Assembly: GCA_038087875.1 (NCBI GenBank)
Contig: CM075989.1
Span: 16,244,001-16,308,000, forward strand
From: Malacoraja senta
Lineage: Eukaryota
Length of the DNA stretch: 64,000 nt
Reading direction: 5' to 3'
A program made the translations under genes and the position numbers. Every line of letters starts with the position of its first letter. Position 1 is the stretch's first letter. This document shows, piece by piece, positions 1 through 64,000 of the stretch. The notes beneath the pieces were generated by a model, which searched no databases, was not told the DNA's origin, and was given only the letters and a program-made list of their open reading frames with translations.

Positions 1-189
1 TCTGCTCATGTAATGGCTGCTGGGCCAGTGGTTTAGAGCTGCAAGGAACAGGCTGGTGATGACTCTGAGAGACTCTAAAACATCCGCATCATGAAGGTTG
101 TGTTTTGTCTATTATATGCCCTTATACAGTTTGAACCAAGCCAATCCTTGCTGCAAAGATTGAAATAATTGCAGAACTGAGCACAAATG

Positions 190-750
190 GAAACAAAGTT
201 ATGTAGACACTTAGCAGGTCAGGTAGCAACTGTGGAAGGAGAAACAGGTAATGCTTCGTATCGAAGACCTTCCCAGATCTGAAGAAGAAATTTGAAATTG
301 AAACTTGGATAGTTTTTTCTGGAGCATTGGAGACTGAGGCGAAGTATGTAAAATTATGAGAGGCATAGATAAGGTAGACATTTGGAACGGTTTTCGCAGG
401 ATGGAAATGTCAAAGACTAGCGGGCACAGCTTTAAGGAGAGAGGGGTACAATTTAAAGGAGATTTGCGGGGATTTTTATTTGCACAAAGTGCGGTGGGTG
501 TTGGGGATGGTGGTGGAGATTAGTGGTATTCAAGAGGCTTTTAGATAGTCAGATGGATATGCACAGAATGGATGTATATGGATCACGTGCACGCAGAGGA
601 AATTAGTTTAACCTGACATAATGTTTGGCACAGACATAGTGGGCCAAAGGGCCTGTTCCTGTGCTCTACTGTTCCATGAAATGTTAACTCGTTTCTTTTT
701 TCCACATGCTATATGACCTTGTGAGTGGATGCCACATTTCCTGTTTTTTT
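190..750. mobile_element. Old inverted Penelope termini interrupted by a CR1 3' fragment (~310-680, +)
   Basis: cttagcaggtcaggtagca... and ...tttccacatgctatatgacc flank a CR1 tail ending gggccaaagggcctgttcctgtgctctactgttcc. Confidence 0.65.
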
Positions 751-2255
751 AGTTATCCTTTCTCTGGGTGAAGAGGGAAATGAAATCTCTTGAATAAATT
801 GAAAGGAGAAATATCTATACAATGCTTGGTTTGAAATTGGTTCTGGATCTATAATTGTATCTTTTTTTGTAAAAAGCTAATTTAATAGAACCATGCAAGA
901 GTGTGTAAGATTTCCTGTTTCCAGTTAAGTTTGTTACCCACCCACAGTTTATGCTTCATAATAATTCTAAATCCACTTCTGTGCACTGAACTTGTTTTTT
1001 CCCTAGTCCATAACCAAAATGCAATTTGTCATTTCCCAGAGCAGTTAATTGGATATTTGTTCTTTTATCAAGAAATACAGCTGTTGTTTTCCTTCACATA
1101 TGCTTTCTTAAGAAGATTGTAAAAATACTGCAGAAGAAAGATGTTTAGGGAGTTAATGTGCATGTTTGTGTTTTCAATTTGAAATTTATTTTATTAACAT
1201 CCCTTTGACATTAACCACTTTGCGCGCACAAATACGTTAAATTAATTGCTGCAGATTTTCCATTATTTGAAGGAGAAAAGAAATAGGAGGTTGAGAAAAT
1301 AGATTTTAAAAGATTTGAAAATATAAAATAGGTTTTAGAAATGAATATATGTTTTTTATGTCTGGACTTCATTTTACCCAAAAGGGGTTGTGTGAAAACT
1401 GAAGTGCTAGCTAATATCTCAATTGTAAACCAAGTACAGAGCAACGGTACATTTATAGATTTGATTTAGTTTCATCATAAGGGAATCAATATCTCTTTGT
1501 GGGCCAGTGTGACCTTTTGGGTTAAGTGTGGATTAGGACATTCAGCACCTTTCATTCGAGGTTGCCTGAAGTACCAGCATGAGTGTTTAATTTTCTGTAT
1601 TAGACAGCTTTCATGGGCTTTAAATTCTTGAATTCTGTCGACCCAATATTGAGACCTTGATGATTACAATTCAAAATGATTTCACTTGGTTACAAGGAGG
1701 TGGGGAGGAAGAGGAGGAAGCCTGGGCTGCAGTAGCTGGATTTATATTTGGGGATGAAAGGACTGCAGTGATGGACTGTGGAGTGCAGTGCTGCATAAAA
1801 GCTTTTGGGAAGAGCATTGTGATATAAATGTGCTAATGGCCAAGTCTCAGCTAATGTGTGTTTGAGATGATATTTACATTATAAATGACATATGGGTCAA
1901 AATTCCTTTGCTTTCCATAATGAAGGAACAAATGGCCCAGTACTGCCAGAATATTTTAACAAATACATCTTTACCATTAGGCTATGTCAGTGCAGCAGCG
2001 GGGATTGTTATGAGTGTAATGATTGCAGTTAATTAACTGAGACTGCTAAATCCTCCACAGTTTGTTTTGCTATTCTCTTCTCAGAAGAGTACACAAAATG
2101 AAATTCAAGTTGAACAAAATAAAAATAGAAAATGGTGGAAACACTACAGCGTGTCAGGCAGCATCTGTGGAAAGAGAAAGTTTTCAGGTTATGAATGTGT
2201 TCATATTTGAAGTTATATTTGAGGTTTTAAACATATTTGCTTGTTAATTTATTAG

Positions 2256-2429
2256 GGTCAACTCTACCTCCTGGTGACGGACCAGGGCTTTCTTACGGAA
2301 GAGAAGGTTGTCTGGGAAAGTTTGCACAACGTGGACGGGGATGGAAATTTCTGTGATTCTGATTTTCATCTGAGACCTCCATCTGACCCAGAAACTGTGT
2401 ACAAAGGACAGCAGGATCAAATTGATCAG
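2256..2429 (+). CDS. MINDY2: MINDY2 (FAM63B) K48 deubiquitinase, third-last coding exon (end of catalytic domain)
   Basis: attag|GGT...CAG|gtatg; 174 nt, phase 0/0; GQLYLLVTDQGFLTEEKVVWESLHNVDGDGNFCDSDFHLRPPSDPETVYKGQQDQIDQ matches recalled vertebrate MINDY2. Confidence 0.96.
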
Positions 2430-3432
2430 GTATGCCATGAAGTGCAAATGTAGATATTGCAAAGCAAAGAACCGTATGTCCGAGTTAAAAACAGAAAATA
2501 CTAGAAGTACTCAGCAGGTCAGCAGTAATGATGAGAGACAGTAAACTTTTAGGTTGGTGACTTTTCAACATTCTGTAAATGAGTTGGTTAACAACTTGTT
2601 CTGCAGAGACTGTTACTGCAATTTTTCTTCACATTTTTTTAAAGTTTGGAATCTATGGTTAGCATTTGTTGACAATTCATTTTACCTTGCATGAGCTTGC
2701 ATATCTGAATCTGATCAAACTGAGGAAAGAGTTGTAATTCTGTATTGGAACTGCCAACAACTTTTTTTAAATCTACCTTTCAGATGTAAACTTGGAATAT
2801 TGGGTTACAATGAGTTGGGCCACTAGCATTTATTCTCATGGTAAACCATGTAGTTGTAGCTTCTTATTCTGTCTTCAATGCATTTGTTCTTCGCATGGAT
2901 CATATTGCTGCAAGCAGATGCATTTAAAGTGAGAATGTACTCAATTCAAACATATTTTGAGATGCACATCTGGCATCGCATCACATGTGTTTTTGTTTCT
3001 TGCTCAAAAATGTGTGGAGCTTTTTTTTTATCAGGTTTTAGGAAAAAAACATTTCCTCAGAACAAATTATTGTTGACATTTCCAAAATCAAAACTGCTCA
3101 TTGTGCTTTTCCTGGAAAAAATAATGCATTATCTATTATTATCTTATGCTTTTTCAGATTCTGCTCCTTTCCCAAAGTAAACAGAGCATTTATATAATAC
3201 TGAAGGACAGAAATACGAAAGTTTACTGAAATTTAAATGTTGGTGTGTTGTAAGATTAAAATGCATGACCACAAAATCAGAAAAAGCTCCTTTTATTTTT
3301 TTTTAAAAACACATTTTAGTTTATAATTTGACTATCACTACTGAATATTTGCAAATCTACATTTGTAATTGGAGGGTAGTTACTGATCCCTTATCCAGGG
3401 ATTTCCTGATTGGACATTATTTCTTCTCTCAG

Positions 3433-3609
3433 GACTATCTGATGGCATTGTCCTTACAGCAGGAGCAGCAAAGCCAGGATTTAACCTGGGAGCAGATTCC
3501 TGAAGGGATTAGTGATCTGGAGTTGGCAAAGAAACTGCAGGAAGAAGAAGACAGGCGAGCATCCCAATACTACCACGAACAAGAGCAAGCGGCTACAGCT
3601 CAGAGCCAG
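3433..3609 (+). CDS. MINDY2: MINDY2 penultimate coding exon (MIU ubiquitin-binding motifs)
   Basis: ctctcag|GAC...CAG|gtaatg; 177 nt; DYLMALSLQQEQQ...SDLELAKKLQEEEDRRASQYY. Confidence 0.96.
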
Positions 3610-4344
3610 GTAATGACATTTTGCAGGTAACCAAGAAGCAAAAACACTGAAGATGCAGGAAATTGGAATTAAAAATGAAAAGTGCTGAAAATACTCAACA
3701 GAAGAGTCAGCATCTGTGGTGGGAGAACCAGGTTGACAACTTACCATTGGAAGTGATGAAAGATCACTGACCTGCTGGGTATTTACACCATTTTATATTT
3801 TTAATTTCATGTGATGTTTACTATATAGAAACAAATGTCTTGATTGTAATCATGTATAGTCTTTCCGCTGACTGATTGGCACGCAATAAAAGCTTTACTC
3901 TCTACCTTGGTACACATGACAATAATAAACTCAATTAAAAATGTTCTGTGACAAATACATTGACCAATATTGCTGCTGCTCTGGAGATCTGGGTAATGTT
4001 TGATTTCAGGTTCTAACATCAGAAGACAAAGGGACTTTAAACCAAAAATATATAAAGAGAATTAGTCAGTTGATCACAGCAAATGGTGAAGGATTAAAAA
4101 ACGGATCAAAATGATAAATGAATAAGGCAACAATAAGAAGTGTGCATGGGTAGAAAATATCATCCTAGGTGCCATATTTTAGAGGTTTCCGGAACATAGT
4201 AAGGGCTACTTGGATGCATTTGTGGACAAGGAAGTTGAGGAATTGCCTGACTCTGCCCCGACTTCCTTTATCTGTTGAAATGTAATCGTTTGTTACCAGT
4301 CAATGTGACTGTTGCAATGTACACCAGGCCAGCTTCTTCATTCT

Positions 4345-4850
4345 GTTTCTAAGAACATAGAACATGGAACAGTACAGCACAAGATCAGGCCTTCGGCCCA
4401 CAATGTCTGTGCCAAACATAATGCCAAGATCATCTCTAATCTACCTGTGCGTAATCTAAATCCCTGCGTATCCATATGCCTATCCAAAAGTATCTGAATA
4501 CCACTATCTATCTGTTCCACCACCAACCCTTGCAACATGTTCCAGGCACTAACCAACGTTTTAAAAAAGTTGCCCCTCTCACCTTAAAGCTACGCCCTCT
4601 AGTATTTGATTTTTTTTCTTCCTGGAAAAAAGGTTCTGACTGTCTACCCTATCTCTGCCTCTCATAATTTTATATACCTCTATATCAGGTTTCCCCACAA
4701 CCTCTGGCATTCCAGAGCCTGTAGCTAATACCCTTTAATCCAGCCAACATTCTGGAAAACATCCCCTGCACCCTTTCCGAAGCCTCCACATCCTTACTGT
4801 AATGGGGTGACCAGAACTGCATGCAATATTTCAAATAGATTCGACATTGT
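4345..4850 (-). mobile_element. CR1 LINE 3' fragment
   Basis: YCMQFWSPHYSKDVEASERVQGMFSRMLAGL; CR1 tail at 4350-4400. Confidence 0.85.
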
Positions 4851-5119
4851 CCAAATTGTGCTGCCCATGTTCTAATCTGATGCTCTCCCTCTCCTCTCTT
4901 GCTGTTCCCCATTTGTGCACTCAAAACCATTGGTTTACCACTCCCCCCACTCCATCACATCACTGCCTGCCCAGCCCACAACCTGTGCTTCCTGAACACC
5001 CTGTGCTATTCCCCCCCCCGGCCCATGCCCCTGCACCTGCCCGTGCCACCTGCCGTCTGGGCTCCCCGATCTATTCCAACTCGCTCAGAATCTATGGATT
5101 TCATCTAGCGCCAGCATAA

Positions 5120-5497
5120 TCAAAAAACAGTCTCACCCCAGTCACTCCCCCCTCTCCCATCAAGCAAGAGGTACAGAAGTTTGAAAACACATACCTGTGT
5201 CTATTTCCAAATTCAGGGACAGTTTCTTTCCAACTGTTATCAGGCAACTAAACCGTCCTCTCACCAACTAAAGAGTGGCCCTGACCTCCCATGTATTTCC
5301 TTGGAGACCTTTGAATTATCTTTAATCAGGCCTTATTAGACTGTATCTTGCACTAAACATTATATATTTTATCCCGTATCTGTAGACTGTGATGGGCTTG
5401 ATTGCAATCATGTATAGTCTTTTCGCTGACTGGATAGCATGCAACAAAAAGCTTTTCACTGTACCTTGGCATATGTGACAATAATAAACTAAACTAA
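5120..5497 (+). mobile_element. Rex/L2-type LINE 3' tail
   Basis: agggacagtttctttccaactgttatcagg...gcttttcactgtaccttggcatatgtgacaataataaactaaacta; same tail at 3835-3935 and, on the - strand, at 43325. Confidence 0.75.
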
Positions 5498-5644
5498 GAT
5501 AGTGATCCCGTGCACGGCATTGGGTTGCTTCACAGTGTTAATGGTTGGTTAATGCAGAATGGCAAGTTAATATGAGAATATGGTTATTTTGCTTCAATAG
5601 AATATCTGAAATTGATGAAAGATCGACTGTGCTTGATTGTACTT

Positions 5645-6460
5645 AGAAACATAGTAACTAGGTGCAGGAGGACACATTTGGACCTTCGAGCCAGCCATTG
5701 TGATCATGGCTAATCATGCACAATCAGTAACCCGTGCTTGGACAGGTTGAGTGAGTGGGCAGATGCATGGCAGATGCAGTATAATGTAGATAAATGTGAG
5801 GTTATCCACTTTGGCGGCAAGAACAAGTAGGCGGATTATTATCTCAATGGTGTCAGATTAGGAAAAAGGGAAGTGCAACGAGACCTGGGTGTCCTTGTAC
5901 ACTAGTCACTCTAAGTAAACATGCAGGTACAGCAGGCAGTACTGGGACCCGTTTATTTCTACTCTTTGTTTCCTGTCTGACAACCAATTCTCTATCCATG
6001 TCAATACCCTTCCCCCAATACCATGTGCTCTAATTTTGCCCACTAATCTCCTGTGTAGGACCTTGTCAAAGGTTTTCTGAAAGTCCAGATGCACTACATC
6101 CACTGGCTCTCCTTCATCCATTTTACTTGTCACATCCTCAAAAAATTCTAGAAGATTGGTCAAGTAGGATTTCCCCTTCATAAATCCATGCTGATATGGA
6201 CCAATCCTTTTACTGCTTTCCAAATGCGCTGTTATTACCTTTTTAAGATTTGAAGCAAGAAAGGTTTGATCCCAGACTTTTTACCTTTATTACTGAACCA
6301 GCCACTAGATGGCAACTGTAAACATTTGAGACTGTTCATCTTGCTTCCATATCTTTAAGTTTGTAATATTGTGATCATGGCTGATCGTCCCCAATCAATA
6401 ACCCGTGCCTGCCTTCTCCCCATATCCCTTGATTCCACTAGCCCAAAAGCAATCTAGCTT
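5645..6460. mobile_element. Rearranged CR1 LINE fragments (minus tail, plus RT, minus RT, minus tail)
   Basis: ORF 5906-6223 QHGFMKGKSYLTNLLEFF...LDFQKTFDKVLH on -; WADAWQMQYNVDKCEVIHFG on + at 5740-5815. Confidence 0.85.
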
Positions 6461-6579
6461 TTCATCTGTATAAAGATTTAAATTTCCAGTATGTTTGAAT
6501 TAAAATACATTCAGCTCCTGTTTGGTACTATTCACAAGCTAAAATATCATGGAGTAGGCAAAGAAAATGGATTATTTGA

Positions 6580-6855
6580 TTTAGTTTAAAGATACAGGAT
6601 GGAAATAGGCCCTTTGGCCCACCGTCAACACTGAACATCAATCAATCACATTAGTTCTATATTATCCCACTTTCTCATCCACTCCCGATACATTAGAAGC
6701 AAGGTATGGTAACCTTGAAACATATATATCTTTTGGATATGGGAGGAAACCTGAGCGTCCCGAGAAAACCCACGCGGTTACAGGGAGCACGAACAAACTC
6801 CACATGGACAGCATCCAAGTGCTCTGGCAGCAGCTCTACTAGCTGTACCACTGGA
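6580..6855 (-). mobile_element. HE1-like V-SINE
   Basis: V-domain gggaggaaacctgagcgtcccgagaaaacccacgcggttacagggag...aaactccaca; tRNA-like head near 6850; CR1-like tail near 6600. Confidence 0.8.
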
Positions 6856-7391
6856 TTGTGAGAGCAATCTATAGCAAGTGGTTCTAACTTGCAATACTTC
6901 TCACCGGTGCTGATTTTGAATTTTGCCAGGACCACTCGACTGTCCCTCATTGGACCTGACACAAGCAAAAGAGCTGAGATCTGGAGCTGAGCTGATTGCA
7001 ATGGCCCTTGAAAACATGGCAGCACCTGGAGATCACCATTGTCCAAGTAGACCAGTCACAGAACTTGAGTGACGTAGTGAGCCAGCCAGACTTGAGTGAC
7101 CTCCTGACTATTTGCGAAACACATATGTCTTCAAACGCCATTTTGATTAGGAGGCTGTCCACATCGTCTTCAATGATCTAATTATCCACTTATAGTCCAG
7201 TTGAATTAGCTATTTTTGCCAGATCAGCCAAAGTGTGCAAGAAGTGTGGTGGGTGGTGCAAGAATAGATTGAACTCTGACTGTTGATTGAAATTTGTCAG
7301 TGTGTTAAATGACCAGTTCCATTCCAGCAGTGAGCTCTTGTGTTATTTAGCAGCTTTTACTTCATATGAATTTTTTTTTCTAACATTCCAG

Positions 7392-7520
7392 GAAGGGCAG
7401 CAATCACAGGCGGTGGCGGCAACAGCAGCAGCTGCAGCTGGAAAACAGCCGGGAGGCACGGAACGGAAGCAGCGCAAGGAAGCAAAAGAGAAAGAAAAGG
7501 ACAAGTGTATTCTCTTGTGA
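7392..7520 (+). CDS. MINDY2: MINDY2 last coding exon, ends in polybasic stretch plus CaaX (CILL)
   Basis: ttccag|GAA; EGQQSQAVAATAAAAAGKQPGGTERKQRKEAKEKEKDKCILL then TGA at 7518-7520. Confidence 0.94.
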   Translation, partial: EGQQSQAVAATAAAAAGKQPGGTERKQRKEAKEKEKDKCILL

Positions 7521-10500
7521 TGGGGACGGAATTTTACCAGAAACTAAATGCGTAACCCTTAAAAGAATCCAGTGATATGCCGTCTGTGCCTGATCCTTAA
7601 TTGTTTGTATTTTGAGAAGTGAAAGGATGACTTCTTTGATACAGTCGGCCAAACTCTGTCTGTTGCACAATGCACTATATTCACAAGGGAGTTTCTACAG
7701 TGTTGATTGATGCAGTTACATTTAATTTGACGTAAATCATTGTTTAAAACATGCAAAAAGCACCTTTACATGTAACAGTAAAATCACTATGCCTCTTAAT
7801 ATTTTGCATTAATTAATGCAATCAGCTAATAAGCTATTCTGGATAATACTGCCTCTGTTTTGCTATAGGACAATGATTGGCAGTTTTGTGGTTGGTTTAG
7901 ATTTCATTCTCTGCTTACAATAAGAGAATATAGAATATTTTTAGTTTTCCTTGATTGCGCCTAGAATCAAGCTCATAGGGAGAAAAAGGCAAAACACTTA
8001 CAGGTCATTCATATTAGAGATTGTTTTAAGATGCTAACACAAACTCTGCTGGTGTACAAATGTAGCACTGGACAATCTTTTCTAAAGGGTCATTTTTTTG
8101 TACGAGCCATAATGGGGAAGGCAAAGAGAGAGTCAATATTTGTCAATCGTGGTCTCTCTTGCTTCAAGTTTTCTTTATGTGCTACATTTTGCATGGTTTT
8201 AAAATCGTTCCAACAGGTCAATCTAGGGAAATGTGTAAAAATAGATATTCAACATGTAAAATATCAGTAATTTTTTTTAAAAGCAAGTGAATAAGCTAGT
8301 TTTTTTGACCAAATATACTTCCTGACAATTGAGAAAATTGTTTCAAGTTGGCTTGGAGACGATAAAGGTCCTGCTAGAATAAAGAAGTTACAAGTAGTTC
8401 TCCGTGATCTCTTTAATCAGTCAGTAAAATCAGCACTGTATTCACCTTTAGTGATTACCATTTTGTTTCTGAATTCCTTAATGCTGAATAATGTACCCAA
8501 TCATTGTTATCTTTTATCTTCATTAATACCCTCAAGATTATTTGGTCAAATATTGTCAATGATGTAGACAGTAGCAAAGTTATTTTTCTTAAGGGGCCCA
8601 ATATTCAAAAAATGGGAGGGAGGGGGGGGGGGGGGGGCGGGATTTTAAAACATTTTGGAAGAAGCCAAATAACTTTGGTATTGTCATACTTGGTTTTTTT
8701 TTGTATAATTTAAACACTGACTATTTTTCTTTGGTATGATGGTAAGCTGTTCCAAATACATTGTTCACTGGGCACTGTTGCAGGAACACTAAATTTTGAC
8801 ATTGAAGGAAAATTATCTGAAGGATCATTTTATACTGTTTCAGATTAGTATTGTCACTCTAATAATGTAGCTGTTTTGTAGATTTTTGATACATTTGACC
8901 AGTTTATTTATTTGAATAACTCTAATAGGGCACCCTCAGTTAGAGTGCTTGAAGCAGTTATGTCTCTAGAGGAAGATCCACACCTGTCAGTAACTAAGGA
9001 GGAAGAAAATAAAGCATTTAACCTGTTTACTAAGACATAAATATTTATTCATTGTGAAGCAATTTGTTAAATTATTTTGAGATGGGCAGCCCAGAATATC
9101 TATCTTTTGCATTTTGAAAGAATCATGTTGCACTTAGAGGTTTCCCTTTATCAAAAATTCTTTACCAGGAACAGATATAATGAAGTTTGTTTGGGGAGAT
9201 TTCATTGAACTGCCCAGATGTTTTGTGAATTAGCTCACATTTATAGTGCATGATAAATCTAGTAGATCATATTATAAATGTCATACAAATGCTTATGTAA
9301 AGTTGTATTTTCCTCACCAAAATATGTTGATATTAAAAGTACCAGGATTTCAAATATGTATGGATCTAATTATTTGCAACCCTGTCCAAGTAATTACTTG
9401 TGATTTTGACCATACTGCTACAGGGGCTGCATTGTGGAACTGTTCACCATTAAAAGCCCTTGAGAACCCATTTTAGGACAGGTAGTTGCTTTGAAAGTTA
9501 TCAGTGCAGGGCTGCATTGGCCTTTCTGTTGGAGGTTGTGCCTAGTCCTGAGTCACAAGTGCAGGCTTGTTTGTGGTACATTGACTGATAAACAGTCTAG
9601 TATGGTTCCTCGACCGTTTTAATATGCTAAATGTTTCACGTACGGATTGTTGAAAAAAAATGCTAAGTCTTCTGAAATGATTATGCTTTAAATATCACTT
9701 TGTTTTGCACATTTGTCTATTAAAATGATGGGTGTATCTGTGTTATTCTGCAACTTGAATTTTGCAGATTTTTTGAATGCTTCACTGAAATTTGGTGCAT
9801 TTGAGAGCATGACATTGAATATTTCTTTGTTCAAAGAAAGCTATATGTTGCCATTTGATCATTCACAATGGAATATTTGCTGGATATTTTAATAATGTCA
9901 ACTTTTGCGTTGGAGATTTAATCTCATACACCAGTGGGATTGGGTTTCATCATTTGTTTATTACAACAGGATGCACAATATACTTCAAGCCATTGTACAT
10001 GTATATTCACCATGATTAACAACAGACAAGAAAAGTATTGACCAGAATCTGTTGCTTTCAATAACTTTTGTTGCACTTTTGCTTTGTTGTTTGTTTATTT
10101 TGACTTATTTACCAAAATACTGGTGAATTAAAAAATATACACAATGGAAAAAGATGTAGATTTTGAATTTGCTCTCTAACTTTTGATGTCTCCTAAATCA
10201 CAGCTACTTTCCCCATTGCTTTGGGTACCTGTACTGTTACAAATCCTGCATCTGGGAGCATCTGCGTTTTGGTAGATGCTGATTTCATGACATTGTTCCA
10301 TTTTCTCTATTCATGACCAAACTTGTATGTCGCATACTATCATAATGTGTGTTATATACTTAGTGGGATCAAGTGAATTTTGACAGTCCTTCCTTTGGCA
10401 CCATAAAAATACTTTTATTGGCATTCCAACTATTTGATTTTAGAGAGCTTTCTGTGGAATGTAGATTAATTTTCTTCACTTTGTACTTCTGTCATTCTGT

Positions 10501-11300
10501 GACTGAAATGACAAAAGCAGTTAATTATTTACAATATGTATCTTGGGCAAGTGGGATAGTAGCATATTGTGCCATAATGTTAAAGATTCTGTATTTACAG
10601 TAACAGATTTGAGGCATTGTTTATATTTTCTTTTATTTTTTAATTTAAATCCTGGACTAGGAATTGGGTAAAATTTTGGTACAAGAACTTCTAGGTTTTT
10701 GAAATCTTAACATGGGAAGATAAAAATGCATTGCATGTAATGTGAATTATGTAAACGGTAAAAAGAAATCAATCTATGGAAAACTGAACCGAAGTGTTGA
10801 AAATTAGGTAATAACTGGGGGGTAAACATGGAAGAAAGGGTACTAAAGAAGTGGAACATTAGTACCATGAACTTAATGAAAATCAGTAAAGAAAACCACT
10901 ACCCACTCTGTGCTTAATTACTGATGTTTACACCAGAAAACTGCCATGTACATTTGCTAACATGCCTCATTATGGAAAAAAACCCCTGTGTATTTGGTAT
11001 AGAACAAGCATGGAATACTGGGTGGTATCAGATAGCCTATGAAATATTTGCAATTAATTTTAGAATAAGGTATACCGTGACCAAATGAGCCCTATCAGCT
11101 GAACTGAACACCCATTAGTGCCTCATTAACCATCAGAAAGAGTGAAATGTGTGGCTTTAATTGCAGTTTTACAAGTGAAACATTGAGAATCATGTTACAA
11201 TAAAACTTTGGTATCAATTAATGCAAAATCTTCTGTTGCAGAATCATGTTAAAATTGGTAATACTCCAGACTGAAATAAAAACCCATTTCTTGCAATGAC
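7521..11300 (+). other. MINDY2: Probable long MINDY2 3' UTR
   Basis: ~3.8 kb AU-rich stretch with no recognisable transposon after the stop; AATAAA at 8378, 9008, 11199 and 11275; repeats resume at ~11510; true end uncertain. Confidence 0.6.
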
Positions 11301-11509
11301 ATGTGTTTGGCGTTGTTTCATTTGCACCTTTCTTTGCAAAACGCCTTTCAGCATCATAGACTGTTTCTGCCCGGGTCCCACATTCTTGTCCCAGAATTGC
11401 TGCTGTAACCAGCATTCAGAACCAGCCCATTGACTGCCTGACATTAGCCCTGCCCACCAATCACCCTGATGGGCATGTGACCGAAGCCTCACCTGCCAGG
11501 CAACCCTGA

Positions 11510-12462
11510 TAGACACAAAACGTTGGAGTAACTCAGCAGGTCAGACAGCATCTCTAGAGAAAAGGAATAGGTGACATTTCGGGTCAAGACTTCTTCAGAC
11601 TGACAGTCAGGGGAAAGGGAAATGAGATACATAGAAACATAGAAACATAGAAATTAGGTGCAGGAGTAGGCCATTCGGCCCTTCGAGCCTGCACCACCAT
11701 TCAATATGATCATGGCTGATCATCCAACTCAGTATCCCGTACCGCCTTCTCTCCATACCCTCTGATCCCTTTAGCCACAAGGGCCACATCTAACTCCCTC
11801 TTAAATATAGCCAATGAACTGGCCTCGACTACCCTCTGTGGCAGAGAGTTCCAGAGATTCACCACTCTCTGTGTGAAAAAAGTTCTTCTCATCTCGGTTT
11901 TAAAGAATTTCCCCCTTATCCTTAAGCTGTGACCCCTTGTCCTGGACTTCCCCAACATCGGGAGCAATCTTCCTGCATCTAGCCTGTCCAACCCCTTAAG
12001 AATTTTGTAAGTTTCTATAAGATCCCCTCTCAATCTCCTAAATTCTAGAGAGTATAAACCAAGTCTATCCAGTCTTTCTTCATAAGACAGTCCTGACATC
12101 CCAGGAATCAGTCTGGTGAACCTTCTCTGCACTCCCTCTATGGCAGATGGTGATATAGAACAAATGAATGAAAGATATGCAATAAATGAATGAAAGATAT
12201 GCAATAAAGTAACAATGATAAAGGAAACAAGCCATTGTTGTGGACTAGGAGAAAACGAGTTAATGAAACTCACCAGGACGATAGTAAAACTAGTACAACG
12301 ACTAGGGTGGGGGAGGGATGGAGAGTGAAAGTAAGGGTTATTGAAGTTGGAGAGATCAATATTCATACCGCTGGGTTGCGAAGTCTGGCCCCAAACATCA
12401 CCCATTACGTCTCTCCAGAAATACCGCCTGCTCTGCTAAGTTACTCCAGCATTTTGTGTCGG
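11510..12462. mobile_element. Penelope-like element remnant with inverted termini, split by a young CR1
   Basis: gacacaaaacgttggagtaactcagcaggtcag...; opposite end ...agttactccagcattttgtgtc; internal ttgaagttggagagatcaatattcataccgct is the GIY-YIG C-terminus on -. Confidence 0.75.
11628..12144 (-). mobile_element. Young CR1 LINE 3' end
   Basis: AIEGVQRRFTRLIPGMSGLSYEERLDRLGLYSLEFRRLRGDLIETYKI...; (agaaacat)n octamer tail; nearly identical to 36017-36822. Confidence 0.93.
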
Positions 12463-12741
12463 TTGCAGCTGCCCAAGAGGTTCTGATGCCCATTTGACAA
12501 GACACCCACCCACCATTCACTCTGCGCACCTGACAGCAGCCCCACCCACTACCTGACATCTCACGGCCCCATCCACCACCCAGTCCTGTTGGACAACTAA
12601 AACCTCGCACTAACGTTTATAAATCTTGGAAGAGAGAACATTAAAAATTACAGGTGTCTAAACAATGATCACAAATCCACTTTGGCCACATTTAACTGCA
12701 GTCAGTTAGAATGAAGCTTCATAGAAACCTGTAACCACTGA

Positions 12742-13357
12742 TCTACACCTTCTCCATCATCTCCATCCAGGGACCCCAGCAATCCATCCAGAGGACACCT
12801 CTCCCTATACCTCCTCCTTCATCTCCATCCAGACCCCGACATTCCTTCCAGGTGAGACAGAGGTTCATGAGCACCTCCAACACCAGCCACTGCACCCGGC
12901 TTTCCTGATGTGGCCTCCTATACATTAGAGACCAAGCATAGATAAGGTGAGTTTCGCTGAACACTTACACTCGATCCGCGAAGGTCTACTGGATCTCCTG
13001 GTTGCAAAGCATTTTAACTCTTTCTCATTCCCTTACTGACCTTTCTGCCCTGGGCCTCCACCATTGCCAGAGTGAGGCTACACACAAACTGGAGGAACAG
13101 AACCTTGTGTTGCGCTTAGGTCACTAACAACCCAACAATATGAACATTGAATTCCCCAATTATAGGCAACTTAACAAACCAACACTGCATGCCAACCCCT
13201 CCCCACCTTCTCCACCCTCTCTTTGAACCCCAACTGGATGCACCCTCTCCTGTCTCTACATCTTCCCCATGTCTCACATTTTGTGACTCTTCTCTCACCT
13301 CAGCCTTTTCTCATTTTTAGTTTTTGTCCACCCATTTGGTAATCAATCCCCTCACCC
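12742..13357 (+). mobile_element. Penelope-like element, degenerate GIY-YIG endonuclease end
   Basis: tgtggcctcctatacattagagacc...ttcgctgaacacttacactcg...aagcattttaactc...aaactggaggaacag; homologous to 50333-50620. Confidence 0.75.
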
Positions 13358-13359
13358 TA

Positions 13360-15045
13360 CGGTGCCCTCCATGTTTGGGACAGACGCATCATTTATTTAT
13401 TTGCTTCTGTACTCCACAATGAGATATGTAAAAGGGAAAAAAAATCACATGTGGTTAAAGTGCCCATTGTCAGATTTTATTAAAGGCCATTTTTATACAT
13501 TTTGGTTTCACAATGTGGAAATTACAGCTGTGTTTATACATAGTCCCCCTCATTTCAGGGCACCATAATGTTTGGGACACGTGGCTTCACAGGCGTTTGT
13601 AATTGCTCAGGCGCGTTTAATTGCCTCCTTAATGCAGGTATAAGAGATCTCAGCATCTAGTCTTTCCTCCAGTCTTTGTAAATTTTTATTGCTGTTTATC
13701 AACATGAGGACCAAAGTTATGCCAATGAAACTCAAAGAAGACATTATGAGTGAGAAACAAGAATAAAACTGTTAGAGACATCAGCCAAACATTAGGCTTA
13801 CCAAAATCAACTGTTTGGAACATTATTAAGAAGAGAGCACTGGTGAGCTTACTAATCGCAAAGGGACTGGCAGGCCAAGGAAGACCTCTACAGCTGATGA
13901 CAGAAGAATTCTCTCTATAATAAAGAAAAATCCCCAAACACCTGTCTGACAGATCAGAAACACTCTTCAGGAGTCAAGTGTGGATTTGTCAATGACCACT
14001 GTCCGCTGAAGACTCATGAACAGAAATACAGAGGCTACACTGCAAGATGCAAACCACTGGTTAGCTGCAAAAATAGGATGGCCAGGTTACAGTTTGCCAA
14101 GAAGTATTTAAAAGAGCAAGCACAGTTCTGGAAAAAGGTCTTGTGGACAGATGAGATGAAGATTAACTTATATCAGAGTGATGACAAGAGCAAAGTATGG
14201 AGGAGAGAAAGAACTGCCTAAGATCCAAAGCATACCACCTCATCTGTGAAACACAGTGGTGGGGGTGTTATGGCCTGGACATGTATGGCTGCTGAAGGTA
14301 TTGGCTCACTTATCTTTATTGATGATACAACTGCTGATGGTAGTAGCATAATGAATTCTGAAGTGTATAGACACATCCTATCTGCTCAAGTTCAAACAAA
14401 TGCCTCAAAACACATTGGCCGGCGGTTCATACTACAGCAAGACAATGATCCCAGACATACTGCTAAAAGGACATTGCAAAGGAGTTTTTCAAAGCTAAAA
14501 AATGGTTAAATCTTGAGTGGCCATGTCAATCACCCAATCTGAACCCAATTGAGCATGTCTTTTATATGGCGAAGAGAAAACTGAAGGGGACTTGCCCCCA
14601 AAACAAGTATAAGCTAAAGATGGCTGCAATACAGGTCTGGCAGAGCATCACCAGAGAAGACACCCAGCAACTGGTGATGTCCATGAATTGCAGACTTCAA
14701 GCAGTCATTGCATACAAAGGATATGCAACAAAATACTAAACAAGATTAGTTTCTCCAGTATTTGTCTACTTTCGATTTTTCCAGCATCTGCAGTTCCTTC
14801 TTAAACTAAACATGATTACTTTCATTTACATTACATTACTGTGTCCCAAACATTATGGTGCCCTGAAATGGGGGAACTATGTATGAACACTGCTGTAATT
14901 TCTACATGGTGAAACCAAAATGTACAAAAATGGCCTTTATTGAAATCTGACAATGTGCACTTTAACCACATATGATTTTTTTCCTATTACAAATAAGAGG
15001 CAAATAAATGATGGGTCTTTGTCTCATACATTATGGAGGGCACTG
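13360..15045 (+). mobile_element. Near full-length Tc1-family transposon with long IR/DR termini; transposase is a pseudogene
   Basis: TA|cggtgccctcc ... ggagggcactg; ~220-bp TIRs with inner repeat ccataatgtttgggaca; DDE motifs VLWTDE, LQQDNDPRH, SPNLNPIEH; frameshifts and stops. Confidence 0.93.
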
Positions 15046-16018
15046 CATGTATGGTAATTGCTACTGCAATGTTTATTTCTTTTGGATTTGGCATATGGTG
15101 ATGACCACATTCAGGTAGATGGAACCCACATTGATTTTCAGTGAACAACTCTTTAGCCACCATGAGAGGTTGGTTGAGGCTGTTGGCAATGATTTTCCCC
15201 GTGCTGGGATTCCTCAGTAGTTAGCAGAGTCAGCTTTGTCTCCTATCCTGATGGTCATAATTACAATACCTTTGAGGCATCACAGCTTGTCCTCCTGATG
15301 TGGCTGTTAACTTTGCAAGTTTGTGATTAAAGTTACTCCAATTCATTTTCAAGTATCTGGGCACCATCAGCAGCAGTGTTATTTTTTGGTAATGCAACTT
15401 GATGCCACTGCAGCTTGTTGATCTGCAGTGGCAGCAAGACTGGACTGTGCAGGTTACAGTGGAAAGGAGTCAAGAACAACAAAGTTGAGAAATTCTTCAA
15501 AGTGCTCTCTTCACAGTGCAGTGAGAGAATATGTTTAGCACCAGTGACCGGGATGAATTTCTGAGAAGTTAACTTTAGAGATGTTATTTAAACATAACAG
15601 ATGCATAATATTCTTTCAGGGAAACCTAAAGCCCATTTATTTGATTATATCCACATCAATAATTTAGGGTTTGTGAATCAAAATATTTTAGCAAAGCAGG
15701 AAAGGGAAATAAAAAGTAACTTAAATTCAAATAATGTCATGAGGATTTATTGCAAAATCTAAGCATACATCTTCCTGGCATCAGTGCCACATTCATACAG
15801 GTGAACTTGTACAGAACAATCCTTTGAGGAAAAACTAATATTTTAAACTGTGACTGGTAAATGTAGAAAATTAATTCTCAATAAATATGCTATTTTGCAA
15901 AAAGATGGAGCCTGCAGTTCCTCCTTGTGTCCTGTTTGTTAATGTAGAATGAGTTAACTACATTACTAAAGATAGAGAATTGCACAATTGTCAACTAAGT
16001 TTTGAATAATTGACCATA

Positions 16019-16400
16019 CAGTGGAGCCTCAGTTATCTGTGCTTCCTTTATGCATTTCTCAATTATTCATGGAATTCCAATTAGAGTTTATAAATTAATC
16101 TTTCAAATCATTCTTGATTCAGCCTCGTTTATGAGTGGTTACATCTTTGGGTTAATCTTTATTACCCACAAAGCCAAAATTTAGGGGACAAGAAATGAAG
16201 TCAAGGCTACCAGAAACAAGATCTGCCCCACTTTTGGCTGTGATTTACATGTTCTAGCAGGTTGATTAGGGCATCGGGAGGATACTCCAAAGCTAAAGGC
16301 TCACTAAGCATAGAGCCTGTCAAACATCCAACTTCCATTATCCATGGAGAAGGAATTCCCCACCCAATCCCTGTACTAGCTGATAATTGGGGTTCCACTG
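16019..16400. mobile_element. Old Tigger/pogo-like MITE
   Basis: TA|cagtggagcctcagttatc ... gataattggggttccactg imperfect TIRs. Confidence 0.6.
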
Positions 16401-16459
16401 TCAAGCTCTCTTCCAACACAAGACATTTACACAAATCAGATTGAAAATAAAAGTGACTT

Positions 16460-16465
16460 TTTATT
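16460..16465 (-). promoter_or_regulatory. Candidate SLTM polyadenylation signal
   Basis: AATAAA on the - strand ~190 nt after the stop; another at 15746-15751. Confidence 0.5.
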
Positions 16466-16652
16466 TTCTATAGCTGTACTGCTATAAAAAACAGCGAAAA
16501 GGTCAGTCATGAAATTATATATTTTTTAAAACAGACCTATTAATGTTCAAGAAAGGAAAAAAAGTGAAAACATAGTAGATTGTACAGGCTGAATATATCT
16601 ACAAACACTAGGTAAATCTAAAAACAAGAACAGTCAGTTGCAAACAACTGGA

Positions 16653-16785
16653 TTAGAATCTTCGTGGAGCACCCCTTTTGAATGGCTTAAAACGAGCATC
16701 TGATCCATGCAGTCCTTTGGAGCCTGAAACATTGCCTCCTTGCATTGTGTTGTTGGTGATCTGCACAATTCTGTTTGCCACAGGA
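16653..16785 (-). CDS. SLTM: SLTM last coding exon (21)
   Basis: 133 nt, phase 2; PVANRIVQITNNTMQGGNVSGSKGLHGSDARFKPFKRGAPRRF then TAA; matches recalled SLTM C-terminus (NRIVQI...FKPFK..PRRF). Confidence 0.94.
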
Positions 16786-19700
16786 CTATAGTGGGCAATG
16801 AGAAAACACAGTAAGAAACATTTGAAGCCAACACTGGCTAAAATCTCAAACTACTCCTGTATCAGAAAACTATGGACATCAAGAAGGAACTTAGCAACAT
16901 ATTTGTCAGAACAGATTTTGAATATAAAATTAATGTCAGTGTAAACCGTCTGAAAAGAAAATTAAACCACTTTTGAGTTGCTACAATCTACACGACTTTA
17001 CCATCTAAATAATGCTGTCATAAATAAAACTCAACACATAAGCCTAGAAAGCAAATTAATGCATTAGAAAGCCATCACTAGACCTCATAATTGTGTGGCC
17101 GAAACAAAAGATATTCATAACAGCACTTTACTCCTTTTGAAATGCAAAAGTGTCATGCTTCCGCCATGAACCGGTAATTAAATGGAATGCTTTTGTTTGA
17201 AGTTCTGAATGTGGAGAAGCATGGCCAATGTATCTATCAAATAAATACCATTTGTAGAATGATAGTGAACCCGTAAATTGCACAAACTTGGCTTTATGTG
17301 TTGGTTTCATCAACATTCAGTGTAAAGTCTTCCAAAGTTGAAAAGGTGGAAGAAACAAGTCTAAATAGATTAGAATATTAAAGATATATCGAAAATTGTC
17401 TAAAGACCAATATAACATTGGTCTACATGTTGAAAGATTTAGAGTAAGGACAAATATATGCTTATGACCTTAAAACACATTTAAATAAATATAGCATTCA
17501 CCTTAAAAATATTGACCATGGACTGATGGCATTTAGATTTCCCAGAAGTATGTCTGGGTTCCAAGAGTTTAATTCTACTCATTGAAAGGCAATTCAAGGG
17601 GAAAGTAAAGAGAATCAGCAAGATTGAGAGAAATCATTTTTAGAAACTGAAGAGTCTATAAGGAGCATCATAGTTTGAAACATTAGCTAAGGTTTCAGAA
17701 ACAAAGATAAGAAAGACTTGTACATGGAGAATGAAAGGATGCTAATTTCAAATCAGAGATCGATGGAGTTGTTAACCAAATCAATCGTGAATGATGTATT
17801 AGCTGAAGCAGCTAAATAGAAACACATTCCACATTGATCATAATTTCGTAAGCATAATTGGTTTAGTGAATTAATTTTGAGTAGTCTCAACTCGGGTTCA
17901 AATTGATGGGCTAAAAGTTTTTTAAAAAATTACATTTAGAAAGAACAGTAGCCTTTAGTGGTTCATGATTCAACAATATTAAGCAAGGATTTGTTAGTTA
18001 AAGGAACAAAAATCTGTATCCAGTTTAAATTATCTGAGCTCCTCCTATACTGAACCGACAGCTCCTGCTCCAAGCATGCTCAGAAGTTTTACACTACTCC
18101 TTGAATGCTCAGAAAAATTCTTATAAACCTCTGGATTAAGTTGCAAAATCCAAACCCATTTGTTTGTGCCGAAACCAGACTCCCTTTGCTCCCTCATAGA
18201 TCCTTCAAAGTAACAGATTTTAAAAGGCTGAAAAATCTTTTACTTGGCTGGGCCTACACATCTTTTCCCTAGGAACGCTTGAATCGGTACCACTGTACTT
18301 ATCAATATAAAAATGGAACTTGGGCAGAAGAATTCAACAAAAAGTGTTGATTCTTTAGACTTGTTTCTAAATATAAATCCTAATGCAAAAAGTCTTGAAA
18401 AAAAAATCCTGTGTTTAGTCATCTTTCAATTTAGCTTCCTGATGACTCAGTAACTACATATCAGGATACAAAAGAACAATGTCCAAGTTAAAATTAACCA
18501 ATCTCCAATGGATTAGCAAAAAGATCACTTACATGCCTTGTACAAGGCTAAACAAAAATGCTGGTTACAGCTCTTGCTTAACACAATCCAGTCACCCCAA
18601 CTAGTAAAGTCAACAAGTATTTAGCCAAGGTCAAGATTTAGCGTGCTTTAGAGTTAGCTTTAGCTATTTATGTTATCTGTAAAATTAAAAGCAAGTGACA
18701 GAATTTGGTTACCAGGAAATGCTTCAATACAGATGAGGAAAACCCACCCTGCTCATCACGCTAGTGGTGTCAACGTATAACATTCACACCAAACCCTTCA
18801 ACTGAATTTCTATTGTCAAATTTGAGACCTGCGATATGAATTGCCATTGCACTCATACACTGTCCTCCCTCAACTCAATTACAACAGAATGTATAATATG
18901 CTTGAACTTGTTTGTATCTCATCGTTAATTTATGAATCTTGCGATACACAGAAATAATGGTATCTGTAAAGTTCCTATAAAGCAGGAAAATATTGTGGGC
19001 TTTTCAATTCAAAAGTTTGGTTTGGATAACAATCAAAGTTTTTAAATGAGTGCCTTAAAAGAGAAAGAAGTTAGTGAGGTAAAAGGGCTCAGGGAAGAAA
19101 TTTCAGTGTTTCGATTCTTGGCGGGTGCCTGGAATGAGTTGCTGGGGTGAAGGCAGATACGATAGTAGCGTTTAAAGAGGCACACTTGATATGCAGGGAA
19201 TAGAGGGATAGGGATAATGTGCAGGCAGAGGAGATGATTTTAACTTGGCATTTTGGTCAAGGCCCTGGCACTTGTGGCATGATTGTTATTTACTACTTAT
19301 CGTATTGTCTAAGTCTTGTCCTGGTCTTGTTATACATATATGAATAGCTTCATTATTTTATTTTGACGAGCTGCAAATAAAACTTAGTTTCAAATTAGTC
19401 CCCACTTCAGCCATTATGATGAGAGGTCAATAATGAAGTATTAACCTCATTACTTTGTTGACAAGGCATATTATACCTCAACTATGTACAACATATACCA
19501 CCATCTTCGGGAATTTATGAATGTTGATTCCAAAGACCTTCTGTATCTCTACACTACTTGGCAGTTATTGCCATTTTGCCCTCCTCTAATGAATTTGATT
19601 ACACTGAAAAATAGAACAAGGTCGTTTTATTGCCCACTTTGAGTACATTGATGCCTTATACTACTTTCTGCCTGTGCATAATGCTGTAACATTTGCATAA

Positions 19701-20489
19701 ATTACAACTTTAAATCATGACTGTCCCCTTCCCCAATCTTTCAGGTATTAATGATCTCTTTTATAAATTCAACATCAAGCCAGGTGGAATATCACTGTAA
19801 ACACATTACTCAACATCCTTAAATCATTACCTTTCCCTTTCTCATACTAAATGAATTTTATTTGCATTTATCCTTTGTATTTCATTGTCTTCAACTATTC
19901 TGAGCATCGACCATGTTCAACCTTGGCCAAAACGACAATGAAATCTGCACAGCCTATGTCAAGCACAAAGTCTCACTGATCTTCCTTTTAAGCTCCGAAA
20001 AATATTCTATTGATAGCCAAATACATTCCTTTACAGCACCATGTAGGCTGCCCATAAATAATCTTTCTGTAGGTCTTATACTGTGCTGGTTTTATTTTAC
20101 CTCTAATAATTTGCCCATTACTGATAGACTTGTAATCTCTCAGTTTATCCTTTTGTGGGGATGATGCGGTGTAGCAGCACTTGAGAAACAAGAGGGTCAG
20201 GAACAGAAGCTTGGGGAAAACAAAAGGTCACAATTGGATGTCCAACAAGGCACTGTACGAGAGTGCAGTCAAACACAACAGTGGTTATAGCTGGATTGAA
20301 AAGGACAAGGAGGAATATAGGCGATGTAAATGTAAGATTTCCACAGTGTCTCAAGCCTCAACAAGATAAAAGCACAGTTCATGGTTGATGGCAGTTGCAA
20401 AATATTAAGCTTGTGTGAAGAAATGCGCTGGAATAAAATACAAGCCTATAGGCTGCCAACAAATTACAGCCATCAAAATCAAGACTATA

Positions 20490-21150
20490 CAAAAAACAAA
20501 GTGCTAGAGTAACTCAGTGGCAGGCAGCATCGATGGAGGACATGGATGGGCAGTGTTTCAGGTCAAGACACTGGTTTGGGCTAATTGGAGTGTGGGGGGT
20601 GGGGGAGAGCTGGCAAAGAGGTTGAGGCGGAGCAACACAAATGATAGGTGTGTAGGAAGGAAATACTGGTTTAAACCGAAGAAAGACAAAAAAGTGGGAG
20701 TAACTCACCGAGTCAGCCAGCATCTCTGGAGAAAAGGAATAGGTGACGTTTTGGGTTGACACCCTTCTATAGGTGTTTTTAGGTGATGGGAAGTTTGATT
20801 GGCAGATGGGTGGACAAAGGCTAGAGATGAAAAGGAGATAAAAGGTTGCCAGATAAGGAGAGAAGGGGTGAAATGTAAAGCCAGAGGGAGAGGTATAGGT
20901 GGAAAGGGATGCAAAGGAGGGGAAAGGGTGTGTGGTGGGGGAAATAGTGGCAGAAATGGGTGTGCACTGGGGTGGAATGGTGAGTGTTACTTTCCAATTT
21001 GTGAACTCAATGTTCATACTGTTGGGTAGTAAGCTATCAAAGTAGAATATGGGGGGAAAAAAACATTCCTACAGTTTGCGCGAGCCCTCTCTCGGGCAAC
21101 GGAGGACACAGTACAGAAACGTCAGCATGCGAATGGGAAGGGGAGTTAGA
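20490..21150 (-). mobile_element. Penelope-like element, tandem termini plus GIY-YIG end
   Basis: Two copies of gagtaactca...cagcatc...; gaactcaatgttcatactgttggg...cagtttgcg. Confidence 0.7.
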
Positions 21151-21725
21151 CAAGAGGCGGAAAATCATTCGAGTGATATCGCTTTTCTAGCCGCGTCTCT
21201 TCCAAGATGTATTGCACAATTCAACTGGCCAATTAAGGAAAATAACAATAATTATATACCCTGCAATTAAGTAAAACTGTATAGAATGCTCATATTCAGA
21301 AGTTATTTTATATTACAATGGCATCAAGGCATAAAAATGGAAGCAATACACATTATTAGTTGAGGATGGTTTTAATGTACTGGAAACAAGTTATTTTAAA
21401 TACAGTAAAACACAAGTTTAATGTAATTATGCCAATATAGATACAATTATCATCCCCATAACATTTGACTAAATGATTGAAAAACTTTCTTCCTGGATTT
21501 GCATTCTTTGCTGTTACTATGAATAGCTAATAGGCATCACAAAAGCACCTATTCAAATAAAAACCAATAAATTAACAGACTTAATTCAAATAGGCTGTCA
21601 GAAAGAGCAAGTCTGTTTAAATATAAAAACAGTCAAAAATGCAATACCATACAGAATATTAGATTTACAATACATGCTCTAAATTACAGGCAACCAGAAT
21701 CGCTGACAGAATGCAACCTCAGTAC

Positions 21726-21892
21726 CTGGACGGTGGCATCATGCCAGAACCCCGAGGGTCACTCATTCGTCGCACGTCTTGATATCCAGTGCTTTGAGAA
21801 CTGGGTCCAGAATGCCAATTGCTCCGTTGTCCTTCCGTATCTCGCCCATGACGTGCTATCACTACATTCCGGTTTTCATGATAATGGGATGC
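21726..21892 (-). CDS. SLTM: SLTM exon 20
   Basis: 167 nt, phase 0/2; ASHYHENRNVVIARHGRDTEGQRSNWHSGPSSQSTGYQDVRRMSDPRGSGMMPPS. Confidence 0.92.
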
Positions 21893-22199
21893 CTGGGAAG
21901 AGGATGCATACACAAGATATTATAATTCAAATTAATTAATTGGATTATTTTTGCTCCTCACAAAATTACATCCTTTAAATTCCTACCAGTAGAAAATAAA
22001 ATTTGATATTTCCCCACCTTGGCCCCGTGGCTTATGCATAACAATTGCATAACCACGACCCAAATGGAAATGTATTTGATAACATTACTCACAAGATCCT
22101 AAATAAAATACCATAATTTAAAGTTTAAAAGAAATTATACAGAATAAAGCTGCTCCTTGTGTGCATCATCCAACAAGACCAATGAATTGTGTTCTCTAC

Positions 22200-22347
22200 C
22201 TGAGGATTATTGCTTCTGTCCCCAATAGATGACCTTCCTCCATCTCGGCTGCTGTACCCAGCCATACCGCTGTGACCACTTGGTGGGCCACTTCGTATAT
22301 TCTGCCCAGACCTCTCTGGCCGTACGCGCTCTCTCTCTCTTGAATTC
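22200..22347 (-). CDS. SLTM: SLTM exon 19
   Basis: 148 nt, phase 2/0; NSRERERVRPERSGQNIRSGPPSGHSGMAGYSSRDGGRSSIGDRSNNPQ. Confidence 0.9.
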
Positions 22348-22489
22348 CTTAAATGTGAAAAATTGGTTGATATTTTTCCATGATTTCAAATGACTCAAGC
22401 AATAATTAGATTCCAATTGGCTAATATCAGTGTTAGAAAGTAAATATTCCACAAATAAACCTGAAAAATTTCAAAACTAGCCAACACAT

Positions 22490-22927
22490 AAGCAAAAGGA
22501 CACAAAGTGCTGGATTAACTCAGCAGGTCAGGCAGCATCTCTGGAGAAGAAGGATTGTGACATTTTGGGTCAGGATCCTTCTTCACACTGATTAGTGTGA
22601 AGAAGGACCCTTCTTCACACTGATTAGTGTGAAGATGGGTCCCGACCCAAAACGTCATCTATATTCTCCAGAGATAGACACAAAATGCTGGAGTAACTCA
22701 GTGGGACCGGCAGCATTGGGTGGGTGATGTTTCGGGTCGAGTGGCTGCCTGATACGTTGAATTACTCCAGCACTTTGTCCTTTTGTATAAACCAGCATCT
22801 GCAGTTCCGAGTTTCTACATACTAAAAGATAAGCAATACAGGATCAGCACTTTCTATCCTTTTGTATAAACTAGCAGCTGCAGTTCCTTATTTTTACATG
22901 CTAAAAGATGAGCAATACAGGACCAGA
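22490..22927. mobile_element. Cluster of Penelope-like termini in alternating orientations
   Basis: gacacaaagtgctggattaactcagcaggtcaggcagcatctctggag and reverse complements; internal palindromes and tandem duplication. Confidence 0.75.
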
Positions 22928-23416
22928 AATCAAATTCAATTACTTCAGACACACACTTCCATCACTTGCAGAGGGTCTTTTGTGGAATTTTATGAGGCTT
23001 ATTTACACCAATTGAAATGAATGCAACTTTTTGCAGCATTGCTTTTTCAACCCCCCAAAGTAATGCAAAAGAATCAAAATACATTCTCCTGGAAAATCAG
23101 TAGGCTGAAATCTAAACTTTTAAAAACACCCCACCCCAGTACTGGGAGGATAATGATCCCAATTAACAAAGAATTCAGAGTTAAATCTTCAATGCCCCAG
23201 TGAAGCTCTCAATTCCGAGTTTGAAATTAAATCCTTAGTACAGCAATTGCAATGAATTATTATTGTATGTATGGGCTTAAATTTCTGACATATGAAATCA
23301 CTTTTTTAAAATTCTAAATATTTTTTAAAATAAGACATTGTCATTGCAGAATGTGAAAAGGGAATCCTGGATATTACTTATATTCAAAGATATAATGTAA
23401 AACCTTTCAACATTAC

Positions 23417-23794
23417 CTCAATTCACGTTTCGTAGAGGTTAAACCTCCACTTGGCTTCCAACCACTGGGTCTAGAAGAATTATGACTTGGTCGACTGTGC
23501 TGGACTCCATGGTTATCAATCCGAGCTCTATCAGGGAAGCTTCTTGATGGTGACAACTTTTCCAGATGTCCCCTGGTGCCTCCGGACCGATCCTCAATTG
23601 TTACAGTTCGACGGTCATCGCGATCCCGAATTTCTCTACGCTCATTATTTCCATGAAGTTCATTTCTCTGTTGAGAACTTGGTCTTCTGGAATCATTATA
23701 TGGTTTTGGATACCTGTTATAAGTAGCATCCTCTCTGTTTCTACCAGAGCGATTCTTTTTCCCATCTCCTTGATTGTTATAACGATCTCCCCGT
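23417..23794 (-). CDS. SLTM: SLTM exon 18
   Basis: 378 nt, phase 2/2, open; RGDRYNNQGDGKKNR...RPSGWKPSGGLTSTKREL. Confidence 0.93.
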
Positions 23795-24009
23795 CTGTTG
23801 AAGTTTAGAGAGTAACATCATGTATTAGATTCATGAACGAGCTGCCTTCGTTCAATAACATGGACGCAACACATGCTCGTTGAAAACCATCATCACAGGA
23901 GTATCCCGACTATGCTTAGTCCCCTGCTCTATTCTCTTTGTACCCATAACCATGTAGTCAGACACAGCTCCAACATCATCTTTAAATTTGCTGACAATAC
24001 CACCACTTG

Positions 24010-25118
24010 GTACCGCACCGGCCGGCACTACTAGTGAGCAAGCTGACGAAGATGCAGGTGGATGCTCCATTGGTTTCCTGGATCACCAACTACATGGCTG
24101 GACGAACACCGTATGTCAGGCTACAGAACTGCGTCTCAGACATGGTAGTGAGCAACACAGGGGCCCCACAGGGAACAGTCCTCTCTCCCTTCTTGTTCAC
24201 CATCTACATCTCGGACTTCAGATACAAGTCTGACTCCTGCCACCTGCAGAAGTTTTCGGATGACTCTGCAATTGTGGGCTGCATCAGCGAGGGGAGAGAA
24301 GCTGAATACAGAGGTGTAGTCAACGACTTAGATGTGGTGTGGGCTGAATGACCTGCAGCTCAACACTGATAAGACAAAGGAGTTAGTGGTGGACTTTAGG
24401 GGTAGAGGAACACTCCTGTCCCCTGTCTCCATCAATGGAGTGGATGTGCTGTTTACCAAGGAGTACAAATACCTTGGAGTTTATCTGGACAGTAAACTGG
24501 ACTGGTCCAGGAAAGCTGAGGCTCTCTACAAGAAGGGACAGAGCCGGCTGTACTTTTTGGGAGGGCTCCGCTTCTTCAACGTCTGCAGTAAGATGCTGCA
24601 GATGTTCTACCAATTGGTGGTGGCCAGTGCCATCTTCTTCGCTGTCGTGTGCTGGGGCAGCAGGCTGAAGGCCGCGGACACCAACAGGATTAGCAAGCTC
24701 ATCAAGAAGGCTGGCTCTGCCCTGGGGGCAGAGTTGGATTCGTGGGAGGTGATCTTGGAGGGGAGGATGCTCCACAAACTGTGGAGCATCTTGGGCATTA
24801 CAGCTCACCCCCTCCATGACACACTGGTCAACCCGAGGTGTACCTTCAGCTAGACTGGTTCCATCAAGATGCATTACAGAATGCCACAGGAGATCCTATT
24901 TCCCTGTGGCTATCAAACGGTACAACTCTTCCCCTTTCTGTCGTGGGTTAGACCGACTCCCATTCCTTCCCCCGTCCCCAATCTTTGCACATCCCCAATC
25001 CTTTCCACTCATTACTTTAATTTCATGTATCTTGTTTTTTTATAACTATTTTATAATAGTTTTTTTATAACTATTGGCATTATAACTTCCTGGGATAAAT
25101 AAAGCTATCGTATCGTAT
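24010..25118 (+). mobile_element. Rex1/Babar-like LINE 3' portion (RT)
   Basis: NTGAPQGTVLSPFLFTIY...LQKFSDDSAIVG, YKYLGV, GQSRLYFL; tail gggataaataaagctatcgtatcgtattg. Confidence 0.88.
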
Positions 25119-25634
25119 TGTACTATTGTTGGATTAACAATGGGTAACGAGTCAGAGCACGGGAGCAAGATTGAAAATCTGGTTGAATGGTGTCAAAATA
25201 ACAATCTTGTTCTCAACGTTAGTAAAACCAAGAACCTGAATGTTGACATCAGAAGGGGAAATCTGAGGATCTGCAAACCTGTCTTTACATGACAGAACAG
25301 TGGTTGAGAGTGAGAACTGGGCATGCACAACTCTTAAGATTTGTCCTGGGCAGATCACATTGATGTAATCACAAAGATCATCAACACCTCTAGTTCCTCA
25401 GATGATTGAAGACGTTTAGTATGTTGACAAATACTTTATTAAACCTCTACAGGTGCAGAGTAGAGAACATACTAATTGGTTGCATCATAGCTTGGTTCAG
25501 TAGATTGAAAGACCAGGAAGAAAGATTACAGAGGGCGGTAGACAGTCACCTGTCTATCACGGGTACTGATCTTCCCATCATCAAAGGGATCTATAGAAAG
25601 TGATGCCTTAAAAAAGCAACCATTCAAAGGACAA

Positions 25635-26117
25635 TAGACGCAGGGGTAAGCCATTCAGCCCCTCGAGCCAGCACCACCATTCATTGTGACCATGGCTGAT
25701 CATCCACAATCAGTAGTTCCTGCCTTCTCCCCATATCCCTTGACTCTGCTATCTTTAAAAGCTCGGTCTAGCTCTCTTGAAAGCATCCAGAGAACCAGCC
25801 TCCACCGCCCTCCGAGGCAGAGAATTCCACAGACTCACAACTCTGTGAGAAAAAGTTTTTTCCTCAGCTCCGTTCTAAATGGCTTATCCCTTATTCTTAA
25901 ACTGCGGCCCCTGGTTCTGGACTCCCCCCAACATTGGGAACATGTTTCCTGCCTCTAGCGTGTCCAAACCCTTATATGTTTCAATAAGATATCCTCTCAT
26001 CCTTCCAAATTCAGAGTATACAAGCCCAGCCGCTCCATTCTATCAACATATGACAGTCCCGCCATCCCGGGAATTAACCTGGAGAACCTATGCTGCACTC
26101 CCTCAATAGCAAGAATA
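25635..26117 (-). mobile_element. CR1 LINE 3' end
   Basis: ccattgtgaccatggctgatc...gaacctatgctgcactccctcaatagcaagaat. Confidence 0.85.
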
Positions 26118-26769
26118 GCAAGCATTCTCAGACCCATGCCACCCTAGCCACACTCTTCCATTTTTCTATGTTTCTATTTCATTGGGAAGGTGGTACTGGA
26201 ACCTAACAACTTTCAACTTCTTTTTTTCATATGCTGGGGCTCTCATCTTCACAATTATCAATTGCAGTTTTTCAACCCCAGTTCTATTCATACAAACATA
26301 TAAATTAGGAACAGGCTAAGGCCACTCAGACACCTCCTGGTCAGCTCTACCTTTTACTTAGATCATAACCAATCCAATTGTAACATCAACTCCACATTCA
26401 TGTTAATCGCTTGCTTTTCAATCAATCCACCCACTTAAAAATATTGATTCACTTGTTTTGAGGTACAGGGTTCCAAAGACATTCCCTTACAAGAGAAAGC
26501 GTCCTTTCCATATCCACCCTCTTAAAACGAGTCAATATGTCATATGTTCCAACCAAGTCGCCTCTCACACGTTAATCTGCAGCATATATGAATTTAGCTT
26601 GTCCAATTTTGCCCTCATAAAACATCCTGCCAAACCTCTGACTCGAGAACCTTTCCTCCAGAGATGCTGTCCGACCCACTGAGTTACTCCAGCTTTGTGT
26701 CTATCTGCCCATTCTAGGTCTTAGTCTAGCAAGTCTCTAACATTTTGCAGATTAACATTTCCTCCCCCT

Positions 26770-27806
26770 CATCCTCAAAACTGGCACCTTTCAAATTTGT
26801 GCGCTCAGTTCCCTGTTGTACTCCCTTGTACAGCCACGACTGCATGGCCAAATACATTGCCAACTTGATCTTTTGAGTTTGCTGATGACAGCACTGTTGT
26901 TGGTGAGACCGTATACAGAAGAGGAAACTTTTTGCCATAGCGTCAGAATAACAAACTAGCCCTTAAGGTGGTCCAGATCCAAGCGTTGTCTGCTCATCCC
27001 TTCACAGATGCAGCTTGACTTTGGTTTTCTGCAAAAGAGTTGCTTGCTGACCAAAGAAAGTGGGGATAGAGAGGGGAGAGTGAATACAATCCTGTCGTCG
27101 AAGGAGCTGCTAACGAGATGGTTGACAGCTTCACTTTCCTGGGCATCTATATCAGCAGCAAACCTAACCTGGTCCCTTCACACTGATGCAGTGATCAAGA
27201 AAGTGCATCAGTATATTGACAGTCATTTGAGAAGATTTCACATATCCAAAACGTTTCTCTCAAACTTCTAGATATTCTATAAAAATAATTCTGATGGGGC
27301 GAATCTCAGCCTGGATGGCAAATGCTTGGCGCTTATCCTCCTGAAGCTGCAAATAGTGGCGACACAGCTCAGGTCCAACACAGGCTCATTACTTTTCCAT
27401 CTTCGCTGTATTTTGGCATCAGGATTGCTGGAAGGATCGGCATGGATGCATGCCACCCTGGCCATTCTCTTTTCTCTTCTACTTACTGAGTAAAGATACA
27501 GGAGCCTGAAAGACCACATGTCCAGACTCAAAAACAGTTTCTTCCCTAGTTATCCAATTGCTTAAGAAATCACTCTTTCACAGGCCCTCCCGGAGGTGCA
27601 GTCACATACTCTTACTCATTCAGTTATTACGTTGTTGCACTTCATTTATTTTTGCATTGCTTCCATACAAATGATAATCTTTGTACCAATTTGCTGTTTT
27701 ATCTTCACCATTGCATTTATCATTATGTATAGTTTTCTCTATGGAGCTTCATGCAAACAAGGAATTTTATTGCACCAGATGTACATGACAATAAACTAAT
27801 CTGAAT
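26770..27806 (+). mobile_element. Rex/L2-type LINE remnant
   Basis: tttgctgatgacagc (FADD); tail gtacatgacaataaactaatctgaat; same family as 51150-52172. Confidence 0.7.
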
Positions 27807-27939
27807 TTGTAGCTTCTTTTATGATCATTCCAATTGTTTCTCTCCCTTATCGGGAAAAAAAGGTGTTATTCAAATCAATTACACACCAACCTCAGATTTC
27901 ATTTGATGCAGCCAAAAAAAATGTTAAGGCAGCACTCAC

Positions 27940-28080
27940 CGATCAAATGCAGACGACACCCTGTGGTCAAAATCATTGTAACGGTTTGTGTCTTGGCGAT
28001 TATATTCTGAACTTTGACTAAAACGGACATCATTGTCCATGGCCCTCCTTTTATGATCATTCCAATAGGGTTCATCACGC
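27940..28080 (-). CDS. SLTM: SLTM exon 17
   Basis: 141 nt, phase 2/2; RDEPYWNDHKRRAMDNDVRFSQSSEYNRQDTNRYNDFDHRVSSAFD. Confidence 0.93.
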
Positions 28081-28379
28081 CTACATTTTATGACATTGAA
28101 AGATTTTTAATCACCATGGATATTCTAGCTTGGAAACATTTCAAAAACATTTCTTTCCAAAAACTTAATCAAGCATTACAGTAGGCATATCATTAAATGC
28201 AGAGCTAATTTCTACATTTACATAATTTGCACGTTATGGCAGTGTTAAAAGGTGGAAGATTCTAATCATGAAATACGATCTACAGCTTACAACTTAACGA
28301 AATGCACTAAGATTTCCAGATTCGTATGGTTCCATTGTAGCTAGCAAAACAATAAGGAGAGGATACTAAAAGGAAAACA

Positions 28380-28872
28380 TAAGCAAAGTGGTGGAGGAAT
28401 TCAGCGGGTCAGGCAGCATCTCTTGCGTGAATGGGTCAGGCCTTTCTTCAGACTGCTGGGGGAATGGGAAAGAGAGAAAGCTGGGGGGAAAAATGTAGGG
28501 GTGGGGGAAAAGCCTGGCAAGTGATAAATGAATGATCGGCAGATGAACGGAGTAAGTGACAAAGGCTAGAGGTGAAATGGCGACAAAAGGAAAACAAAAT
28601 GGGTTCAGATTTGAGACATTGAGTACAGGAGGCAGAGGGTCATATGGCAACTTAAGAAATATTTTCAAAATGTCACAATGTGCTGGAGTAACTCAGTGGG
28701 TCAGATAGCATTTCTGGACGGGTGACTTTTCAGGTCACGATACTTTTTCAGAAGGGTCTGAACCCAAAAATTCACCTATCTGTGTTCCCCAGAGATGCTG
28801 CCTGACTCGCTGAATTACTCTAGCGATTTGTGCCGTTTGTTTGTAAACCAGCATCTATAGTTCCTTGTTTCT
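28380..28872. mobile_element. Penelope-like termini (tandem and inverted)
   Basis: ctcagtgggtcagatagcat...agagatgctgcctgactcgctgaattactctagc. Confidence 0.65.
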
Positions 28873-28884
28873 TTTGAAAACTTT

Positions 28885-29942
28885 AATTTGGCCACATTTG
28901 GAATATTGAGTGCAGTTTTGATTACGGAATTGCAGGGAGGATGTGGTCGCTTTGGAGAGGTGCAAAGTTTATCAAGCTACTGTCTGGATTAGACAGTATT
29001 AGCTATAAGCAGCAGCTGGACAAACTTGGATTATTTTCTCTGGCAAAGGAAAAGGCTGAGGGAAACCTGATATATTTATAGTGATTGGAGACATAGATAA
29101 AGTAGACAGTCAGAACATTTACCACAGTATGGAAATGTTAGACTAGAGTGCATAGCTTTAAGGGGCTGTCCCACTGCGGTGACCTAATCTGCGAGTTCTG
29201 GCGAGTTTGCCCTTGACTCATACTCGCAGCATGGTCGACACGAGGTCCTAGGAGGTCTTTGTAACTCTCCTTCATGCTCGAGAGTAGTCCCCGCGTACTC
29301 GAGGCCTCAGCTAGGTCGCGGCGTATTTTTCAACATGTTGAAAAATGCCCGCGAGTAAAAAAAGGTCGCCATGGAAAAAAAAATAGATACTTTTTTACTC
29401 GTTGGTCGGCATGTTATTCGTAGGTAATCGAAGGTAGTCGAAGGTAATTGAAAGTAGTCGAAGGTAGTCTTCAACATAGTCGAAGGGAGGTCGAAGGAGA
29501 TCGACTTCACTCTCCACTATTCGGTGTCCAATTTTCCCGAAGCTAGTCGAAGCTAGTCTTCAACATAGGCGAGGGAGGTCGGAGGTCTTCTACAGTCGAA
29601 GGAGGTCTTCAACATGACATTTTTTCACACTCTCCAAAACTCTTCTAAACTCACCAATTAGGTCGCCGCAGTGGGACAGCCCCTTTAAGGTCAGAGTATT
29701 AAAGTTTAAAGGATATGTGTGGAACAAGTCTTTTTTTACCGAGTGGTAGCTGCCTGAAACGCACGGCCATGGGTTGTGGTGAAAGGATATGATAGTGGCA
29801 TTTAACAGGGTTTCAGATAGGCACATAAATATGCAGAGAATGGGGGAATATGGATCACAGGCAACAAGAGATAGGCACCATACTCAGTACAGACATCATG
29901 GGCCAAAGGGTCTGTTTCCGTGTTGCACTGTTTTACATTCTA
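28885..29942 (+). mobile_element. CR1 LINE 3' end with nested Harbinger MITE
   Basis: ggccacatttggaatattgagtgcagttttg...catagcttta|MITE|ttaaggtcagag...gggccaaagggtctgtttcc. Confidence 0.8.
29161..29684. mobile_element. PIF/Harbinger-type MITE
   Basis: TIR aggggctgtcccactgcggtgacctaat / attaggtcgccgcagtgggacagcccct; TTA TSD; internal ~10-nt tcgaaggtag repeats. Confidence 0.88.
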
Positions 29943-30510
29943 AACAAATGGGTCTTCATATTGCAATATGAGAATAAAGGATATTGCTAACAGCGATAAC
30001 ATCAGAGCTTGGGAATGAAATAAAGAAATAGCACCAATGTATTGAAATTGATAAGAAACTCCCAGTCCCAGCGGTGGCCATAAGGGAGAGCTGCCAAAAG
30101 GAGATCGTTGAGGCAGGTCCTATAATAACATTTAATAAGACATTTGGACAGTTACATGGATTGGAAAGGTTTAGAACCATACACAGGGAGGTTGTACTCA
30201 TGTAGATGGGGCATCTTGGTCGGTATGGGCAGGTTTGGCTGAAGGCTCTGTTTCCGTGCTGTGTGACACAAACAGATTTGACATCCTTTTCTGTAAATGA
30301 ATTTTTAATGAACAGAACACTGTATATGTTTAGAATAACTTACTTCCATAACCCAAACAAAACTAAGATAATATTACAGTATTATAATAATAAATCAACA
30401 AAGGGTGATCCACCAATGCACAATGTGATCAAATGCATGTTTCTTACTCAGAACCAGGATCTTTTATAAATCTAGAGTGATTATCCAGTAATTGTCATTT
30501 CAAAACGTAC

Positions 30511-30635
30511 CTACTGTCTACATCATGTGGCCTTTTTAAAGAATTTCTTCTTTCTTGTTCATACCGGAGTTGCTCTTGTTGCCTACGGAGTTCTTCACGT
30601 TCTCGGGCAATGCGCTCTATTTCCTTACGGCGTTC
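30511..30635 (-). CDS. SLTM: SLTM exon 16
   Basis: 125 nt, phase 0/2; [41 protein letters not shown]. Confidence 0.95.
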
Positions 30636-31024
30636 CTAAATAAAAATAAGGTTTTTTCCCCTGAACCATGATGATTCACTGAATTGTCAACAGATGGTTC
30701 TCCATCTTCAACCTACTGATATGAACCTACTGATATATATTTGAGGCATTAACCGACAGGAACACATTCATAAAGTAATAAGGTCTATCCCAACAGGGTC
30801 CAACACTACCAAAGCAGTCCTGAAATGTTAACTCTAACACACAGCAAATGAAATTATACTTTAAACTTTAGGTATTTGATAGCTATTAGATCGCACAGCA
30901 TCACAAAACCTCCATACCCAGAATAAATCTCATAACAATCACTTTACAGCTAGTAAATAAATAAATGTTAAATTAAATTTAGTTGCACATTGCATGTAAG
31001 ATTTATGCGCCGAATAAGATTCTA

Positions 31025-31820
31025 GGGGAGCTGCATTGAAGGTGCCTCTGCCTACAGCCTGTCCGTTTTTTCTTATCTTTTTTTATTTTAGTTTGTCTAA
31101 CAGTTTTGTTTTGGGGATTCTTTAGTTTTTCTATGTGGGGGAGGGGGGAGGGATAAGGGGGACGCTTCCTAGTCTATTTCTCCAAGTCGCGTCCTCGCCC
31201 CCCACCTCGCGGCCTACCACTGGATCGGAGCGGCCTTTCCTACCGGAGACCGGACCAGAGCTTCGGCAGCGGCTCTGAATTCACCGCGGAGCGGGGCGAT
31301 ACCTACCTGGATCGCCGTTTGAAGCTCCGGAGCGTTGGGCCCGCTGCTCCAACATCGCCGGGCTGGGGTTCGCGGAGCTCCCAGCGCGGGTGGCGCTGAC
31401 CAACATCGCGGAGTCCCTGGGGCCCTTTGCTGAGGACCGCCAGCGTGAATCTCCGCCCGGCGCGGCCTGGGGACGTCGGGAGCTGTGGAATCCGGTGGGA
31501 AGCGACCGTTTTGGAGGTCCAAGCCGCCGAGGTTGGCCTCCCGTTCCGACGTCGGATTTCCAACATCCCGGCGAGCGGGCCTGAGCGGCGGGCTGCCCAT
31601 AGCGGCGACTGCGGAGGGCTCCGGAGGCCCCGTCCACAGGTGAACATCAGAGGAAGATGACTGACGGGTGCCTTCCCTCAGTGGGAAACCTTTGATTCTG
31701 CTGTGTGGGGATGTTTTATGTTGAACTCTATCGTGTGTTGTGTTCTTTATTTTGTCTGGCTGTATGGTGATCACATTTCACTGTGCCAACTGGCACATGT
31801 GACAAATAAATGTATCTTGC
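31025..31820 (+). mobile_element. GC-rich non-coding retroelement with Rex/L2-type tail
   Basis: CpG-rich body; ends atttcactgtgccaactggcacatgtgacaaataaatgtatcttg; overlapping ORFs have no recognisable domain. Confidence 0.6.
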
Positions 31821-31846
31821 ATGAAGATCAGTACGCACATCACTTA

Positions 31847-32430
31847 AAGGCCTGTCTCACGAGTCTGCGGTCATTGGCGGCGAAATAGGAAGAATCTACC
31901 GCTCCTGGGCCGCCATAGACCGCGCACTCGGTCAAACGCCCACCGCCGGGGCCGTGCGGCGTTGTTCCCAACACCGCACGGTGCTAAAAAAACCCCAACA
32001 CTGTTCAAAAATATTTTCCTACCGCACAGCCGCCGCCAGTGATGCACGAGTGCAGCACGGTCGCCGACACAGCCGCCGCCAGTGTGGCACGAGCACCGTG
32101 AGTAGAACCTTCACCGCCACAGCCTCCGCCAGTGAGGCACGTGTGCGGCACGGCCGCCGGCACAGCCGCCGCCACAGCACCGCAATCAGCACTGCCGCCG
32201 CCACAGCCCCGCAGATCCGAAATGACGTCATCGCAGTCAGCCCGCCCTTTTTTTTTTTACTTACAGCAAGCTCGTGGGACCAGCCGTACTTAAATCACTC
32301 GGCCCCCGCGCAGCATCCGTGCGGCGCTCCCGTGGCATAGGCTCGGCGCTCTCGCCGTTGCCGTGCGGTCCCCTCTACCAGCGACGCCGCGCTTCACCGC
32401 CGATGACCGCAACACCGTGAGACAGAGCCT
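31847..32430. mobile_element. PIF/Harbinger-type MITE, GC-rich
   Basis: TTA|aaggcctgtctcacg ... cgtgagacagagcct|TTA; internal cacagccgccgcca repeats. Confidence 0.75.
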
Positions 32431-32840
32431 TTAGGCTGAACCTCTTTGCTTATGAAACTCCCAATATGGCTTGCCATTTTTCAAGTGGGTAAAGAAAACA
32501 CTTTACGCAAAAAGGTATTAAGGACTGTCCATGCCAGTGTAAAAATTCTAAATTCTAAAAATTTGGAACCCACAGCTATTTGGAAACACATTATCGTTAA
32601 AGGAAGTGCAAGAAGCTAGTTGCACTTGGATTTTTCTTGTCAGTTTCTCATCAAAAGAAGCACTGAATTTTTTTTCCCCCATGACTCTCAACCACCTATT
32701 CAGCCTACATGATTTTGATAGTATAGCAAACCTTGAGATTAACAGAACACATAAAGGCTTGCTCCACCACAAACTACTAAATCAAATGTTGCCCAAAAAT
32801 GAGTGTTCATATCGAAAGATATTATGAAGAAACTATTTAC

Positions 32841-33021
32841 CTGTTCTATACGTATGCGTTCTCTTTCTAATCGTTCACGTTCCATTCTTTCCCTTTCAAG
32901 CTTTTGTTTCTCAATTTCTAATCGCTCTCTCTCTCGCTGCAACCGATCACGTTCCTCACGTTCACGAATCATACGAATGCGTTCTCGCTCACGTCGCTGT
33001 CTTTCAGCTATTTCGCGACAC
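32841..33021 (-). CDS. SLTM: SLTM exon 15 (Arg/Glu-rich coiled coil)
   Basis: 181 nt, phase 2/0; CREIAERQRRERERIRMIREREERDRLQRERERLEIEKQKLERERMERERLERERIRIEQ. Confidence 0.96.
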
Positions 33022-33519
33022 CTTGTTAACAAAAATTATGTTTGTTGACTGTATATATTGCTCCTGCCAAATAAAACTACATTTTTTCAAGTCTGCATGG
33101 TATTCAAAAATAGTTATAAGTAGCTTGCCAATTACTAATCTGTTTATGTAGAGCAAGAGAAAATGTAAAACTTTTTGGCATCTATATTTAAAAGTCACAA
33201 AATGTTGCACATGTCCATGACCTCCTGAATCAAATCCTGATTTTCATAGATTTTGGACTGGTAGCCATGCCCCAGCTTAGCCCTCCACAACTTCTTGGAA
33301 CACTAGAAGATTTTAATACATAAAGTTTGGAAATGCAAAGAATGCTGGCCCAGAGGTTTACGGCACAAGAGATAGGAGTAAGAGAGCGAGGTTGGAAATT
33401 AGTTTTTTAAAATTGGTAGCACTAAGATCAGATTCTTACTGTCGAATCAATACAGGACTTGGATGTGAATGTCAGAGGAATGATAGGTTGAAATTACATG
33501 AGACTGGTGGTGATTATGG

Positions 33520-34278
33520 ACAGCGAGAAAGGTTGTTTAGGACTATTGCAAAGTATAGGTTAATGGAAAGTTGCACAGCGTGTTGGCAGATTGAATTTAG
33601 CCCTGATGAGTGCAAGGTGGTGCATTTTGGGAAGTCGTAAAGGGTTAAGACTTGTACAGTAAATGGTAGGGCATCAAAGATTGTTGATGAATGAAGGGAC
33701 TTTAGGGTTCAAGTCCATAATTCTAAGAGTGAAGAAAGTAAAATTGTAGAAAGAATGGTAAAGAAGTCACATAGTTTGCTTGCCTTCATAATATACAAAA
33801 TATCAAAGCTGTGACATTATATTTTGCTTCAACTTAAAACACTGGTTAGACCCCATTTGGGAGTATTCTGTGCAGATCTGGACAGAGTGCAGAGGCAATT
33901 CACCAGGATGTTGCTTGATGGAGGAATTTTGTAAGGGGGAGAGACTGGGTATGATGGGTTTGTTTTTCCCGAATCAAAGGAGGCCGTGGGGTGACCTGAA
34001 AGAATAATGCAGGTTTATAATTGTATAAGTATCTTTTTCCCATGCTAGGGTATTAAAAAAAAGGCATAGGTTTTGTGTGATTGTAGAAAAAAGGCATAGG
34101 TTTTGTGAGTGTAGAATCGGATGCAATCACCTGGTTTAAGAGACAGTTGGAAAGGCACGAATAGACTGAGCAAAGAAGCACAAATGAGGGAAAATGGGAT
34201 GAGTGCAGATAGGTGCAAAGGTTGGCATGGACATGATCAGCCAAAGGGCCTGTTTCTCTGCTGTACAACCGATTCTAA
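33520..34278 (+). mobile_element. Old CR1 LINE 3' portion
   Basis: WQIEFSPDECKVVHFG; tail agccaaagggcctgtttctctgctgtac; 30-bp tandem duplication at 34058-34117. Confidence 0.75.
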
Positions 34279-34776
34279 ACCTGCGTGGATTAAATTATAC
34301 TATGTGCCAGTGTTCGGTCTCCAATATGAAAAGGTTGATTTCAGGAATCCCAAAGCACTTCTTCCAGTCAATTAAGTTACTTTTAAAATGTTGTCACTGT
34401 TGCCATTGCAGGAAACAAAGTAACTTATTTGCACACATGCAATTTCTAGAATGAAGCTGATGACAATTTTTAAAAGTTATTTAACCAAGACAAATGTGCT
34501 ACATTGTCATGCAAATATTACCATGGGATCCACCTTTAATAACCCATGCATCCTAGGCAATGCAACATTCCCCCAGCATATGAGAACATTAATGCTAAAT
34601 GTTTTCTTAACTCTTCTGAATGGGGCTTGGAACCCAATTTAGTTATGGGAGAACAACCATGGCTCATACCATTAGAGATTAACTGAAGAATGACAATACA
34701 AACAGTCCAAATCAATGCACATTTGTGACATTGTCTATTTTACATTTCCTCTTATGAGTTGTAAAGTCCCACACAC

Positions 34777-34931
34777 CTTCTTAATTCTATTGCACGCCGA
34801 ATGCGCTCCACTCGGATTAAACGCTCACGAGTTTTTTGTTGTTTTATTTTCTCAAATGACAGAATATCCTTTCTATCCTTGAAGTTTAGTTTAGTTACAA
34901 CACGTTTTTCTCTACTTCTGGAACTTGATGC
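34777..34931 (-). CDS. SLTM: SLTM exon 14
   Basis: 155 nt, phase 0/2; ...KDILSFEKIKQQKTRERLIRVERIRRAIELR. Confidence 0.93.
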
Positions 34932-35654
34932 CTGTAAAGTGTTAACAAAGACATTTGTTAATCACTAAAAATGTCAATGATGATTTTCTTAATGTGTCTT
35001 CCTATTCTATCGATAACTCAAGGCAACGTAGTCAACAAATATTCAAGGTTAGAATTAAAAAATATTTGAGTATGATCCAAATGTTGGATGATTCAGTTGT
35101 TTCAAATATGGTTGTCAAAAACAAGTTTCAAAAATCAATTCCTAATACTTTTATGAAAAATTCAGAAGTGCCTTTCTCGAACATGAAACAAAGTTAAATG
35201 TCTCTATATTTTCATCTCTTTTTTTGTTATGTTTATAGCTGGAAATGCCTCAAGCTTCTTCCAAGGCAAACAAAATAGACAGATTGCAATAAAGAGGAGC
35301 TTGTTATTCCCCCTTCTCATCATTCCATTCCTGTGAAATTAGCATCAAGGACTTTTGGAATTAAGTGGAAAAGTAAACAGTATTTGGTGCTTTCATCATG
35401 GAAAACTATCAGCAGACTACAATGGCACAGGACAATATCATCAAGCACTTACTGAAGACTTCTAACAGACAATAAGCCAGGAATAAATGGTGAGATTCGA
35501 CAGCTAAGAGCACTAAGTAAAAGTTTCAATGTGCACATAATCTTCCTGTGGTGTTTGAAATATCGGCTGCAAAAATATTAATTAAATTTCAAAGCCTTTT
35601 TTAGAGCAAATTAAAATAATTCTGTGTATGCGATTGAAAGTTATTTTTTAAGAC

Positions 35655-36005
35655 AAAGTTAAGTGTTTAATTATCATGTGTACCAGCAATATAATAATGG
35701 CATTCTTACTTGCTGCAGCATTACAAGCCCATTAATGTAATAACAAAAATAAATATACACAAATGAAAATTACAACAAATAATCAGTAATACAAAATAAC
35801 TAAACCATAAACAAAAGTACGCAGTGCAACCAAAACAAAGTTGCTGCAGTTGGGTTGTGATTGATGTTGTGCCTTGTTCAGGAGCCTGATGTATGCTGGG
35901 AAGAAGCCGTTCATGAAACTGGAGTAAATGGTTTCAGGCTCCTGTACCTTCTCCCCGATGATGGTAGGGAGATGACACCCAGGGTGGTTTGGGTCTTTAA
36001 TGTTA
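35655..36005 (-). mobile_element. Rex/L2-type LINE tail
   Basis: attcttacttgctgcagc...ttcaggagcctgat...ggtttcaggctcctgtaccttctccccgatg. Confidence 0.65.
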
Positions 36006-36016
36006 TCAGCGCCTCA

Positions 36017-36822
36017 TATAGAAATATAGAAAATAGGTGCAGGAGTAGGCCATTCGGCCCATTCAATATGATCATGGCTGATCATCCAACTCAGTATCCT
36101 GTACCTGCCTTCTCTCCATACCCCGTGATCCCTTTAGCCACAAGGGCCACATCTAACTCCCTCTTAAATATAGCCAATGAACTGGCCTCAGCTACCTTAT
36201 GTGGTAGAGAGGTCCAGAGATTCACCACTCTGTGTGAAAAATGTTTTTCTCATCTCGGTCCTAAAGGATTTCCCCATTATCCTTAAACTGTGACCCCTTG
36301 TCCTGGACTTCCCCAACATCGGGAACAATCTTCCTGCATCTAGCCTGTCCAACCCCTGAAGAATTTTGTACGTTTCTATAAGATCCCCCCTCAATCTTCT
36401 AAATTCTAGCGAGTACAAGCCAAGTCTATCCAGTCTTTCTTCATATGAAAGTCCTGACATCCCAGGAATCAGTCTGGTGAACCTTCTCTGTACTCCCTCT
36501 ATGGCAAGAATGTCTTTCCTCAGATTTGGAGACCAAAACTGTACGCAATACTCCAGGTGTGGTCTCACCAAGACCCTGTACAACTGCAGTAGAACCTCCC
36601 TGCTCCTATACTCAAATCCTTTTGCTATGAATGCTAACATACCATTCGCTTTCTTCACTGCCTGCTGCACCTGCATGCCTACTTTCAATGACTGGTGTAC
36701 CATGACACCCAGGTCTCGTTACATCTCCCCTTTTCCTAATCGGCCACCATTTAGATAATAGTCTACTTTCCTGTTTTTGCCACCAAAGTGGATAACCTCA
36801 CATTTATCCACATTATACTCCA
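36017..36822 (-). mobile_element. Young CR1 LINE 3' end
   Basis: ORF 36197-36703 QVQQAVKKANGMLAFI...LVRPHLEYCVQFWSP... Confidence 0.93.
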
Positions 36823-37104
36823 CATATAGATCCCTTGTCACTATCAGTTTGACTGTCCGTTGTAATAGAACCAAACACAGGAGGTTCAGCATAATTACAA
36901 CAGAAAAATCCCGTTTATGTGTTGATAATCACAGGTTCATGGCTATCTTTCATAGTGTGTTTTGAGAAAGTTAATGTAAAAATGTTTTGATACGAAACAA
37001 ACTCGCCAAACATTTGGATTGTACAAATACTGTGAAAAGATGTAAAATAAGAAAGATAATATACATTAGGTCTACTATGTGCTTTGCCCGCCATAAATGG
37101 TTAC

Positions 37105-37196
37105 CTGATCACTTTTGGCTTTTGCAGTTTTTACGCTAACAACTGGTTCACCTTTAGCCATGTCAATAACCACCATCCGATGAGGACTCTTCACAT
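37105..37196 (-). CDS. SLTM: SLTM exon 13
   Basis: 92 nt, phase 1/0; VKSPHRMVVIDMAKGEPVVSVKTAKAKSDQ. Confidence 0.92.
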
Positions 37197-37534
37197 CTAA
37201 AATAAAAATCAAGTAAAGTTTATGAAATAGACGGCCATCAAACGCAATCACCATTGGATCCCATTGCTCCCCTGACACCTCCAGGCTGGGGCCAGTGACG
37301 TCACTGGGTCCCGTTGCCCTTCCCCTGCTACTGCCCCAGCCACATTCCCTGTGCCTCACTCGAACATCACCCTGCACTCCTCTGAGGCCTCTTCCTCCCA
37401 CCTTGGCACCCTCCCTCCTCAGATTTTGTGTCCGACATCATCTCCAACCCGTGCTGTCTCTTCACAATTCCACCCAACCTCCCCTTCTCTGATACGCAGT
37501 GGTCTAGCCTCAGCAGCCCCCTGCGCACACAACT

Positions 37535-37673
37535 TCTTCTTCTTGCGTATGGCGTTCACAGCCTATAGTTGTAGGACAACTTGTTCTATTTGATCTTATT
37601 TGATTGTGCACACCACGTTGATTGCATTCGTCGAAACAGGGCGGACCACGTGAAGGTTGCAATCTCCCACCCC
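37535..37673 (-). mobile_element. ~139-bp non-autonomous retroelement with ribozyme head and (AAG)n tail
   Basis: Flanked by 11-bp direct repeats cgcacacaact (37524-37534) and cgcacgcaact (37674-37684); minus strand ends ...ccatacgcaagaagaaga. Confidence 0.8.
37620..37673 (-). ncRNA. Minimal HDV-like (nested double pseudoknot) self-cleaving ribozyme motif, 54 nt
   Basis: GGGGUGG-GA-GAUUGCA-ACC-UUCACGU-GGU-CCGCCCU-G-UUUCGA-CGAA-UGCAAUC. P1 7 bp with G1-U wobble, P2 7 bp perfect, P3 3 bp, 7-nt L3 with U20/C22/C24/G25, P1.1 C-G, stub P4, J4/2 CGAA including the catalytic C. Confidence 0.88.
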
Positions 37674-38177
37674 CGCACGCAACTCAAGAATTTAAAATCC
37701 CACCATGATGTCAAATTCTTCTTCCATCACCTTAGCACCTAACCTATTACGTTGGCAAGGAATCCTTGAACCCCCCCTCCAACCCAATGTTTGACTCCAA
37801 CTTCCATCTCCAACATTCTGTCTCCTGGGTGCACTCTGCTAGTTTTCTATCCCATGTCATCTATTCTCTCCTTCACATGACTCAGCTGCCAATCAACTCC
37901 TTCTTACCTGGAGCCACCTTGCCCTAACTCTTGCCCCACCCCCTCAACTTTCTCAACATCATCCCTCCACTGATGTATCCGACCTCAAGATCCTACGGCA
38001 GTCCTTTTTTTTACTGTCATATTACTCAACAATTTAAAAAATATTTACTCTTTAAGATTTATGACAGGCAATAAGACAAAACAAGTGTTTCAACTCTGCA
38101 CATGACAAAAACTTTGCAACTTGTGACAATTTTTTTCCCAGTTTTAAGTATCTCGCACCATATTCAGTAATACATAC

Positions 38178-38353
38178 TCTTTCGCCTCTTCTCATCCATT
38201 TTTTTGGAATGTCCATGGTTAATGCTCTTTGAGCACTCCTTCTCATCCTTTTTACTTTCTGCTTTCTTTGTGGAGCCTGACCCATCCTTGTTCTCTTTTC
38301 TGTCCCCAGGTTTGTCAGTTTTCTTATCCTCTTTTTTGGAAGAAATTTGGCTC
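38178..38353 (-). CDS. SLTM: SLTM exon 12
   Basis: 176 nt, phase 2/1; SQISSKKEDKKTDKPGDRKENKDG...KKMDEKRRK. Confidence 0.9.
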
Positions 38354-39213
38354 CTTTGTAATTAGAACAAGAAAAGTTAGATACTGAATACTAATAGGAT
38401 CATTAAAATTACAATATTTTCTAAAATTGGCCTGAATTTTAATCATAAGTTACTATAAAAACAGTTCAGGATGTCGATGATAAGACAACGTAGTACAGAG
38501 TACAAAACGACAAAAAATTCCTATGGCATTGCTTGGGGTCAGTACCAGTGAAGTTGGAACAGACAGCGGAAAACAATTTGCAAAGCTATCACCTATGATT
38601 CAGAATCAAAACTATAATCTGACAGATGACATTCCCAAACTTAATTGTAATATACAGTGGAAATTGTTGTCTTAAAGCTATAAATAATAATTGTAACAGT
38701 TTTAAGAGAACATTTAGTCATGCTTTCCTCTAGAAAACAAACTATCACTGATATTTAATTTTGGATAGTGGGCTCTGTGGGCTGCACGTGTGTGAATTCT
38801 GTAAAATATGCATATCATTTGGTGCAAAAATTATCAATTCATCCTAATCCAAAACCTTAAAATGCAACAGGATTCTATAAATTCAACGCCATATAAATCT
38901 CAACCTATAAAACTATACCATCCTTGTCAAATCTCCTTTCAGCAGGTGTTGGAGATAACTAAACTCAAATTACAAACCCTAAGACAAAATTGCCCATGGC
39001 CAGATTATTAGTTCTTTGGACCCAGTTGAAGTTGAAAAGCTGAAGTACTTGCAAGAGGTATGCAGATTAAAAAAAATTATCGAAATAAGTACTAGACTAA
39101 TGATCTCTGGAGGCATCTATCATCACATAACTGGCCTCAAAGGAGTACGGTTAAAAAGGAAGAAAAAGCAGTCAGGATTGTTGTTTCTGATTTAACCCAC
39201 AATTCCAATTTAA

Positions 39214-39536
39214 TGGCCCTGTCCCACTGTACGAGTTCATTCAAGTGCTCTCCCGAGTTAAAAAAAAAAAAAAATCAAACTCGTGGTAAGCACTTAGAAT
39301 GAACGTAGCGGGTATGTCGGAGCTCGAGGACGTCTCTTAGCGGCTCGTAACGCTAATGGCAGGTACTCGGGAAACGCGGTAAGCTCAGGAAGACTCGTGA
39401 AGATTTTTCAACATGTTGAAAAATGTCCACGAGAGCCCCGAGTACCAACGAGCGGCCATTACCATAAATCTCCGAGTTCGAATCAGGGCAAACTCGGGAG
39501 AACTCTTTGATGAATTCGTACAATGGGACAGGGTTT
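39214..39536. mobile_element. PIF/Harbinger-type MITE
   Basis: TAA|tggccctgtcccactgtacgagttcat ... atgaattcgtacaatgggacagggttt|TAA. Confidence 0.82.
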
Positions 39537-39613
39537 TAATGTTTATGCTTTGACAAGGTCAGGCTTGAGTATGACATTTCTGTGTTCAATGAAACGGGCA
39601 TTTTTATTGATTA

Positions 39614-40203
39614 CTAGACCAAGTGCAGACCCGTTGGGTCTGGTCCCCGAAAGTGCTTGACACCCCGGGGTGTTGTTCCCGAACGTGCTTCAGACCCCGG
39701 GGTGAAAATGTGCTGAAAAAAAGATGGTGACGTTTTTTGAGAAAATGGGAGAAAATCAAATTGGGGTTGGTGGGGGGATGGATGACACCCCGGGGTGTTG
39801 TTCCCGAACGTGCTTCAGACCCCAGGGTGAAAATGTGCTGAAAAAAAGATGGCGTCGTTTTTGGAAAAAATCGGAGAAAATCGGCGAAAAAAAGATGGCG
39901 TCGTTTTCGGAGAAAAAAAGATGGCGTCGTTTTCGGAGAAAATCGGAGACAATCGGAGAAAATCACATTGGGGTTGGGGGGGGGATGGATTTTATTAAAA
40001 AACGTGTACATAAACAGGACCGAATTTAATCAGGAGTGGCTATTCGTAAAGATAAATGTCATCTCTTTGGAAATGGCGAAAAACGTGGGCCTTTCCGCGC
40101 GCCGTGTGGGCCAGGGGCCGTATCAAAGGCCGCGCGGCAAAGTCAAGCAGGCCGTCGGACGTACAGACGGACGACAGCCAGAGAGTTTTATATAATAGAT
40201 AGA
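39614..40203 (-). mobile_element. Non-autonomous Helitron
   Basis: Minus strand: A|TCtatctattatataaaa 5' end; 3' hairpin agaccc-aac-gggtct (39627-39641) 13 nt from the CTAG|T end; no TSD; internal tandem repeats. Confidence 0.85.
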
Positions 40204-40402
40204 TGTTTAGATATGAAAAATTACACCAGAGTAAGATTCAAGAATTTAATTAATATCAATCAATGGTGATAAAGGTTTTAAAAGTCAGGAAATTCCTAAA
40301 AATGCAAAATGATTAAATGAGGAAGTCAACAGGAACAAATAGATGGGATGTTCAAAGGACCTTCTTTTCACAAATCTAAATCACCAGCCACCATGCATTT
40401 AC

Positions 40403-40518
40403 CTGCTGCTGGCCTTTCCACTAGTCGAAAACTTTTTATCACTACTATTTCTGCTTGAACTCATCTTCCCAGACCCATCTTTTGTTGTGGACTCTTTTTT
40501 AAAGGGATCATTTTTAAC
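40403..40518 (-). CDS. SLTM: SLTM exon 11
   Basis: 116 nt, phase 0/2; VKNDPFKKESTTKDGSGKMSSSRNSSDKKFSTSGKASS. Confidence 0.92.
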
Positions 40519-41474
40519 CTGAGTGGACAAATGAAAAATTGAATGTTAGAAAGGGATCAAAATTGAACCACTTCAGACATACTGACAGGTAAGTTTCTAC
40601 AATTTTAAAATTAGACAAAATCCATAATTGTAGAACTGTTTCCCAAGAAAAGTGAAAACATGAAATAGCACACAAAACACAGCCTCCTGGATCAGAACAT
40701 CCATTTACTCATTTTGAACATCAGCCATTCTTGCCTTGAGAACTAACAGCACAAATAACGCTTCATCTATAAATATAGTGAAGAATCTGTGCCTTCGTGC
40801 GCTACTTTTAATAATTCTCCATTGTGATTTTTTTAATACTCCCATTTTTAATAGTAATTTCCTACAGCAAGAAAACTCTCCCCTAAGCAGGTATTGGACT
40901 AACACCACCATAGTAGTAATATATGAAGTGTAAGTTTATATATACACATAAATGTAAACATATGGAAATAAGGCAAAAGGACTAATTTACAACTGCAAAT
41001 AAGGACTGAATTATATGCACAAATACAGAATCATAGAATTGTTTGCACAGATAGAATGCACTGACTTTATTTCCACTGTCACCACAGAGAAGAAACTTCA
41101 TATATCTACCATTCATTGCTGTAAAAGAAAACCCTCATATCTCCATTGTAAATCTATGGCCCAGAATTAGAGAGCAACAACCTACTCATCCAATCTAAAT
41201 CCATCTTAATCTTGTCCACCCCTAGTGCTGCTTTTTACTTAGCTTCATCTGGATACAGTCCTAAATCTTTGAAAATTAACTAATGTACAGAAAAGTACAA
41301 CAATCCCTGTATATATTAAAATTGAAGTAAAGCACATCAAAACAGTGTTGAATTTATGGTTTGTAATTATGCGATGCTAATATGTTGGATAAACATACTG
41401 TATATACAGAAATGCTGATAATATAAATGGCTATGAGAATTTAAAATAATGAAAAGTAGAAGTGATCCACTATA

Positions 41475-42137
41475 CAGAGCTGCCAAGTTTTGTCAGAGCA
41501 TTTCAGTATTCTAGTACCTGAAAATCAGTATTTTGCTGGGGAAATCAGTATTTTTACGCGGTGCCATTTTGCTTAAAAAAAGGGTTATTTTTTCATGTGC
41601 TGTCATACAGAGTACAAGAATGCATAACTTTGCTACCAATTGACTAGTGTTCTACGCACCTTACATGACAGTGCATTCATTACCATCTCTTTGTATACCG
41701 CTGTTTGAACGGCTACTTCCTGCTTTTAGCACCAGATGATGATGTAGAAGCCATTTTGGAAGCCTCCCTCTCGGCAATAGCGCTATGTGTAAAGCCCATA
41801 GCGCTATGTGTAAAGGCAATAGCGCTCCAGCTGGGAGCGCTATTTTTAGAACCCATAGCGTTTAAATTTCCCATGCGTTAAACTGACAGAACTGTTTAAA
41901 CCTGGAGCGGGACAGGCAGATCAAAGCTTACAAAAATAATTATCCAGATCTTCAAATTTAAAATAGATTTAATCTGCTATAATTTTTAAAGTTACAGTAT
42001 AACTTTTTATATCCATGCATTTTTTAAGCAGCAAGATGAAACAGGAAGTCGGGCTGATATTTTAAAAATCCGTATTTTACAAAGCAAATCCGTACATCCG
42101 TATTCTGATCGCATTTCCGTACTACTTGGCAGCTCTG
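41475..42137. mobile_element. Non-autonomous TIR element (hAT-like ends) with 6-bp TSD
   Basis: Perfect 14-bp TIR cagagctgccaagt; actata at 41469-41474 and 42138-42143. Confidence 0.85.
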
Positions 42138-43321
42138 ACTATATCGATTAAAATTAAAGAGTGATTTCTCAATATTTCTCAAGTATTTTACATTAATACT
42201 AGAAGTTCAAAGATTCAGTCCATTCTTCACAACTGTCTCGCTACTTGCGTTTTTGCCACTGAAGGAAAATGCAACAATTCAGTGGAAGATTTAACACATT
42301 GAAGATAAAATACAGTTGTTTATTCTCTCTATTTCTTGTCCATGTAAAAATAGTTATTTGTGTATGGGATTTTTCTTCCCTTACCCAAAATTGTACTATT
42401 GCTTTTACATTTTTATAACATAAATTGAGTAATACTAATCATTCCTTCTGCTTAGTAATATTTGCACTGAAGAAAAACTGTACCTTTAGAATGAGGTCCA
42501 TCTTCAGTAGTCCTAGATTCTTTTCTGTACTGACAGATTATAATTTTAAGGTGCAACTTTTGAATAGGAATATTTTGTTGCTTTAAATGCAGACTTGCCC
42601 AAGTGAGCCTCAACTAAGAGTGCTAACAAACAGTCCAATTGTAAGAGCTAGAGTTAGCAGGGAAGTATATGGAAAGGATGGATGGAATTGGTGCATCACA
42701 TGAACTTAATTTAGTCTTCATGCAAAAGTCATACAGACTGTCCTCATTACTTCATTTTTCTCAGTGACAAAGGCATCTAATAATGAAATAATTAAAAGCT
42801 ATTCTGACAGAATCATGTTCTGTATGATAAAGCTTGAAAACCTGTGTGCATGGAGCCAATGCAATTGAATTTAAATAATCTTTGAGCTTGGCATCAAAAA
42901 TAACACCATGCTGCACATTTAAACAATAAATCTTTTTTAAAAAGTGGGGGAAAAGGGATGGGAATAATCAAGCGCTTTTGAGATGGTTAACAGAATATGA
43001 TCATGATTAACTCTCTCAAGTAAACCATATTTCAAATATTCCAGTAGCTGTGTGAATGTAATCAATGTTTATAAATCTAGACACTTGCATGGATTTACAT
43101 GGCCTAATCTGCATCATTGTAAATTATACCTCTTCGGTGGCCCAGCAACTAATACTTTACTAACAGAACTGTATCTCCTTATTTCTTTAATACTTGTATG
43201 ATTACTACCTGGTCGTACACCAATCATGGTTTAAAGGGAAAAAAAAAACCCAAAGTGGTCTGTATTTTCCTAATTGTTCATTGTGGATTAGTTAGCAATT
43301 TCCCATGTAACTGTTAGAAAG

Positions 43322-44950
43322 TTCAGTTTAGTTCATTGTCACGTGTAGAGGTACAGTGAAAAACTTTGTTGCATGCTAACCAGTCAGCAGAAATACAATG
43401 CATGATTAAATAGGGCCATTTACAGTGTATAGATACATAAGGGAATAACGTTTAGTGCAAGGTAAACCCAGTAAAGTCCAATCAAAGATGGTCCAAGGAT
43501 CACCAATGAGGTAGATAGTAGTCAGGACTGCTTTCTAGTTGGGGTAGGATGATTCATTTCCCTGATAACAGCTGGGAAGAAACTGTCCCTGAATCTGGAG
43601 ATGTGCGTTTTCACACTTTTGCCTGATGGGAGAGGAGAGAAGAGGGAGTGGTCAGGGTGCGACTCGTCCTTGATTATGTTGCTGGCCTTGCCGAAGCAGC
43701 GCGAGGTATAAATGGAGTCAATGGAAGGGAGGTTGGTTTGTGTGATCGTCTGGGCTGCGTCCACAATTCGCTGCAATTTCTTGCGGCCTTGGATGGAGCT
43801 GTTCCCACACCAAGTTGTGATGCATCCTGATAAAATGCTTTCTGCAACGCATCGGTAGAAGTAGAGGCGTTGGTGTGCTTTCTTTGTCATTGTTTCAATA
43901 TGGGTGGTCCAGGTTGTTGGCGATATTGACTCCTAGGAATTAGAGTTTTTCCAACCTATTTTGTCTCTAATTCGGTGCCATCAATACAAACTGGGGTATG
44001 TGTACCACTTCATTTCCTGAAGTTGATCACTATCTCCTTTGCCTTGCTGACATTGAGAGAAAGATTGTTGTCTCGACGCCAGGTTCTCAATCTCCTTCCT
44101 GCATTCCGTCTCATCACTATTTAATATCTGGCCCACAATGGTGGTGTTGTCTGTAAATTTGAAAAACTGAATTAGATTTGTGCATGGCTGCACTGTCGTG
44201 GGTGTACATGGAGTAAAGGAGGCTGAGAATGCATCCTTGCAGAGCACCAATGTTGAGAATTATCGGACGATAATGATAGAGGATGATTTGTCCACTATCC
44301 TTAGTGATTGCGGTCTGTTGGTCAGGAAGTCGAGGATCCAGTTGCAGAGTGCTGACTCCAAGTCCCGAGAGTTTGGTGATAAACCTGGATGGTGTAACGG
44401 TGTTAAAGACCGCACTGTAGCCTATGAATAGGAGTCCGACGTAGGTGTCCCTCTTACCGGGTGTTCCAGGGATGAGTTGAGGGCTGGGGGGGTGGCATTG
44501 TCCGTGGACCTGTTTGGCGGTCGGCGAACTGCAGTGGGTCAAGGCTGCATGGATTTAATGCATTCCATAACTAGCCTCTCAAAACATTTCATGATGGTGG
44601 TTGTCAAGGCCACTGGACAGTAGTCATTTAGGCATGAGATCTTGCTTTTCTTCTTCTCACCGGGATGATGGTGGTCTTCTTGAAGCAGGTGGGCACCTCC
44701 GAACGGAGTACGGAAAGATGAAAGATGTCCACAGTACTCCCACTAGCTGGTCCATGGAGCAACTGAGGACACGGCCAGGAACTTCGCCTGAGCCAATTGC
44801 TTTTCGTGGGTTTACCTTCAGGAAGGCCAATTTAAACTCTGCAACAGTCACCCTGGGGAGAGGCACACTTGGGTATGAAGGGTCAGGTGTCACTGCTCAG
44901 TAAGCCTTATGCTTAAAGAGAGCATAGAAAGCATTCCGTTCATCAGGTAA
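43322..44950 (-). mobile_element. Rex/L2-type LINE, RT through tail
   Basis: VNPRKAIGSGEVPGRVL, GALQGCILS, FKFTDNTTIVG, KKAHQRLYF, RFRDSFFPAVIR; frameshifted. Confidence 0.88.
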
Positions 44951-45523
44951 GAAAAAAATTTAAAAAGTTGCCACCTCCCGTGACTGTTCTGGGCTCCCTG
45001 ATAGTTGGAATGATAATGTTAAGGACCTATGTTCCAACCCAAACTCGTGGGAATCCAGCAGCATATTATCAGCTTCCTTTTATTTTTCATCAATCACTAT
45101 GAGAAATTCTTCCATATAGATTCACATACTCTATTCATTTTTACATTATAATTCATTTGAATTACTGTTCCTCTGGCCATGGTTTGGTACATTAACACTC
45201 CCCACCAGTCTTTGTAAACTTTTCCCACTCTTCTCCATTGGCTCATCAGCTGTATTATTTACTGTAGTTTGTGCCGAATGCAAATATTTTCCAATTATCA
45301 CTATTTTGCAACAGATCATCATAATAGGGAGAATTGAAAGTTAGAACATTGGAGTCAAGCTTTATAGTGGAAGGGATAACAGATATATTTTAAACACATC
45401 TGTGTATATTAATACAGATATTTAGTGGGTTTTTTAGAAAGGTGTATGCTTCTTTTATTTCTGGGTTTTAGAAATGCGAATCATGGTTAAGTCGAAGGCA
45501 AAAAACATTTTTTGAATAATTAC

Positions 45524-45673
45524 TTTCTCAACAGAAACCTGCTGTCCATCCAGCTCTGTGCGATGAAGGTGAGATATACACCTAGTCACTTCTGCACTCG
45601 AAGACATGGTTACAAATCCATAACACCGAGCACCAGGACTCCGTGCATTGGTTACTACTTTGGCACTCAGAAC
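45524..45673 (-). CDS. SLTM: SLTM exon 10 (RRM, RNP1)
   Basis: 150 nt, phase 0/0; [50 protein letters not shown]. Confidence 0.97.
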
Positions 45674-45772
45674 CTATAACAAAATGTAAAAAAACATCAC
45701 TAATTATGATCACTTCAAAATAAAGTTACTTACTATAAAGTAATTTACTCTTCACAAAAAAAAAGTACACAC

Positions 45773-45903
45773 CTTGCCATATTTACTGAACACATTTTTT
45801 AGATCAGCTGCTTTGGTATTGGAGGACAAGCCACTGATCCACAGGTTCTTGGATGAACTGCTACTGCTGCCACTGCTGGTCCCGGTACTGCTATTACCAC
45901 CTC
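45773..45903 (-). CDS. SLTM: SLTM exon 9 (RRM, RNP2)
   Basis: 131 nt, phase 1/0; [26 protein letters not shown]. Confidence 0.96.
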
Positions 45904-46335
45904 CTATGATATGGACCAAAAATAAAATCACTACCTTGATATTCAATTATGAGTATATTCAAAGTACAACTGAAATAAACTTTTTTTTTTGTATCTATAA
46001 ACTGCAGATCATAGTCATCTGATCCACAATGTGCTATCTGACCCACAATGACTCCCAGAGAAGCAACATCAGTATCAGAGATCTCATTCTCATCTTCAAA
46101 TTCCAACAGACTTTACACCTTCCCATCACTAATCTGAAGCAGTTCCAAATCTCCATATCTCTTCCTAAAATGCTGGCATTCTTTATGACATGGCCGTTTT
46201 TTTCCAACTACCTACACCCTTGGCTCCAAAGGTTTCTTTCTCACATACTCAGCCTTCAATGGATTTCCAAATGTCGCATAGATTAACATGTACATTTGCA
46301 ATATATTTAAGACTGATGGGTTAATCTGGTCTCAC

Positions 46336-46379
46336 CTTTTTCATCTTTAGTAGTCTTATCTTTCGAATCCTTACTTGAA
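46336..46379 (-). CDS. SLTM: SLTM exon 8
   Basis: 44 nt, phase 2/1; SSKDSKDKTTKDEK; donor AAG|gtgaga. Confidence 0.9.
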
Positions 46380-47044
46380 CTATGAACACAAAACAATGTT
46401 AGAATAAAGGAAACACTGATTCAAATAAAGGTTGAGCTAATTGTTCAAAGCAGCACCTAAAGTATTCATTAGCACAAAATAACACCATGTCCCCAAAAAG
46501 CACCAAAACTAAAAGTGCAGACATTATAAAACTATGAAGAATCTTTAGTCATAAACGTACCAAGCCAACAAAACCTATATTTGAACAGAATGGTCCCAAA
46601 ATCGACTCTTGCATTGACTTTCCAAAGCTGAATGAAGATCTAGATTTGTGCAAATTCTATTCAGTGAGCAAATCATAATCTTCTCCAGTAATCAGGAGTG
46701 GTGGATATGATTCCATTGCAAGAATTCTCCTTACTTGATTGTAAAATTCTCACACAAATGTGCCGATTGTTCAGGATCAACTCAAGACTTTCAAAACAAA
46801 ACTTGTAAAATTTCAATAAAAACAAAAAACCTGACCAAAAAACCTAACTATGAGTAGAGAATAAAAATAAGATACCAAAAAAAAAGTCAGTCTTGCATCG
46901 TCTTTGGAAAAAAAACATGTAATGTCTTTTAAAATGAACTGCAATATACTGTTAGGTCTCAGGTTAAGAACCATGATTACTCGCAAATGCATACTGATCT
47001 GACTGTTCGTACTCAGTATCATAAATTGACATAGAAAAACAAAC

Positions 47045-47513
47045 CTCTTTGCTTGACCGGATGCCCCAGATGAGGGGCCTTTCTTTGAAGAATCTTTCTC
47101 TTTCTCTCCAGCTTCAGCTTTTCTGGACCCTTCTCTGGTCTCCTTCTTCGCTGACTCTGCTTTAGATCCCTCCTCCTTTCTTCCTTCCTTATGGATTTTT
47201 TCTTTCTTTCCCTCAATTTTGACTTCTCCCTTCATATCGTCCTGGGACTGGGAATCCTTTTCAGCAACGGTTTTATTCTCACATTTTGGAATTTTCATTG
47301 TTTTACCTGTTTCCAAGAGATCATCACCATCGAAGTCTAATGTGATGGCATCTTCTGCTTGGATTGTGACTGATATATTGTCATCATCCACTTCTTTCAA
47401 AGATGCATTAGGTTCAGTTTCATCTTGAATTGTTTGCTGAGCCTCTGCAAGGCCTTGTTCTGAAGGTAGAAATTTAGACACTTCACGAGAACCGTCATCT
47501 ATATCATCTACAT
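47045..47513 (-). CDS. SLTM: SLTM exon 7
   Basis: 469 nt, phase 1/2; contains DDNISVTIQAEDAITLDFDGDDLLETGK, diagnostic of SLTM. Confidence 0.96.
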
Positions 47514-48846
47514 CTGAGGGATTTAACAGGAATAAACATGGCAAAGTACAGGTTTAAATGTCAAAATGTTACCTAGTAGGTGACCTTATCATTGATATTA
47601 AAAAAATACAATTTACCTAAAATGTGAAGGTTAGAAAACTACAAGGTGCATGTAAATCTGAATTCTTCAGTGACAAAGTGCAAACCTTTAATACAAAGTT
47701 TTCCATGGTAATACAAATATCCTTAGGAGATGCTCTTTGGTGCATGAATCCCATTTGCAATCCTTTCCACGTGATGCAATCTGTCTTTATCCAGCCACGA
47801 TGAGTTTCTGTTTGGATTCATTACTTCAGGAAAGTGCAAATGTCCACCATGATCTTCGATTTGACAATCATATTTCTGGCAAAATTTGTTGGATGAAATG
47901 TTCCATGCAAGCCATGCTGTCCACTCTAGTCATCCAGATTCTGAAGGACATCAACCATCTTCAAAATAATTCCACACTGTATACCACATCTCATAGAATT
48001 CATCTGTCCGTCTTCTTATCACTCGTTATGGAGAATGGATGTCAAAACGCTCAGGACGAAAGTCTTCGGCAAAATCAACATCTTTTTTCATATCCCATCT
48101 AAATGACACATCAGTGACAGTCTTCAACAGTTTTTCCCCAAAAAAAGGTCGCATCCATATTCTGTCGAGTCCTTCAGATTTCCAAAGCAGATCAATGTTC
48201 ATAGGTTTGCCTCAATTTATTTTGGTTAATTGGACAAACTATGTTTACTATAAAAATCAGAATCTCTACTCTTCAGATTCTAGCGTACCAATTCTAGTAG
48301 TGCAAGTAAAATAAATGCATATCACAATCAGTAGAAAGAACCATGCAGTTTCTCAAGTGAAAACATAAAATTCCAGAGAATTAAGGACAATTTGATGAAA
48401 TAAAATTGTTTCTTGAGAAGAAATGCTCCAACATCAAGGGAAAGAAAACAAATATCCTGGTGTTATCCCAACTGTTGAATATTAATAATGACGGTTGTCA
48501 AAATCACTATGGGAAGAGAATGCACTGGGTTTTATTGGAGTAAGATTAACAGATGAAATTGAGTGTCATGATGGAAAAAATGGATATCAATGTATCTCAG
48601 TTTGTGTTGTGCAGATTCATACATGCACTACAGTAACTGGTAAGTCTAGCTTTGCACCTTTTTACAAGTCACATTTGGATATTTTTTTTAATATAACTTC
48701 CACAAAATAGTAGATCATGAATTAATTTTTATACAAGTTCCAGTGCCTTGTAATGGCTTTCCAACCTTCATCTACTGATCAGACAGTACAAAGTAAATTA
48801 AAGGGAATATACAAACTTTGCAAAGGGTGTGTCGACCATAACATAC

Positions 48847-48874
48847 CTTTTTCATTCTCATCCTCTTCAGCTTC
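48847..48874 (-). CDS. SLTM: SLTM exon 6 (28-nt microexon)
   Basis: tttcag|GAA...AAG|gtatgt; EAEEDENEK; supplies the phase 0 to phase 1 switch needed for exon 7. Confidence 0.88.
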
Positions 48875-49001
48875 CTGAAATATCAGTTTAAGGCATTTTT
48901 TAAAAAAACATGAAATTGCTGAATGTGTCAAATTTTCATTCTTAGAAACAATATATAAGGATTTGAGCATTGGAAAAATATATCTTATCAACAGTGTAGA
49001 T

Positions 49002-49427
49002 CAGAGGTCGGCAACCTTCGGCCCCCGGGCCGAATGTGGCCCGTAACCCGAAATCATCCGGCCCGCGGGCGGATTTTTTTCCAGGCCTGCCAAGCGCGGC
49101 CGAGCTCTAGCTGTACCGCATCCTGCGCAAAGCCGCTGGCACAGACCGCACCTTCTGTGAACACGGTTAAGAAAGAACCGCAGATGCTGGAAAAATCGAA
49201 GGTAGACAGAAATGCTGGAGAAACTCAGCGGGTGAGACATGCAAGGATTGCATGAGGCTGCCTCACCCGCTGAGTTTCTCCAGCATTCTTGTCTACCTTC
49301 TGTGAACACGTGATTTGATGCCTGCCATCCGTGGCAGGATCCATGTGTACACGTGATAGATGTGGCCCGCCATCCGCTCACAGACATGCGTTCTGGCCCC
49401 TATGCAGAACAAGGTTGCCGACCCCTG
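49002..49427. mobile_element. hAT/Charlie-type MITE
   Basis: TIR cagaggtcggcaacct / aggttgccgacccctg; 8-bp TSD gtgtagat/gtctagat; subterminal ggccc motifs. Confidence 0.88.
49166..49300. mobile_element. Fold-back Penelope terminus inserted in the hAT MITE
   Basis: 39-bp inverted arms 49198-49236 and 49262-49300; flanking direct repeat accttctgtgaacacg. Confidence 0.8.
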
Positions 49428-50209
49428 GTCTAGATGGACACATGAAGAATAAACATTTACAGATCTACCAGTGCATGTTCAGTGGTCATTAAATTATATC
49501 CCAAGCACAGACAGCAATATTACTCAGAATCAGATGTGTTTGAACCAAAAGTATTTCTACAGCCATCAATAAGTACAAATTTTGCTAGCTTGCAAGGAGC
49601 TCTTTCAATTGCATATATTAACATTTTAAAGTGGAGTATGTAGTGTCCAAAACAGCTACCTTGTAATTTTTCAACAAATGACAGAAAGTCCAAAGCTGGT
49701 AATAACTGAAAATGGCAGTAAACAATGTGTAAAGTTGCATGCTAGAAGTAATTAAGATTCAAACATCAAAAATACCAGGGTAATTAAAAATGTGTTTACT
49801 TCAATAAACAAAATCATGAGAAATTTACAATAAGACAATTCTATTGGCCATTACAAAAATATTATACAAAATACTGTAAACGATTAACAAAGTATCAAGT
49901 CCCCTCCTTTGAATCAACAAGACTATCCAGTGAATAACTGTCGAGGGTTACTCTCTCTCTCTCTTTTTTCCCAGGGCACGCAGGTGATATTCCCGACCCC
50001 TGGACTAAATCAAACCCTTGATCCTGTCCCGCCGTCCTTTTCACAAAATTTAGCGACTTAAATTGGGGATGCGTCTTCGACGCTGGTGTGTCTTCATTGC
50101 CGGGAAATATGGTAGTTAATAACTGCTAGTGCAACAGCCATGGAAGAAACTCCCAAGATTTCCATTCTTGATTGCTATTCGAAGTGTTTGGTCATCAGGC
50201 CGAACATTT

Positions 50210-50932
50210 ACACAGACGATAGCCAATATGCTGCCGTAACTAAGCGGAACAGACAGCATTTCTGGAGAAAAGGAATGGGTGACGTTTCGGGTCGACACCC
50301 TTCTCACACTGAGTGAGAGTCGGGAGAAAAGGTATTTACTGTATCCGTTGTTCAAGATGTGGACTCATACACCAGCAAGACCAATCGCAGACTGGGCGAT
50401 CGTTTCACTGAACATCTTCACTCAGTCCGCCTGAATCTACCTGATCTCCTGGTTGCCAAACACTTTAATTCCCCTTCCCATACTGACCTTTCTGGCCTAA
50501 GCCTTCTCCATTGTCAGAGTGAGGCTAAACGCAAATTGGAGGAACAGCATCTCATATTTCGCTTGGGCAACTTACAACCCAGTGATAGGAATTTTGATTT
50601 TTTTAACTTCAAGTAACCCCTGCATTCCCTCTCTCCATCCCTCCCCCATGCAAGTTGCACCAGGTTTTCATTCTCACGTAGCAAACAGCTAACAATAATC
50701 AGTTTCCTTCATCATATTTACTTGTTTGCATATCTTTCATTCATTTGCTCTCTATCTCTCATCACCACCAATATCTCGTTTCCCTTTCTCCCCCCCACCC
50801 GACTCAGTCTGAATGGACTCAACCCAAAACGTCATCCTTCTCTCCAGAGATGCTGCCTGTCCCCCTGAGTTATTCCAGCATTTTGTGTCTATCTTCGGTT
50901 TAATCCAACATCTGCAGTTCCTTCTTGCACAT
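50210..50932 (+). mobile_element. 5'-truncated Penelope-like element: inverted pLTR, GIY-YIG end, pLTR
   Basis: IYCIRCSRCGL...KTNRRLGDRFTEHLHSV...VAKHFNSPSH...KRKLEEQHLIFRLG; termini in inverted orientation. Confidence 0.88.
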
Positions 50933-51149
50933 TCACGCAGAAGAGTCTTGCTCAACTTATACCAAGTCTTCAGCCCATACATCATATCCATTATTAAGAT
51001 TTAGTTTAACTTGAATATTACTGTCCAACTCTCTTCTATCTCACTGCATTGTAAAGCTCCTGCATTTCTTTTGCATCTCTAAGCTTGAATTCAGAAATAT
51101 ATTCAATGGCATCTAAGCTCTATTTACAGAGGGTAAAGTAGAGGACAAA

Positions 51150-52172
51150 GCACACAACCCTTAAGTTTGTGCTCAGTCCCTTACATCTCTCCATTCACAC
51201 TCATGACTGTGCTGCCAAGTATAGCTCCAACTCAATCTTGAAGTTTGCTGATGATACTAATGTTGTCAGACGGATCTACAATAACACGCAGTACAAGAAA
51301 GAAATCGGGAACTTTGACACGGTGGCAGAACAACAACCTAGCCCTTAATGTCAGCAAGATTTGGCTGTTGACCTAAGGAAGCAGGAGACAGTGATGAACA
51401 CTAATATGTCTTCATCAACAGAGCTGCTAAATACTTGGTAGACAGATTAAAGTTCCTTTACATTACATCTACATTACTAGCAACCCAATCTAGTCCCTTC
51501 ACATTGATGCAATGTTCAAGAAAGCACATCAGCAGATTTACTTTCTTAGATGCATCAAAAGATTCAGCATGTTCACCAGGATTCTCTCAAACTTCTACAC
51601 TTGTTCTATAGAAAGTATTCCGATGGGATGCATCTCAATCTGGTATGGCAACTGTACTGCTGTTGTCCACCTGAATCAGCAAAGTGGTGAACACAGCCAA
51701 GTCCATCACAGGCTCATCATTGCATTCATCCAGTCTGTCTTCAAAGTTGCTTCAGGAAGACTGGAAATATCATCAAGGGTGTCTGCCATCCTGGCCATTC
51801 CTTTTTTCTCTTTGACCTTCTGGGAGAAGATACAGGACTTGAAAGCCTAGACATCCATACTTAAGAACAGCTTCTTTCCCACTTCTATCAAACTCGTGAA
51901 GAAATAGTCTCTTTCACACTCCCTTCCCAGAGGTGCTGCCACATCCTCGTACTTTTTATGACCTCACTCAGTTTTTCCATTATTGTACTTTCATATTTTG
52001 TTTTATACTATTTCACATTGCATTACAATCTTTGCACCATTTTGCTGTTCTGCAAACATTGTATTTATTGTTCTTATACTTTGTTATTTATGTATACCAT
52101 ATACTCTGAGCTTCATGCAAACATGGAATTCCATTACCCTCTAGTGTATCTGACAATAAAGTTATCTGAATT
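51150..52172 (+). mobile_element. Rex/L2-type LINE remnant
   Basis: LKFADDTNVV, KKAHQQIYFLR, IWYGNCT; tail tgacaataaagttatctgaat. Confidence 0.78.
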
Positions 52173-52769
52173 TTAAAATGTTGTACATATACTAATGCAT
52201 AATTATCCACCTTTACAGTCCCCATACTGTGATTAAAAAAAATTTGAGACAGAAAATCAATGGTTATTTAATATTGTGCATTATTTTAATGCCATTCTAC
52301 TACTTCCTTCTTTGGCAATACTTCCCAAACTGTCATCTTTGACCGCAAAGACAATAAACATAGGGGAACAGAAAAACTTCCAATTTCCTCCAAGCCACAT
52401 GTTATCTAGTTGTGGAAATACACTGGCATTCCTCCATGGATAACTAATCAAGACCCACAACTCCCTTCTTAACAGTACACTCTAAATATTTACAAACCGT
52501 TCTAAACGCATTGCTACCTCCCAAGGAGGATTAATCATGCACAATAAATGCTGGTCCATTGATGCCCATGGTTATGAATTAATAAAAAATGTCTATTCCC
52601 AGGCCACAGTCCACATCGTCCAGTCATTTACCTGTTGTACATCGTCACTGACAACTAGATTAAATGCAAGAGTGACTAATCCCTGGAATGCCAAGAAGTC
52701 ACCACTTTGAAGAAAATTAGAAAATGACAGAAAGGTACATAAAAACCTCAGCCAAATAGAAGTGCTAAC

Positions 52770-52826
52770 CTCTTCATTTAGAAGGATATCCAGTTCTTCA
52801 AGAACAAACTCTTCATTTTCCTCCGC
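52770..52826 (-). CDS. SLTM: SLTM exon 5
   Basis: ttttctcag|GCG...GAG|gttagc; 57 nt; AEENEEFVLEELDILLNEE. Confidence 0.82.
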
Positions 52827-54977
52827 CTGAGAAAACAGCATGAATCACAATTCAATCCCATTTGTAAATTTGTCTTTATTAAAAAAATCTACCCTTAAAC
52901 CTTTAGCAGCAATGGAACACGGTTGTGGTACTAGAGCCATAAACTGCAAACTCATGAAAATTCAACACACCACTTCAAGACTTTAGATCAGTTTCAATGA
53001 TTCCCTGATTACATGTACAGTAATTCAGTTCTCCTTATTCAAATATTTAACATAAAATAACATAACAGCAGCCTCTAATAACAGCAGTTGTCAAAATTTT
53101 CGGAAATGCTGTTTTGCTTCAACATTACATTTGGCAAATTTTCACCTAATCAGAAAACAATTTAGCATATTTTGATTTATATATATTTCTGAAAATTAAG
53201 GTTGAGTAGCAGATAACCTAGAAGACAAAGGTGCTATATAAAAAAAGGTGCTATGTATAAAACCTTCTCTTGCCAAGGTGTCATCTTCCCAACCCTTCCA
53301 ATTCCCCTTTTTTGGTTCAACCCTCTTTCCCCCAACCCCACCCTGAGAAGTGGTGTTAACAAAGATAATTTTCCACTCCACTAGAACATTGGACACTGCT
53401 TGTTGAAGTGAAACACCTCACATGTGGAGATCAAGTACCCCAAGAGGTCAATCATGTTAAAATGAAAATTCGTACAAGGAACATTCTTAAATCACGATAG
53501 CTATAAAAAATAAATTTTACCACACTTCACCCAAAATGATGCTCTCACAACAATGAATCATTCCACGGTAGAGCCAGGAAAAGCTGCCTACAAAGATTTT
53601 CATAGTGCAGACCCCATCGAAAGTTGACAGAAGTTCAACACGGTCCTTATCCTGTTTGGCAAAGTGAACGAGGCCCATTGATGGGAGCTTGCAGCAGCTG
53701 CTCCATGTGTGGAAAAATCCCCAGATACCGTAACCTCTCACATCATCTCCCGTTGAGTGCCCCCCTTTCCTTCTTCAACGTTTTTTGTTTGGTTACCTTG
53801 CTAGCAATCAAGGTGGAGTTTGTTAACAAAGTCTGGAAAAAACCTGTACAGTTAAATAGGAGGAGCCACAGCTTCTGCTTGCTCTGGCCCTCCGAGCACC
53901 AGCCCACACAGACTCTACACCTAGGGAAATTCATTGCCAGAATTGTGCCAGTTTCCTGGCACAGCAGTGAGATGCAGTGGAAAAAGTAAAGATGTGCTCC
54001 AGGTACTACGAGGCTTAACAGCAGTCAGGCAGGGGTTCACACCAGGTTTCAAGCACAGCAGTGGGGACGGCAGGGGAACATGTTTCTGTACAACAGCGGT
54101 CTCAGTAACATCTCTCTCTAAACAAAATGCTCTTGTGAATCCTTTTAACACTAATTCCATTTGCATTCCCATTCCTAGGAATGTATCCTTAGTGAGCAAG
54201 TTACTAATGAATCATCCACCACTCCTTTTTCTCATTGATTACCGCCTTTCTTGTGAACTTTCTTGATTTTTTTACATAGCTTGTATACAAATACACAACA
54301 CTTGGCTCTTCTGATCCTTTATCTAGTTCTTCACACTTCAGAAAAATCACAATTTTTTCAATCCAAGATGAATACCCTAACAATCTGTCCAAGTGTTTTA
54401 TACCATCATGCTCTTGGAACTTAATATTCCTTCTTTCAGTGAAAATTACAAGCTATCTTACTAAACCATACCTGCCCGTTAGACTGCAGATCAAATTATG
54501 AAAATGTATATATTTTTTTAAAAGCAAGAATTAACTTCCACCATGCAAATCTGTGCACGTACTCTGACATTCTTAGAACAAATGCAATGGATTTAATTTG
54601 CTGCGTTTTCATTGGCAGATACTGCCTGAAACTAATGTCGGTTTAAATAAGATTTACTGGCATGTAATATACTATAGAAAATAAATAGTAAATAAGAAAG
54701 AAAATGAATTATATATTAATATTACAACATCCGATGAAAAACTTGAGCATGTGTAAGTTTTTAAGGAATTCATCATGGGCAGTTACTTCAACTACTTGAT
54801 GCTCGTTATATTACATCCTCCTACACAGGTAAAATGTAAGCACTGAATAAACTACTGCAACATATATTTGAACATGGACAAAACATTTACCCAGAAAATC
54901 GTTTCAGGCAGAAATTCTGTTCAAATCTGGATTATCAATTGTTTTGGCTATTTTATGAAAGTCGGCTACTCCTGTAC

Positions 54978-55160
54978 CTGGTCTTCTGGTTCTCCCTCAT
55001 CCAGAGTTTCAGCACCAGGTTCACCTGCACTCACAGGCAATCGTCCAGTGAATGAATCACCATTTTCCTCCTTGGTTTCACTGATTTTGCGTTCCTCAAG
55101 TCCATCTTGATCACTTATATCCTGAAAATCACTCTGAATTGCTTCCATATCAGCTTCCAC
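54978..55160 (-). CDS. SLTM: SLTM exon 4 (acidic region)
   Basis: 183 nt, phase 0/0; VEADMEAIQSDFQDISDQDG...EGEPEDQ. Confidence 0.88.
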
Positions 55161-56337
55161 CTGTTACAAGACATTTATACTTCTCAATATAACTCAAAAT
55201 TTAAGCTGACCTATGGACACTTTATGCACAATTGGCATTTAATGCACGTATAGCATTCACAGTTTTAGAGAAAAAGCTCTACCATCTGTTTCCCTCTGCT
55301 CTCACTAAAATTCATTCAACATCCTCAGCACCTCAAGCAGAACAGTCCTCAATTTCTTAGTACTCCAGGATGCTTGAGATAACACCTACATTCATAGCAG
55401 CTATTGATTTTTTTTGATTTTTTTAAAATTTCCTCTTCTTAATAAACAAAATGTTTCATTTTTGAGTTCTAAACTATCCCATACTCTGGCAATAGCATAA
55501 TTGTGCATATTAATTTCCATTTGTTGTGGTCCATGGCTCAATCTAAATATTTCTGAATGCCTTTAATCATAATTCCATCTCTAACCTCTAGCTCCCATTG
55601 CCAAATAATGTTTTAAACAACGTTGAATCACTACTAATTCTGTACAATTTCATTAATTACAATCTTTATGAACCTAATTATTTTAATGCATTCACAAACA
55701 CTACTAGGTAACAATTAACATACCAATAGAGAGATGTGACATGCACTTTACAACCATTTTGCCGTTTATTTCATCAGTTTAGTTTTGTCCATGTGCACCA
55801 TACAAATGATACATTCCGATAGTCTCCCACATCTCATATCAATGTAGAGTATTAATAGCAACCACTGAGATGGCCACAATGCAAACAATAGTTTTGATCG
55901 AAGTGAAAGAAAGATAAGCCCATTGTTATTTTTTTAAGAAACAGTGCTTCCTTAGTTATTTATTAGCACTGTCCTGTGACCACTTAGATAACCAAACCTG
56001 AAGTTGCCAGCTTTCTTTTTTCCATCCTTATTGAATAATTGAGTGACTTGACTAAATTATTTTTACAATTGCTACATCAATAAAGCTTTGAAAGATTGCA
56101 ACATTTCACCAAGACAAAATTCAGTTTAAGAAAACAATTTTTGTTAAAACCTGGAAAGCCTTGACTATCTAGCTCAACGCTGAGACATTGTAATGTGGTT
56201 TATAAAACATCAATAAGAAATTAGCAAAGGAGGCTTTTTAATGGAGCAATCAAGTAACTATCATCACCTCTCCTCCATTAACTTACCCCACCTTCCTTAC
56301 AGATCTAAATTGTTATCACTGGGTATATATCCACTTC

Positions 56338-56482
56338 CATAGAAACATAGAAAATAGGTGCAGGAGTAGGTCATTCGGCTATTCGAGCCAGCACCGCCAC
56401 TCAATATGATCATGGCAGATCATCCAAAATCAATACCCCGTTCCGGCTTTTTCCCCATATCCCTTGATTCCCTTAGCCCTAA
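56338..56482 (-). mobile_element. CR1 3' tail
   Basis: catagaaacatagaaaataggtgcaggagtagg...ccccatatccccttgattcc. Confidence 0.85.
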
Positions 56483-58014
56483 ATCTCCCCTTTGAAAGCC
56501 ACGGTTTAAGCTGTATCCACCACATTTTCAAACAATGTATTCCACCACATACTGCAGACATTTTTTTTTCATGTCACTTCTGGATCTTTGTCAATCATTT
56601 AAACCTGCTCCCTTTGGTCATTAAACTCTACAGTAATATCTGCTTTTGTATTTACCTTTTCCTAATGCAAAATTATATTTTATACCAAAAGCAAAATACT
56701 GCCAATGTCAAAAATCTGAAATAAATCTGAAATAAATCAGAAAATGCTGGAAACATTGACAGATCAAGCAGTAACTGTGGAGAATTAAAAAGGCTTAATA
56801 GTTCAGGGTGATGAAAAATCAGAGAATATTCAAATGTCCTCTGAACTTCATCTAATACCAAGGGGGAAATATTCCTTTCTACCCTCACAAATGAAGTATT
56901 TAATTTCTGGAACCATGTCAGTAAAACTTTATTGCATATTTCTTTAGAATCTTCACAAATGTCCTAAAGTGCAATGATCAGAAGTGGATACAATACTCAT
57001 TTTAGTGGCTTAAGCACCATTTTACAATTGTTCAACATAACATATTTTTATTTGCCCACATTTATAAAACCCCAGATACTAAATATATTTATTCTCAGGG
57101 TTACACAAGGGTTTAGTTCTCAAACTCTTTGTAAACCAACATTTCTGTAAGTCAGTGCATGTCAGTAAATGCCAAAGTGCTGGCAAGAGGGACATTTTGT
57201 GTGAGTTGGGATGTGGACAATAAGGTTGGGATTATCGCAATCCTACAGCAAAGCTGTATTTTATATTATAATGATGTAAAATGTTCCTGGGTGTGTAAAG
57301 CAACTGTAAATTTGTTAGTTAATGCATTAAAAAAGCATCAATATTCATACAATAAATTTCTAAGGCCCATCAAATGATTCACCCACAAAACCAGGTTTGA
57401 CAAAATCCTATTAAATTGGATTGGGAACAGGAAACTATCAAAATAAAACTGCCCCTTATTGTTATACTTTATTATATTAGTTATATTTGTTAGACTACCC
57501 AAACCACATTGATCCGCATACACTTTCATTCATAATTCACTTCATCAAATATTTTCTCTTCACCCGTTATTAAACTAATACCATATGTACTGCAACCAGT
57601 TGTTTATGAATACTGTCTTGTATTTCTGTAACTAACTGTCCTATTCTGAAATTTAAGAGCCGCCAAGGGAATGCAAAAAAATCTGTAATAGCTGACTGAA
57701 TTACCAAGAATTACCCAACTGTTAAGAATCTAATGTTTCTGAATACCTGAGACATTCAGGAACATTTACAACCAAAAGTTTAATAACAAATTAGAATGCC
57801 TAAATATTAAGTAGTGCAATAAAGAATTTCTACACATTTAATTAAACTTAATTCACTAAAATATTATAAATTCTTATACTCAATCCAGTGCATTGCAACT
57901 GTTCCTTTGTGTTGCAATTAAAGCACACTGAAGGGTTTCAGTGGATGCATGTTCTTCAGCTAGATTCAATGAGGAATCCAATGTTGGGAGCACCGTCAAC
58001 GCAACAATATATAC

Positions 58015-58100
58015 AAACGGTTGGAGTAACTCAGTGGGACAGGCATCAGCTCTGGAGAGAAGGAATGGGCGACGTTGCGTTCGAGACCCTCTTCAGACTG
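58015..58100 (-). mobile_element. Penelope-like terminus with mutated hammerhead
   Basis: CTGAAGA intact on -, GAAA changed to GCAA. Confidence 0.65.
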
Positions 58101-58772
58101 GACCACTGGCGAAGAGCAGCTAACAACTTTAGAACTTTCACGACTTTACGGAGAAGTTCAAGCTAATACAGTGCCACAGCGGAGAGAACTAATTAGTGCA
58201 ATCCAGGGAGTCTGCAAAGAGTTTTCATATTCTCCTTGTGACCGTCAGATGTTGAAAAAAGTTTAATGATTTGAATTGTAATGCTGTTCATGGTAAAAAA
58301 AAATAACACTAAGAATAAGACAACTTAGACAATACTTCTTGAAGGAACTGGAGACCAGCAAATGTTACAATACAGAGGGATCTGATAAGCAAGTTCAACA
58401 AACACAAAGTATACATAAAGACACTACAAGCAATTGGGATGACAATGTAATCTTCAAAGATATCCTAGGAAAACGACCTCAGAGCTATTGATACTCAGAT
58501 CTCGATAATATTTCGTGAGAATAGATTCATTTGAATACCCATAAGAAACTTAGCACAAAGGTGGCCACTGATCAGCTATGAACTAACTAAAGGCCAGAGG
58601 AGGGCCAAGAACACAGATGGTCTAACTCCGCTCACATTTTCCATTTTTCATTCTATATAAGATGGCATTTGGAAATGGATTATGTGCATATTTTTTTTTA
58701 AATGAGGCACCCTGAAGTATAATTAATATTGCCTTTCATAGTTGTTTTTAACACATACAAAATGTTACCAAC

Positions 58773-58837
58773 CTTGCTATTACCATCCTCTTCTGTGCTG
58801 ACATCACCTCCAGCTTCATCAGTATCTTGTTTCTTCC
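58773..58837 (-). CDS. SLTM: SLTM exon 3
   Basis: 65 nt, phase 1/0; (G)KKQDTDEAGGDVSTEEDGNSK. Confidence 0.9.
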
Positions 58838-60039
58838 CTTAAAATAAAACAATGCTGTTTAACCAATGCAGCAACTAAATGTTGCAACTCCATCTAAAGT
58901 AAAACACATTTAAAATGTTCATAAATCTTTCATATTCTCAGTTACTGATTATTCCATAACAATTTAAAAACTTAATTTAACTGCTTTGACATTCAAGAAT
59001 ATGTATTTACATTGAATGAATGGCAACTATTACAGAGAAAGTTTCTTTTAACTCAGATTTAAAAAAAAAATCCAAACATGTTTTCTTTACGTAACAAATC
59101 TGCATTGTTGATGCTATTAGACAGTTCACTATAGTATCTGGAATTAACACCCTGATTTTTGGTGGAATCAAAAGCAGTGCAAGTTCAAGTTTTATCAGCT
59201 TCTCAGTTCCACTGAAAAAAAAGACAATTGCTCACTGATCAATTAAACTGACCAATTCTGGTACAGAGAGAAAAAAAAATCAATATCCATCAAATTTACC
59301 AGTGCCAATTTATTATTTATTTTTTTAAATCAACTGTTCCCCCTCTAAATAAAGCAATGATCGTTCATCACAGTTTCAACTCTGATCATTCTCCATCCAT
59401 GCAAAGGGTAAAGTTACTTGAAGCAATTTATCAAATGAAAAAAAATCTGCAACATTTCAGTTGCCATGATACTTCAGCTGGTTTGGTACAAATTAAAAAG
59501 CATAAATTCCACATCATAAAATGCAATTCTGCAAAATGGGATGAGTGCTGAAGACTGGGAATAGTTTTGTTTTGCGCTTGATGGCCAGCATGTACAAAAT
59601 ATGTTGAAGGACCTTTTTAATGTGCTATTCCAACTCCCAGGATTTGTAGGATTTTGTTGGTATTCAGGACTGAAAATAAATCTGACCACAGTACTGATTG
59701 CACATCCCACCAAATAATATATTGTTCATTTCTGGGATTGATATGGCAGGGAGACATCTTTGCAAAGCGTAACCATATTGCGAAAAAGCAGCATGTAGTG
59801 GCCACTTATTACATCATCAACATGTTCAATTGGCAGAGTAAATATTTGATTACACATATTGCTTCGCAGCTCCAACTGACCAAATGTTATTCAGCAGGGA
59901 AATAATTTTTCCATTTAAGTGTTGCAACTGAATCTCTGTTTGAAGATATTGTACAAGTGTCCGAGAGCCAAATTTGCTGATGGTACAATAAAAGGTAGGA
60001 AAGCAAATTGTAAGGTCTGCAAAGGGATCAAGTGATTGC

Positions 60040-60715
60040 ACAAAAAAAATGCCAAGCGATATTTAACATTGGGAAGTAGATGGTTATCCACATTGGTAAC
60101 AAGAATAGTAAAACAGAATATTGCTTAAAGACAAAGGATCTGGGTATGCTAGTACCCGAAACTCCAAGGTAGCATGTGGTATATAGCAAGTGATTAGGAA
60201 GCCAAATGGAATGTTGATTTTTTACCACAAACAAGTACCACCACTGTAAAGTCTTCCTACAAATTTCCAGGCCATCGTTGAAAGCACATCTCAAAATACT
60301 GCATCATGTTGGTCTTTCTATCCCTAAAGGCGTACATCTTAATTAAAGACAATTCACAGAAGGCTCCCCACAATTGATTCCTGAATTAAAGGGCTATTTC
60401 ATCAGACAAGATTTAAGAAATTAAACTAAAGCCAATAAAGTTTGGAACAATGAGGGGTAATTTTATTGAAATATTACTAAGGTCCAAAGGGGCTCGACAG
60501 GATAAAACAAGAGCATTTTCTTTCTTTTTTTTTTTAAAGAAAACTCTAGAATTAGGGAGCAATTTCTTCTAAGGATTGTGAATCATTGGCAATTTCCACA
60601 GAGCTATGGAAGTGAAATCATAGAATACTTTTAAGCCAGACACAAGCAGATCTTTAGTCTGTAAGAGAATAGAGGATTATGGAGAACCAAAGCTAAGATC
60701 AGATCCACCATGATC
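60040..60715 (+). mobile_element. Old CR1 LINE 3' portion
   Basis: gttatccacattggtaacaagaatag...gattaggaagccaaatggaatgttg...agatcagatccaccatgatc. Confidence 0.65.
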
Positions 60716-61384
60716 ACGTTTGTATCCATTTTTAAGATTGTGGGTCTTGCGAGCAAGGCCAAAATGCTGTTGGGAAGCCAAGTCCAGCATTTATACATTC
60801 CAAGTCAGTGCAGTGCATGACTTTGAGAGGAACTGCATGAATTGATATTCCGTTTCAACAGTTGACTATGTCCTTCTTGGTGGCAGAGGATCTGGTTTGA
60901 GAGGCGCTATCAGAGTCTGAAAATGGGTCCCCGACCCCAAACATTATTTGCCCATTCCCTTCACAGACGTTACGTGACCCATTGAGTTCCTCCAGCACTT
61001 TGGTTTTTGCTGTCAGTTACTTAGGTTAATAATACCAGCGTCTTTTGCAAATGGCACACAATAACAGATATAACATGGTGGTGATGTAGGGAATAATGTG
61101 TAGGATAGTGAATGGAATGCTAACCAAACAGATTGCTTTGTCTGTTGTCAAATGTTGCTGGACCTGCAAGTCGAATGTCAGGCAACACAGCAACCATTTT
61201 GAGAAGAGGTGGACTGATGGCGTTGCATCTAAATGCACACTGTGTATAAAACGAGGTGGTTGAGCTTGTAGCACTTTGAAATTGGCAGGTATGATGTTGT
61301 GGGCATCACTGAGTCATGGCTAAAAGGGGACCAGTGCTAGGAGCTGAATGGCACAGATACACATGCTATCAAAAAAAGATGAGC

Positions 61385-62298
61385 ACATATGGCTGCTGAA
61401 GGTACTGGCTCACTTTCTTCACCACCATTTCACAGATGAGGTGGTATGCTTTGGATCTTGGGCAGTTCCTTCTCTCCCCCTTTGCTTTTGCCATCACTCT
61501 GATATAAGTTAATCTTCGTCTCATCTGTCCGCAAGACCTTTTTTCCAGAACTGTGTTTGCTCTTTTAAGTACTTCTTGGCAAACTGTAACCCAGCCATCC
61601 TATTTTTGTGGCTAACCAGTGGTTTGCATTTTGCAGTGTAGCCTCTGCATTTCTGTTCATGAAGTCTTCCGCAGACAGTGGTCATTGGCAAATCCACATC
61701 TGACTCCTGAAGAGCGTTTCTGATCTGTCAGACAGGTGTTTGGGGATTTTTCTGTATTATAGAGAGAATTCTGTCATCACTGTGGGGGTCTTCCTTGGCC
61801 TGCCAGTCCCTTTGCGACTAGTAAACTCACCAGTGCTCTCTTTCTTCTTAATGATGTTCCAAACAATTGATTTTGGTAAGCCTAAGGTTTGGCTGATGTC
61901 TCTAACAGTTTTATTCTTGTTTCTCAGTCTCATAATGGCTTCTTTGACTTTCATTGACAGAACTTTGGTCCTCATGTCGATAAACAGCAATAGAAATTTC
62001 CAACGGTGATGGAAAGACTGGGGGAAAGACTAGGTGCTGAGAGCTCTCTTATAGGCAATTACAAATGTCTGTGAAGCCATGTGTCCCAAACATTATAGTG
62101 CCCTGATAGGACGGACCACTGTACAGCTGTAATTTTTTCACAGTGAAACCAAAATGTATAAAAATGGCCTTTAATAAAATCTGACAATGTGCACTTTAAC
62201 CACATGTGATTTTTTTCTATTACATATCTCAAATTGTGGAGTACAGAGGCAAATAAATAAATGATGGGTCTTTGTCCCAAACATTATGGAAGGCACTG
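61385..62298 (-). mobile_element. Truncated Tc1 copy (same family as 13360-15045)
   Basis: ttgtcccaaacattatggaaggcactg|TA end; MRTKVLSMKVKEAIMRLRNKNKTVRDISQTLGLPKSIVWNIIKK HTH region. Confidence 0.9.
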
Positions 62299-63037
62299 TA
62301 AGTTTATGGTCAGGATAATCTTTGATTGTCAAATAGCATTTTCTTATCCCCGAGCAAAACAAGGAAGTTAGCTTTATATTGTTGACTTACATGAAAGTGA
62401 AACATTCCTATATTATTTTAGTTATTCTAGAGGTGTCTTGAAGTTGTAGAGCTCAAAAGGAAGGAAAGTGATCAAACAAGCAAGAAACTATTGTTCTAGC
62501 AAAGAAAGAACTTCTCCCAGATTCTGGAAGCTTTATATTGAATAAAATAAAATGGCAGGCGACCAAAGATCAGTTTTGTGCAATTAGTAGGGAACAGAAA
62601 GAACTGCATTATCCTGGAAATCACATTTTGTTGTGCTGCTGCAAGTATGGATTTCATTGTTCTATCTGGGACTTGAAAATTAGATGAGAAGTACAAAGTA
62701 TGCAAATCTACTGAATATTCCGACTCCTTACACAAATATACTGTTGGTAATTTGACTTCCACAACGTTTTGGCACTGCGAATAACAGCAAAAGAAATATA
62801 TAAATTGTTCTATTAAATGCTCCCATAATTTCACAACGCAGCATAATATTAACATGGATATTTCTATACCAAAGAAATGTTAAATTGCATTTGGGTGCTC
62901 ACATGGCAATAATAATGGACTGATGACTTACATAGAAATCTGCAGCTACAACAAACCGAGACCCGACAGTGGACAAACCCAATTTTGTTAAACAAATTGC
63001 TTGGACATGTGTTTTACAATCTATTCTTCTTCAAGGA

Positions 63038-63270
63038 AAGACACAAAATGCTGGATAAACGCAGCAGGTCAGGCAGCATCCCCAGAGAACATGGATAGAT
63101 GTTTTGGGTCGGAACCCTTCCGCAGACCCATACAATCAATATGAAGAAGTGTTCTAGCCCGAAGTGTCCCCTATCTACGTTCTCCATGGACTCAGCCTGA
63201 CCGTTGAATTACTCCAGCATTTTGTTTACTTCCTTTGTAAAACAGCATCTGTAGTGCCTTGTTTCCCCCA
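63038..63270. mobile_element. Inverted pair of Penelope-like termini
   Basis: gacacaaaatgctgg...gcaggtcaggcagcatc and ...cctgaccgttgaattactccagcattttgt. Confidence 0.7.
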
Positions 63271-63552
63271 TTCTTCCTCAACATGTTACACTGGTGATAT
63301 GTTAAATTTAAGAGATTCATATATTGTATCTCAAAAGTTCTTTTTTTTAATTCCTAATGACAGAAAAGTCATTGATGAGACAGAAAAGTCATTTTCTGTC
63401 TCATCAATATTTAATATTACTCTTCTGTATAACCCTCCACGGCTCTATTACACTTGGTTTATCTGTACAGCACTCGTAAAACTATTGCTATCTTTTTCAA
63501 CATAGTAAAGTAACTCAGCGTGTCAGGCAGCATCTCCGACGAGAAGGAATGG

Positions 63553-63584
63553 GTGACGTTTCAGGTCGAGACACTTCTTCAGAC
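63553..63584 (-). ncRNA. Minimal type I hammerhead motif in a Penelope-like pseudo-LTR
   Basis: gu-CUGAAGA-AGUGUCUCGACCU-GAAACGUC-ac: intact core, stem II, palindromic ACGU stem III typical of PLE hammerheads; stem I is short. Confidence 0.65.
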
Positions 63585-63834
63585 TGACTATATTTTTAAC
63601 AATATTTTAAACACATTGAGAAAACATTTAACTTTCTTCTTGAATGTATTCAGAGAGAATAAGTAAATAGGTTCACTGTAACCCAAATCTTAAAACAGTG
63701 GCAAAATAAGGAAGAGACAAAGAAAACAATCTTCATTTTTTGACAGATCACAAAGTTTGAGTTCTTTTGTTAGAAAATATAAGGGTTTTCCTTTTATAAA
63801 TGAGTACATCAAATAATAATAATAAGGGGATAAC

Positions 63835-63913
63835 CTTTGCTTTTAGGTGTTTTCTTTGAAGGCGTTTCAGAAAGCTGAATGTTATCAGGATCACCTCCCT
63901 CCTCTTCTATTGC
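63835..63913 (-). CDS. SLTM: SLTM exon 2 (first in window, follows the SAP domain)
   Basis: AG/GT bounded, 79 nt, phase 0/1; AIEEEGGDPDNIQLSETPSKKTPKSK. Confidence 0.93.
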
Positions 63914-64000
63914 CTATTATAGTAAAGTAAAACAAGCTTTTAAAAATCTAGCATTACATTAGCAATAATGGAAATTTTAAAAATAGTAGGCAAAATAACT

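Follow-up and report, generated by a model that had tools for sequence, protein, structure and literature searches.

Retroposons that are processed by ribozymes are known from insects (R2) and from trypanosomes (L1Tc/NARTc), and have been predicted for RTE families. In R2 and its SIDEs, the 5' end is processed by the ribozyme from a co-transcript (PMC3414825). RTE, Ingi, Vingi and R2 LINEs yield bipartite non-autonomous derivatives with an exact 5' end, and Kojima put forward a 5' ribozyme as a possible cause of this exact 5'-end retention (PMC5786205). HDV-like ribozymes share a nested double-pseudoknot topology (PMC4908430), and those that lack P4 constitute an experimentally active class (10.1101/2023.06.13.544163). 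So far, these minimal ribozymes are known from metagenomes and phages alone, and whether they occur in eukaryotes has been described as undetermined. The CPEB3 ribozyme has a 4-nt J4/2 that contains the catalytic C, and a U20.G25 wobble, and an earlier note on the DNA studied here was correct in assigning to it a P1.1 of 1 bp, which consists of one G-C pair together with a U-U pair (PMC4836649). A 54-nt P4-less head on a 139-bp vertebrate retroposon, which is how we read the skate locus described below, would join the research on ribozyme-processed retroposons with that on minimal ribozymes.

The locus lies in an intron of SLTM in the window, i.e. the whole 64-kb stretch of DNA that was analysed. 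That SLTM is the host gene and is transcribed from the minus strand, as the earlier note had proposed, was confirmed by tblastn with shark and skate SLTM proteins. When the exon at 47523-47035 was used as the query in an exhaustive protein search it retrieved sawshark SLTM, and that protein in turn retrieved SLTM of many cartilaginous fishes; by tblastn, the SLTM of the window is closest to those of Amblyraja and Leucoraja (~92% protein identity). The exons that border the host intron were both placed on the minus strand by tblastn, the upstream one at 38173-38355 (sawshark SLTM residues 488-548) and the downstream one at 37084-37194 (residues 548-585). The intron between them is ~980 nt long and the ribozyme fold is on its sense strand, with ~500 nt separating it from the 5' splice site and ~425 nt from the 3' one.

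The minus strand at 37673-37620 agrees letter for letter with the parse given in the earlier note, and these 54 nt supply all the parts of an HDV-type double pseudoknot without P4. P1 is formed by GGGGUGG (nucleotides 1-7, 37673-37667) and CCGCCCU (nucleotides 30-36, 37644-37638), with G1.U36 at the predicted cleavage site, and is followed by J1/2, which reads GA (37666-37665). P2 is a perfect 7 bp between GAUUGCA (nucleotides 10-16, 37664-37658) and UGCAAUC (nucleotides 48-54, 37626-37620), and P3 has 3 bp (ACC/GGU, 37657-37655 with 37647-37645). L3 reads UUCACGU (37654-37648) and supplies U20, C22, A23 and G25, and the G for P1.1 is G37 at 37637, with C22 at 37652 as its possible partner. 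A 6-nt linker, UUUCGA (37636-37631), lies between this G and J4/2, which is CGAA (37630-37627) with the putative catalytic C at 37630. The core residues, namely the G1.U wobble, the C of J4/2, U20 and G25 of L3 and C22 for P1.1, are all present, and the topology is that of HDV and CPEB3 as had been claimed: a nested double pseudoknot whose elements follow one another in the canonical order, with cleavage expected at nucleotide 1, where P1 begins. The further claim that every HDV element is present stands for P1, P2, P3, L3, P1.1 and J4/2 but not for P4, because the segment U(UUCG)A, which had been read as a reduced P4, can form at most one pair and no helix; the motif is better termed P4-less. 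The calculated helix energies are -11.3 kcal/mol for P1, -7.4 kcal/mol for P2 and -0.9 kcal/mol for P3, which is weak. The unconstrained minimum free energy (MFE) structure of the 54-mer consists of exactly P1 and P3. By this method, which cannot model a pseudoknot, the isolated RNA did not fold with a better MFE than shuffled sequences.

The identification of positions 37620-37673 (minus strand) as an HDV-like fold is based on the sequence itself, on a descriptor and on sub-threshold Rfam matches. The HDV descriptor, a relaxed one, fixed P1 at 7 bp with G1.U and P3 at 3 bp; L3 had to be 7-8 nt long with C as its third base, P1 had to be followed by a G, P2 needed at least 5 bp, J4/2 had to read C-N-R-A, and P4 could be anything of 4-120 nt. 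A descriptor search of this kind, which the earlier note had suggested as a check, recovered the motif at 37673-37620 as the sole match on both strands of the 64-kb window. In 20 Mb of composition-matched Markov sequence the same descriptor found 6 loci (~0.3/Mb), two of which had a P2 of at least 7 bp (~0.1/Mb), and when the compact linker, U20/G25 and a C-N-R-A J4/2 were also demanded, the expectation dropped to ~2e-4 matches/Mb or, as a rough estimate, ~one per genome. Since approximately one chance match is expected per genome, a rate that is negligible for a single window, the descriptor by itself is no proof. The Infernal-type search that had likewise been suggested was successful only in part: no Rfam family matched when the window was searched at gathering scores, nor when 500 nt were searched at E <= 10, but a search with a 71-nt stretch gave sub-threshold matches of the HDV type. 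Just 2 of 4227 Rfam families had E < 1 in that search, both of them HDV-type and both with G37673 as position +1, namely HDV-F-prausnitzii (RF02682; 14.8 bits against a gathering score of 44) and CPEB3_ribozyme (RF00622; 11.3 bits against 35). In the cmscan alignment, the L3, CCCUGU junction and CGAAU segments are identical letter for letter to the CPEB3 consensus. The exact pattern of the ribozyme core had no match in viral contigs. Five matches to the core pattern in metagenome contigs were discarded as chance matches, as they are without P1, P2 and P3 pairing and look like bacterial coding DNA.

The ribozyme fold does not stand alone: an insertion of 139 bp on the minus strand (37673-37535), with an 11-bp target-site duplication (TSD) on both sides, begins with these 54 nt. 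The upstream TSD copy, AGTTGCGTGCG (37674-37684, minus strand), matches the downstream copy, AGTTGTGTGCG (37524-37534, minus strand), at 10 of 11 positions, and the downstream copy is identical to the empty site in Rhinoraja. The ribozyme is followed by a body of ~75 nt (37545-37619, minus strand), for which a closed multi-stem fold is predicted (MFE -16.2 kcal/mol, z = -1.55, not significant) and which presumably derives from the 3' region of a LINE. At its 3' end, the insertion has an (AAG)n microsatellite tail (37535-37544, minus strand), which was delimited by sequence and orthologue comparison and has a reduced and variable length in Amblyraja and Leucoraja. The 5' end of the insertion falls on the predicted cleavage site, G37673, to within one G: the ambiguity of this boundary is 1 nt, as G37674 can be counted with the TSD, as its last base, or with the insert, as its first. 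At the 3' boundary, the AG at 37534-37533 may be part of the tail or of the TSD.

The SLTM intron of the window was compared by blastn with the SLTM loci of three skates, Amblyraja (locus L006), Leucoraja (L007) and Rhinoraja (L008). The intron aligns end to end with those of Amblyraja and Leucoraja, and both contain the insertion, at L006:40153-40292 (93.6% identity) and at L007:36922-37047 (84%), respectively. In Rhinoraja, the alignment spans positions 38358-37674 and 37534-37080 of the window and omits exactly 37673-37535, and the two flanking matches overlap by 11 bp in Rhinoraja (L008:37922-37932), which is a single copy of AGTTGTGTGCG. The SLTM intron is thus a textbook case of a filled versus an empty site, in which the rajids have two target copies and 139 bp between them and Rhinoraja has one target copy. 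Over the intron, the window is 95.5% identical to Amblyraja and 94.6% identical to Leucoraja, and these two share 98.2% identity with each other. Because the insertion is common to the window species, Amblyraja and Leucoraja and its site is empty in Rhinoraja, it arose in the common ancestor of these three, after the Rhinoraja split and before they diverged from one another. The region into which it inserted has a history of its own: a G-rich block of ~780 bp (window 38020-37242, minus strand), which includes the 150 bp of the ribozyme unit and its TSD, is found in all four skates and is missing from the SLTM intron of the sawfish Pristis, where the sequences that flank the block abut at L013:41939. 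No obvious TSD was found around the G-rich block. As the block is older, being present in all skates and absent in the sawfish, the ribozyme unit landed inside an older insertion.

Overall, the TSD, the empty site and the tail show that the unit was retroposed by target-primed reverse transcription, and that its RNA template started at G1, to within one base. The unit has no coding capacity, its tail is of the LINE type (a microsatellite), and it has no terminal inverted repeats. ARAGORN found no tRNA-like head in the unit, and no small-RNA family (tRNA, 5S, 7SL or snRNA) matched in the window at Rfam gathering scores. The lack of terminal inverted repeats, of a tRNA-like head and of a small-RNA match fits a retroposon that is not a SINE. 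We also considered whether the unit could be a conventional Pol III SINE with a head that escaped recognition, in which case the pseudoknot would be incidental. Its size of ~140 bp and its LINE-type simple-repeat tail are indeed SINE-like, but the ARAGORN and Rfam results just given count against a Pol III head, and all matches obtained on the head at permissive thresholds were to ribozymes of the HDV type; we therefore hold a SINE to be extremely unlikely.

We also looked for relatives of the unit. No second copy was found in ~135 kb of unique skate sequence, in which the SLTM insertion is the one insertion seen, and searches by BLAST, descriptor and nhmmer gave no further copies in the window, in three unrelated Leucoraja loci (65 kb), in a locus of the stingray Hypanus or in the Pristis SLTM locus. 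Across all 428 kb sampled, to which the ~135 kb of unique skate sequence belong, an nhmmer profile recovered only the three orthologous copies. No LINE similar to the body or tail of the unit was found in the window or in these 428 kb, and the open 47-codon frame of the unit had no relatives in an index of 5.8 billion proteins.

Several other features were also recorded. A CR1-like LINE 3' fragment (window 36018-36822, minus strand), which contains an ORF at 36197-36703, is absent at the orthologous site in Amblyraja, Leucoraja and Rhinoraja, indicating that its insertion is specific to the lineage of the window; copies related to it are present elsewhere in the loci that were fetched. Further LINE reverse-transcriptase fragments in SLTM introns, at 24007-24853 (plus strand), 43522-44542 (minus strand) and 11710-12405 (minus strand), contain Pfam RVT_1 and an ALKBH8_N-like C-terminal motif. 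A GC-rich stretch of SLTM intron at 31214-32340 of the window has overlapping ORFs of 114-186 codons on both strands, and the Rhinoraja SLTM gene contains a G/C-rich low-complexity repeat of ~3.4 kb (L008 32425-35819) in which several frames of either strand stay open for 500-626 codons. Two database proteins annotated as 'reverse transcriptase family protein' (P0186 and P0192), which come from ~1.6-kb contigs of Proteus mirabilis and Klebsiella pneumoniae, have 59% identity to a skate CR1-like reverse transcriptase and, judged by this resemblance, look like vertebrate DNA contamination in bacterial assemblies.

Having established that the template began at G1, we considered how this 5' end was made. 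An insertion that begins at the predicted cleavage site has the signature that was argued to reflect ribozyme processing in R2 and its SIDEs (PMC3414825), and, by analogy with those elements and from the fold itself, the most likely origin of the template's 5' end is that the HDV-type fold cut itself out of a longer transcript. A different account of the same insertion would be that the retroposed unit is real and its head is a non-cleaving look-alike, the 5' end having been set by the transcription start or by some other process. An inactive head of this kind would be compatible with the rough estimate of one descriptor-level chance match per genome, with Rfam scores that stay below threshold, and with the absence of P4 and the weakness of P3. 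It would, however, leave to coincidence (~1 in 70, beyond the rarity of the motif) that the start of the fold and the boundary of the insertion lie no more than one base apart, and the letters of L3, P1.1 and J4/2 agree with the CPEB3 consensus. Moreover, a missing P4 does not speak against activity, since HDV-like ribozymes without P4 are known to be active. On this evidence we judge an inactive head to be unlikely, and we consider it probable that the unit is a promoter-less non-autonomous non-LTR retroposon, i.e. a bipartite non-autonomous LINE or SIDE-like element, with a ribozyme at its 5' head.

For such a ribozyme-headed retroposon, we infer both mobilisation by a partner LINE and read-through transcription, and the steps can be proposed as follows. 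A source copy, which has no promoter of its own, would be transcribed within a longer host or read-through transcript, and the ribozyme would then cut directly 5' of G1 to give an RNA that begins at the first base of the element. The reverse transcriptase of the partner LINE would recognise the 3' body and the (AAG)n tail, and the RNA would be copied into the nicked target by target-primed reverse transcription, which would generate the 11-bp duplication. The SLTM copy would represent one such insertion, made in sense orientation within an older insertion, and, being intact, it may also cut SLTM pre-mRNA.

This last point relates to the proposal in the earlier note that the motif is part of SLTM pre-mRNA. 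The motif does lie on the sense strand of an SLTM intron, but it is not a feature of SLTM's own: it is the head of a retroposon that is absent from Rhinoraja. With this orientation, the fold is part of SLTM pre-mRNA, and if active it would cut the intron, possibly co-transcriptionally and in competition with splicing, as that note had also proposed. HDV-type cleavage produces a downstream fragment that carries a 5'-OH, and splicing can tolerate an intronic ribozyme that is slow. Cleavage of SLTM pre-mRNA as a tolerated side effect is plausible.

An alternative to a tolerated side effect is that the intronic ribozyme has been exapted by the host, as a CPEB3-like element that is kept in rajids for its effect on SLTM expression, which it would tune by cutting the intron co-transcriptionally. 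The sense orientation in a short intron would be in line with such a role, as would the fact that the ribozyme is intact in three genera: in the three orthologous copies (window, Amblyraja and Leucoraja), 52 of 54 ribozyme positions are invariant, and the full descriptor is satisfied by all three. The sole two changes, G6-C31 to G.U and U5.G32 to U-A, both affect a CpG that lies in the 3' strand of P1. Both are one-sided and preserve pairing, so that all 18 pairs of the ribozyme form in 3/3 orthologues, and the number of compensatory double changes is zero among only three orthologues. However, two changes at a CpG are what neutral decay predicts, and the ribozyme has 2 variable columns in 54 in an intron in which 7.6% of columns vary. 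The binomial probability of two or fewer variable columns in 54 is 0.21, indicating no significant purifying selection on the ribozyme relative to the neutral intron background, and 30% of the 54-nt windows in the intron are at least as conserved as the ribozyme. As the ribozyme is no more conserved than the neutral intron, nothing suggests use by the host, and the empty site in Rhinoraja indicates that SLTM works without it. The insertion is fixed in three genera, absent in Rhinoraja and not conserved above the neutral rate, which makes a regulatory role unlikely, and retention of the ribozyme through tuning of SLTM expression is, in our view, improbable. The unit has drifted neutrally since its insertion, and dependence of the host on cleavage is not indicated.

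As a ribozyme-headed retroposon, the skate unit would be among the smallest known mobile units that rely on a ribozyme instead of a promoter. Intact sense-strand copies in introns, such as that in SLTM, would make it possible to test how splicing is affected by, or affects, co-transcriptional cleavage of an intron, and they bear on the origin of CPEB3-type ribozymes. L3, the layout of P1.1 and J4/2 are common to the mammalian and the skate ribozyme folds. Descent of the CPEB3 ribozyme from a related vertebrate retroposon can be proposed: sense intronic copies that are active in host pre-mRNAs would be the raw material for CPEB3-type ribozymes, and mammalian CPEB3 would stem from an ancient related insertion, a scenario that we offer as speculation and regard as quite unlikely. 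Full-text searches found no literature that links ribozymes to retroposons in skates or sharks, and neither searches on CPEB3 and retrotransposons nor a recent ribozyme-discovery preprint yielded an account of a eukaryotic retroposon with an HDV-like ribozyme that lacks P4. The principle is thus known, and it is the miniature vertebrate form with a CPEB3-like core that appears to be undescribed; what is new here is the orthologous empty site, the dating, the identity of the host gene, the setting inside an older insertion, and a test for selection by the host that came out negative.

Among the known systems, the Drosophila R2 SIDEs resemble the skate unit in being non-autonomous non-LTR elements with an HDV-like ribozyme at the 5' end and a 5' end that coincides with the cleavage site, and in both the ribozyme is joined to a LINE 3' end and processed from a co-transcript, which for the skate unit we infer (PMC3414825). 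The R2 SIDEs differ in that they are site-specific in 28S rDNA, have a full-size ribozyme with P4 and are rare (PMC3414825), whereas the skate unit is in the intron of a gene, has an ordinary 11-bp TSD and a P4-less 54-nt ribozyme, and measures 139 bp in all. In the RTE, Vingi and Ingi clades, bipartite non-autonomous LINEs such as RTESINE2, WALLSI3, the Vingi-1_EE derivatives, NARTc and RIME are likewise promoter-less and have a microsatellite tail. They combine the 5' and 3' ends of a LINE, as the skate unit presumably does, and they too occur in vertebrates (PMC5786205, PMC3185411); the skate unit is much shorter.

The mammalian CPEB3 ribozyme and the skate motif are both intronic and on the sense strand, and they have in common an identical L3 (UUCACGU), the G1.U wobble, a P1.1 of one C-G pair beside U/U and a 4-nt CGAA J4/2. 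The CPEB3 ribozyme differs in having a true P4 hairpin, in being located in another gene, in being conserved across mammals under selection and in having no recognisable retroposon, whereas in the skate motif a 6-nt linker replaces P4, the host is SLTM, and the score with the CPEB3 model (RF00622) is 11.3 bits against a gathering score of 35. Finally, the drz-Mtgn and theta ribozymes, to judge from the accounts in these sources, share with the skate motif a double-pseudoknot core without P4 and a length of ~50-60 nt (Riccitelli 2014 via 10.1101/2023.06.13.544163; PMC10879173). According to the same accounts, their sources are metagenomes and gut phages, and they occur in association with tRNAs, whereas the skate motif belongs to a vertebrate nuclear retroposon.
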